A stretch of DNA of 63,971 nucleotides, filler included, from Calcarisporiella thermophila CBS 279.70 (GCF_041956535.1; 6 parts of 6 records of this genome joined end to end with filler, not necessarily neighbours in it), one strand, 5' to 3'; counted from the whole stretch's first letter, positions 1 to 63,971 are shown. Translations and numbers: made by a program. Notes: generated by a model from the letters alone, not told the origin.

Positions 1-249
1 CGGAGCGGTAATAGAAAGTTCGGATAGAGCAAGACTAAAACTGGAGTGACGAAGCAACCCTTCCTCTCTCCCAATCCGCTCTTTCCCTCCTCCCCTCCTC
101 TTTACTTCATACCTTTCACCAAATACCCGATCACTATATACATCTAATTTACCCTTTATTCCCCCCTTTTCTTATTTCATTGTAATCATTAAACTCTTGT
201 AAGCTACGGAAACTAATAAAAGTCTCCGTTGATTGATCAAAAAAAAAAA
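1..249 (+). mobile_element. 3' end of a non-LTR retroelement (family A), ending AATAAAAGTCTCCGTTGATTGATC(A)n
   Basis: Pyrimidine-rich tail, AATAAA and a poly(A) ending at 249. Bases 152-249 recur almost identically, inverted, at 4889-4982, where they are TSD-flanked. Confidence 0.7.
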
Positions 250-333
250 TAAGAGATTGGTTTTAATAATAATACTAATAGAATAATATAACCAGTGTAT
301 CCTCACCTTAAAAGAGAAAAATAAGAGATTGGT

Positions 334-1340
334 GAGGAACAACAAGACAAAATGGATGGATTTAAGTAAAGATAGGAAATCAGAAAAATGACTCAAAATA
401 GATGTTCCCAAGGATAAACTAAAAATGCATCTTTTCAAAACAAACGATCACAAGAAAACAACAAAAGATCAATAACATAGCACTATATAATCTTATCCCT
501 CGTCATGTGATGTCGTCGGGTGAACCGGCCTACATTAAAGACCGCCACCTCACTCCCCGAATCCCAGAGTGACTGCTTACGTGACTTCTCTGTACCAAAA
601 ACCAATATCCTCGTAACAGGAATGTTGGAAATTGTTATGCATATAATTAGAACCAATATGTGGCGCAGCAAAAGTGGAGGCTTAGTTTCAAAGACTAATT
701 CAAAAAAGAAACGAACATTCCCCAATATTTTGAAGTCTTCCCCCCCTTCAAACGGAAACACCCGTCCATACACCACCAAGTAATGTATCTTATGCAGCTG
801 CAGTTTCCAAGTCAGTCTCGATTTCATGGAAGCGAAATGGCGTGAATTCAGAATGCAACATGGCGGAGATTTTCACGAGATCCAACTCCGTAAACGCAAT
901 TCGATTCTACATAAAAGGAATTAGCCAACTCTGTGATGGAGTGCGTTTCACGAATCTTGGGCCACTATAAAGCCGATGCTTGTGGATGCCGATCCTAGAC
1001 AGGATAGAAGGAGCGGAATTTGCCTTCAGCCCCAAATTCTTGGTGAATAATATCATCAAAAAGGATTCTCCCTTGAGGACGGACAAATACCTCTCTATAA
1101 AGGCTACGACGATCACCACAGCCTCTTGACTGTCAATCTACTCAACCTCTTAATGTAGCTAGAAGAAACCATTTTGGAGCATATACACCATTACTTCGAA
1201 CAATATGCCCCAGTCGAGGAAATCAGAACGGAGCATTTCATTGTAAATGGCGTAAAATATATTCCGGACAAAACGTTCGTTACGCTCAATAATCTATGTA
1301 GAGTAGCAACAAAGTAATAATGAACAATAAGAAATAATAA
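334..1340 (+). mobile_element. Highly degenerate LINE ORF2 C-terminal fragment(s)
   Basis: Starts right after the second TAAGAGATTGGT copy. Stop-riddled translation (LKIDVPKDKLKMHLFKTNDHKKTTKD, KPFWSIY) loosely resembles the zf-RVT region. A-rich end. Boundaries are approximate. Confidence 0.3.
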
Positions 1341-1861
1341 AAGATTTCACAAGTTTCTGTTACAATAAAAATTAGAAAAAGATATTGTATTGTCCCAACG
1401 CAGCTTCAACTGTTTCTCCTATCGCCGCACTTTAGATGCACCACATGCTCTAGAGTATTTGAGGTATCACCACTTTCGTGCTTTTGCCAGTTCCCAGGAC
1501 ACCCCCGATATCCTACCTAGCACGACTGGTGATAGTATTGTAAGAAGCTTGGACATTGTCAAACCGGAATACAACATGGTCCCCATAAATTATATTTGCC
1601 AGTGTACTGAGTCGAGTGTGGTAAAAAGTTAGACTTATTCAACTCTAACCAGCCTATAATTTTGGTTATTTGAAGTTTTTCTTAGCATAGACATCTTAAA
1701 CTAAATTCGTATTTTAAGAGGATTTATTTTCAAGGCAGATCGCCACTTTAATATTTTGCTTTGACTTAAGGAATATTCATGTGTATATGAGGTACAACCC
1801 AACTTTCAGCACATCGTTATGAGAAATGCAGTTAAAAAATATAGTACATATAAGAGAAGCT

Positions 1862-2552
1862 CTACTCTCTTCCGCGTACGATTTGAGACACAATCTTCGC
1901 AAATCTTTGGCCTTGGATGCGCGCCGTTTCGAGCTCGTTTTCAGACGGCAAGCGGGCTCCAGTCGGCGTGGTAATTGTACCGGCACCATAGGGAGACCCT
2001 CCGGTAATTTCATCGATTGTCGTGAGGTTCTTGTAAGCATGCTTATAACCGAGGGGCACGTAGATGATGCCGTGGTGGACCAAGGTGGTTAGGAAGGTGA
2101 GAGCGGTGGTCTCTTGCCCACCGTGCTGCGAGCTCGTTGAGAAGAACGTGCCGGCGAATTTCCCATCAAGGGCACCCTTTGCCCAGAGCTGACCAGTTGA
2201 ATCGATGAACGATTGCCACTGAGCACTCTTATTACCGTAACGGGTGGGAACACCAAAGAGAATCCCGTCGGCTTCCGCCAGCTTATCGGGGGTGAGGATG
2301 GGGTCATCCGACTTGGGGGGAGCATGCATCTTTTCAAGGACTATAGCGAAAAAGGGCAAGCAATGAATAATTGGGTTGGTTTTTATCATCGAGCATCGAT
2401 TAGTCTGCATTACCTTCTTGGGGGAGCGTTTCCGGAATCTGATAAACCTCGACCTCGACTCCGGGAATCTTTCTAACCCCCTCAGCTTCGGCGTGGGCCA
2501 AGGTGCGGACGTGGCCGTACAGGGAATAGTAAACAACAAATATTTTGACCAT
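1862..2552 (-). CDS. Flavodoxin-like NAD(P)H:quinone oxidoreductase (WrbA/PST2/YCP4 family), 2 exons
   Basis: Exon 1 2552-2414 MVKIFVVYYSLYGHV...QIPETLPQE; GT-AG intron 2413-2341; exon 2 has FGVPTRYG, STSSQHGGQETT, GGSPYGAG. Confidence 0.93.
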
Positions 2553-2891
2553 TTTTCCTGTGTGGTAGTAGACAGTAAAACGAGAATATAGTGTTTAGAT
2601 CTAGGATGAAGTGAAGCTTCCTCGATTTCAGGCAGCCTAATTTTATATTAGTGCTTGCCCGAGAAAAATCTCCTCCTTTTGGAACACAGTCTCCTAGCGC
2701 ATGAGTTTCTAAGCCACTGGGCTGAATTGCACAATACTCTTATCCGGTTGTGTGAGAACCTCAATGAATTTCCCAATTACACCTTGGGTGAAACAACGGC
2801 TCCAGAACTTTTAGTGCTCACGTCGCTTTCATGCTCGTATCAATTCAGCTCTCTCCCATGGTCTCCTCTATATGATATTGGAGGTGCCCCC

Positions 2892-3310
2892 TTTTTTCCT
2901 TTTGGACGAAAGTACTTGGGTCCTTTGGTTTATTTAAGTATATTATATAGGCGAAAGAAACTTTCGAATAAGAGTTAGTATAAGAATAAGAACCCGATTT
3001 TTTCAATTATTGAAAAAATCCAAGCTTGCATCCGTCGATCGAATAGAAGCGATATCTGAAGGCAATATCATAGCGATTTGTGGGATTTTTCCATTGCGTT
3101 TTCTCGCGGTGCTGAATCTCGCACTTTCGAAGAAGGCGCGTTCTATGGTATCAATCCCTTCCGATTGGCATCTGTTGTGGTTAAAAGTCGGATCAAAGGC
3201 TTGGACGATAATTGCTATGACTGATTTATGCTGTAGGGAGCTTCGTCGAAGAATTCTAAGCTTTAGTTCATTTGGAGGAGAATTCCAAACCTTCCAAGCT
3301 TCCTTTTAGA
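2892..3310 (-). mobile_element. Degenerate LINE 3' end (family B)
   Basis: The minus strand reads HNRCQSEGIDTIERAFFES (decayed zinc-knuckle-like), then AATAAACCAAAGGACCCAAGT...GTCC and an A-tail. The terminal ~45 bp match 4997-5045. Confidence 0.55.
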
Positions 3311-3879
3311 TAGCTTTACATGAAGTGATGCGGTGAATCTCTTGTTCAAGTTGATGGTGCAAGCAATTTTGCCTTTCATCAATCATGTAACTTTATTATG
3401 ATCAATAGATCTCGAACATTGCAAGCAGTTAGGTAAGGAGAAGATGAACACTACGGGAAATCGACGTGTTCCATGGTTATGTACTTTTGATTCGTAGTCG
3501 TAGTGATTGATATGTTGGCGTATAATAATAAACGCATTACTCATATCCATAATTAATGTAAATAAAGACTCAAGCTTTATTGATCATCTTAATGAGAGCG
3601 CTAATCGGTAAGTGGTCAACAATCACAACCTCGAAGCGAATGCCGGTGGGAAAAGCGTGATTAGAGCCCTCGTCATAACATTCAGCATCCATGGGGTGGA
3701 CTAATACGCCCTCCATTTTTTTTCTTTTGGCCGCGAACCATACACCATCCTTCCCGCGAAATTTTCATTTTTCCATCAAAGTGGTATATTGAAAGTGGAG
3801 GATAGGTCCATACAATGTAATATATCGGAATTACAGTAAATGATTAACGTAAAAAAATTATGCATCTAGTTGGTTTCTT

Positions 3880-4871
3880 TTCTCTCGGCATTGGATTCAA
3901 AGGAGCGAGCAATGTGGAAAAGCTCAAGACAGAGGAGAAGGAAGAGGAGGCGAAAGGGGACTCGGTGAGGTATTTTCAGACACATCCTTGGTAAAGGAAG
4001 GTTCCTTTCCCGAGTCCACGTTCCATTTCCGGTTGTCTTCCACTATTCACTTCAAAAAGTGCTTGTTTATGAAGCGATCTGCACTCGATTTTTCTGCCCC
4101 AGCGGACGAAAGTTAGTATCTCGTTAAGTAGGTACGGCGGTGTTGGAGGTTTTGGCTCCTCAATCTGTCGGATCCCATCTATTTCTATGATTAAAGGGCA
4201 TCTGTAGAGAGGTAGCGACAAGATCTCGGTCGCCGTCCATTTTGGTGATGCCACCGGACTACCTCCGAGCGTGCGCCACATTTGGAGCATGTTAAACCAG
4301 AACCCACCCTTGCGTTTGAGTTTGGACATGGGGAATGCGGTAGCAAAGGTGGCTGTACCATATCCTTCCGGTGCATATTTCCCTATTAGATTAAGGAGAG
4401 TGATGGTCATATGAAGATCCGGGGGGATCCAGTAGAGCTACATCCGTTGTTTTTGATATGAGTGCTGTGCTGACCCAGAATAGATCCAGTCGCGATCTCA
4501 TTAGAGAGCTTCTGTGTGAGTACGTGAACTGGTCGCCTTTGGAGGAAAAGTGCCTGTGGACGTCCGTGAGGAAGGCCGCAGACGTGATCATCCGAAGTCT
4601 ATGTGAGGAGCCTCTGCGGTTTTGGGAGTTAGGAGCTGGTGGTGTGCGGTCAATTGCTGGATCAAGATGTGTGTTGAAGTCGCCTCCCATTATTAACCGG
4701 TGTGCTTCCAGTGAGGCTGGAAATGTGTCATAGAAAGCCTGAGTGTCCGGCTCTGCGGATGGGGGCGTATACATTTATAAGGGTGATCGGGTAGGGGAGG
4801 AGAGGAGAAAGTGCCATACATTTTAGGACACGGCCTTCCAAGTCGATGTCCACGTCGGAAAGGATAATGTC
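3880..4871 (-). mobile_element. 5'-truncated, internally deleted L1/Tx1-like non-LTR retrotransposon (APE endonuclease fragment)
   Basis: EGRVL...TLINVYAP, then after a frameshift MGGDFN, FTY, SRLDLFWVS, YDH are APE motifs. These are followed directly by GFWFNMLQMW...EILSLPLY, resembling post-RT sequence. Lower boundary is approximate. Confidence 0.75.
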
Positions 4872-4888
4872 GCCCACAATGAAAAAAA

Positions 4889-4981
4889 TTTTTTTGATCA
4901 ATCAGCGGAGACTTTTATTAGTTTCCGTAGCTTACAAGAGTTTAATTATTACAATGAAAAAAAGAAAGGGGGGAATAAAGG
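4889..4981 (-). mobile_element. 5'-truncated family A retroelement end with poly(A), TSD-flanked
   Basis: Reverse complement of 152-249. Flanked by GCCCACAATGAA at 4872-4883 and 4982-4993. Confidence 0.8.
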
Positions 4982-4993
4982 GCCCACAATGAA

Positions 4994-5194
4994 TTTTTTT
5001 TTCCTCTAAGGACGCGGGAACTTGGGTCCTGTGGTTTATTTAATATATATTACAAATGTGAGATGTGCTTTCGGACAGGCTTATTGAGTACTAGAAGAAC
5101 ATGGGATATAATTAAAGAGTTCCGTGCTTGGAAATGTCGGATTAAGTGTTCTTATCTTCCTCGAAATCGAATGCTACTTCTTTGCTTTCATAAG
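4994..5194 (-). mobile_element. 5'-truncated family B retroelement end with poly(A), TSD-flanked
   Basis: AATAAA and A9 tail on the minus strand. 3' end is shared with 2892-2940. Flanked by GCCCACAATGAA at 4982-4993 and 5195-5206. Confidence 0.75.
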
Positions 5195-5439
5195 GCCCAC
5201 AATGAAAAATTCATGTGACTGGTTTTCCAAACTCTGTCTACAATATGATATAATTTGAAAACAAGCTGTTACGTGGGTTTTGGGGTTTATCGTGAATATT
5301 TGTACGTAAAGAAAACAAATGAAAGATTTTCTTAAAAAAAGAATAAGACAATAAATTTCAAGACTATTACTCAATATAAAAAAAACTAATCTGCCTCCCC
5401 GTTCACTCACGCTTGTATCTCTTCTTTTATAACAAAATT

Positions 5440-5533
5440 AAACTAAATAGAACGAACCGATTAAACAAACTGGTTAAACGAACTGAATAGACAAACTGGT
5501 TAAACAACTAGTTTAACAAAACAGAACAAACTT
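5440..5533. repeat. Degenerate ~12-bp tandem repeat (AACTGGTTAAAC-like)
   Basis: Visible units aaccgattaaac / aaactggttaaac / gaactgaatagac / aaactggttaaac / aactagtttaac. Confidence 0.55.
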
Positions 5534-5697
5534 GCATAAAATTTTCAAAGCGCTAGTAATTTGCCGAAAGATTATTAAGGTAACAAAAACTAATTGTGCA
5601 TAAAGTTAAAGAAGAAAAGAAGTTTTTTTTGGCTTATAGTGGCGCAGTTATGACTGTCTGTATGAAATACCGATATTCCCTCAACAAAGCCACCCAA

Positions 5698-5769
5698 GCC
5701 GTTGTAGTATAATGGTTAGTACATCACGTTGTGGCCGTGATGATCCCGGTTCGATTCCGGGCAACGGCA
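5698..5769 (+). tRNA. tRNA-His(GTG)
   Basis: Acceptor stem GCCGTTG/CAACGGC, anticodon arm TCACG-TTGTGGC-CGTGA, T-loop TTCGATT, downstream T-tract. Confidence 0.95.
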
Positions 5770-5817
5770 ATAATGATTTTTAATTTTTTTTCTCTGTGTC
5801 GCAATTATCTCTATGAC

Positions 5818-6939
5818 ATGGCATTGGCAATCCGGATTTTCGACCAGATTTATTTACGACGTAAGGAGATTCATAACTTACGTGAAGCTCTCGATGGTAA
5901 CGATGCTGCCCTCAGTCAATTTGGTTTTTTTGAATGTCGAATTAATATAATTTGTTTCTCTTATTGTAGAGCTCATTATATATATAGAGGAGCATAGTCC
6001 AGAATCTACGCCATCTGCTTGCATCCTCATATACACTCTGCGAGAAGCTCTTCAATCTGGAGCATTATTTACCACTGAAATAGATACTATGATTAATATG
6101 CTTGATAGCCTGGAGCGGATAAGAAGAGAGTGTGTTAATGCAACGAGAGCGGTCTCGAATGCGGAGGGCTGTGAAGAAGATAAATCAATGATAATGAGAT
6201 TTGAGAACATATTCGTTGCCTTCAAGCGTGAAGTAATATTTTTCTTCTATTTGATTTCCTTCCCTTCATTTTATAATAGCGTTTTCAACCTTTTAGAGAG
6301 TTTTGCGTGAGCTATTAACTAGCCCTTTTGATCCTGCAAAGTAGGACCTCTATGCTGACTTGGCAATTTCGGCTCTGCCCTTTAATGTCTTTTTAATTCC
6401 TCTTTTAGCTGCCTTACCATTATTAATCGTCATTTTCCGCTCAAAATATTATCTACGGCTCCTCATCTTCAATTGCAGTACATCGCGACTCCACGAACAC
6501 AGCTTGTTGAGTTAATAGGCAACGTTGAAGAGTTCTTAGTGATGTCAAGGAAAAATAAAATACGGAAACGCAGGTAGAATACTCCCTCCTCATCTACTTT
6601 TGGGTATATTCTATTAATTATAGTAGCGCGTTTGTATTAGAAAAAAAATGGAGAAAACTTGGGAAGAAGATAAGAGTGAGCATATTCAACAGTGCCCTGC
6701 TCTCAAACAGGCGCTTTCAATGGTTAGCTGGGAATTGGTTGTAAATGCAGCAGGCAGATACCTCGATCTGGCAGAAACTCAAATAACAGAAGCAATGAAG
6801 GTGCAAGAGCTAGCGGACGACAGTGTTATTACTATAGTCGAGGAGGTAACTTGGGTTTGGTACCCTTTCTTCTCCCATATCAACTAATTCCTTATTTCGC
6901 TTCTAGCTCATCCAGTTTGTGGGCGTGCAGCAGTCCTGA
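5818..6939 (+). CDS. Hypothetical multi-exon helical protein
   Basis: Open exons (MALAIRIFDQ..., MINMLDSLERIRRE..., MEKTWEEDK...) separated by short AT-rich GT-AG segments. Last exon LIQFVGVQQS*. No family recognised; exon structure is tentative. Confidence 0.55.
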
Positions 6940-7232
6940 CTCTGTCCCAAAAACTATACCCATGGACCACTTGCATTTTGTCATTTTTTTAAGATTAGCA
7001 TTCGCCTTTTATTTGATTTCATTTGAAAAAAGGCCATATAATAAAATGAAAAGAGAGAGAAGAGGAAAAAAAAAGAAACGAAAGGTAAGAGCTGGTTTCA
7101 TTACTGAAGTCTAGAACATATATAAATATACATCTCAATCTAAAAGAGGCAAAAATAAGAGAATATGACTCCACGATATATATAAAGCATTCAACATTCC
7201 CACCCTCATTGTCGTCGCCGATTTTCTCCTCC

Positions 7233-9162
7233 TCATTTAGCGTAGAAACTATTGTACAGCCCAATTGTTTCAGGCGCGTCCACATCTGCTGCATTTACTT
7301 TCGTCTTGGCAGAGTCGTTTCGTGTCTGTTCAAGCCCCGTAAGATATTCCATCGTCACCCCTCCCGTCACGTAATTGCCATCAAACACCGAGCAGTCGAA
7401 CTGTTTCAGAGAAGGATTCAACTTCCGGCAAGCCTCAATTAAATCAGATAAGTCTTGGAAGATGATTTGGTCGGCGCCGATCTCGTGAGCTATTTCGTCA
7501 TCATTGCGGTTGTACGCAACAAGCTCCATGCGGGAGGGCATATCGATGCCGTAGACGTTGGGAAAGCGAATGGCAGGAGCGCACGAGGCAATGTAGACCT
7601 TTTTTGCGCCAGCTTCTCGTGCCATCTGGATGATTTGCTGGGAAGTAGTGCCACGTACTACTGAATCGTCGACGAGCAGCACATTTTTCCCAGAAAATTC
7701 TAGAGCCATAGCATTCAATTTTCTCCGAACATTTTTTCTGCGCAAGTGTTGACCTGGCATGATGAAAGTACGCCCCACATACCGATTTTTGATGAATCCT
7801 TCTCTGTATGGAATCCCTAGCTTGTGGGACAGCTGGAGAGCAGCAACACGACTTGTGTCGGGCACCGGAATCACAACGTCCAACTCACTCAATTTGTCAC
7901 CCAGTGATGCGGCAACCTTGGTTGCAAGAGCCTCACCCATAGACAGTCGCGACTGGTACACCGAGATTCCGTCCATTATACTGTCGGGTCTTGCAAAGTA
8001 AACGTACTCGAAAATGCATGGTGAGTAGCTTTGAGGCTCAACCAGCTGGCGCCGGCTCAGCTGTTGCCGAGTAATGATGATTGCTTCGCCCGGATTCACA
8101 TCCTCAAATCCGGAAAAGCCTAGTGCATCCAGCACTACACTCTCAGATGAAAACATGTAGTCAGTGCCCTTGCTTGAAGTACGTCGTCCAAACCCGATTG
8201 GCCTGATGCCATTAGGATCACGGAAGCCGATGATGCCAAAGCCAGCAATCATAGCGACGCATGCATAACCGCCCTTACATTGCTGGAAGAGATTCTTGAT
8301 GGCCATGAAAATATCCTCTTCATTAATTCTATTTTCAATCATAAGTGAGTTATAAAATTCTCAAGATGGATGGTGGATAAAACAAAAAAATAAAGCAGCA
8401 AGTGTAATAAATAAAATATTAAATATTTACCTAAATTTGCCTGTTTTCTGTAGATTGTTGGCAAAAATATTTAATAGCAGCTCCGAATCAGAATCAGTAT
8501 TGATATGTCGATGAGCCTCCATATCTAGGAAGTTCTTAAGTTCACTAGCATTAATGAGGTTTCCGTTCTGGTAAAAATAAAGGTATCGTATTGGAGTTAG
8601 TATGAGAGGAGAGAAGCGGAGAGATATAGAGGTTGATTTACATGTGCAAGCACGATGCCATAGGGACTGTTCACATAAAAAGGTTGCGCTTCTGAGAGGG
8701 ATGAGGTACCCGCGGTCGGATATCTCACTAAAAAATGTATGAATAATTTGGGTGAATCAATACAATTCAAATTGACTTCCAATAAATTTTATTACCATGA
8801 CCAACTCCCATGCTGCCAATAAGTCGTAGCAATTGTTTCTCATCGAAAACATCGCGGACCATGCCGTTGCCTTTGCACTGGTACAAACGGCCTTTGTAAC
8901 CGCAAGTAACGATACCAGCAGCATCCTAAGGTTGACATTGCAAATTAGAACATATTAATTAATATAAAATATAGAAGGCCTTGGGTTAACATTAGGAAGA
9001 ATGGGAGAGAAGATTTGAATTTAAGAGGAGTATGATCTTTATGAAGAGAGAATATTGAATATATACCTGACCGCGGTGTTGCAGAATGGATAGACCTTCA
9101 AAAAGCTCGGGGCATACAGCACCTTCGGGATCAGCGAGCAGGAGTGCTTCGATACCGCACAT
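7233..9162 (-). CDS. ADE4: Amidophosphoribosyltransferase, multi-exon
   Basis: N-terminal MCGI (catalytic Cys), [36 protein letters not shown] and PRPP-binding [13 protein letters not shown]. Confidence 0.96.
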
Positions 9163-10193
9163 AGTTTTTTTCTGCTTGGACCTTTGAAATAGCAATAGGA
9201 GAAAGTGAAAAGAAAAATGTCCACTTCGGCAGCTGAACTTCAATTTTCTTTGTTTACAGTGCAATTAGTAAATTGAATTTGAAATTTCAGTGTGACTATT
9301 GGGTTTTTTCTCACAACCCTCATTACTAATGTCTCTGTAGAGACCATTATATTTATTGATTGTCCTCTATTGCTCTTGGATAGTATGGCTGAAGGTAACT
9401 GTAGTAACTAATACATAGGTGGATTTTTCATTAAATATTGAGACCAAGCTATTGAAATAAAGTTTAACCATTTTGTGAATATGATAAACTCAGCATCGCA
9501 TTAAACTATTATGAAATCAGCTTGACGATTGGAATGATTTGTTTAGATATGTATACTGATTGCCACATTTTCTTTGGTATAGATCTAACATCCTACATGT
9601 GAAGTTAATTGAGCCTGCACAGAATTGAAAAAGCTTCCCCTGCTAGAGTGAGAATTTCTGGATGTAGCCTGAAAGGAATAGTGACCAGGTTGTTTCTTTT
9701 CTTTGTAAGCAAATGTATAAAATAAAATTTCCAATGTAATGTAATACATGCTACTCTACACGTAAATTTATCGATGCTATGATTTCTGGACTACAATGAC
9801 TCGAGATTAGTCTTCAAATTCTAAAAACAACGAAAACTCATTTGCATTTAAGGGTGGCATATGGAAGTATGGCCAATTGCTTTACCTATACTTGACCGAC
9901 AAGTGTTTCGATTATTTTTATAAAAATGTAAAGGAGGCAAACAAGTAGAGCATTTACATCCACTAGTTCCATGATGGGCTTCTTTTTCTCATCAGCAAAA
10001 CCATTGAAACTACCAGCAAGAATAGAGTATTTAAGTCTGCATTTGGATTTCAAGCCACAAACAGTGACATTCTGCTGCAGAAACCTGCATCGAAAATCAT
10101 CTGTCAACGGATTGCTGACGTAGACAATAATTTAAATCCTAAACTTTCTTTTGCTATTTTCTCTTTACTTAAACTATATCCATAACAGTCGTA

Positions 10194-11573
10194 ATGGCGG
10201 CGTTGAGTGAGTTTAAAGAAACTCTTAGCTCGGAGGTCTATGTTGATATCGAGAAACTGCGAGATAGTGCTCGTCATGGAATACCGGCAGAAGTTCGAAG
10301 GGTAAAGCTTCAAGATTGGGATCCTGAATAATTTTACACCAATTATCCATCGTCCATGCAGCATATGTTCTAAACATTCATTCTTAGGATGTTTGGAAGT
10401 TCCTGCTCGGAGTCGAGGAGGCCGACCGCTGTAAATTGCTTCTTGTCATCTTTGATCTTCCACCATTCTGATTTTTTTTTTTTAATATTCTTTTTTTCCC
10501 CTCCACTCCTTCACATTCTTACAGCGAAAGAGCTCTCCCACATTAAAGCAAAATCAGAAGAATACCAGCAAATCGATAAAGAAAATCACGAGATAACTAA
10601 ACGTGTAAGAGGAGAAGTAAGTCGTTACCAGCGGCGACTAAACTTACCTATGACCAAGGAGATGAGCACTATTTTTGAGCGAGTCATTTGCGCGTATATA
10701 AATCATAACCGACATATTGACTACTCACCCGCACTCATATCCTTATGTGGACCATTCGTATTAACGCTGCAGAAGGAATCTGAGATATACTATTGTTTTG
10801 AAAAGCTCATGCACATACTGAGTACGTGTTTTACTAAATTAGAAGTTTAAAATATCGATAAACAATAATTGTTTTATAGATGATTATTCTGCTGCACATT
10901 CTATCAACGAACGAGTAGCCAACTTTGTAACACTATTTCGGTCAACCATTCCCGACCTGTAAGTGACATTTTGAGGAACTATAATCTGTTACGCTTTATT
11001 ACTTCACATATTTGCATATATGAATGAATATCTGTCTTTAGATATAGTTATTTCGAAGAAGAGGAGGTCGATCTGAACGAGTGGGTAACATCCTGGCTAC
11101 AATATTTACTTTCCAGAGAGCTTCAAATGGAAAACCTTCTTCGGCTATGGGGTTGATTCTAAGTTTATATTCTATTTTATTTTCTCGATGAATTTTAATC
11201 CTTTTTTATTATTAAGACACCTATTTTTCTACCCCTGACTTCCTTGATTTTCATCCTTATGTTTGCTTGGGTATGGCCTTTTTTTTTCGTTTCTATCTGA
11301 ATATTCTAATCGATAATCGTTGGCTCTTTTATATTTTTTGACCTACCTGTATATAGCACTTCTTAAGCATAGTAAGGAACACCTCGAGGAGTTGGAGCAG
11401 TCGGAAATTCGAACATTATTATTACGGCTACCCACCCTAGAAATTGATCAGGTATTTATGAAGTAGCAATTTTTATTTACTTGGTCTTATATATTATTTT
11501 ATGGAAGATCATCAATCAAGCATATAATATTCGGCACGAGATCTTGGAGCGTCAAATATCTGACGGGTTGTAA
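10194..11573 (+). CDS. TBC-domain Rab GTPase-activating protein (Gyp1/TBC1D22-like), multi-exon
   Basis: VDIEKLRDSARHGIPAEVR, VWKFLLG, YYCFEKLM and WLQYLLSREL...LLRLWDTY across GT-AG introns. Confidence 0.82.
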
Positions 11574-12944
11574 TTAGGAAAGGAATGAATTGTATACTTT
11601 TTATTTATTGAGCTTTTCAAAGGTTTTTTTTTTGTAATCTTTCTCTAAGGAAATTCAAAATTTTTTAGTCCTGAATTTCAAAATATAAGAGAAGTGGGAA
11701 TGAAAATTCTTTAGATATAATCAATTTTAAGAAGGGTAATGAAAGTGGCTTAGTGAGCTTCTCTTTTCATATATTTTCATCCAATGCAGGCTTGATGTAT
11801 GAGGACTAGTGGCTTTTACATCCTAATGGGGTCTCAATTTCTTCCTAACCCTAAGTTCAAAATTCATTAAGAACAGTACAAATTTTCGTATATGAATCTT
11901 TTGAAATTGTTAATGACTTAATTTCTCCTTGAATATTTGCGATTCTTATTTATGACATTTGCACACGGAACATTTATTCTCTTTGATAGGGGGTTCACTT
12001 TGGATCAACTAAAAGTTTCGCAAAAAAGTTCGTCGTCCTGTTAGCTTGCCAATTATTTTTCTCTCATATTTATATAAACTCTCTTAATTCATTTAGTTTC
12101 TGTGCATTTATTGGAAAAATTAAGAAAACGAAATGAGCCCGTGGGTTTAGCTGCACTTGTACCAGAGCTGCTTGTTGATTTCACATGCAATCACGCACAA
12201 ATCTGCAACGCGATATATCGACAAATGTAACATGGCAAATTCTTGCATTTAGTTCGAATGTCAATGAAACAATGTCTTTTTAAAAATTAGTAGAAGTGGT
12301 AATAATAGCTCTCAAGATTTTCCTACAGTCCTCGAACAAATTACCGAGTTAGCAAAGCGTTCGATTGGGTCAGCTAAGAAATGCCAACTAATTGCATTTA
12401 CTTCGATTTCACTTTCAGCTGGTATGAGCTATTCCCAAATTTATCAATATGACTTTGATGACATATTTTTTTATATTCAATAGAGCAGCTCTCTCTGTCC
12501 TATATGAATTTCAGCTACGTTCATATTGTTACATTTTCGTTAACTGACAGTGGAGAATGTAATTTTGTTTTGAAACATAAGGCAAAATCTTATTTCTGGA
12601 ATCTTTCACCACGTGGAAGTTGCTGGCTATTACGTGAGATTCCTTTGCCCCCCTCTGGAGTTACTGCCTGTGTCGAAGGGATCATTAAATATTGTACGTA
12701 TTTGGGTTTTAAAAACGGGGTAGTGTGAATTGTGAGAATAACGATAGTTATAGATAAAGCAAATATTTCGCGTATTATTCTAGGCGCATTGGAGACCCAT
12801 GTACTGACTTTGCCATTTTTTGACGTTGAATATGAAGCAGGTAAATTGAAAGGCCCTTTATAATGCATCAGTTATATTTTGAAACTAATTTAATCTCAAC
12901 ATTTTGTAGCATTTTTTCCCGATACTATTACACTGGCCGGCTTC

Positions 12945-13936
12945 ATGGAGGGAGCAAATTTAAAGATGCTTCCATCCACTACTGAATATCGGCTAACTAA
13001 TGATCCTTGCAATTCTCCAAAAGTATAGCTATTCCAGATTATTCACTTAGAGAGATCGCTCATAACGCTTTAATCATAACAGGCAAATCATGTATATAAC
13101 TTAATAAATGATATGCTCAATGCCCGGAAAAATATGATTGTTTTGGTGGAGAGTCAACGCCAGCAAGGCATTATTATGCCATTTCCGGATGCGAACTGTT
13201 TAGGTTTGTGTAGATAATTTAGAATACTTAAGCAATACTCGTTTTCTCCATGAGTTATATATCATCAGATCTTATCTTGAAGATGTTACCGCAGGGCCTT
13301 GAAATTACAGAGGTGGGATCGGCATGGCCCTTTGCAAAACGTCAGGAAGATATCGACTTAGCAATTTCGCGAGCCAGAAGTTATATGAATTCAATAGAAC
13401 AAACTGACATACCTATCATTCGACCCGAATATCTCCAAGTAAGTGCCATTTTTAATGGCAAGATTCTTTATTTTGCAGGCTCTCCGATATAATATTTCCT
13501 ATTGATTTTCTGCCAGACATGCTTACAAAACCTTAGTAAATACTGCGACCAGCTTCCACAAGATGCTAACCTCTTCAATAGCACGTAAGATATCTCTTAT
13601 ATTTATACTTTGGCGCAAATCTGGTTATCAATTTCAGTATATTCTGTAGCATTACTCAACTAGAAAATATCATATCAACGTACAAGTATGATTCATTGGC
13701 AGAATCAATTGTGAAGATATTGGAATCAAAACGAAGGTGATATATTTTCCCAACCTCCAATATATATTTTGTCATATAGATCGATTTTCTTTCCGCTTCT
13801 ATCCAATAGGAATCTTCTTCCAACATCTCCTTCGTTTACTATAATATCACAACAACTCGCTCATTTTCAACGAGAGGCAATTGAGGAACCGGTGCAACAT
13901 CAATCCTCGCGCCTATCTTTAATGGACCTTATATAA
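12945..13936 (+). CDS. Hypothetical multi-exon protein
   Basis: Consecutive open exons with GT-AG introns (...LILKMLPQGLEITEVGSAWPFAKRQED...). Start is uncertain and no family recognised. Confidence 0.5.
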
Positions 13937-14048
13937 CCATGTCATGAAGAATTAAAGCAAATAAAACTGGAATCATTCGCTAATACTTTTATATATTCCA
14001 ATTATAATAGAAAAAAAAATTTTTTTTGCTATACTATGGATACAACTC

Positions 14049-14366
14049 TATACCCAAGTTGATCTATATGGATGTTTTATAAAGGTTTGTTTTCAGTGAA
14101 AAAAATTGTTATTTATACTGTTAAAATTTTCCTGAATACTTAACGTGAACTCTGCATTTTTTATATCTTTTCTGGCAACCTCAATGATATTTTGTTATAA
14201 AAAATAATCAAGGATCAAGGCACCCGATCCAACTACTAAACCTGTCATATCCTGCTAATTAGCTTCAAGTCTTATCTGAGAGACCTTTTCATGTGTGTTT
14301 CTCGGTTTTACTTTTGAACTTTCATTAAGAGAGTTCGAATTACTTTGTATATACGAAAAAAAAAAA
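14049..14366 (+). mobile_element. Putative retroposed poly(A) insertion
   Basis: A12 tract at 14356-14367. ATACAACTC at 14040-14048 and 14367-14375 is a candidate TSD. Confidence 0.4.
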
Positions 14367-14659
14367 ATACAACTCAGCAACTTAAGGAGTTACATGCACG
14401 AGTTAAATAAGTCATGACCACGCTTCCTGTGGATTCTAGAGAAAAAGACCATTGCAGAGTTCGTAGCGGGCGTCAAGGAAGAGAGCACGTACAATCTGAC
14501 TTTTCAGTTCGTTCATGAGCGTTTGCCTTTGCGTGACCCTAGATGTTCCTTCGATAGGTTAACCTTTGCACAGTACTAGGTATCAGTAGCTGTTATGTTT
14601 GATTTTAAGCTATAATACTATTAACAGTTAATAGTAACAAAATATATTGAAAAATATAA

Positions 14660-14744
14660 TCCGGCCACCCGGATTCGAACCAGGGACCTAAAGATTGCTA
14701 TGGATCACTACAGTCTTCCGCTCTACCAGCTGAGCTATAGCCGG
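14660..14744 (-). tRNA. tRNA-Tyr(GTA) with ~12-nt intron
   Basis: Minus strand CCGGCTA-TAGCTCAGCTGGTAGAGC-G-GAAGA-CTGTAG-[intron]-ATCTTT-AGGTC-CCTGGTTCGAATCCGGG-TGGCCGG-A. Confidence 0.95.
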
Positions 14745-14840
14745 ATATCAGATATTTTTTTTCGTATGCTTGTTGTGTGGAATATTGGGAGGTGTTGAGA
14801 TAATGTACGTATCCCGCTTATCCTTGGTGGGATGCCGATG

Positions 14841-14940
14841 NNNNNNNNNNNNNNNNNNNNNNNNNNNNNNNNNNNNNNNNNNNNTTAATTAATTAANNNN
14901 NNNNNNNNNNNNNNNNNNNNNNNNNNNNNNNNNNNNNNNN
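14841..14940. other. Artificial contig linker (N44-TTAATTAATTAA-N44)
   Basis: The same 100-bp spacer with stops in all six frames recurs at 19174-19273, 29290-29389, 55464-55563 and 61756-61855. Confidence 0.97.
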
Positions 14941-15088
14941 TTTTGGGCTTCTACTCTTTATTCCCTTACTTCACGTTTATCACCTTCTCACTATTGATCA
15001 AAAAAAGCAGTACAGGATATTTGGGATAAGCACCCTTTTGCTGGTTGCGATTCTTCACGCTCCTAATCATTCAGGATATCGGAGTTCA

Positions 15089-15173
15089 GGGCGTTTGGTG
15101 TAGTGGTATCACATCTGCTTTGCAATCATCGCAAAAATGCAGAAGGCCGTGGGTTCAATCCCCACAGCGTCCA
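15089..15173 (+). tRNA. tRNA-Ala(TGC) with ~13-nt intron
   Basis: Acceptor GGGCGTT/AGCGTCC with G3:U70, anticodon arm TCTGC-TTTGCA-[intron]-TGCAGA, T-arm GTGGGTTCAATCCCCAC. Confidence 0.92.
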
Positions 15174-15349
15174 CACTTTTCCTTTTGTCTATTTGTTTTT
15201 CTTCGGCACCTCTTCTATCTCTATTATCTGTTCACGCTAGAATTTCTAGGATCATTTATTGTGAGGTAATTTTGTTTGATCACTAGTTTTGTATATTCAC
15301 TTGACAAACTCTTCATTTTATATTTCTTTTCGTATTCCAACATTAACCA

Positions 15350-16300
15350 GTGGCGGTACCTAGACGCATTTAACGTAAAAGGCTACCTCTTTAACTAGAA
15401 AGTCGTTTTCAATAGAAGATTGTAGCTTAAAAGAAAACGAGAACACAAAGTTTTCTTTGAGCCAAACTTTTGAATTTCCATATGCTTTCGCCTCTCACCC
15501 CAATTATCTTAAAGCTTCACGAAGAATAGTTCAGATTAACGAACGGGACTGAGAATTGTAATATAAACTGAATGTGCAGTGACAGTGTGGAAAAGATTGG
15601 CACATTTAACTTCTGGATATGACCCAAAGCCTTCGACAACAGACCTTGGGTAAAATCAATCGCATTTTTAAAGCTACGAGCAACTCTTCCGATATTACGA
15701 AGTATGAGGCGGCCTATGGAATTCACCACAATCCTATATTGCGATATGGTCTGGAACACATTCAAGGTTAGATGATTATGAAAGAGAGTTTAATAGCATT
15801 CAGATAGTGTGTTTTTATTGCGGTTTTATTTCTCAGCTCTTCAATGGCTTCAAGTGTATCGGCGAGTTGGAAACGAAGAGTTAAAACAATAATCGAAGAG
15901 GGATGATTATCCAGAATATAATATAACAAGAAGTAATCACCAAATTTAAAGAAGTCCGGTACATGAAATCTATGCATATCTATAGTGTGGAAACATTTTC
16001 AATGCAGATTTCTTTAGTAGTTCAGGATCAATCCACCGGTGAATGTAACGCAAAGATTTCCCCCAAGGCCGTATGATCGGATATCCCTTGTTGGGTAAGT
16101 TGTCAGGGTAAAAGTAATAATAAAAGCTGAACTACAGACTCAGATTCTGGAAAAACCCAGATGGTAAGTGCTAGCATGCGAAATTCTCTCACCCGATAAA
16201 CTAGAGCTAATCTTCATAGTTAAATGAAATACAGTTCAAACAATAGATGCGGATACTGGGCTCATCAATCAAGGTGTCCCCTTCGAACTCTAAGAGAGGA
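15350..16300 (+). mobile_element. Very degenerate LINE reverse transcriptase relic
   Basis: WRYLDAFNVKGYLFN*KVVFNRRL resembles WRPISLLNxDYKI...NRL. LD..KAFD (frameshifted) lies near 15613-15637. Many stops; end is approximate. Confidence 0.45.
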
Positions 16301-16881
16301 AGTACCCGCGCAAATGTTGGCATAGACAACCTTTGGTTGTAAACAGGCAATTTTTCTATGGATTTGGTACATGCTGTTATGATCATATATATTTCACATC
16401 ATTGCATGAGAGTGAGCATAGGTAGGATTACTAAAGCGATGCCATATACCCTACGTCTGTATTGTACTCAATATCCCTTGTTGAAAGGTTTTACTTCGGT
16501 TGCAATTCAAAGCTATAGTTAAAAATTGATATCCTTTGCATTTATGCACATCACATTAATGTGACTAAGCCTGAAATAGCACTTTATTCACATTCGCTAT
16601 TAGGTGTGGAGAATGTCTACTGTTCACATAGAAGATAGCTAGATGATTTTAATGCTAAAAGCGGTGATAAGATTACAAGAAAATCAAAAACATTTATATT
16701 TCAATGTGATAATAAACCGAAGAGCTGAAATATTGGAGGAAAAAAGCTTATGAAAAAATACTCTTCTGATAATACAGAATATATAAAAAACATATAGTAT
16801 TTTAAACAGATGTTATAGAGAGAAAGGAAGAAAAAAAAAAAAACAGAGACAATAAATAAACCAAGATAACAATTACAGCCT

Positions 16882-17294
16882 TTATCGCACGGAGATATGA
16901 ACGCTATTCGTATTGGGTCCTAAATAATAGGAGGATGCGGCTTGTTTTGAAGGTGGGGGAGGGAGGGTGACAGGTGTGCGATTGTTGGGATCTACTATTG
17001 GAATGGCTTTGCGAGGAGAGCTACGTGGCGTAGAATATGTGCTGGCGGATATAGTGGGAGAGGTAAGAGGGGTCAGTGATTGAACTCGCTCCGAGAGCTG
17101 ACGGCGCAATTGGGCAAATTCATCGGGTGTAAGGCTTGGACAAAACTCAAGATCGTCTTCGAAACAGCGAGCAGCCTCTTCGCGGCTACGGTAGTATTCT
17201 AGAGAGCGCACTGGATGGAGAAAGGTTATCGTACAATTCCATACTCCATGACATGTTTGACATTTTATAGATAATTACCATGAAATTCTGTCAT
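16882..17294 (-). CDS. Small Ser/Pro-rich protein with FEDDLEFCP and KAIPIVDP motifs, 2 exons
   Basis: Exon 1 17294-17279 (MTEFH-G), GT-AG intron 17278-17211, in-frame join to VRSLEYYRSREEAARCFEDDLEFCP. Confidence 0.8.
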
Positions 17295-19273
17295 TTTATG
17301 TATAACGATAGTAGCAATAGTCTGGAGAAAATGGTTGTGAGCGCTTGTTACTAATGCGATGTATAATGGGGCGATATAATTACCTAGCAAGATTTTGGCA
17401 GCTTTTTGGATGTAAAACGTGGAGGAACAGGAAGAAAGAGCGAGAACAAAAAAAAAGGCCATCTGCTGAGCGTAGACGTCACTGCGAAATGTCGTACACC
17501 TTTTCATTGGAGATCAATAAATGGCACAGTACACGGGTTCTTTGTGACGATCCCAGTAATTCTTAACATACCCGCTGATCTATCTCAAAATTGTCACAAA
17601 AGCATACAGTAATGCGTGGCTAATCCGATATTTATAATTCACTCAATTCCAGATAATAAGAAAAACTAGAGGAATTTATTAGTGGAGTTGGCAAAGGAAA
17701 AATGTCCCAAATTTTCTATACCTCAACTAAAAAGGCCCTCTGGAATATAGGTGTTCGCTTGGGATGCGTCCTCCAAAGCTGAGTCGGGTCATGCTTGCTA
17801 ATTGCATCAGGTATTTTTGGAGGACTACTTGGCAGATATTGCCAATTGGCTGAAAGAGAGGAGCCACAAGCAAACTCCTCTATATAAATATACCTCTTCG
17901 CAATTATATCATTTTCATTGACAAAATTGACTCCACTCCATCCCTTATTTCGGATATTCAGAGGAAAGGGCTGTGTACTCTATTTGCTATTAATAGAATC
18001 ATATTGCACAGGATTAGGGTCCCCATGTATAATTAACTTGTACATACCCAGCTTATCTCAAAATGGCAAAAATATATTAGGGGAACGATAGGTTAGTGGG
18101 TATAGCGTACCTACTGTGTATTGTTTTCAAGTAGATCTGCCACTACTAGACTGCCCCTAAAGCACAAGCTCTCCTATATTTTCGAAACTCCCATATAATG
18201 GTCTATTTTGCAAAAATAGTCGCTCAACCCCCCCCCCCCTGTTTACCGAAGGCTAGGGAGCAGGAGTTGTGACAGCACCTAATTGCACATAAGAACTGGC
18301 CAAGCCCGGACTTTGTTCGCTTCGACATAAACTCTGATCTATCCGAAAATCATCTCTCTCACATGAAACCCAACTCACGCGCCCACAAAACCTATATTCC
18401 ATAAGCTGACTACAAGGTCACAAACAAACAAACGTTTTGTTTTTCCTGTTTCATGTTCCAAAAGTTCCATCCAACTGGGTACTTTAAAGTGATTAAATTT
18501 CTATGCCACTCATGCCATTCGTGCCTCTTTGCATCATCACTCTGAGTTTCAATACCATTTCGATAACAGTACATTTCCATCCAGGTGAAATCCATCGTCC
18601 CGTTAAGACATATCAGCAACGTCGAAGGCCCGCTCTCCCGGACACTGCACTTTTCTCTCTCGGACGCTGATGTCACGGTTGATTAGGGAATATCGACGCT
18701 TCAGTGTGGTTGACGAAATACATACCAGATCCTTGATGACGAGGGATTTATTGGATTAGCTCAGTAGAATTATAGCTTGGCAAACGGCCGACCAATCGAA
18801 ATTAAAGGGTCCTTTTTAAATGAAACTTCCGACGCTTTTTTATTTATTTACAGCATTTTACAATACGGAGAAACAGTGTCAATTGCGGAAATTTTCAGCA
18901 TATTGCCCCGAGGTCGAGCTTTTAGGTCACATTATCTTCCCCTTTTTTTCTTGGATTCCACAATTTATAATCACTATTCTTTGTTTTTCTTTAACCCCCT
19001 TTCTCTTTGACTATTCACACCGCTTATTTCACCTTATTTGTTGTATCTGTATGCTCATATACTAAACCTGCCACCATAGACAGCCATGGCATGCTCTTTG
19101 CCTCCTATTGCAACCCTCCTGGAATTCCCTTTCCCTAAACTTCCGCCTCAAGACTTGCCTTCGCCCTCCGAGANNNNNNNNNNNNNNNNNNNNNNNNNNN
19201 NNNNNNNNNNNNNNNNNTTAATTAATTAANNNNNNNNNNNNNNNNNNNNNNNNNNNNNNNNNNNNNNNNNNNN

Positions 19274-19421
19274 GGTAGTTATGGATAGTGTGAGATAGGA
19301 GAGTAAGAGAAAACTCCGCTTAGTTTATTCCAAAGTCCAAAAGCCAATATATATATGCAAGCAATGATGATGTCACAAATAGTCACAAGTATAAGGCAAG
19401 CTGAAACTACGAAACGTAACA
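19274..19421 (-). mobile_element. Partial LTR at contig edge
   Basis: The minus strand begins TGTTACG, then has a TATATATA box and AATAAA before running into the contig end. The other terminus is not visible. Confidence 0.4.
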
Positions 19422-19832
19422 GCGGCTTTTCCTTGCTGAAGCCACATCACCCTAGCCATTTTCTTTTGTATTTTCGACTTCTATTATTTTTATTTGTTCT
19501 CTTCTCACAAAAAAAAAAACTAGTACACTACGCACAATTTCAATGTTTTCGCACATATACACAGCAACAGAACATCTGAACAACCAAATTATCAACTATC
19601 TGATTGATCAATACCGATCCAAACCGGCTAAGGTCTTGAAGTGACTACCATTTGCGTAATTTTATTCCTGTGTATTAAGCATCTGCACTTACTGAGTGAC
19701 GGCATTAGCAACTTTAAGAATAAGGCTCACTTCATTCTGAATTGTAATTTCTTGAACCGCGGTAGTGAGAGGAGAATTCAAATAACTGACACTAACGCAC
19801 TGCAAAGCAAGCAGGCACTGTGATAGTTCACT

Positions 19833-21561
19833 ATGCCATCGTCTAGAGAATTGCAGGTCGCATTGAAAGCATTGCTGGAGGAGTGCCGGATCATGCTGCC
19901 ATCTACACCAGCACCACTGGCTGGAGGGCCATCGATGTCGGCGCAAGTGAAGTCGCTCAAGGATTGGACGAGATGGGATTTAGAAGATGAAGTAAAGGTC
20001 GAGGAACCACGAGAGAAGTGGATGGGTGTAGATGTTTGGCCTCAGGTCTCTACGCGGCCTCAGGTGGATGCGTGGATAGGCCAGCGCTGGGTATCTAGGA
20101 GTTGCCCCAGCGATGCTGAGTGGTTTCATCAGCAGTACAATAAGCTGATCAGCACTAAGGCGGAACCAGTACGCGTGATAATCAACCCCCCGGTGGTGAC
20201 AGATGTTGGCCATGAGTCCCTCCGGTGAGGGCGGTACAAGGTTGAAGCGCACCGGGTCACCGCTCTGGATGAGCCCATTATAGGCCTCCCCTGTGATCAT
20301 CCTAAGAAGGATGACTCGGTCAGTGTTTATCGGCCTGTCGGGTGGCATACAATAGTTGAGGCAAATGCCTTAGGCCACATTGAGGAGCTTATTCAGATTT
20401 TCATTGTATTCCCCGGTGCGGACGCCGCAGATGGCGTCGCGCCGCTGGCGATGGCTAGAGTGCTAACTAGATTTAGAGTGGGCACCCTATTGCAGCACGC
20501 GGAACAGTGTAATGCGTGTGCTGTTAGGGAAGCATTGGCGAGCGGAGCATTAGCTGTCGTTGACCCTGTGGAGGGGCCAACTGCTCAGAGACCGTTGATA
20601 AATGCGTTGTTGGGACTCGGTGGGGAGGCCGAGTCAGTACTGTCAACGCTCCAGTTGGGGAAGGGAGAGGTTCCTCCAGGGTGGGAATGAGGTCTGGACC
20701 TCAGCAGTGCACCGATGTCAGGATTTTATTTTGAACTAAAATTTTAATTTGTTTGTCTGTAAGGGTTAAATCCTGTTTATCGTTTTTCTCGATATTCTTT
20801 AAATAGCTCAGCTATTTGTCCTCTGATCCTTAATCCTATTTTTCTCTTATATTTTGACTATTATTTTACTATAGGAGTCCGAAAGTCGCAAACTACTCTC
20901 GTTACAACCGACGAGCGAGGCCACTGCCTTGACCAGGTCACACAAAGCCTTCGTAGAGGCAAAATGGGTGGCTTCACTTGCAGCAGAGGACTCGGCGTTG
21001 GCGTACCAGCTGATCCTGCTCACAGCCCGGCAGTATCCAGTAGGTCATTGCGGCCACATTGGGCAACCACTTTGGCGGATGCTTCACAATATGAATGAAA
21101 GGATGTGCAAGGGGTGGCACCCGCCTCAATAGCCGGTCTGTTGGCAGCACAGTTGGAGTACTTGGCACCGACCACGCCAAGACCTCGACACAATCAGGTG
21201 AAAGCCTTGCGTGCAATGCTACGGACAGTGAAGCGGCTGACGGACTGCGTGATCGATGGGTTGAGTGTGGAGCAAATACGGGAACTTGCACTAGCTTGCT
21301 CCAACACTATCCCACTCGTAGGTAGGAAGGCTGTTCTAGATACCATCGCGGACCACGCAGGCTGCATGTGCCTGTACGCACATCCTCACACCATAGACTG
21401 CCAGTCTGTTGCACCTGCTGTGAATGCCTTTGCCGAGGTTTATGGTGAGGCCTACCTCGATTGGAAGTGCTCGGTCTGCTTGTTGGCTGCACTGGATCAG
21501 GTGCCAGCCATAAGTGCGCAGGTGCATGAAAAGGTCAGTGGTTTGCTCAATATCCTACTCT
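19833..21561 (+). pseudogene. Intronless fossil ORF (~510 codons after reconstruction) of unknown origin; candidate endogenous viral element
   Basis: ORFs at 19833 and 20451 are in one frame, broken only by TGA 20226-20228 and TGA 20688-20690. Removing the LTR plus one TSD rejoins the frame to ORF 20929 (DLSSAP/TSEATALTRSH). One frameshift near 21100 leads to ORF 21105. GC-richer than its flanks. Confidence 0.7.
20716..20906. mobile_element. Solo LTR (191 bp) with 5-bp TSD
   Basis: TGT...ACA termini and a perfect ACCGA duplication at 20711-20715 and 20907-20911. Confidence 0.9.
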
Positions 21562-21752
21562 TGTGACGAAAGTAATTTTCAACTTTCGGACTCCTATAGT
21601 AAAAATAATAGTAAAAATAAAAGAGATAAATAGGAGTAAGGATCAGTAGACAAATAGCGGAGCTGTTTAAAGAATAACGAGAAAACGATAAACAGGATTT
21701 AACCCTTATAGACAAACAAGTTAAAATTTAAGTTCAAAATAAAATCCTGAGA
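21562..21752. mobile_element. Second copy of the same LTR family, inverted, without TSD
   Basis: Reverse complement aligns along the full length of 20716-20906 with scattered substitutions. Flanks ACTCT and GTCAA differ. Confidence 0.88.
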
Positions 21753-23213
21753 GTCAAGATTAACAGATTGTTGAAGAATCTTCGGACAAAAGGAACATCC
21801 CCGGTCCTGGTCAATGTGATAGCCTAGCTCTTCATCAACACCTCTTCCCAACCCGTTGTGAATGGAACACTGCTCGACCCCATACCCCACCAGAGGGGAT
21901 TGTTCCAAAGCTTACTCCCCTCCCCTTTGCTCTTCATTATTTAATTGATAACTTGGCGGAGCGAATCAATGGAAATCAACCATTTCCCACCCCGAGAGCA
22001 CTCTTCTTCGCCAACGACATCCTGATTCAAGGGAGAACCCAGAACAAAATTCAGGAATCCTTGGCTCTCTTAGAAACATGGCTCGTGGAGAATGGAATGG
22101 AAGCCAACATTGCCAAATGTGGAGTCACCGGAGTTAAGGAAGGCATGGGCTACCACCTAGCCAACTAAATAATCCCATACTACAAATATCTAGGCTTCCC
22201 TCACACGGGCAAAGGCATCGACTGGGAAAATCACCTCAGCCAGAGCACCGAAAAAACGCTACGCTCCCTCTGGTTCCTGGAAAGAGTTGGCATAGCATGG
22301 CCCTCATGGGTCAGATCAACTGTGTGTCGCTCCTTCTTGAGGCCCATATACGAATACGGCGCACCGATGTTGTATTGAGCTATTGAAAATAATCTAGTTC
22401 CATGAAACTGGCGCGACCAGCTGCAAGAAATACACAACAGAAGCCTGGCCTGGGTGTACAAGGTATCCTCAATCCCCGGAAAAAAAGCGCCCCTACTTTC
22501 ACGTCCTGCAGTCCATCTCGGGCATGGGATCGGCGATGGACAGATTCGAAACACTGGCATTCCGGTTCTGCTTCCACCTAAACAAGGCGCATCGAGACAA
22601 CCCAGCTATACTCATGCTTGTCCAGGAACGACAATTCCAGTGGCCGATCACCGCACCCTCCCACATTCTGCCCAAGTTCAAATCCCACCCGTGGTGGAGG
22701 GATTATGTGAACCAACCAAGAGTATGGGGCCGACAACAACCGCTCTCAGAATTTCTAGTGGAGAGACGCTTACAGCCACTAGTAAAATATACCCTGTGCT
22801 CTTACGTGCTCCCGTCATGCAGAGCACGAAGCGGGGTAGACAAATTCATCTTTTTCCCTGACCCTAACGTGGTGTCATGGGCGGTAAAATGGCGTCTCAA
22901 CACCTTCGGCATCGGGAAACGCTGTCCGGAATGCCGGCAGCCCATCAACAGAGCACACGTATTCTATTGTGACCTACCCTCCAACAACATAAATCTAAAC
23001 GAGGGAGACTTCGAGGCCAAGGCGGAAGAAGCCCGAGCGAACCGCATAGATACCCACTCTACCATCTTGGATTCTCTCCTGAACTGAAGCCAATACGAAA
23101 GATTCGCCAGGTGCATCTACTCACTCATCCGGCAATTCAAGGATTAGCAGGAGAAAAGGGTTGAACGACCCTTTTCCTCAACTCGTCTCTAGGGACTACA
23201 AACAAAAAAAAAA
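21753..23213 (+). mobile_element. 5'-truncated degenerate non-LTR retrotransposon (RT, C-terminal CCHC, 3' hairpin, poly(A))
   Basis: RGLFQS..SPLLF, LFFAND (decayed FADD), YKYLG and CPECRQPINRAHVFYC. Hairpin at 23153-23176 and A10 at 23204-23213. Confidence 0.85.
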
Positions 23214-23299
23214 GCAACAGATCCATCCCGAAATACCTGTTATGTTGTGGCGAAGCTATTTCATAAGCCGTCTCCCATCACCTAGAAAAAAGTGGGCCT

Positions 23300-23770
23300 A
23301 AACAAGCCCAAACCTCTCCGCCCTGTGTGGAATTAGTCTCTACTAACCATTTTCGAATCCTTATCCCTCTTTCTACCTATCGCCCTATCGCCTTAGTAAT
23401 CCATTATATGGACCCAGTAGTAGAAACATTCCTGAAACACGTCCCCCCATCACCACTGATAGCACCCACCTGTCCTTTCCTTCAGCAAAACTCAAGTAGC
23501 GCCCATCTACCAACCCCAAACTCGCTCGCGAACCCAATTCAACCTCCCGCTTCCTTGACTTCCGATTCCTGCCATATTAACAGGCCTCAACTCATCGAAT
23601 TATTGTGCAGTTTGATGTCAAACTCCGCATCCAAACTCCCATATATAAAATTACTCTTTATTCTTTCCCTTTCTGCTCAAATACAGAGATTGTCCCTCTT
23701 CTACACAGCCCCCCCCCCTCCGTAACATATACATCATCCTCAATAAACTGCGCTAAGCTCTAACCTAACT
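23300..23770 (+). mobile_element. Possible further decayed LINE 3' region
   Basis: TCPFLQQNSSSAHL resembles a decayed CxxC...H knuckle. C-rich strand with AATAAA at ~23742. Confidence 0.25.
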
Positions 23771-25511
23771 TATTTCCCTATCTTTTTTGCCTAAATTTGA
23801 CTATGCTATGTTCACTGATGCATTTTTTGCACACCATTGACATTCCACGGTTACTCACCAGGGATAATGTTTGATGGTTCCGGAACCGTTCATCTTCGTG
23901 TTTTGTAATAATATTCCATCATTGTGTTCCTGAAGAGACCGTATATATTGGTATTTGACCAAACCATTTTCATCTGTTGCTGCAAAATTCAATTGAAGTG
24001 TTTTTTTTTGGATAATCTGCCTCTTTCAATGATGCTCCATTTCAAGGAGAAGCTTTCTTTTTTTTTTACCTTTGCCGATAGTAAGTTTCTATTCTATATT
24101 AGCCTTACGATATTGGGAGAGCTATTGATTTTTTAAACGTTTTTGAGAGTGGTTTAACGCCTTATTTTTGCTAAAACACTGTCTTTAGCAGAAAAGTGAT
24201 GGATTTCTCGTGCTCGTTCTACTTGCAAGATATGAGTGGTCGGTCTGAACAAATTTTTTCTGTTGGATAGCCAATTAAACTTTGCACACTGACACATTTT
24301 TAGGAAAAATTGTAATGAAGATCAAGCAGTGTAGCAATATGTTGGTACAAATAAGCTTACATTGATAGTGGAAGATTATGCGTTCATATCTTTTTGGATA
24401 ATGGCTCAATGCCCATGAGCTTATATCTGTCGATGGATGACTATATCAAGTCTTATTTATAATTAAAACAAAAAATTATAAAAATAAAGTAATTGAATAA
24501 TAAAAATTTTACAGATGGCGGATGAATTTTCAACGAAATCGCAGAAGACATATATACGCTTAGTTAAAACTCAGCCTCTTATATCACAGAAATGTCCTTT
24601 TAATCCTTAAATTTAAATATGAAATATTATTGCCTCTATCTTATATTATATTAATATCAAGCATCATATACTTCAAGGGACGGAGGAATGATATGGAAGA
24701 TGGGAAAAACACTTTAATTTCTCAAACATCCATGCGGCCTGCTGTATATCAATAATGCAGTTAGGGTGTCAACCATTAGTTAATAACAGCAGATTTTACT
24801 ATTCAAACAAATTATCGTATCATCTGAACTAGATTGAGAAAACACAGTAATAATAATATAGCAAATTGGTGAGGTACTATAAGCAAAAACAAAGGAATTA
24901 CATGATCGAAGAAAATAATCAGACAATATAATTATCAGGAGATAAAAACTCCAAGTAAAAATGTTAAAATTAATAAAAAATATAAGATTAAATATTACTA
25001 ATGAACGAATCGGTTGAGGAACGTTTAGGTATAGCTTGAATTGTCCGTTCCGCTACAGATACGACGATTATTAATTTACATTTGACTTGGAATCGATCTG
25101 CACTCTTATATTCTTAACCAAGTTAACCCGTTCAATATACTGTAACATCGATCCTTCGTATGCAGGTATAATGGAATTGGATCAAGTGGATGATCAGAGA
25201 ACGGTGCCGTTATCAAACTGCTAAACAGCGAGAATGGTTGTGTAGGAATATCCAAGAGGGATAGTCCTTTTTTCAGTTACCTTTCACTTGGACTAATGCG
25301 TGTGTTGACGGGGAAACAAAAATTCCATATTTGGCTTTTTTCTCGATGGCGAAACACATTTGTTTGCAGCTTTAAGACGTATAAGGTATGCACAATGCCT
25401 TCTTTTCAATAGAAATCAACTAAACTCTACAATAGATTTTTTTTGGTTTCATAATTAATAACTTTTAGTGATTCAAAATTATAATATTCTGTGATATAGG
25501 TACAGGCTTCT

Positions 25512-28500
25512 TTAAAATTCTTTCTTGTCACCATAGCTGTAAGACTCGTCGAGTTTCTGCGCCAGAATTCGGCCGATCTCTGCAAGTGGTTCTGGCTTGA
25601 TCATATCTTCGTGCCCGCAATGGATATCGTACGTCTCAATTTTTCCAAGAACGTATGGCTTCCATTCGTTGGGAGTTATCAACCGTTCATCAATATCCTC
25701 AGTTTGCACTGTCGCCCGGAATATCAAAAGGTCGCCATTGAAAACAAGAGGAGCCTGGGATTGAGCGAGTCGTCCATTATTTTCGACGATCTTGGGCGTT
25801 CTTTCGAAAAACGGCTTTGCAAGGTCGGGAATGATGTCTCCATGGTTGCCTCGAAGGATTTTGGTCGGGTTGAACTCCTCCTGGTCTTTGCCTGCTGGGC
25901 CATACATATGAGTGTGATAGTCTGCTGGTGTATCCATCAATGCAACTAATGCGACTCTCTCGCCCTGCTTCTCCAGATGTGCGGCCATGGTATGCGCAAC
26001 GAGGCCACCGAATGAATACCCAAGCAGGTGGTAAGGTCCATGAGGCTGGACGCGACGAATCTGGGCGATATAATCAAAAACCATTTCATCAAGTGTCGAT
26101 GCAATCGTCACGTCTTCAAAAAATCCACGCGCCTGCAGACCATAAAGAGGCTGATCCGGGGGCAGGTGCATCGATAGTCCGATGAAACACCAGCTAAGAC
26201 CCAACACAGGGTGAACACAGAACAGAGGTGCTCGAGAGCCCTGAGGCTTGATGGGGAGCAAAACGTGGAATGATTCTTCTTGCGTGGTTCCTGATTCCCC
26301 TAATCGTGGTGCCAGCTTGGCTATCGTGGGTGCTTCGAAGACTGTACGGAGAGATATCTCGAAGCCCAGTATATGGCGTATCCGACTGACCATTCTCATG
26401 GCCAACAAGGAGTGGCCACCGATCATGAAAAATTCATCGTGCCGCCCAACCCTGGCAATATTGAGAATGTCCGCCCAGATATTAGATATGGCGGATTCAA
26501 TGGTGCCCTGTGGCGGCTCATACGCTTGACGAACGAAAGCATTTTCACCTGGCATTGGCAAGGCACATCGGTCGAGTTTACCATTGGAGTTCAAAGGCAA
26601 TGCATCCATGCGTACAAACGCAGTCGGCACCATGTAGTCTGGCAGCCTTGTCGCCAGGTAAGAACGGAGAGCCTTGGCCACGTCATCTGCTTCTATATAA
26701 TAATACAAATAGGTTTAGTATGCCATTGATTCTAAATACAGATTATCTTCTTGCTCCACTTTGCATCAATCGCCGTCCATACCTTCTGTTGCAGGCTGCA
26801 AATTGGACTTGACTGTCACATACGCGACAAGACGCTTGTTGGCTTCCTCCCCTATTGCAACCACTACAGCCTCGGCCACCAAAGGATGTTCATGCAGACG
26901 CGCCTCAATCTCGCCAAGTTCAATTCGGAAACCACGGATCTTGACTTGCTGGTCGTTGCGGCCTAGATACACCAGGTTGCCATCCGGGAGATATCGAGCC
27001 AAATCCCCTGTCTTGTACATCCGTGCTTCAGCGTCGCCAGCAAATGGATCTGGAAGGAATCTCTCCGCTGTCAACTCTGGTCTGTTCAAATAGCCTCGTG
27101 CCACGCCAACGCCACCGATATACAGCTCTCCCACTGCTCCGAGTGGTACTGGATTGCCGTGAGAATCCAAAAGGTAGACACGCTTGTTGGCAATCGGTCG
27201 ACCAATCGGTACAATATCCCCACTAAAATCTGTCGAGTATTTCCAATCTAGTGCACCCACCGTCGTCTCGGTGGGACCGTAAGCATTGATGATCATGCTG
27301 TTGGGAGCAATGACTTTTAATGCTTGTGGAAGTGTAGATGGCATCGCCTCACCCATGACAATGACTGTCCGAAGTGTTTCCAGCGGAGGCATGTCCTTGC
27401 AGTCCTGGAGTAGTGATGGCGTAAGGCTGATGTAGGTGATCGAATGTCCAGTTATAAAATCCCATAACCTATATTTGTCCAGTCGAATGTCATCCTGCAG
27501 GAGATACAATCTCGCACCAGATTTCAAGGCCGAAAATATCTCGGACACGCTGTTATCAAAGCTCAAGGACGTAAACTGCATCAATCGGCTCACGGGGGTA
27601 ATATTGAAAGACGAGACTTCGTTGCAGACCATATTGACAGCACCTTGGTGCTCGATCATCACTCCTTTGGGCTTTCCTGTTGATCCAGATGTGTAGATGA
27701 CATAGGCAAGATGCCGCGAATTCAGCCGGACGAGCTGAGGATTGCTTACTAGGTTTTGCTCCAATGCATTTGGGCTCACTACAACCAGACGAGAGAGAGC
27801 TGCTTGCTCTAACACGTTTCTTCCGGTCTTGTCAGCCACCAAGATAGTCGGCGCAGCGCCATCTAGGATTTCCCTTAGGCGGTCGCTAGCGTAGCTTGGA
27901 TCAAGGGGCACATAGGCACCTCCAGCCTTCAGAATCGCCAACAATCCAATGATCATTTCTGGCGAACGCTCGACACAAATCGCCACAAGATCGTCAGGTT
28001 GGACACCGAGGTCAATGAGATGATGTGCTAGGCGATTGGCGCGCGTATTTAGTTCTGCATAGGTCAGAGACTGATCCTTGTACACAACAGCAATGGCCTC
28101 AGGCGTGCATGCGACCTGCTGCTCAAATAGGTGGTGGAGGCACAGGTCAGATGGATAGTCCTCCTGAGTTGTATTCCATGTCTGCAGAAGTAGCGTGTGC
28201 TCCTCTGTGGGCAGCACCTCAAGATCGGCTACTGATGAATTAGGAGTATATTCCAATGCACTGACTAGACTCTCAAGTGCCTGCTGCATGTAACCACAGA
28301 CACGGTCGGGTTGTATCGGTTGCAATGCCTCAACAGTCAGTCCAAGTGAATTACCGAAATCCTCTACCGACAGGTCCAACGGGTAGTTGGTGTGTTCCAG
28401 TGAATCCAAGAATTTCATGCGGGCGAGGGCTGAAGTGTCGCTGGATGGCATTACATTGTGCCTATAGTTCAGTAGCGAACTAAATAGTGGAGTTCCTGCA

Positions 28501-29289
28501 GGAACCCCACTGCATCGTTGGGCTAGTGCTAACGGCGCATGTTCGTGCTCCAGAAGAGCTGCCAGAAGTGTATGGGTCGCGCGAACACCGTCCTCAACGC
28601 TACGCTCATCGAGATCAACGCGGATTGGTAGCGTGTTGATAAAGAGTCCCATCGCCCTGTTCGAACTCGCGCCGGCCTGCATGCGCCCAAATAGCACCGT
28701 GCCAAATACAACGCGTTGCTGCCCACTCGTGCGCGCAATCACTAGAGCCCAGGCAAGATGGCACAGACTGGCCAAGCTGATGCCTAATTTCTTTGCTTGT
28801 GACCGAAGCAGCTTGTTCAGTTCTTGAGGTAGCATGCGACGTGCCTCTGTGACCTCAGCTCCATCACCATGGACATTCGTTAGTCCATAAGGCAGTGTAG
28901 GACTTTCGATGTCAGCCAACATCTCCTTGAAAAAGCGCTCGTGCTCGTCTTGACTGACCCCCAAGCGCGCCTGTGCGATGAGATTTCGGTATGGAAGTGG
29001 TGGTGGCAGTGTATTGCCGTGTCCTTCAAGAAACGCCTGAATCTCAATATTAAATGTTTCCATTGTCGAATGATCGCCAATTAGATGATGTTGCAACCGA
29101 ACGAGGATCCACCGACCATCACTCTCTTGTGCAGTAATAAAGCGAATCAGTGGTGCCTGTCTCAAGTCAATGCGATGATGCAAAGGATTGAACATCTGCA
29201 TCAGCTGCTGAGAAATTGGTCCGTTGGCGGAATCCAATTCAAGTTCGATGATCGACAGTTGCGCTGTACGCCATACGACCTGTGCTGGA
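25512..29289 (-). CDS. Non-ribosomal peptide synthetase, terminal module C(dual E/C-type)-A-T-TE; 5' part missing at contig end; one intron 26782-26693
   Basis: C: HHLIGDH, VVFGTVLFGRMQAG, MGLFINTLPIR. A: YVIYTSGSTGKPKG, NAYGPTE, YKTGDLARY, QVKIRGFRIELGEIE. T: FFMIGGHSLLA. TE: GYSFGG, GHEDM. The phase-1 GTATGG...ATAG intron joins the two ORFs in frame. Confidence 0.95.
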
Positions 29290-29390
29290 NNNNNNNNNNN
29301 NNNNNNNNNNNNNNNNNNNNNNNNNNNNNNNNNTTAATTAATTAANNNNNNNNNNNNNNNNNNNNNNNNNNNNNNNNNNNNNNNNNNNNA

Positions 29391-29807
29391 CAAATTCGGT
29401 TGCGATTGGGAGGATTGGGAGTATTGGGAGGATTGGGAGGGTGGGGAGCGTGCAATCCTTGTAGCGGATATGGCGGGTGGGGTTGGGGATACCCCTCCTG
29501 TCACAGGCCTTACTACGCTAACAATGCCTACCAATTAAATGCCGCTAATACAGACAACTGCTTCGATCACCGTGCCAACCTTGCCGCCAATGTGAGGGCA
29601 AATGAGCACACAAATGCGGCCAACAATGCAAACACCTACAACACCGCTGCTACTAACACGGTCGTGGCGAAGCGCCAATTCTTTCCGGGCGTAGTTGGCT
29701 TAGGGCAAGTAGGTTATGGATATGATAACTTGTTTGGCTCTGGGAGTGGATTTGTAGGCGCTTACAGTGAAGGAGCAGGAATTGTTGACCCATTTTGGCT
29801 CATTTGA
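29391..29807 (+). CDS. Gly/aromatic- and Asn/Ala-rich low-complexity protein, 5'-truncated, with internal KR site
   Basis: The frame is open from the contig edge: GGLG/GWGWGY segment, NAANNAN segment, VVAKR/QFFPG..., then an AT-rich 3' UTR. Confidence 0.7.
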   Translation, partial: QIRLRLGGLGVLGGLGGWGACNPCSGYGGWGWGYPSCHRPYYANNAYQLNAANTDNCFDHRANLAANVRANEHTNAANNANTYNTAATNTVVAKRQFFPGVVGLGQVGYGYDNLFGSGSGFVGAYSEGAGIVDPFWLI

Positions 29808-30125
29808 AAGCCTATTCTCCCAGATTTTCTTTCTTTTCTTTCACATATAATATAAAATAGTTCTACTAAAAGAACAGGTTTTCTATAGGTCCTTTTTTTT
29901 TACAATAGGTATGTCTCTCTTTTATTCATACATTTGATATTCAATAAAGTTTCAGTATCATAACTGAATTCTATTCGTCTCTCGTTCGACCAAATCGAAT
30001 TGATTTAATTTCCCTTTTTCGCGCATGCTCGCGCTTGTTCGTGATTTTCTCGCTCTTTGTTTAAGTATTTTATTTCCCTCCCTTTACAAAGATCATTTTG
30101 ACAACTATATGTAATACAGCATAAA

Positions 30126-33100
30126 ATGCCATTATTAAGGCGATCTTTTTCAAAGCACACCGTCTCGTCTCTACATAGCTCCTCAAGTTCTCAGGGCTCG
30201 GAGAGTTCCCAATCAAAAAAATCACAAAGCAGCTCATTTGTGGATTGCGAGGCAGAGGATGACAGTGGCATTGGATTGGCAGACGATGAAGTGTTAGCAG
30301 TCGATGACTCGGAAGAAGATTCGGATTATTCCGATGATAGCGATAGTGTTAAGTCTGCTAAGCGGCCTCGCCTTTCTACCAAGAAGGCAGTAGCATCCAA
30401 CAGGACAACAAGATCCGGGGTTGCATTGGGTCGATCTCCAACCATTCGCGCCTACAATACTCCTACATTGATCTCGAAAAAGAATGGCCAAGATTCAAGG
30501 GCAATCCTGACCAAGAAATTTGTCATCCCATTTCAGCGAAATGAGAAAGGAGAAATCACGCATCCGCGCGCGGCTTCCCTGGTATCTACCGTCACAAATC
30601 GAACATTGGGCGTGCGACGCATGCTTGGTTTCTCGACACGAGCGGTGCATGACCACACAGCAGAAGATGCTATTATTTTATACGATCCTACGCTTGATGA
30701 GGAAGTGATCAAGCAGCAGGAAGAAGAACAAGCTAGGAATGCAGCAGAGAATGCTTCCAAAGGAAATGTCAAATCTAGCCGTTCCCTGGCCGAAATATTA
30801 GGCCACAAAAAGCAGGAAATCACCCGAGTGCATGTTGTGGTGGATCCGGTACTGGGTAGAGTGCTGCGACCACATCAGATAGAAGGTGTCAAATTCATGT
30901 ATAACTGCGTTACTGGGAAAATAATTCAGAATAGTTTTGGGTAAGCCGAAAGAAGAGATCCTTTGAACACTTATTCAGTATTTTATTTATAATTTGCGTG
31001 CCATCTATAGTTGTATCATGGCGGATGAAATGGGGCTCGGGAAAACGGTATTTATATCCTCATGTTTACATGGTCTCCTCTTCCCACGTGTTGACCCTTA
31101 AACGATAGCTCCAATGTATAACGCTGCTTTGGTCACTTCTACGACAATCGCCTCATCCAACTAAACCTACCATAGAAAAGGCCATTATTACCTGCCCCTC
31201 AAGTCTGGTGAGAAACTGGGCAAACGAACTAGGTAAATATTAGAGATACTATGTTTCAATATGGCAAGCAGCCGTTCAAAAGCGTGCTAATATTAACATC
31301 CCTAAATAGTGAAATGGCTGGGCCCATCCCGTATTAGCCCCTTAGTTATTGACAAAAGTGGCAGTAAAGAAAATCTCATAAGCTCCTTGAAAGCCTTTGC
31401 ATCTGCTCATGGTCGGATGGTGGTGAATCCGGGTAATTATTTCGCACATTATTCAATGAACAATTTTTTTAACCACTACTATATCATAGTTCTGATTGTC
31501 TCTTACGAAACGCTTCGTGGACATATAAATTTACTACAGAATATACCTATTGGGCTCTTGCTCTGCGATGAAGGACATCGATTAAAAAATTCTGGTATTT
31601 TGACAGAAAATCTGCTGTTGGTTTTATCCTATGCGGAGGATAACCTTTTAAATTTTTTTTTCTTCACGCCACCGTAGACTCGCAAACATTCCAGGCATTG
31701 AATTCCATCCAAGTACAGCGGAGAGTAATTCTCTCGGGCACCCCCTTGCAGGTATACAAGGCTAGAAACGCGTAGATTCTTTTGCACCATTGCTAATTTC
31801 TTTGTCATGAATTTTTTCACAAGAATGATCTTACCGAATACTTTACTCTATTATCATTTGTTGCGGTAAGTCTGATTAATGCGAAGCTCCCTTTCCAACT
31901 GCGCCCACACCTTTACCTATTTCTTCAAATATATAGCCTGGTCTCCTTGGAACTAACTTTCGACGCGACTTTGAGCTGCCCATCCTTCGCGGTCGAGACG
32001 CACTCGCCACCGACAAGGAGCGGGAGCTAGGCGATCAAAAGTTGCGGGAGCTTTGGGAAACCGTCAGTAAGATTATTATCCGGCGCACCAATGATTTATT
32101 GACGAAATATCGTAAGTGCACTTGCGAATAGCCAACAGCAACTCTATCTCGTTTTCTGATTTTTTTTTTCGATGACCTAGTGCCTGTAAAATATGAGCAC
32201 GTTGTGTTCTGTAGATTGTCCGAGCTCCAATTGATGCTGTACAATTTTTTCATCACTTCACCCGAGATCAAGAAGCTGTTGCGTGGGACCGGCAGTCAGC
32301 CACTCAAGGCCATCACCATGTTGAAGAAGCTGTGTAATCACCCAGACTTGCTGAATCTTCCAGACGAGCTCGAGGGGTCCGAGGTGCTTCTCCCGGAGAA
32401 TTATGTTAAGGACAAGAGGCGCTACATGATTGCAGCTTATTCGGGCAAGATGCTTGTACTAGAAAGGTAGATTCACCCATGGATACTTTCATATGCCGCT
32501 CCCTTTGATTTTTTTTTGGTTAACCTAATACCCTACCCAAAGGATGCTTGAGAAAATCAACGAGGAAACCAATGACAAGGTTGTGCTGATCAGCAACTAT
32601 ACGCAGACACTCGACCTCTTTGAGAAGTTGTGCCGCCAGCGTAAATACGGCTGCCTTCGCCTCGATGGGTCCACGACCATTTCCAAGCGGCAGAAGCTCG
32701 TAGATCGGTTTAACGATCCAAACGGAACAGAGTTCATCTTCCTGCTGAGCAGCAAGGCGGCGGGCTGCGGGTTGAACTTGGTGGCTGCCAACCGGCTGGT
32801 GCTCTTTGACCCAGGTTTGTCTAGATTGAGCCCGGGTTCCACTGTGTTGACCTTCTGGTTTTACCAAGCATTTCTCCCCGCATAGACTGGAATCCTGGTT
32901 CGGATCAACAGGCGCTGGCTAGGGTGTGGCGTGACGGGCAAAAGAAAGACTGTAATTGAATACGCTCCCTCCTTTAGTCTTCCTCGGAACTCTAACTAAC
33001 GCTGTGGGGGGGGGGGGTGGCTGAACTTCCAATATAGGTTTTATCTACCGATTCATAGCCACAGGCACCATCGAGGAAAAAATCTTCCAGCGACAAAGTG

Positions 33101-33685
33101 TATGCTCGCCTTTATTTCCCTCTCCCTTTCTACAGGCCGGCAGACTCTAACTCTTTTTATTTTGGCCTCCTCATATTTTTCCGGTTGGATGATAGCATAA
33201 GCAGTCGCTGAGCACCTGTGTGGTGGACGAATCGGCCGACGTCGAACGCCACTTCTCTCAAGAGAACCTGCGCCAACTCTTCCAATTCAACGAGAATACA
33301 GAGTGCGAGACTCACGACACCTTCCGGTGCAAGAGATGTAAAGATGGGCGCCAAATTGTGCGCGCTGCAAATATGCAATATGGGGACGCTAGCACGTAAG
33401 TTGTATTTTCTGGACCGAATGGAACCTTTTCTCTCTTTTGCTTGCATTTGTTTTCGTGCTCTTTTTTTTGTCCTATGGCTCGCGAATGGCTTAACTTGAC
33501 CACTTTTCCAACTGGATTGACGGATTTATCTGATTATTTTTTTCCTGATTTCTCTTTTCAGGTGGAACCACCATGGCGACGCAGAGCTCCAGAAGCTGCC
33601 CGATGCTATTCTTCGAGCGGAGGCGGGCCAGCGAACGGTGTCTTATGTTTTTCAATACAAGTCTCATTGTCATCCACAGGAATAG
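30126..33685 (+). CDS. RAD54: SNF2-family DNA translocase Rad54, multi-exon
   Basis: [88 protein letters not shown] and C-terminal SYVFQYKSH. Confidence 0.94.
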
Positions 33686-34797
33686 AATTCGATACCATGC
33701 ATGATTCTTTGGGGGTTTGGATGGGGAACCATGGGCATAGTACTACTTTGCCTTTGCTGTCTGTCCCCCCTCCCCTCTTCTCACTCTATTTTTTTTTCCT
33801 TTTCCTCTCCTCCTCTTTCAACCTTGCCTTCATCCATGTGCATTTTACTCGATAGTTCCTTTTTGCGGCTCATTCCCTTCTATGGTCCACTTCGTGCGTT
33901 GATTTAGTCACGAAGTGGACCGGCGACATGATGTCATGGCCATTGGATGACCCTGCAGAAGGTTCAGCGTCAATAAAACAAACTTGAGGTTCACCTCCTA
34001 TTTCCGTTGGAGATAAGAAGATTCCGGATTTCAGAGGGGAGGGGGGAGAGGGGAGAGGGTGGGAAATTTCCTAAAACAAAAAGAAGAACAGAACAAAACG
34101 CCGCGGCTCCCTGCCAGGAGTCAGAAGTCTCGCGGATCATAACCGCGCTAAAGTTTCCATATGGCAGCAAACCCTCTTTTCATGAAGGGAAGCCACACGT
34201 TGAAAACACACTCGGGTCAGGGTGGACACGGTGATACTTGGGACCCAAAAAAAAGGCATCGATATTCATAGGTAATGCATGAAAAGTGTAATAAAATATC
34301 GGATAAAGAAAAGAGTAAAAAGTAACAAGTAAAAAAGTAAAAAAAAAAAGAAAAAAAAATGATAGCAAAAAAAACAATGTATACTGTAGTTTAATGGAAA
34401 GCAGATAAAGCGAGCCATTATGAGCAAATCAATGTTGAGGAGTGGTAAACGTAAAAGGGGGAAAAAAACCCTATCTGACTATATCAATGTCACTTTAGAG
34501 TAAATACTATACGAAAAAGTCGAAGTAATCATATCGAATGGGGGTGAAACAAATAGAAGAGAGGAACGAATAAATAAATAAATAGGAGAGGAGAAAAAGC
34601 GATCTCCAGAAACATACTCTCTGCTTACAGAACGAAAGAAAAAAATAAAAGCGCTACCTTTTTTTCCCCCTTCTTTTCGGCCAATGTCCATATTCGTAGT
34701 ATAATAATGAATTCCAACGATGTTTGGATAACTTTGTGTAAAGATAGAGCATCCTCACAAGACCACCGAGGCTTACCAGCCCGAGGGCAAGAGAAGC

Positions 34798-37109
34798 CTA
34801 GTTGCACCCCATCACTTCATAGGGATGCTGATACAGTATGGGATAGCATTCTTTTACCGAGGAGGGCGGGGCGGGTGTGACTCTATCAAATTCCAAGTCG
34901 AAATCCTCCTCGTCTCCAAAGGAGAGAGGCGAGACGGGAGAAGAGCACTCGGAGGACCTGCAGAGGGAGGGGCATATCGATTTTTCTTTTGCCTTTTCTT
35001 CTTCGCCTCTCCTCCCTCTCTCCTCCTCTTCCGCTTTTCTCCTCTCCTCCTCCTCCTTCTCCTCCTCCTCTTCCTCTTCCCCCTCTTCCTCTCGCAACTC
35101 CACCACCTCGCGGCCAATGATTGGCTCGCGGCAGAATGGGCAAACGTCTACCATTCCTGCACAACAACCGCACAATCCCTCGTGTCCACACGGGACCAAC
35201 TTCATCTCTTGAGCCCCATCGTAGCAAATCACACATTGCGGCAGTCGGAACGCCTGGGAATCGGAGGCGGTAAGATCCTCAGTTGCCAGCAACTGAAGCC
35301 GGAGGGAACGGTGCGCGGTGAGGTGGATTTTACGACGGAGGGATGCCGGGAGGATGGCAATGGAGTTGAGGTTACAATACGTATCGGGGTCGGGGGGATA
35401 TCTAACATGATGGGAATAATGCCGCCACCCCCCAAGGGGGTTGGCATATCGGTTTTAAGGGTCGAAAGAGTGACAAGGCGCGAGGGTGAAGACAAACGTA
35501 CCTGAAAGGCGTGGCCCCGAAGTTCACCAGCACATGCTGAAAGGTGGTCAACGACAGAGCAGGGTAGACCCCCCTTTCGGCGAATTCCTTCAACGTATCG
35601 GGGGGTAGAGTGACCCACCCGTCTTCAGCCTCATCCTGGAGCACCAGCCTCCGCCCATTAAGCCAAAACGACAAACCTTTCACAAAGTCCAGCCCCACGC
35701 CAAGAACATCTCCAGCCTTCCACTTCTCCGCCTCTAGCGGTATGCGGTCCCCTCCTATCCATACGCAGCATCTATATCCATCATACCCCACCCCATGGGC
35801 ATCGTCGCCAACGCCTTTTCCCTGTTCGGCGTTGAAGAGGCAGCGCCGAGTGGCCCATCCAATCTGCATCACTCCTTCGGTGAACACCTCCACCTCATAA
35901 TAGAAGCTTTTTGCTCCATTCTGCTCCACCTGAGGGCGGATCGAGAAAGTGGCGCGAACCGACTCAAAAGTGGGGCTATCATTTCGAAGCTCCAAGCCGG
36001 TGGAAGCCAGTTTGAAACGGTGGGTCGCGTCCAAAGAGTTCAGCATAACCCTTATCCCACTCTCCTCCGTGCTCATTCCCTCATTTTGTGGGAGCAAAAT
36101 GGAGACGCTCTCGGGATCCTGAGGAGTGAGGTGTCCATCAAATGCATTATTGAGGGCCCACTGCGCACAAAACCCAAGTTGCCGCAGAAGCGGGCTAGGG
36201 AAGGCGGAGGTGGGGGAGGGGGAGGAAGAAGAAGTAGAAGAAGAAGAAGAAAGGGCAGAGGCGATGATCCGGACGAGGGCCTGACGGAGGTCAGGCTTGT
36301 GCTTCAATATCTTGTCTTTGTTGCGCGCTGAGCAACCAAAAATCATGTACCCAATTTTTTCAAGAAGAACGCATACAAGATCACTTACTCGTCCCGGCTA
36401 GCTTCTCTAGAGCGATCAGCGCAAACAAGCGAGCTCTGCTGTCCTCGCCTTCCGTCACCAGGATCTCCACAAGTGCTCGCGTAACGTCGCTATTCTCAAG
36501 CAGCATCTCCTCGGGGTCGCAAGCAAGCTTTTCGGCCATCACGCCCCACACAAACGCGGCGCCCACTGTATATTTTTTTTTTCTCGCTCCCTGCACAAAG
36601 CGCAGGCAAAGTGTAAGCATAGAGTGCAACTAAAGCGAGGCGGGGGGGGGGGGGGCAGAGGGTGGAAGAAAAGAGATCCCTACCTTGTCGCAACTTTTTG
36701 AAGATGACTGAGTTGATTCGACGGTAGGTCTTCTTACTCGGCCAAGGCAATAGGCTGTTAACGTAGATAAAATAGGAGAATATCATGGGCCTGGCCTCGT
36801 TTTCGGTGACAAGCGAATCCATGACGGCCCCAATAAGCAGCATATAATACTCGTCTGAGGGGAAGGCATCATGATCATTAGCGTCCAAGGAACGCGAAAG
36901 GGTGGCAAAAGACAAGAGCAGCGAAAAGAAAGCAATAGCTCACCCTGTTTATGTACATGCTGGAGCATAAGCAGCTCGTAGATTAGCTGGGCGTCCCAAA
37001 CTTCGCCCTCGACCAGCTGTTTCCAGTGTTCGGACACTGAGAAGCGTGGGGGTTTCCACCCGCCTTGATACAGCAGATGAGTGTATAGTCTCTGGACACA
37101 TCGCAACAT
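34798..37109 (-). CDS. RING finger and SPRY domain protein (RSPRY1-like E3 ligase), multi-exon
   Basis: LFALIALEKLA and QLGFCAQWAL. SPRY: RNDSPTFESVRAT, YYEVEVFTEGVMQIGWAT, GVGDD. RING: CVICYD...PCGHEGLCGCCA...CPFCR. Confidence 0.85.
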
Positions 37110-37644
37110 GGTAGGGGGAGAGAAGGAGAGGGGAGAGAAACAAGCAAATGGGGACTCAATGTGGATTAGTAAGAATAAGTCGAGGCAATTAACTCGGGGG
37201 GGGGGGGGGGCACGGGGAATAAGAGCAATTACAGGGAGGCTTATTAACAGAAAAAGACACAACTAATGGAGAGGGCGGCATTAAACATCATAGGGGGAGG
37301 TTGACATTGGCAGATATGCAGTGCAGGCGTGCGCGAGTTGATGGCGAGAGATGAATGGACGAGATGCAGCAGTGGGAAGAGGCGTGAATCCGGCGGCTCA
37401 TACAGCGGTTGGCTTGCGCTTGACACTCTGGAGCGAGAGGAAGAGAAAGGGAGAAAAGATTAGAACGGAGATTGGAAAGAGGTTGGGGCACACAAGCCTG
37501 AAAAACAAAGCCAGAGTTTTTTCATCTAAATGAAGACGGAATCTGCATGGGCAGTGTAGAGTTCACCAATCTAAAACTTTGAGCTAAAATCCACGCAGTC
37601 AACTGACTTGGGTTTAGGTCAACTTCGCCGGTCGTGCTTGCACT

Positions 37645-38647
37645 ATGCAATATCCAGACTCGAGAGAGGATGCATTGCGCGAGGTAATCTTCTAACCGCC
37701 CCCCGGTCATCATGGCCCTAATTTCGCCCTCGCTGACTCCCATGCGTGGTGATGCAGGTGTGTTCCCTCGGCAACAAGAAGGCGGTCGAGGTGTATATCC
37801 AGTCTGGCGTAAACATCAATGCGGCCCACAAGATCAATGGATGGACGCCGCTGCACTGGGCAGCCCATCGCGGCAACGAGGCCATCGTTCAGCTGCTGCT
37901 AAGAAACGGCGCAGATCCCAGCCTTAAGACTAGCAAAGGGCAGACGGCCGCAGATTTAGCAAAGTCGGACGCCGTCATGGCGCTTCTTCAAGGTTGAGTG
38001 ATGCTGTGTCCCTTTTGCGGCCTCCATTTCCGCGAGTAACCAACAGCCCTCCCGGGCGCTAATCCCTCTTTATCGTGGACAGATTCTACAAAGACGGGCG
38101 CACCCCCCGAGCCCGACCTCCCCATCACTCCTCGCTACCTTTCCGATCCCGATCTCGAGAAACTGTGGTCGGTCCCCGATAGCTCGGCGGCCAGAGATTT
38201 CACCAGGCCAGAACCGCAGCAGCCCACCGCAGCAGCAACCATGCCCGCCAGCCCGCCCGAGGCCGGCCCATCGCCAGTCCCTGCTGCTCACTCGGAGCCA
38301 AATCCACACCAAGGTAAGACTTTTCTCCCCGCTGAATTGAAATGGACTAATTGACCCTGCTCTTGCCTCAATCTGCTCGGACAGCGAGGGAAATACTCGT
38401 GTATACCGGGGCGCGGGAGAACGCAAGCCTCCTTGGAGCCATATTTGCCCAGCCTGCCGATACCCTTGAGGACACGGTGCAGCGAATCCGCGAGGAGATT
38501 GACGACGTGCCCGAAGCTTTCGTCGTGGCGCGACACAACGGAACAACGGCCATCCCGATCAACCGAAAGCAAATGACCAAGAACACGCTGGAACACTTTA
38601 GGAGCCATGCAGACGCCATAGTGCTGTTGCCCCCCAAGGCTTGCTAG
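37645..38647 (+). CDS. Ankyrin-repeat protein (ANKRD40-like), 4 exons
   Basis: MQYPDSREDALRE/VCSLGN...INGWTPLHWAAHRGNEAIVQLLLRNGADPSL, then a Pro-rich linker and a small C-terminal domain. Confidence 0.82.
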
Positions 38648-39588
38648 TCAGCATGCTAACCCGCTGCTATATAATAAAGGCTTATGTGCGCGACGGTTAT
38701 TTAGGATTTATTTCGTAGACCAAAGAAGGTTTTGGTAAACAAAGCTTATAATGGGCTGCTTCTAGATCTTGCCTATATCTTTCCAATCGGAGGCGAAGTG
38801 ACTCCTTCAACCTAGAATCGCCTCATCCAGCCTCCCAATCTCCGTCGGCTAGGTTTGAATCTTTCCTAGAAGGAAATATCCATCTCGCAAACCGGCCGGG
38901 TCGAAGGATTTCCGAGTATTCGACATCGGCCGGATACTGGGCGGAGGGGAGGGAGAGAACCTTTTTCTAAAGAAGCCCCCATTGACACCGGCATGTGCCC
39001 AAAAAAAAAGAAGACTGTGGTGGTATTCGCGCGCAAAATCCCCATTCAATTACTCGGTTTTGGGGAAGGTCTTCAAAGAAGACACCCCACGAACCTTGGC
39101 GTTTGGCGTAGTTGTGTTCATTTTTGGCTCTAGCCTCCCCCTGTAGAGTTGAGTAGGATGACACTTGTTACATGCAAGTTCTGAGGGATGACTGCATGCA
39201 TTGCTAAGCCATCCTGAGAACTGCTTAATGGAAATAGGAGTCTAAAATCCAATGGCACATCGGCCTCTCGAGATAGAGTAGGCAATGACGCGCTGGGGGT
39301 GACGAGGAGAGGGGAGGGGGGGAGGAGAAGCTGGAAAAGAATGCAGTTTGAAACAAGAAAGGCTATGCCAAAGACGGGGCAGTTTGTTCTTTTATGAGGC
39401 ATGCCACGCACTTCTGCTTAAATTGAACCTTCGCCGTCCACAGGATGGGAGATTTGCATGCAAAGGGGCGACCTGCAGCCAAAACCGGCCGAAACATCAA
39501 GCGAGCCCCCTCCCCCCCGCACCACTTTACGACGACATAGTCTCTCGACCATAGTGCTAAGGATGCTTTCCCAAGCACGTGATCCAGT

Positions 39589-39661
39589 GCAGGGTTAGCT
39601 CATCTGGGAGAGCGTAAGACTGAAGATCTTAAGGTACCCGGTTCGATCCCGGGATTCTGCA
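39589..39661 (+). tRNA. tRNA-Phe(GAA), intronless
   Basis: Acceptor GCAGGGT/ATTCTGC, anticodon arm TAAGA-CTGAAGA-TCTTA, T-arm CCCGGTTCGATCCCGGG. Confidence 0.95.
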
Positions 39662-40109
39662 TAAGAGGAGAGGGGGAGTCGAGTGAGGCGGCCCCTTTTT
39701 GCTCCCCTTTTCAATCCCTCGAGGACCTCTATCCATTGCCTTTGTAATTAGGAGCCGGATCCCCTCTCGAATAGGGTTGATCTCCTCCCTTCTCCTTAAC
39801 TCTATTAAGAGGTTTTTTGGCTGAAGGTAAAAGGATTGTTTTGCACATTTTATTTTAAGTGGAATATTTTATCAAGGGAAAGAAGAGAGAGAACGCTGAG
39901 TTTTTTTTTTTGATGACAAAAAGAATCCAAAACAAAATATAAAAAATTATGGTGGTAAAAATAATAATAATAAAAAAAGCACATCCTATAGGCATGATGA
40001 AGGCCGTCAAACCCTTTTTCCTCCTTCCCTTCCCCCTGATAAGCATTAGGTGAACCTCACTGATATATCATTATGTTTATGTTTATAGATGTAGTGATGT
40101 AGAGAGAGT

Positions 40110-42572
40110 TTATGACATGGACACCACCGCCTTGTCCACGAGCGTCCTCAGTTGGGTGGGGTCGTCTAAGGCTTGGACAAGGACATGGATTCCTTCTGTG
40201 TCCAGGAGCCGGATGGTGATGCGGTTGGCGCGTTTCACCCCAAGCGCCTTGATCACCGGGTACAGGCGCTCGCCCACGATCTCCTTCTGCTGATGCTCGG
40301 ACAGCCCTGCCAACGTGGAGAGCAGTTTGTCGGCACTGCTGGGCACGTGGGCTTCCGGGTGCTTTTTCGGCGCCTGGGCCAGCGGGGTCTGGCCTTGGTG
40401 CTGGGGCAGCGGGACGGCGATCACGGGGCCGACCGCTTTCGGCACCCTCTTGCGCTCCTTTTCTCTTTCCTCGTCCTCCTCCTCTGCTGCCGCGATCTCC
40501 TCCTCCTCCTCCGAGTCGCTCGGCTCCTCCTCCTCTCCAACTATGTCGAGCGCCTCGCGTGCCATCCGGATCTTCTCACGCAGGTAGTCCGGGTTGAAAA
40601 GGCACAGGGAACGCTCCTTGCGCCGTAATGTTAACAGCATGTCGACAATGTCCTCGACGTACTCGGACGTGATCCGCGCTACTGCGTCGGTCATCTTCTT
40701 CTTTTGGTCAGATGCCGTTCGCTCCGTCATCACCGAGGAGACCGACCCAACCGAGCCGCGTCGTCGGAGGGTGCGGGGCACGGAGAGATGCTCCTGCGAA
40801 GGGGCCGGGGCAGCTCGAACCATGCCCATGGCCCGCTTAGCATCGCCAACCTGGGTGGAAAGAAAGGGAGTTAGCATTGCGCTAAATCGGTCCAACTGCT
40901 ATGGCTTACTTTAGCCTCTAACGCGGAGGGCGACTTGAGCGCATCTCCAATGTCCGATACGGACATGTCCATCAATTGGCCGACGATGCGATCGGATTCG
41001 CCGGCCGGACACAGCGACTCCAGCCGCTTCTCCAGCTCGGGGCGCAGGATGTTATTTCGCACGGGTGCGGGCAAGGATGGGAGCGCCGACAAGAACTCGC
41101 TGTTGACGGTTCCGTCGGAGTTGCTGACGGGCGGGACCTGCACGTCATTGTAGGCGGAGGTGGAGAAGCGCCGGATCGGGATCCCGCCCGGTGCAAGTAA
41201 TGTGGGGCTGGTGGCGGGGGTGATTTTCTGCTCGCGGCTCTTCTTCGGCTCGTGGTAGGCCACGATCAGCTGCTTGGACAGGGTCTGTTGCCCGTTCATG
41301 GCGTGCAGTGCACGCGCCGCCTCCTCTGCCTTGCTGAAACTTACGAAGCCGAACCCCTTGGATTGGCCGGTGATGGGGTTCGTCATGACGCGTGCGCTGA
41401 TGATGCGCCCGAACCGACTAAAGAGGCTGAATAGGTCGGTGCTTGTGATTCGCATGTCGAGGTTTTTCACATAGAGATTGGTGGGGTCATAGAGCTGCTG
41501 GTCGACCAGCTTGACGGGGGGCGCGCGGTAGCTACCGTTCGACTGAGTGGGAGAGGTGGCCGTGGAGGAAACTACCAATTGAGGCGTGGAAGGGCTCGAG
41601 GTGGTGGAGGTGGCGTAGTGCTGCGAGTCGTACCATTCGACGGCGCTATGAGCGTGAATAAAGGAGGGGAGGGGGCCATTGCAGTCAATAACATAAAAAT
41701 GGACACATAGAAAGCAATACGCCCGATAGATCTACATACATATTTCGTCCGCTAATGTCTCTTCCATGCTACATAGGAACGCAAGACAAGAGAGAAGAAT
41801 TGGACGCGTTATTTCACTCCCCCCATAAAGTGTGCAATTGGGAAGAAGGCGATTTACCATCTCTTTCATGGCCTGCTCCGCATCCGCCTGCACAAAATAA
41901 TGGATGAGAGCGCTCCCCTTAAACATGCCGTTGTCGATCAGCACCCGGCACGTCGCAATGGGGCCGTGTGGGCGGAACAGGTTGAAAAGGAAGTTGTTGT
42001 CGGCGTGAAGAGGAAGCTGGCTTACAAGGAGCTTTTTTGCTTGTGCTTCTACCTTTTGCGAGCTGGAGGAGGTGATGGAGAGATAGATGGGGTGAAGCTG
42101 CGTGCCCACAACCGTCTCATTGAACAGGGCGAAAGCGCGTTCCGCTAATAGATGTACGATAGCATTTGAAATACGAATACTCATCGCGGTGATGCATTCT
42201 CATTTTACCTTGTTTTGAAGATGGGAATCGTATGTGCCCGTGTAGATGGGTTCTCTCTTCGTAGAATTTCACTCTAAACAAATGCATCAAAGCGAACGTT
42301 ACTACTATCCATCCCACAATAAAACAAAGCTAATAAAAAACTGGACGAATGGCCTACTCGGTTGGCTGACACGCGCTCATCAATTCGGTTATCTCTGCTT
42401 CGCTCGCGTTCGTTCCTGGCTCCGTGATGTAGAGCGTGTCGGTGAACATCGGGGAGCCGCTGGCCGGATTCTCCTTCTTTTCCGTCGCGATGGGAGGCGC
42501 CGTTGCCGATGGAGTGGGTCTGTGGAGTAAACTGCGGATGGACACGGTGACCGATTCGGTCTCTACTGTCAT
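40110..42572 (-). CDS. rrm4: Rrm4-like RNA-binding protein (3 RRM plus C-terminal MLLE/PABC-like domains), multi-exon
   Basis: RRM3 DPTNLYVKNLD...GQSKGFGFVSF. KERSLCLFNPDYL and QKEIVGERLYPVIKALGVKRANRITIRLLD match the Rrm4 MLLE region as recalled. Confidence 0.78.
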
Positions 42573-43204
42573 GTCTCCTTGTTATTTGTGTGTGCTACCG
42601 TTGGTTGAAGATGAGGAAGAGGTGGATGAACTGCCAATGCTCTATGGCCAAGATAGGGATGCGATAAGGAGAGAGGAGGGGAGGGAGAAGGGTTGGAGAG
42701 GGGCAGAGGGGTGGGGGGAGGGGAGGCAAGATGAAAACAGAGAGAGTGAGTGAATCTGCGTGCATCCGCGCTCATGGAGATGGAAACATGACGGCTGCTA
42801 ACGTGTTCTGCTTACCTAATAATATTGCCGCGATGCTTGATGGGATTCTAAATGATGGTCTCGTAAAAAAAAAAATAAACGACTTTTCAAAAATAAGAAA
42901 AATACGCTTCTGGGACCTTTCCTTTTTTTTCTTTTCCAGCTCCCCTCAGCAATTGGTTCAATTTCCTCGCAGATCACCTTGAAAAAATTTTTGGGACCAA
43001 AATTTTTATTATGCAAAAGTACCAGAAGATGAAAATACACTTTGAATTATATACTGGGATTAACAAAAAGAAAGGCTGAGGAGAGTGGATTGGATGGGAA
43101 ACAACAGAATAGAAGAAGAAATCAAAATCAAAACTCACTAAATAAAAGGCGCTATTACATATCTGGAGAACGAGAAAACACAAGTTTAGTTATCCGTGCA
43201 TACG

Positions 43205-44560
43205 CTAGACTGTCCAAGACGCGTCCCAACCGGAAAAGGCCGGCTTAGTATGGAGGAGGGCGTTTCCAAGAAGGAACGAGGGAAGCGGGATCCCCGTCGC
43301 CATCAGCTCCCACACCAGTGCCCCAAGCAGAACGGCGGCATGGGGCTTCTCATCAAATACAGACAGGTCTAGCTGGCTGTACATGGTAGAAACGGGGGCG
43401 ATGGCGCTGGAGACACTCTCCTTCTCCACGTTGGATATAGGCTTGGCAGGAGGAGTGGTAAGGATGTCGGCCCAGTTCCACTCGGGGAGGATGGCCCGGT
43501 GGACAAGGATGCGCGTGTCGCGCCAACGCTCGCCACCGCTGCTCGAGCTCGCGAGGGCAGACGAGTTGGGGACATCCTTGTGCAGATTCGGAAGAAGGAG
43601 ACTGGGCGAGTTTGGATAGGGGAGAGAGTTGCGGTCCTCCTCAGCGGGAGACTCCGAGGGCAGCCTCTGGCTATAAAGGACATCCTCTTCTGCGGGTTTG
43701 GATGCATCCTGTTTGGCTCGAAGCATAGCCACCTCTTCGCGCAGCTGCTGGTTCTCTTGCATGATCTTGTTGAGTGTCTCGCGGAGCTCCGACGCCTCTG
43801 ATTTATGAAGCTGGATCTCGGCTTCTAAGCTGCTGATATACTCTAGGAGGGCGCAAAATAAAAAAGAATGAGAAAAACCCAGCCAAATCACCTAGAGAGC
43901 CGCGTCGAGATAGTCACCTTTTCTACGGACTCTGAAGTTGCGAGCTGATATCTTGTTGCGTAGCTGGCGCTTCTCTTTAGAGCTCATCTTCTTGATCTCC
44001 TCCGGAGACGGCACATCATCGTATACGGGCCTCGGCTTTGTGTCGCAATCTGCTCCGATGGGGGGGGACCCGGCCTTCTTGTTGGAAGCCTTCGTTTGCT
44101 TGCTCACGGATGACGATGATTTTGAGGTTGAGGCGTTGTGGTCGTTAGAGGAGGCGATGGGAGCGGGAGATGTGGACGATTTTAATGTTTTAGCAATACG
44201 ATCATCGATGATCTTTTGTAATGCCTCCAAGTCCACTGCTGCGGGCTTGGCATCCGTCATGGTGGCATCTTCCGACGATTGGTCATCAGGAGAGAGCCGC
44301 AGCTCAGCTGGCGAGATAGTCTCGGCCATCTGGGGTGACTCAGGCTGGAGCAGAGGATCGAATCCGTTGAAGCGGAAGGCATCCGCCACGGCCACATCAG
44401 GATTAGTTAGCTCGCTTGGCTCTGCCACCGTCACCCGATCAAGCTCGTCTCCAAGCAGGAGCTTGAGCAGGTCGGAGGCGCTACGCACCTCGGGCTCGCC
44501 GCCGCCCTCTTCAGCCAGAATGCCAAGGTCAATGAACTTCTCAATAGAGTTATCCTCCAT
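43205..44560 (-). CDS. bZIP transcription factor, 2 exons
   Basis: Basic region KRQLRNKISARNFRVRRK, an intron, then zipper EYISSLEAEI...LRETL...ENQQLREEV. Confidence 0.9.
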
Positions 44561-45282
44561 TATATAAGATTAGGATGGATTGCGTTGGTTTGAGTACGAA
44601 TACAAAAGAGGGGGTTGGATACGCGTCCCTTCCCCTTTTCTCCTGAGGCGGGAGCAAAAAGGCTTATCAAATGGAAGTTGAGAGAAGATTGTGCATTGCG
44701 TAAGCTATCAGACCTATCCTAGCATCTATTTGTCATGCGAGTCACAACCCAGAGGTAAACAAACGGGGATGGGTATAAGAATCGGAAAATGGGCCGCATT
44801 CGTGTTTTCTTTTCTCTTAAACACTAAGAATGCTTTATTCACCCTCTAATCGAATGATTCCCCTTACAGGGACATTCGTGATTAGCTGTGGTTACTAGGT
44901 ATTCGAGATAAATATGGTCGAGGAATTCCGTATCGATGAGGGAGGGGTTCGCCCCATCCCCTGGACACGCATACTCTACGACTCGCCCAATACATTGGCA
45001 CAATATAAAGAAGAAAGTCCTTTTTTAGTTTAAATAGGGAAACAAACTTCAGAAAGTGAATGACGAAGTAAAAAACATAAAAAAATAAAGTAATGGTAAG
45101 TATGCTTAAGACGAAAAGGGAAGGGGAGAGGAGAGAGGGAGGGAGGGGGGGGGGTGAAAAATACAGAAAGAAAAAACAGAGTAATAGAAGAACAAACAAT
45201 ACACAATAGATCCACGTTAAAATAAATAAATATATACACAGACAGCATTCTAAAGGTGGGCAACCAGTACACTAGCTAATAA

Positions 45283-47543
45283 CTAAAACGGATAAGACGG
45301 GGCTAGTCCTGGAGTGGTCCCGCCGTCACTCTGGGAAGGGAGGATATTGGGATAGGCGCCCACGGGATTAGCACGTTGCTCTCCGTTGCTGAGCATCTCA
45401 CTTGCTTTGGTGTCCAGCTTGTGGGGTGGCTGCCCAATGCCGAAATGGGCAAACCCTTGGGCTGCTTGCGGGTTGGCTAGGGCTCCTGCAAAATGGAGGC
45501 CATCCATGGCTCCCGAAGCAATCATGGGTTGCGGAAAGTAGCTGGCGCCATGTAGAGGGGGACGCATCCTCGTGTCCTGCATGGCATGGAACGGATGGTG
45601 CTGGGGCGGATAGGGCTGGGGATCATGGGTGCGCTCGTGTTTTCTCAGCGAGCGAGAATGGTAGTAGGCTTTACCGCAGCCCTTAACGCGGCATATGTAG
45701 GGCCGCATCGTGGAGTGGGTCTTCATGTGCGTGCTCAGAGAATCAGGCCGTGCAAAGCGTTTCCCACAGGCGGCCACCTGGCACACGAAGGGGCGTTCGC
45801 CGGTATGGGTGCGAAGGTGGTTGAACATCTTGTGGCGCTTTTTAAAGGGTTTATTGATGCGCGAGCAGCCGGTCCATTCACAGTAGTACTTTGCCTAGAG
45901 AACAAGATACACAAAAGGAGACATCCGTGAATCACCATGGCCTAAATGCCTTTGGAAATAGAGCTAATAAAACTATATTTACCTTCCCGCTCCCAACATG
46001 AGCCTCGGCCAAGTGAGATATGAGTGCTTGCATTGTAGGAAACTCTTGGAAACACCCCTTCCATTTGCATATTCTCCCCCCGCCTTTCTCTGTTGCTTCC
46101 TCATCCTCCTCCCCCTCCTCCAACTCTTCGTCGCCGGGGGATGGCGAAGTTCGCGTCGACGAGTCAGCACTATTCACCGCTAGCCGATGCACGCCTTTCT
46201 GGATCTCCGCATCGAGAGAAGGGTTCATGCTCGTGCCATCTGGAGCAGCTTCAGACTTTGGCACTTTCTCTTTGTCCCTCTCCTTATCCCTCTCCAGTTT
46301 AAGCTGTTGTGACTCGAACAGGGGATTGAGGGGGGAGGGGGCGGGGGACACGGGCTGAGAAAGCGAGTGAGCACTTATGGTATCGACCGCATAGTTTGGC
46401 GGTTGGAACACCATCTTGAGTTCCGGGGAATATTTGCCGGAAAAGGTGTGCCGTCGAGGGCCGGCAGGACGTCTCGCGAGGTGGCTCATTGCCCCGGGGG
46501 GCAGAGTCGTCGAAGTCGATCGATGGCTGGGGAGGACAACGGGCTGTGCAGAGACCTGGGTTTGCCCCGTCGGAATGACCGATTCCATGGGCACGATTCC
46601 GTTATCCGAACTGACAGTGGGGGTCGTTTGGGGAGTATTCACCTAATGAAGCGTGGCATCAACCAGTTAAGTACCCTGAAGCAAAATCTCTAGATTGAAA
46701 AACGATACTCACCATACTGGAGGTATTTGTAAGCATGTCCTGCGCCATCACGGGTGTCATGGTCCCTTGATCACTGGAGGAGAGCATTCCCCCCAAAGAA
46801 TTCGTGTTGCCTAGGAAATTGTTCATTGCCGAGTCCGTTGGGGTAACTACAGTATGTTTGGGCGGGGACTGCCGATCCTGAGGGGTTGAGGAAGAGCTCT
46901 GCTCTTGTTGCAGCGACAATGCTGATTGCTGCGCATCGACTAATTGCTCGAGCGTCATGCCTTGATTTACCGCCGAGTTAATAAGTGCCTGCTGGATAAT
47001 CGCCTCATTCGCTTGAATTAATGCAGCTTCTTGGATGGTTTGCTGTAAGGTTTGCGAAGGAGGTTGAGGTGGAGTCGATGTTCTCGACACCTTGTCTGTG
47101 GCGTTTTCTTTGACTGAAGAGGGTGGTGCAGGTAAGTTAGATTGTGGTTGCGTTGCGATGGGAGGAGATGCAGTTTGTGGATGGTTTTGTTGATGCTGCT
47201 GCTGCTGCTGCTGCTGCTGTTGTTGTTGTTGTTGCTGTTGTTGTGCTGCTGCTGCTGCTGCTGCTGCTGNNNNNNNNNNNNNNNNNNNNNNNNNNNNNNN
47301 NNNNNNNNNNNNNNNNNNNNNNNNNNNNNNNNNNNNNNNNNNNNNNNNNNNNNNNNNNNNNNNNNNNNNNNNNNNNNNNNNNNNNNNNNNNNNNNNNNNN
47401 NNNNNNNNNNNNNNNNNNNNNNNNNNNNNNNNNNNNNNNNNNNNNNNNNNNNNNNNNNNNNNNNNNNNNNNNNNNNNNNNNNNNNNNNNNNNNNNNNNNN
47501 NNNNNNNNNNNNNNNNNNNNNNNNGTGTTGTTGTTGTTGTCTG

Positions 47544-47582
<39 letters not shown>

Positions 47583-48368
47583 TTGTTGTTGTTGCTGTTG
47601 TTGTTGCTGCTGCTGCTGCTGCTGTTGTTGTTGTTGTTGTTGTTGTTGCTGTTGTTGTTGCTGTTGTTGTTGCTGTTGTTGTTGCTGCTGTTGTTGCTGC
47701 TGTTGCTGTTGTTGCAGTTGTTGTTGTGAAATCAAATCGATCTGCGCCTGGGCGGCAATTACAGCCAGGGTAGGGTCTGGCTGAATTACAGCATTCAGGA
47801 GAAGTGCCTGCTGCACCATCGAGTCAGACGCAGCATTGAGTATACTGGCGGCAGCGGCAGCGGCAGCCTGCTGTTGTGGGACATCTCCAGAAGCTGAAAG
47901 CAAGAGCTGCATATTTTGGGCAACAGACTCGGCAGGAGTGGTTTGCTCAACATTGGTCGTGGGGGTTGGAGTCGAATCTGTCGAGGTTGAGAGTGACGGA
48001 GACAGAATCGTTTGAAGTACTGCTTGGGCTGCCGCCTGCTGCTGTTGTTGCTCCGAGGTCTGCGGTTGCAAGGCTGATTGGAGTGGTTGCTGGAGCTGAT
48101 GCTGTGCTTGTTGCTGGTTTTGTTGTTGAGCTTGTTGTGAAAGTGGCTGATCAGTAGTCATTAATCCAAGATTTCCGAAATTGGATGTAGCCGTTGCATT
48201 TCCAGGCGTAGGTGGTTGACTCGGCACAACAAAGCTGGCATTAGTGGCATCCTCCAGCATAGCTCCAAAAGTCATTGGAGTCTGCTGTGGATGCGAAGAG
48301 GTGCCTTCGCTATTATCTTCTGATTGCCTCTCCACCACCATGTTGTTATTGGTCCCCTCCGACGACAT
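45283..48368 (-). CDS. Poly-Q, GLI/Iec1-like C2H2 zinc-finger transcription factor, multi-exon; start uncertain
   Basis: CKWKGC...HLAEAH, CEWTGC...HLRTHTGERPFVC, RFARPDSLSTHMKTH, YYHSRSLRKHERTH. Long Q-rich N-terminus. Confidence 0.88.
47194..47726 (-). repeat. CAG/CAA coding microsatellite (poly-Q) spanning an assembly gap (47270-47524)
   Basis: Direct reading: over 60 Gln codons on one side of the gap and about 17 on the other. Confidence 0.95.
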
Positions 48369-49078
48369 TGGCTGTGCAGTTGATATCTCACCCTCTGAAG
48401 TTACAGTGGCTGAAGCTGATGAATCGGTCGTTGTGTGTGTTAAATTGCCTGTGTTTTGGTTAAATTCTTGTATTAAGATACAGTGCGAAGATGAAGGAGA
48501 TATCGTGATGGAATTAATGCTTTGATCGATACCAAGAAGGGGGAAAAAACGAAGGCGGTAGGTGTGAGAAGAGAGATGATGCTGTTTACAAATGTAACGC
48601 TACTACCCAATGACAAGCGTCCCAATTATATAAGAAGGCCGGTCTATACAATCAGGCAGGGAGGAGGCCAAGTAAAGATAGTAATACAAAAAATGATCGA
48701 GAAGAACGTTAATACCAGTATAGAAGCATAAAGAAAAGTGAAATAATTCAAGCTGCTCTTACCGAAAATGATTGGGAGAGTACAGATGAAATAGAGATGA
48801 ATAAATATGGAACAAGATGGTCAAGAAACGGGACTGGCAGTTGAATCGAGACCTACATAGGTTGGATAAGAGAACTTCTTGATCAACTGATCTTTTTTTC
48901 AACGATATGGCAGAGGTTTTAGATTTTCACGTCGAGCATTGACGTAGCCAAAATGGAATTAATTTCTTGTGCTGCGGAATCGTCAAGAGGAAGATAAACA
49001 AACATAGAAGTGTGACTCTCTTTCAAAATTCATAGCCTTTCCTATTCCACTTGCCCTGATCGTAAACATTCCCCTATA

Positions 49079-50828
49079 ATGGTCACATCACATAAGAAAG
49101 CACCTAAGAAGGCGGCTTCTAAATCTGCAGCAGCAGGGGCTGCACCTTCTTCTGCTGACACCGCTTCCAAATCCATTAAGAAGTCAAGTAAACCCCTCCC
49201 AAAAAAGCCGGTGGTCGAAGAGCCCGAAGAGTCTGAGGAAGAAATGGATGCCGAAGAGGAGGAGGTGGAGGAGGAAATGAACGATGCAGAGGAAAACGGA
49301 GAACAAGAAAGTGAAGACGATGAGGAAACCGTGGATCAGCTTGCTAAAATGCTGCGCGAAATTGATAGCAGCGACGAAGACGAGGACAGCTCCGACGACG
49401 AAGCGATGGAAGAGGGGGGTGAGAAGGTGGATGAGTTCGAGACGAATGAGAATGTAATTTCATTAATGAACGAAGTGGGTGCCGAAGTGAAGCAACGTGT
49501 AAAGAATATTAAAAAGGTGAGTACCGGAGGGGCGATATATCTCCTTTTCTTGGAATTAGGCCTGACCATGGTTCGTTCGAACGTTTATAGGATCAGACAA
49601 GACCTGGAGTCATCTATCTAGGCCGGATCCCCCATGGCTTCTATGAACGAGAAATGCGTGCATACTTTAATCAGTTCGGCAAGGTCACACGGTTGAGACT
49701 CTCACGCAATAAAAAGGTATGTAGTTGCAATGTAGGCGATTTGATCCATGTGTGCTCTCCCTCACCTTGGTCCCATCCCTGATAGACCGGTAAATCAAAA
49801 CACTATGCATTCATCGAATTCGCCTCTGAGGAGGTGGCCAAGATCGTGGCCGAGACTATGGACAACTATCTACTTTTCGGAAGACTTCTCAAATGTGAGC
49901 TTCCCATATTCCTTCTACCCCACAGGTCATGCTTTGCTCACTCTATTTTTGTTTCCCGAATTTAGGTAAGGTTCTATCACCAGATCAGATCCACCCAAAG
50001 CTGTTCAAGGGGGCAAACCGCAAGTTCGCCAGTATCCCATGGGCAAAAATTGAAGCAGCAAGTCGGCGGAAGGTATTTTGAAACTTTTATATTGACTACG
50101 CCTCCTCTTTGACCCGGGAGACTCAATGGTCTTGCTTGTTTGCTAGGCTAAAACACCAGAGCAACACCAACGCCGCGTGAAGAGATTGCTCAAGAGTGAA
50201 AAGAAGGAGCGAGCTAAGCTACGGGAGCTTGGGATCGATTACGAATACCAAGGATATGTATGTGATTTTTATTTTTGATGTCTCCCACAAGGAGGACCGC
50301 ACAGGAGATGGACTGAAATGATCTGGTTTATAGACTGAAGGGTTGAAGAAGCCGACCAAAGGCGGGGAGGATCTCGCGAAGACAAGTGAACAGAATTCGA
50401 CTCCAGCCAAGGCCCCCTCAAAGCAGTCAAAAGAGGGCGAGAAACCCCTCAACTCTGCAAAGAAGTCGAGAGAAGCTGATGTAGAGGAGTCCACACCAGC
50501 CAAGCGGCAGAAGGGGGAGAAGACGCCCACAAAAGCGACATCGGCGAAGAAGAGCGGCGAAGGAAAAGAGAAGCCCACTCCTGCCACGGAAAAGCCCTCA
50601 GCGAAGAAGCGTAAAGGGGGAGAGGAAGGGAAGAAGGAAGAGGAGACCCCCTTAACAAAAAAGAAAAAGGTCGAGATTTCGGAGCCCGCGAACAAGAGTG
50701 CTAAAGCGACGCCTTCGAAGCCAAAGAGCGAAGGCAAAACTCCTACAAAGACCTCGGACAGGACGCCAGCCAAATCTGCGGCCAAGAAAACCCCATCCAA
50801 AAATACGCCCGCAAAGAAGGCAAAATAA
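49079..50828 (+). CDS. NOP15: Nucleolar RRM protein Nop15/NIFK, multi-exon
   Basis: Acidic N-terminus, [57 protein letters not shown] and a Lys-rich tail. Confidence 0.9.
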
Positions 50829-51287
50829 CCACACCTATCTTTTTGCTGTGTTTTATCCCGGTTCTGTTGAACGCTTATTTGAAGAAGTATCCAAGTAATA
50901 TAGAACATTATATTCTCAAAACGTTTATTTCCATGGTCCATCATTCTGGTTCGAATTTCTTACATAGCAAAGTAGGTGGAGAGGGAAGGGGAGGAGGAGG
51001 GGGAGGGGGGGGGAAGGGGGAGAGAGGGAAATGATTAAATAGCTGCAAAGGCTAGAAGCATTGCTACAGCGAACGAAATTTCAACAAAAGGGGGAGAGGG
51101 ACAATGTTTTCCTTCAATTCTTTTCCATTTCTTATAGGACAAAGTGATAAACTAATGCATTACTTAAACAAATTCAATAAGAGAGAGAAAGGTGAAAAAA
51201 AAAAATTAAACAAAATCAAAGGGGGGAAGGGGGAGGGGGGGGGGTATAAAAGTTCGTCCTAATAAAACAAGTGAAAGTGAAAAAGGC

Positions 51288-53421
51288 TCAAGTCTTATCC
51301 GTCAGTACACTTGATGTTGCTTCCTCTTGGAAAGGAGCTGCAACCGGAGATGTTGGGGAGGGATGGACATCATCGAGCGGAGAAGGGGGAGGAATTTTCG
51401 AAATCGCACCCATGGCTTTTTGCAGCAATTCCGGCGACCAAGAAACATGCTTGTTAATCTCGAACAGGGATTCGCCGTGATCGTCCGCCATCGCATCAAA
51501 GGCGCCCTCGTCTATTGACTGGCTCCTTCGGATGTTGCTGCAACTTCCTTCCTCCCTGAAGGAATCACGCGGGTGCCGGTGGAGAAACTGATGGGGTGAG
51601 AGGAGCATCGGGTCGTCTTCGGTTTCGGAATCATCCGGTGACGAGATGGGAGGAACACCGCGATCGCTATGTCTTCGGTTTTGGTCAACCTGGCGGACGC
51701 GATTCAGCTGCGACAGAGTTAGCAGGCCATGGCTTGCTGAGCGGACGGCCGGGCCGTATTTTCTTCGGCGACGAAGTCCGCTGATGGAATTCAACTCGAG
51801 TGCATCGTCTGTGATCACGACGGTGCCCGCTGCAAACGAGACTCGGCGGCCAGGATAGAGACCCTTGTTGTTGCGATCCGATTCATTTTCCCCCTCGGGG
51901 CCAGCCTTGTCGTGCTGCAATTCCTCCACTCTCTTCGGCGGGCCCGTGCTCGTCTCCAGATTCTGCCATAGCATTCGATTCCGAGAAAGCGTCTGCATAA
52001 ATATACGGGACTCGGGGAACAGATCAGCGATGGCCTCGAAGTAGGGTTTGACGATGAAGTCCCCAAACTTGAGGCTGATCTGCTGTTGGTCTGAGATGTC
52101 GCGGTTCATCTGCGGGGAGACGGGGAGGCCCTGCGCCTTTTCAAGGTCTCCCTGCCGGAAGAACTCCTCGACCACCAGATCGGACCAGCGCTTGCACAGC
52201 TCCCAGGGGCGAACGGTATTGCTGATGTCAGCTGCATGTAATATGATGTTACAGAGCTGTTGGCACTGCTCGTCGTCAAGAACACCGTAGAGGTCGCCGA
52301 CTGCTAAGCCGCCACGTTCCTCGCAGTTTCCCCCCTCCGCTTCTAGGCAGTGGTCGTTAGTGGATGTCAATCCACTCCCACTGCAACTCCGATGGTTCTC
52401 CAGGGTGGTGTCCATCGCCTCCAGCGCCTCCACGGCTACACCTGGAGCTGGGTGATTTGCCAGGCCCTGCTCCTGCTCCTCCTCATCCTCTTCTTGCTCC
52501 AGCTCCTGCTCGCTGCCCGTTGCCTGAGTGTCTGAGGGGGGGTTCAGTGACTCTACCATGAAGTTCAGCTGTGAGAGCAGGTCGTAGTGGAACGCCATAT
52601 CGGTTGCCAGAATGGCGTTTTCTATGGTAGCTCGGAATTGCTCTCGGGTCATGGGTTCCTCCTCGTCCCCGCCGGGGCTCCTCTTGGGTATCTCTTGTCG
52701 CTCGGGGCGAAGGTTACGCAACAGCCTGTGCTTATCGCAGAGCTCCATGGTCATGAAAATAGAGTACTTTTCTAGGACGGATGCGGTGCCAAAGAGCTTT
52801 GCCAATTCTGTCCCGGCATTGATCTGGTACATGTTGTTCAGTCCGGGCTAATTGTCGCAGCAGCAGCGAAATGGAAGACAAACACGGAGAAGAGGTTAGA
52901 GAGAGGGGGAGGGGGGGAAGTGCAGGGGATCAGCAATGCAAAGATCCACTTACATGACCCAGATCATGGCAGAGCCCGGCTATCAGAAGCGCAGCCACAT
53001 AGGAACGGGGTAAAAGCTCAGAGGCTTTGAGTTCATAGAGCATGTAATAAATCACACACACCACATCGACGGCATGCAGGAAAGAGTGATAGTAGTTGTG
53101 ATAGTAGCCATTTTCCACGCTCAGGATAAAATCAAGCAGCTCCGATTTTTGCACACCCAGAGTCTTGTTGACCCTGGCACGCACAAACATGCCCAGCACG
53201 ATCCCAAGTAGTTCCGGCAGGGAGTAGTCCCACACATTGAAATCGAGGCCAATCTTTATTTTCCCATTGCGAAATTTGATCAACGTCTATGTCAAATAGA
53301 GATATATGAGTCCCGACCGCTTTGTTATTTCTTAACCTTGTGATATATTTATCCGAAGGGTTACCCTCTCCACCGTAATGAGATCACCCGAGCTGAGAGT
53401 ATTATAGCGTAGAAGGAGCAT
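51288..53421 (-). CDS. Class I 3',5'-cyclic nucleotide phosphodiesterase, multi-exon; start uncertain
   Basis: YHSFLHAVDV, GLCHDLGH/PG, ILATDMAFH, LHAADISN, EEFFRQGDLE. Confidence 0.9.
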
Positions 53422-53854
53422 TGGGGGAAGGTGATTAAGATCAGTTAGCAGACACACGTCGATCCTTCAGAGCGAGGGGGTTGCCATGAAAGTCAATGAT
53501 CAAAGAGAAAGGCCGCTTGTATAGAGGAGGGCTAAAAAAAACAAGCCCTACCATGAACACCACTGATAAAAGTTAAGAGTATTAGGTTCAACCAATAGCC
53601 TGAAACCCAGGATTGTTCAACGTTTAATATTAACAATACAATCAATACATAATAACACTAAAAGCAATAACAAAACAAAACAGTGGAGGGTTCAGAACAA
53701 GCTAAGCAAAAAAAAAAAAAAAAAAATGCGGGAGGTTAAGAGGAAGATAAGCGTCCGCTGAAACATAAGACGCTGGAGGAGGGGGGAGGGAAAAAAACCG
53801 TCAAAAACCGATAAAAAGTTAAGTGGGCTAAACTTAAAAATTGCCAAATGAAAT

Positions 53855-55365
53855 CTACGACAAAAATTGCTTAGAAAAGACGTTGTTAGTCTCGTCCACG
53901 TACTGCACGTTCAGGCTGTCTAGAAACCGGTGGAAGGACTCGAGCTCTTCGTCGGGTACCTGGAGCCCGACCAGGACCTTGCCCATATCGGCCCCGTGAT
54001 CTCTGGCAGAGGCCGGTGAGAAAAAGCCAAGGTGAGAAAAGCCGGCGAGAGCCTGGTCAGCCTGGTTTTAGGCCGTAATTTTGGCACCTACCTATAGTGG
54101 AACAGCGAAAAGTTCCAGCCCGTTCCGCCCGCCCATAGTCCTCTCAAAAACTTGTATAATGCCCCGGGACGCTCCGGGAAAGCTAGGATTTGCGGCACAA
54201 GGGTTAGGCCAGGCATTCTTTGCCCCATGATTTCGATGGGCAGCACAAGAGAAGGCAGAGGGAGGAGGGAGGAGGGAGGGGAAAAAGAGGCAAAATTACA
54301 ACTTACTAAATCGATACAGACGCTCGTTTTCCACCTGCATCCGCCCGCCCATCAAATAGCGGCCGTGCGTTTTGGCCATCTCGTTCTCCGAGATGTCCCA
54401 TGCCTGAATCGAATCTCTCTGCAACGACGCGATAATGTCGGGCACCTCCGCCTTCCGATCCTCCACACGGAAGGACACGTAGATATAGGCTTGATCCGGA
54501 TCGGAATATCGATAGGCCAGCTCCATCACACTGCGCGGGTGGATGTGCTCGTAAAAGTTGAAGAAGCTCCCAGGGCGCTCGGGGATAATGGCGCTGACCA
54601 GCGCTTCGGTCTGCTCTCCGATGGCGGCGCGCTCGGCGACGAACCCGAGCCGCTCGAAGTTCATGTTGGCGCCGGAGAGGACGGCAACGTGGGTGCCACC
54701 GCGCAGCTCGGGATGCAGGGAGAGATATTTCTTGAGGCCGGCGACGGAGAGCGCCCCGGCCGGCTCACAGATCGACCGGGTATCCTCGAAAATATCCTTG
54801 ATGGCGGCGCAGATTTCGTCGTTGCTGACGAGGACCATGTCGTCAATGAGGTCGCGGCACACACGGAAGGTCTCCTCGCCCACAATCCGCACCGCCTTAC
54901 CGTCCGCAAACAGCCCGACCTCCTTCAGCTCCACGCGATGCCTCTGGGCCAGGCTCTGCGTCATGGCGTCTGCGTCGTGGGTCTCCACGCCCACCACCCT
55001 GATCCGCGGGCACAGGCGCTTCACGTAGGCAGCCACCCCTGCGAGGAGCCCTCCGCCCCCCACGCATACGAAGATGGTGTCGATCGCGTCCATGGACATT
55101 TGCCGCAGAATCTCCACCCCGACCGTGCCCTGGCCCGCGATGACGTACGGGTCGTCGTAGGGTGGGATGTTCGTGTAGCCGTGCTCGGCGGCCAGTCGCG
55201 CGCATTCCCGCTTGGCCTCGTCAAAATCGGCCCCATGCAGCACCACCTGCCCACCAAGCCGCACGACATTCTGCCACTTGATGGTGGGCGTATGGACGGG
55301 CATGACAATCACCGCCTTGATGCCCAGATGCTTTGCAGCCATGGCGACCCCCTGGGCATGGTTTC
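53855..55365 (-). CDS. ILV1: Biosynthetic threonine dehydratase, 5'-truncated by contig end
   Basis: GNHAQG, IAGQGT, VGGGGL, SGANMNFERL and two ACT-like PERPG repeats. Stop at 53855. Confidence 0.93.
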
Positions 55366-55589
55366 CTAATATCAAGAGCCAGCCACGGTCAAGAGGACAT
55401 TAGAGACAGTCGGGGGGGGGGGGAGAGAGGAGGGAAGAGAGTGAGAATGGAGACGGGGGAGGANNNNNNNNNNNNNNNNNNNNNNNNNNNNNNNNNNNNN
55501 NNNNNNNTTAATTAATTAANNNNNNNNNNNNNNNNNNNNNNNNNNNNNNNNNNNNNNNNNNNNTGTACCGCGAAACGATTTAACAATTT

Positions 55590-56037
55590 AATTTGCGACT
55601 AAGCCTAACACATGCGACGGCTTAGTCGAAATGGAATAAGCAGCCATAAGTCCACGTTTCACTATGGAGAGGCCGTTTATTGGTAGAATTTGAGCTACTT
55701 CCAGAGGTATATAGAGAAAAAATAAAATAAAATTAAAAGTTGCGGATAAAAATATCGAAGAATTTAAAGTTAATGGAATTTAGTAAATCACTGTATGCTA
55801 AATACTGAAGTATGGGGATTAAGGCTATACAACTGTGTCGATTATCAATTCTGACCCTTTGACCATTCCCAAGAAGAGTGAGAATTAAATCATCTAATAA
55901 AGAGCTGTAGATATTACACTAATTATAATAAAAAAAATAAAACTAAAAAATGAAGGGAGGGATTGCGAATCATGGACTTATGACCTCCTATTCCATTTCG
56001 ACCAAGTCGTAGAATGAGCTAGGCTTAGTATCAAATT
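55590..56037. mobile_element. MITE-like element with ~65-bp imperfect terminal inverted repeats
   Basis: 55590-55656 (AATTTGCGACTAAGCCTA...GTCGAAATGGAATA...CATAAGTCCA) pairs with 55971-56037. AT-rich non-coding interior. No TSD identified. Confidence 0.65.
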
Positions 56038-56827
56038 TGCATAATCAACTCAACATACTCCAAGGTTATGCTTTTAAAATTCACTATCTCCTATTGTACC
56101 TGTACTATGCGAAAAATATGTCAAAGTGTTAAAATAAACTTAAAGGCTGAGAACAAAAAATTTTATGTCACGTGCGGAAAAATTCACAACTCCGATTTAT
56201 CCATTTCTCCATACAAATTCTATTAGGTTCAACCCAAATATATATTTCGTTAAATCTATTTCACCTACTGATATATTTATAATTGATTATGTGAATATGT
56301 ATTTAGACTTATTATTCGAGTGGTAGAAATACATTAGTATAATTGACAATATAATAAACGCTTTTTCATCCCCACTCAGCTTTTAAATATAGAAGTGATT
56401 ACAAGCCCGATCACTTGTCAAAGCATAAAAGCGTTAATGCTCCAAGCCAAATGTTGCCGGGGTCATCTCTTTGCCGCACACAAAGCTTTTCCGAAGTGCA
56501 ATAAGATTGTCTCGACGAGACTTAGCCAAAGCTCCAGTCACTTGGTTTGACTCAAGACAAGTCCGCTAAGTTAATATAGGCTACAAATAAAGGCTTTGAT
56601 ACACCATGTTTCTTTGCAAAGCAATTCAAATTCTCTCCTCGAATACTGCAGCATGATTTTGGGTTAAGTTACACGTTAATCTTGATCTAAGTAGATTAAG
56701 CTTAAATATTGATAATGTAAATTGTATTACCTCGAGGTCAGTCGTAATCTATAAATATTGTAAGAATATTTTTATTTATTTCAGGTGACCCTACCCAAAA
56801 ATAAGGATAGCTCATTTTACGCAACCT

Positions 56828-59800
56828 ATGGAGTTTTCATCATCGAATAGCACCAATAATACTAAATCCGCTTCATGGATAAAAAGTAAAAATATATTCA
56901 ATAATTTATTCTTCAAAAAGCCAAAACAAAACGAATATAAGAAAATATCCCAAATATCATATTTTAATGTTTACCGATATGCTAGTAAGGTTGATATGGT
57001 GTTGATTTTGTAGGTACATAATCAAAAGGATATCACCTACAGGTATTAATTAAATATCTCATATAGGTTCGGAATATTTTCCAGTATTACGGCAGGCATT
57101 TTGAGATCGTTTATTATCCTATTCCTATGGAAGGCTGCCGCTGCCATAAATACGATAGGAGACCCTAATTCTAACATTCAGAACATGACTGAAATTCTTG
57201 CTACGTTTTTGGGGTTGGTCGTTTCACTTGTGCTTACTTCATACTTGTCAAATTGCTTTTGGTCACTTGCCGGCGAAAACCAGACAAATGTAAGAGACTA
57301 GCCCCATGTTTCCTTCAAACATATTTTAATTGCAATATATGACATTTGCACAGCGTATCCGCGAGCTCTACTTCCACGCAATACTCCACCAGGATCAGAG
57401 CTGGTTTGACCTGAATCAGACAGAGTCACTCAACACTCGTCTCTCCTCTGATACATTACTAATCCAAGATGGTCTCTCAGAAAAAGTTGGTTTTCTCCTG
57501 ATGGACACGTCGCTTACTATATCTAGTTTTGTGTTGGCATTTTATGTTGGGTGGAGGGTAGCAGTTGTATTGCTTGCGATGGTTCCGTTGCTCGTGTTCA
57601 CGGGTTATGCAGATGGGCGGGTAATAAATAGACAGACCGAGAAAGTCCAGGATGCTTATTCCAGTGCCGGTGCCTTAATGGAACAGTGCATTGCCGGAAT
57701 TCGCACGGTCACCGCCTTCTCCATGCAGCGTCAATTTGCCAATCTATTCAATTCATATCTAAATATTGCCTATCAAGTCGGCGTTCAAGGAGCTATGAAA
57801 GTTGGTGAGGAAGTCAACACTAATATTTCCTATGCGATTAACTAAGCTTTATGTTTGATTGAACTTAAGGGATTTGTACGGGTTTGGTAGACTTTTTTTA
57901 TTTCAGCGCATATAGCTTTGGGTTTTGGTATAGTGCGCGCTTAATTTCTCAAGGAACCGTGTCTAGCATGACAGCATTACAAGCATTTTTTTTAGTACTC
58001 GCGGGATCATATAAAATAGGGTAACTTCATTTATCTATCCTTTACAAAACCCAAAATGTAAACTTTACCGATCGAATATTTACAGTGAGATTCTACCAAA
58101 TTACAAGGCGCTTGTGGAAGCTCAGGTAGCAGCGAGTAAAATATTCGCAGCCATTGACCAGAAGCCAGTTATCACTTCTACTATCAAATCCCAGAAAAAG
58201 CCTGTAAGAACTTGCCAGGGAGAAATTACATTTTGTGATGTTCATTTCAGTTATCCTTCCCGCCCAACTATCTCAGTATTGTCGGGAGTTGACATTACCA
58301 TTCCTAGCGGCAAAACTATCGCACTAGTTGGTGCCTCTGGAGGTGGAAAATCCACCATAACCCAGTTAATCCAGCGCGTTTATGATCCAACTTCAGGCAA
58401 GATTTTACTAGATGGTGTGGATTTATGTAACTTTGATGTAAGCTGGTTGAGAAAGCAGATTGGAATGGTTGATCAGGAGCCAGTTCTATTTGATGATACT
58501 ATACGCAATAATATCGCCCTTGGTGCGCCCGATCGCAATTTGACGCAAAATGAGATCGAAGAAGCATGCATCATGGCAAACTGCCACGACTTCATTAGCA
58601 ATCTACCCCATGGATACGAGACAAGGGTTGGAGAGCTAGGCTCTCAGCTATCCGGAGGTCAAAAACAGCGCATTGCCATAGCAAGGGCCCTTATTCGTAA
58701 CCCAGCAATCCTGCTATTGGATGAGGCTACTTCCGCACTTGATACTAGATCGGAAAAACTGGTTCAAGAGGCCTTGAAGAATGCTTCTCAAAATCGAACT
58801 ACAATAATCATTGCACATCGACTTTCCACGATCCGTGAGGCAGATCGGATCATAGTTGTGGAAAAAGGAAAGATAGTCGAGCAGGGTACGCACGCACAAT
58901 TGATGGCAAATAAGTGTACATACATGTCGTACGTGCAGAAACAACAACTCAGAACTGACGAAAGCCATAACGAAGAGGACTTCATTGATATATCACACAA
59001 TAAAAAGAGTAACAAAGAAACAGATAGCAGAACCTATATTACAAGCGAATCAAGGCATAGTAATCAAATGGCTGAGCCTATTGGAGCTGAAATTATTTCA
59101 GAAAAACGGCCAATATATAGGACGATGTGCATGATGTCCCAGGACTGGAAGTTCATGGGGTTAGCCGCATTTGGTGCCCTTATTTATGGAGGTGTAAGTA
59201 AACTTTCAGCATGTGTTTGGCGTTGTAAAGTAACCTTTGGATTTTCTTCAATATTCTTTCCAGGTCGATCCTGTGCTGGGTTTGTTAATTGGCCGTATGT
59301 TAAGCATTCTAAATCTACCGTTGGAACAAATAGAAGAAGCCTCCAAGTTTTGGTGTCTCATCTATCGTAATTAACCCTAATTTTGATTATTTTATCATAC
59401 TTTAATATACATGCTTTATGAAATAGTGGCTATAGCCATCATAGGATTTTTTGCGGTTGTTCTAAGAAATGGAATTACACTTTTTTGTGGCGAACGTCTA
59501 ATTCGACGGTTACGAGCTCAAACATTCAACAACCTCTTGCGACAAGAAATGACCTTTTTCGACCATCCTGGACGCACTTCAAGTGCCCTTACATCAGGGT
59601 TTGCAAAAGACGCCACATTAGTAATAGAGTTACCAAAATTACTTATCATCAATGGAGGAAATGCTCTTTCGACAGCTTTTATCGGACTATTCATAAGCTT
59701 TAGCTACGGGTGGAAATTATCACTGATGCTACTACCGACGATGCCTCTTATTATCGGTGCATTGATCTTCCGCATGAAATCATTGCAAGGGTAACAGTAA

Positions 59801-61215
59801 ATAGTTGCACAATTTAGATGGAATTTCCTAAAAAGACTCTCTAGTTTTTCAGGCAAGATGGAAAAGGAGTACCGGATAGCTGGAACGGTCGCTGGTGAAG
59901 CAATTCGAGAGATAAGAACTATCCGATCGCTCGGAGTGGAAAGGGTTTTCGAGAAGAAGTATGCAGGTTGGTATTAACCTAACTTCTATTTTTCAGTCAA
60001 ATATAACTCCTATCATTTTTTCAATAGAGTGTTGTCAGGTACCCCATGGGTTTGCATTGAAGAAAGCCTTTATTACTTCTATCGGGTTTGGATTATCTCA
60101 AGGGCTGTATTATTTTGTCTACCTCTTGGGACTGTATCTTGGGGCGCGACTCATGCATTCGGGTGAAATGACCTCTCAACAAGTCTCAGTAGTACTCTTT
60201 ACGGTTGTATGGACATCCATAGCATTAAGTGAACTCTCTGCTCACTTGTCAAATTTTGTAAAAGCCAAGCAAGCTGCTATCAACCTATTCGCTTTGCTAG
60301 ATAAAAAATCGACAATCGATCCAGATGCACCGGGTAAATGTATAGTGATAGCTCCAGGAACTGCAGAATTGCAAAATGTTGAATTCGCCTACCCGATGAG
60401 ACCCGACGCATTGATATGCAAAAATATATCGGTGTTAATTCAACAGCATCAAAAGGTCGCCATAGTAGGCCCTAGTGGGTGTGGTAAATCAACCATCATT
60501 TCTCTGCTACTCCGATGGTACAACTGCAATAAGGGTGCGGTATCGGTTGAGGGTGTCAATGTCAAGGAGTGGCAAGTCGATTCTATGCGACAAAAAATTG
60601 GGTATGTCGGCCAAGAGCCTGTACTTTTCGATATGACCGTGAAAGAAAATATCTTGCTCGGATGCCGAAAGGGTCAAGTGGTGACGCAAGAGGAGATAGA
60701 AGAGGTGGCAAAAAAGGCAAACATACACGACTTTATCTGCAGTCTTCCCAATGGCTACCACACACGGGTAGGCGATAAGGGAAAGCAACTTTCTGGGGGT
60801 CAGAAGCAGAGGGTGGCCATCGCGAGAGCACTGTTGAGGAATCCTGAAATTTTGCTATTGGATGAAGCCACCAGTGCTCTGGATTCTGACTCAGAAAAGG
60901 TGGTGCAAGAGGCACTGGATTCTGCAATGGTAGGCCGCACGACACTGGTTATTGCCCATAGACTTTCAACTGTACAGGACTCGAATCTCATCAGTGAGTA
61001 CTTTTGAATCCCTTGAAATATGTGAACGACTCTAATCCCATAGTAATAGTTGTAATGAAAGATGGCGAGATACAGGAAGTAGGGTAAGGCATTTTGTTTA
61101 TATAACATCTAATATTGAATTGATACACAAGAAAAATAATAGAACGCATGCCGAGCTACTTGCGCGTCCTGGCATCTATCGTGAGCTAGTGAGACAACAG
61201 AATCTCAATCATTAA
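56828..61215 (+). CDS. Full-length ABCB/MDR (P-glycoprotein-type) transporter, multi-exon
   Basis: TMD-NBD-TMD-NBD layout. Walker A GASGGGKST and GPSGCGKST, LSGGQKQR twice, LLLDEATSALD twice. The splice junctions checked keep the frame. Confidence 0.94.
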
Positions 61216-62754
61216 TGCTTTATCATCGATTATTCTTCAGTATTTATATTTACTCATGTGCTCTGTAAGCGAGTGTTTTATGGTGATAGCAAGGTTCATA
61301 GGGAAAAATTGTCCGATTCATTTTTAATTCCAGAAAATTGGCAACGTATCTTAGAAAATTTTATTTTCAAAAATTCTTTGCATGAGGGTGGCTTATTACT
61401 CTTCATGATTCCATAGTGTACGTCATCATGAACTTTCCTCTTATTAGATAATAGAGATACATTAAGGAGTCAAAAGGAGGACGAAATTGTTAATTTGTTT
61501 CGAGGATAAATTTCAATGCTAGTGGATAATTGAAGGTTGAATTGCTTTGTTATCAATGAGTCCTGTTGCATGCTGTTGCTTTCCAATCTGTATAAAGTAA
61601 GTGAAAGTTAAGTAAGAATAGTGTAGGCAACAATGAGGCGCAAGTTTAGACTCTATCGACAGCTTCACCGGAGACAATCTCCAGGGTAATGGATCTGTTT
61701 GCATGATGATACTTCGAGAATTATGGTCGAGTAACCGCCGTTTGAGGAACTTTTTNNNNNNNNNNNNNNNNNNNNNNNNNNNNNNNNNNNNNNNNNNNNT
61801 TAATTAATTAANNNNNNNNNNNNNNNNNNNNNNNNNNNNNNNNNNNNNNNNNNNNTGAGAGTAATCTTGCCTCTTTAGAGCAGAGAGATATCAGAAAAAA
61901 AAAAGCCGGGCGCTCTTCAAAGGCCCCCTATATTTCGAAGCAGTCTCATATGCGTGTTGAAAAGGGATCGAAAAATGTGAGGGATTTAGGATTGATTTAA
62001 TGACATATGGACCTACTCTCTATACATTCATTGCAGAAAATTATTTCCTCCGTTTCCAGTGCAGCTCAACATATCATCCCAAAGAAAGTCCAAAAGCGCA
62101 GTGGAAAATAATCGAAGAATGTAAGTAATGTACATTAAAGCCGACTTTAACTGCCAAGACTGGTTGAGTATCATTTTGGTACTCTTGCAGGAGGTTATTT
62201 CTTTGCTCTGCAAAGCAGGCCAACTCGTCGGATGTGAAGTCAACATCGGCGATATCTATGCTAAAGTGATTACCGCCAAAATGACAGAGAACTCTGTCAT
62301 GGTGGAAGTGAAGGAGGAGGTAGAGGAAGGTGTCTGGGATCAGTATGAGATCGAGTATAATACAAATATGAAGCCGCTTCATTGAACAAAGTGCAGAAAT
62401 CGCCCATTGAATATACATTGAATACTATATGCGTTATCAGTAGGCTAAACACGAGAAATATAATTTTCATACCTTTCTTCTCTACATCCCAAAAAATATC
62501 GTTTATCCTTAATTTTGTTTATTATTTTGTACTGATAAAAATAGGATGTCAGAATAGGTAATTATGACGAAGCAAGAGTATATGAATTTTATTTTGATTG
62601 TTCATAATGCTGATATGCCTGCTACTCTCTTCCTTTTAACAAGCTAGGAAAATATAGGCGAGTTTAGACTTTTATCATGTACAAAAGAGAGGAATTGCAG
62701 GCATACTACTTACGCAAATATATGGAGTAGTTTACTTGTACTCAACCTCTTTAA

Positions 62755-62828
62755 TGGAAGGAGTAGGATTCGAATCTATTTAATTGACTTCGAAAGGCAG
62801 CATTAAATCAACTTTATAGCACATCTTC
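62755..62828 (-). pseudogene. Degenerate tRNA-like sequence (apparent anticodon TCG)
   Basis: The minus strand has a TTTCGAA loop and T-arm ATAGATTCGAATCCTAC-TCCTTCCA at tRNA spacing. Acceptor and D stems are mismatched. Confidence 0.35.
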
Positions 62829-63032
62829 AGTAATCGTATCACCGATATAGTAGCTTTATTTTGCAGTTCATTATAAAGCATTATTCCTAGATGTGCATCC
62901 CAAAATATTTTGTAACGCTGAGCTTATAAATGACTCTTTCCGGTATTATATGCTTAACTTACTCTGGCAATAAAGCAAATATCTACTTGCTATTGGTAAG
63001 CCAACGGAGGCTAGTCGAGTTCCTTGTCATGC

Positions 63033-63398
63033 TCATAAGAGAGGAATAAAAGGCAAATCGCCACCACGGACATACATTGTGAAATCCATAAATTCTGCAT
63101 CTTGTACAGAGACTCGAATGCTTCTTATATGGGGATCTCCATTAGGGGATTGACCATTCACCCACGGCAATCCCCGGATAAAATTTAGTAAAATCACCAC
63201 TTCAAGGAGTTGGCAACCGCTTTGATGTCGGAATATACTTTGTTGGATTCGCAAAAATCCGGCTTCAGATATAAGAGCGGCGAGTTCTGTGTAATATTGA
63301 ATATGTGAACCATATGAATCGATTAGGGCTCTTCGACCTAAATCATATTGGATGATCCAGTGGCCAACTCGAAAGAGACCCTCTCTGACAGCCTGCAT
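63033..63398 (-). CDS. VapD/Cas2-like (ferredoxin-fold) endoribonuclease homolog, intronless, 121 aa
   Basis: The motifs IIQYDL / YTELAALISEAGFLRIQQSIF / LPWV / IRSIR / DFTMYVR parallel, in order, the bacterial VapD pattern IAFDL / YxDI..L...GFxxxQGSxY / LxW / VRDIR / SDFT as recalled. Confidence 0.75.
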   Translation of the reverse strand: MQAVREGLFRVGHWIIQYDLGRRALIDSYGSHIQYYTELAALISEAGFLRIQQSIFRHQSGCQLLEVVILLNFIRGLPWVNGQSPNGDPHIRSIRVSVQDAEFMDFTMYVRGGDLPFIPLL

Positions 63399-63567
63399 TA
63401 TATTCTTTTATGAGTTCAAAAGAAAATCAAGAGCAAAATACCTGTGAAAGTATATGCTGCCTCATAAGCATCTTTGGAAGAATGTATGCTGAATATATGC
63501 TAATCAATATTTTTCAAGCCACTCAATTAGGTTAGGTTAAAAGTCGTGAAAAAGGTATAAATGTAAG

Positions 63568-63971
63568 ATGGAGTCGACCCGTGATATCTACCAAAGTTCT
63601 TGCAGTAATCTTTACCAAGTTAGCGCAATGTTAGAAGAAGAAACATCCCTGGACGCCATTTCTCTGAGAGACCGTAAGCGTTATATAATTGTCATCACTT
63701 TTTCCAACTTTCTACTATTCTAATATTTACTTGATATCTTTTTTCTTTATTATCTTTAACAAAGGATGCAAGGATATCATTAAAGATTATCAAGAAGCAG
63801 CCCGGATATATGGCGAATGCTTGACCACAAACATATATGGACAATCGTATCTCGATCCTGATAAATGCAAGGCTAACAATTTCGATCCAATAGAGTAAGA
63901 AAGTTGGAAGTGCGATCCTTTATATGCTAACTTGTTCTATAATAGGGCCACTAAAGAGCAACATATGAGGC
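63568..63971 (+). CDS. Hypothetical spliced gene, 3'-truncated, divergent from the VapD-like gene
   Basis: MESTRDIYQSSCSNLYQVSAMLEEETSLDAISLRD, a GTAAGC...AAAG intron, in-frame RCKDIIKDYQEAARIYGECL..., then a second GTAAGA...GCTAAC...TAG intron. Confidence 0.65.

Follow-up and report, generated by a model that had tools for sequence, protein, structure and literature searches.

A distant relative of bacterial VapD encoded in fungal nuclear DNA

VapD and Cas2 are regarded as prokaryotic proteins, the former as toxins of toxin-antitoxin systems and the latter as CRISPR adaptation subunits, and a strand-swapped dimer is the arrangement of both. The cleft of the VapD dimer carries a conserved Asp and a conserved Ser (PMC11980593). 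The catalytic residues are D7 in H. influenzae, H. pylori and VapD-Mur and D11/S46 in C. jejuni VapD, and a D7N mutation abolishes toxicity (PMC11980593). A census of VapD-like genes makes no mention of eukaryotic ones, the sole occurrence of 'eukaryot' being in the title of a reference (PMC11980593). Our search of the literature found no VapD or Cas2 homologue described in fungi or Glomeromycota, and no mention of two R. irregularis locus tags.

Here we describe a VapD-like gene found in the window, by which is meant the whole stretch of DNA that was analysed (63,971 nucleotides). The gene lies on a piece of 2116 bp (61856-63971, GC 0.30-0.42) that holds a single long ORF, and the features of this piece are listed in Table 1. 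The preliminary description of this DNA had reported an intact, intronless ORF of 121 amino acids; its coordinates and translation are correct and there is no internal stop. By inspection, no signal peptide is present at the N-terminus (R5, E6 and R10 fall within residues 1-10), and residues 11-20 make up the core strand beta1 of the structural model. A role as a classical secreted effector is therefore unlikely.

Table 1. Positions of the VapD-like gene, its key residues and the neighbouring features in the window.
Feature	Position	Strand	Description and basis
VapD-like gene	63033..63398	minus	single exon, ATG start, 121 codons plus stop, uninterrupted; VapD matches by sequence, profile and structure
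Asp19 codon, strand beta1	63342..63344	minus	counterpart of VapD D7 (H. influenzae, H. pylori) and D11 (C. jejuni); alignment to 9kan_A
Ser54 codon, motif QQS	63237..63239	minus	counterpart of C. jejuni VapD S46; alignment to 9kan_A
Loop G82-P89, helix 2 to beta4	63132..63155	minus	insertion of ~4 residues vs bacterial VapD; alignment gaps; model H64-75/E91-99
Residues 103-111 (FMDFTMYVR), C-terminal strand	63066..63092	minus	predicted pairing with beta4 (91-99) of a second subunit
Spacer between divergent start codons	63399..63567		169 bp
geneX, conserved divergent neighbour	63568..63971	plus	exon 1 63568-63673, exon 2 63765-63894, exon 3 from 63946, cut by the end of the piece
Exon homologous to last geneX exon	62197..62385	plus	ends at conserved stop; tail-to-tail with the VapD-like gene

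The product of this ORF is a distant VapD relative, for which the single-sequence match is weak and the match with a family profile is clear. A Pfam scan gave no match even at E 10 (PF09827 was not reached), and a word-index protein search with the single sequence found no relatives. Against NCBIfam VapD (NF041506) the single protein scored 16.1 bits, where the cut-off is 100, and it matched Cas2 of NCBIfam and of PADLOC at E 0.2 and E 0.02, respectively. The missed cut-off says little, since the NCBIfam model is narrow: a bona fide bacterial VapD of another subfamily, encoded on a Sulfuriferula plasmid, also falls below it (29.8 bits, E 5.9e-7). A phmmer search of the PDB with the single protein returned only three entries, all of them H. 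influenzae VapD (6zi0 and 6zn8 among them; E 0.002-0.0045), and the alignment spans residues 15-111. When the family profile was used instead, the top six PDB matches were all VapD (best 9kan_A, E 7.6e-6; the others being 6zi0, 6zn8, 3ui3, 6zi1 and 5dyr). Cas2, which has the same fold and the same beta1 Asp, formed the next tier, as it does by structure, and was far weaker by profile (E 0.39-0.99). Moreover, 10/14 family members matched NCBIfam VapD (best E 3.8e-6). A comparison by hhalign of eight long fungal members with 14 bacterial VapDs gave a probability of 95.8% (E 7.9e-9) over 88 columns, which is approximately the whole bacterial VapD protein. The paired motifs (fungal/bacterial) are IQYDL/IAFDL, GF.RIQQS/GFRRVQGS, LPW/(A)WF, IRSIR/IRAFR and MDFT..VRG/SDFT..VKG. 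The order of the motifs had been said to follow that of VapD, and both alignments agree with this; the profile comparisons likewise put VapD first and Cas2 behind it.

The beta1 Asp and the Ser of a QxS motif, which had been singled out in the preliminary description, are D19 and S54, and these align with the catalytic pair of C. jejuni VapD. Both are invariant across the eight long family members, as are 14 further positions (among them Y18, L20, A24, G30, Y36, G47, F48, G61, C62, W79, G87, T107 and G113), in a set of proteins that are 35-51% identical to that of the window. The fungal protein has the same ferredoxin-like fold and motif order as the bacterial VapDs of H. influenzae (6ZI0/6ZN8), H. 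pylori (HP0315, 3UI3) and C. jejuni (9KAN). It has in common with them the catalytic Asp in beta1, the Ser after beta2 and the C-terminal DFT..V(R/K) strand, and the strand-swapped homodimer of the bacterial proteins is predicted for it. In addition, the fungal gene stands alone with no adjacent antitoxin, like that of H. pylori VapD. There are also differences. Identity to bacterial VapD is only ~13-27%, the gene is eukaryotic and nuclear, and the protein falls below the NCBIfam and Pfam cut-offs. Features that set the fungal family apart are an N-terminal extension of 13 residues, made up of a helix (2-8) and a lengthened beta1, a short insertion before beta4, and two conserved motifs, GC (G61 C62) and, in the tail, GG..P.IP. 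This insertion had been proposed to consist of GQSPNGDP; an insertion is indeed present, but it amounts to only ~4 residues, within G82-P89, when set against bacterial VapD.

An AlphaFold2 model was made from a 13-sequence alignment, the single-sequence prediction being poor (pLDDT 44). The monomer has a mean pLDDT of 79.5, with residues 10-100 at 84-94 (core ~90) and the C-terminal 20 residues at low confidence. Its topology is beta-alpha-beta-beta-alpha-beta, composed of beta1 (11-20), alpha (22-29, 33-45), beta2 (48-52), beta3 (55-58), alpha (64-75) and beta4 (91-99). In a Foldseek search of the PDB the first 8 matches were all VapD (E 1e-5 to 1e-3, TM by target 0.70-0.78) and Cas2 came behind them. 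VIA-align, which is independent of Foldseek, ranked 9kan, the VapD-VapW entry, at the top (Z 9.4, 82 residues at an rmsd of 1.7), with a Cas2 at Z 8.2 and the VapD 6zi0 at Z 7.8 further down, and the first four clusters retrieved from the ESM Atlas with the model are all named VapD. The ferredoxin-like fold that had been anticipated therefore superposes on solved VapD and, after it, on Cas2.

A prediction with two copies of the protein gave an ipSAE of 0.43 (best control 0.01), a score that may reflect what the predictor retains of the VapD and Cas2 dimers already solved and is for that reason counted as likeness and not as proof. The ipSAE mark used for pairs is reached by 21/30 proteins solved as pairs and by 0/23 solved as single chains. 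Three runs share at least 95% of contacts, the partner has a pLDDT of 84, and in the lowest-error contacts residues 103-111 lie along the partner's beta4 (91-99). The protein is thus predicted to form a dimer.

A protein with the VapD fold could alternatively serve as a non-catalytic binding or scaffolding subunit, for which Cas2 in Cas1-Cas2 and the VapW antitoxin are precedents. The best VIA-align match is indeed a chain of the VapD-VapW complex, and VapW, which has the same fold, is a VapD homologue turned non-catalytic antitoxin (PMC11980593). However, VapW is without the catalytic Asp, the Ser and the dimer interface (PMC11980593), whereas the fungal protein keeps both residues and is predicted to have the interface. 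Furthermore, the 2.1-kb piece contains no cas1, no CRISPR-like repeat array, no other ORF with a Cas match and no second VapD-like ORF, and no cas genes lie within 10 kb on either side of the R. irregularis locus. We consider a non-catalytic subunit to be very unlikely. Nothing resembling VapX, VapY or VapW, the partners in VapXD, VapYD and VapWD modules, was found near the gene, and its neighbours in the piece are intron-containing eukaryotic genes. Two further candidates in the window were rejected. A possible relic second VapD copy at 62558-62703, proposed on a 48-nt repeat and one tblastn match, scored only E 5.6 with the family HMM, and a match to snoRNA sR46 was attributed to chance (E 0.63, 16.9 vs 50 bits).

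The family is small. Among 1.84 billion cluster representatives, an exhaustive phmmer search recovered no more than 15 relatives, and a profile search of a 5.8-billion-protein set added five more, bringing the family to some 20 members that share the VapD motifs. This, like the PDB ranking, shows that the match to VapD is not due to chance. All named relatives are from Glomeromycota, namely R. irregularis (P0017, P0019, P0006, P0011), Funneliformis mosseae (P0007) and F. geosporum (P0014). The remainder are unnamed proteins from metagenomes or SRA assemblies, a few of which had been auto-labelled VapD or Cas2 by IMG; apart from these few labels, the database entries of the relatives are 'hypothetical', 'unnamed' or mis-modelled. 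The closest copy (L011; GCA_041956535.1, MU987670.1) is 65% identical. Two pattern scans that covered 185,579 species genomes of bacteria and archaea (GTDB) found no relatives, and neither did one scan each of IMG/VR for viral sequences and of JGI metagenome contigs. The preliminary description had called VapD 'not a characterised eukaryotic family'. This is correct in that no description was found in the literature, but the orthologues or paralogues in Rhizophagus and Funneliformis, and the IMG auto-labels on some of the metagenomic copies, lower the novelty somewhat.

On one metagenomic contig (P0016, JGI 3300067032; genes at 781-1185 and 2163-2612), a second gene of 134 amino acids lies 1 kb upstream of the VapD-like gene, on the same strand. 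It has the same length as family member P0003 and may be a tandem duplicate. A tblastn search against plasmids recovered distant bacterial VapD only, from Sulfuriferula nivalis (NZ_AP021883.1, L013), which was used as the comparator. At that locus (1235-1716), vapD is annotated 'virulence factor' and follows a 66-aa DUF5397 gene with a one-base overlap, and the pair sits between a Tn3 transposase and a recombinase gene. The overlapping layout suggests that DUF5397 could be the antitoxin of this vapD.

Upstream of the fungal gene, and divergent from it, is geneX (Table 1). Its exons join in frame by GT..AG, a CTAAC branch site is present, and exon 2 contains the motif CLTTN.YG..YLDP.KCKA.NFDP. 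Searched singly, the exons matched no Pfam family. We infer that the spacer between the two start codons acts as a shared bidirectional promoter. The head-to-head arrangement of geneX exon 2 and the VapD-like gene recurs at three further loci, which are metagenomic L008, F. mosseae L002 and R. irregularis L009. Across loci, its protein identity is 44-55%, and its DNA identity with R. irregularis is 81% over 58 bp. The gap is ~140 bp from ATG to ATG in L008, ~0.9 kb in L002 and 8.4 kb in L009. The intron after exon 2 occurs at the same position, in phase 2, in the window, R. irregularis and L008. The head-to-head pairing and the shared intron position indicate that the pair predates the split of these lineages. 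In R. irregularis (L009, 1-20363), the 8.4-kb gap holds fragments of a DDE_Tnp_4 transposase, which we take to be of PIF/Harbinger type, and the 10 kb downstream have no called genes, which makes the setting gene-poor and transposon-rich.

These data bear on whether the contig might instead derive from a bacterium, from an endosymbiont such as a Mollicutes-related endobacterium, or from a fungus-associated virus. The gene is intronless and of a typically prokaryotic family, and the contig is only 2.1 kb in length. However, geneX has canonical GT..AG introns at positions common to R. irregularis gene models, as was claimed for the neighbouring gene at the outset. The orthologous pair is found on a chromosome-scale R. 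irregularis contig of 2.23 Mb (CAEVNN010000417.1), where the VapD-like gene, at 1058529-1058891, is an intact ORF of 120 codons that is identical in a second isolate, and the F. geosporum copy adjoins eukaryotic Aldedh and ESCO-type genes. Moreover, the composition of the ORF (GC 0.43, GC3 0.34) is near the range of the neighbouring exons, and the scans of bacterial, archaeal and viral sequences described above were negative. A non-fungal source is therefore extremely improbable. The argument against a bacterial contaminant made in the preliminary description holds, and the contig is fungal nuclear DNA that has been vertically inherited.

The left-hand side of the piece also contains geneX-like sequence. 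When the exon at 62197-62385 was aligned with the last geneX exon from R. irregularis, the Smith-Waterman score was 81 (shuffles 24.6 +/- 4.9, with 0/2000 reaching 81), and a possible homologue of exon 4 occurs at ~62037-62120, where LRFQCS corresponds to LKFPCC in L008. The two ends of the piece (61856-62385 and 63568-63971) thus hold complementary parts of geneX, with exons 1-3 running off the right end. This suggests either two flanking geneX copies or one unit of a tandem or circular (permuted) arrangement. Since both ends lie inside geneX-like sequence, the 2.1-kb contig may be a collapsed repeat unit. Protein and DNA alignments gave no signal above shuffles for a continuation of exon 3 across the ends of the piece. 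An A10 homopolymer occurs near the left end (61895-61904). None of the GT/AG sites tried brought the left-hand exons (ORF 62000-62128 and exon 62197-62385) into one frame, and so this 3' copy of geneX may be degenerate, or its exons may have been modelled wrongly.

The last exon of geneX (window 62197-62382; L009 856-1032; L002 4329-4517) encodes a beta-rich domain of ~60 residues. It has no Pfam match and gave no lead in the protein atlas. An assignment as an Sm/SH3-like barrel was considered and rejected; the six weak SmD3 matches on which it was based (E 0.43-1.7) were gone when a 4-sequence profile was used, and weak S1/OB-type matches appeared in their place. One could imagine that the VapD-like nuclease and geneX form a eukaryotic two-gene conflict or defence module in which geneX regulates, inhibits or targets the nuclease. 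The one piece of evidence for such a module is the head-to-head pairing kept in four loci; in the window, geneX starts no more than 170 bp from the VapD-like start. All loci in which geneX was recognised are of Glomeromycota type. Its last exon shows no similarity to known antitoxins in profile and structure-database comparisons, nor any relation to the DUF5397 gene found upstream of a bacterial vapD (hhalign probability 0.8%). We regard a module of this kind as unlikely. If true, it would be a toxin-antidote-like or anti-RNA system (directed at a mycovirus or endobacterium) rebuilt from a bacterial toxin-antitoxin toxin. Repeated duplication and pseudogenisation would then amount to the birth-and-death dynamics that are typical of conflict genes.

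Between all pairs of the window copy, L008, L009 and L011, synonymous sites are saturated (pS 0.76-0.86) and pN is only 0.21-0.39, which points to purifying selection that has acted on the protein over a long time. Six or more of the sampled copies are broken. The L011 gene (1259-1621) is interrupted at codon 44 by an in-frame stop and has also lost one codon. The F. mosseae copy carries a frameshift near residue 44, that of F. geosporum a frameshift and a stop, and a R. irregularis paralogue (L012) is in three frame-shifted pieces. In L003-L007 the Asp is replaced by Asn and there is an insertion of ~170 bp, and in L014 the frame shifts near the N-terminus, after GNWII. Among the database 'proteins', several are gene models in which invented introns bypass lesions of this kind. 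Downstream of the L011 copy, the geneX-like last exon (1753-1999) is also frameshifted, and the whole 2.1-kb L011 contig looks like a decayed copy of the VapD-like/geneX unit. The number of broken copies indicates that the family is dispensable in some lineages.

It could consequently be argued that the gene in the window is a relic, once acquired, now unused, intact by chance and on its way to becoming a pseudogene. The lesions in other copies, including the closest one, are in keeping with this, as is, in our own reading, the failure of the neighbouring geneX-like 3' exons to join in frame. The saturation of synonymous sites at low pN is not, and neither is the invariance of the catalytic pair and of the 14 other positions. 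In addition, an open frame of 121 codons in AT-rich DNA is unlikely to last long without selection, and intact copies are present in at least three divergent lineages (the window, L008 and R. irregularis). A decaying relic is hence unlikely, and a gene under selection is the reading that we retain.

A small tree places the fungal sequences together (100/100), with only the R. irregularis-type trio resolved among them, and the branch between them and the bacterial VapDs, of which one subfamily was sampled, is very long. The pattern is one of an old acquisition followed by duplication and lineage-specific loss. Horizontal acquisition, as proposed in the preliminary description, is plausible from the taxonomic distribution, on which it wholly depends; the searches turned up neither a donor nor a bacterial sequence closely related to it. 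Because the family is otherwise known only from prokaryotes, the simplest reading is a bacterial origin.

We therefore think it probable that the gene is a nuclear, selected, stand-alone gene of the VapD branch in a Glomeromycota-type fungus, that it encodes a dimeric nuclease and that its origin is anciently bacterial. The product belongs, as a stand-alone protein, to the VapD branch of the Cas2/VapD ferredoxin-fold nucleases. Two subunits are predicted to exchange C-terminal strands, with residues 103-111 lying against the beta4 of the partner. In the dimer, as in that of bacterial VapD, Asp19 and Ser54 from both chains would line a cleft. This putative homodimeric endonuclease, probably metal-dependent, would cut RNA and possibly DNA. 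Targets related to DNA are possible since some VapD toxins trigger the SOS response instead (PMC11980593). The gene most probably entered a fungal ancestor from a bacterium long ago. It would then have been inherited vertically beside the divergent geneX, with duplications and with decay in several lineages, staying intact here and in R. irregularis. Our best guess for its cellular role is intracellular RNA turnover in stress or defence, whereas roles as a toxin, in antiviral defence, in incompatibility or as an effector are speculation.

The fungal protein is a new eukaryotic variant of the VapD family, and it seems that a eukaryote has retained a protein of a typically prokaryotic kind. Recruitment of a bacterial toxin-antitoxin-type nuclease by a eukaryote would be rare, and a VapD lineage that is fixed in the nucleus of one would be such a case; this lineage keeps its catalytic residues and is constrained at the protein level even between deeply diverged members. 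An RNA-cutting function in defence or stress is conceivable in arbuscular mycorrhizal fungi, given that they are coenocytic and harbour endobacteria and mycoviruses. The family is invisible to Pfam and often mis-modelled, with false introns that skip stops, and a profile of its own would improve the annotation of Glomeromycota. Moreover, it offers a small and tractable protein with which to ask what stand-alone VapDs do.
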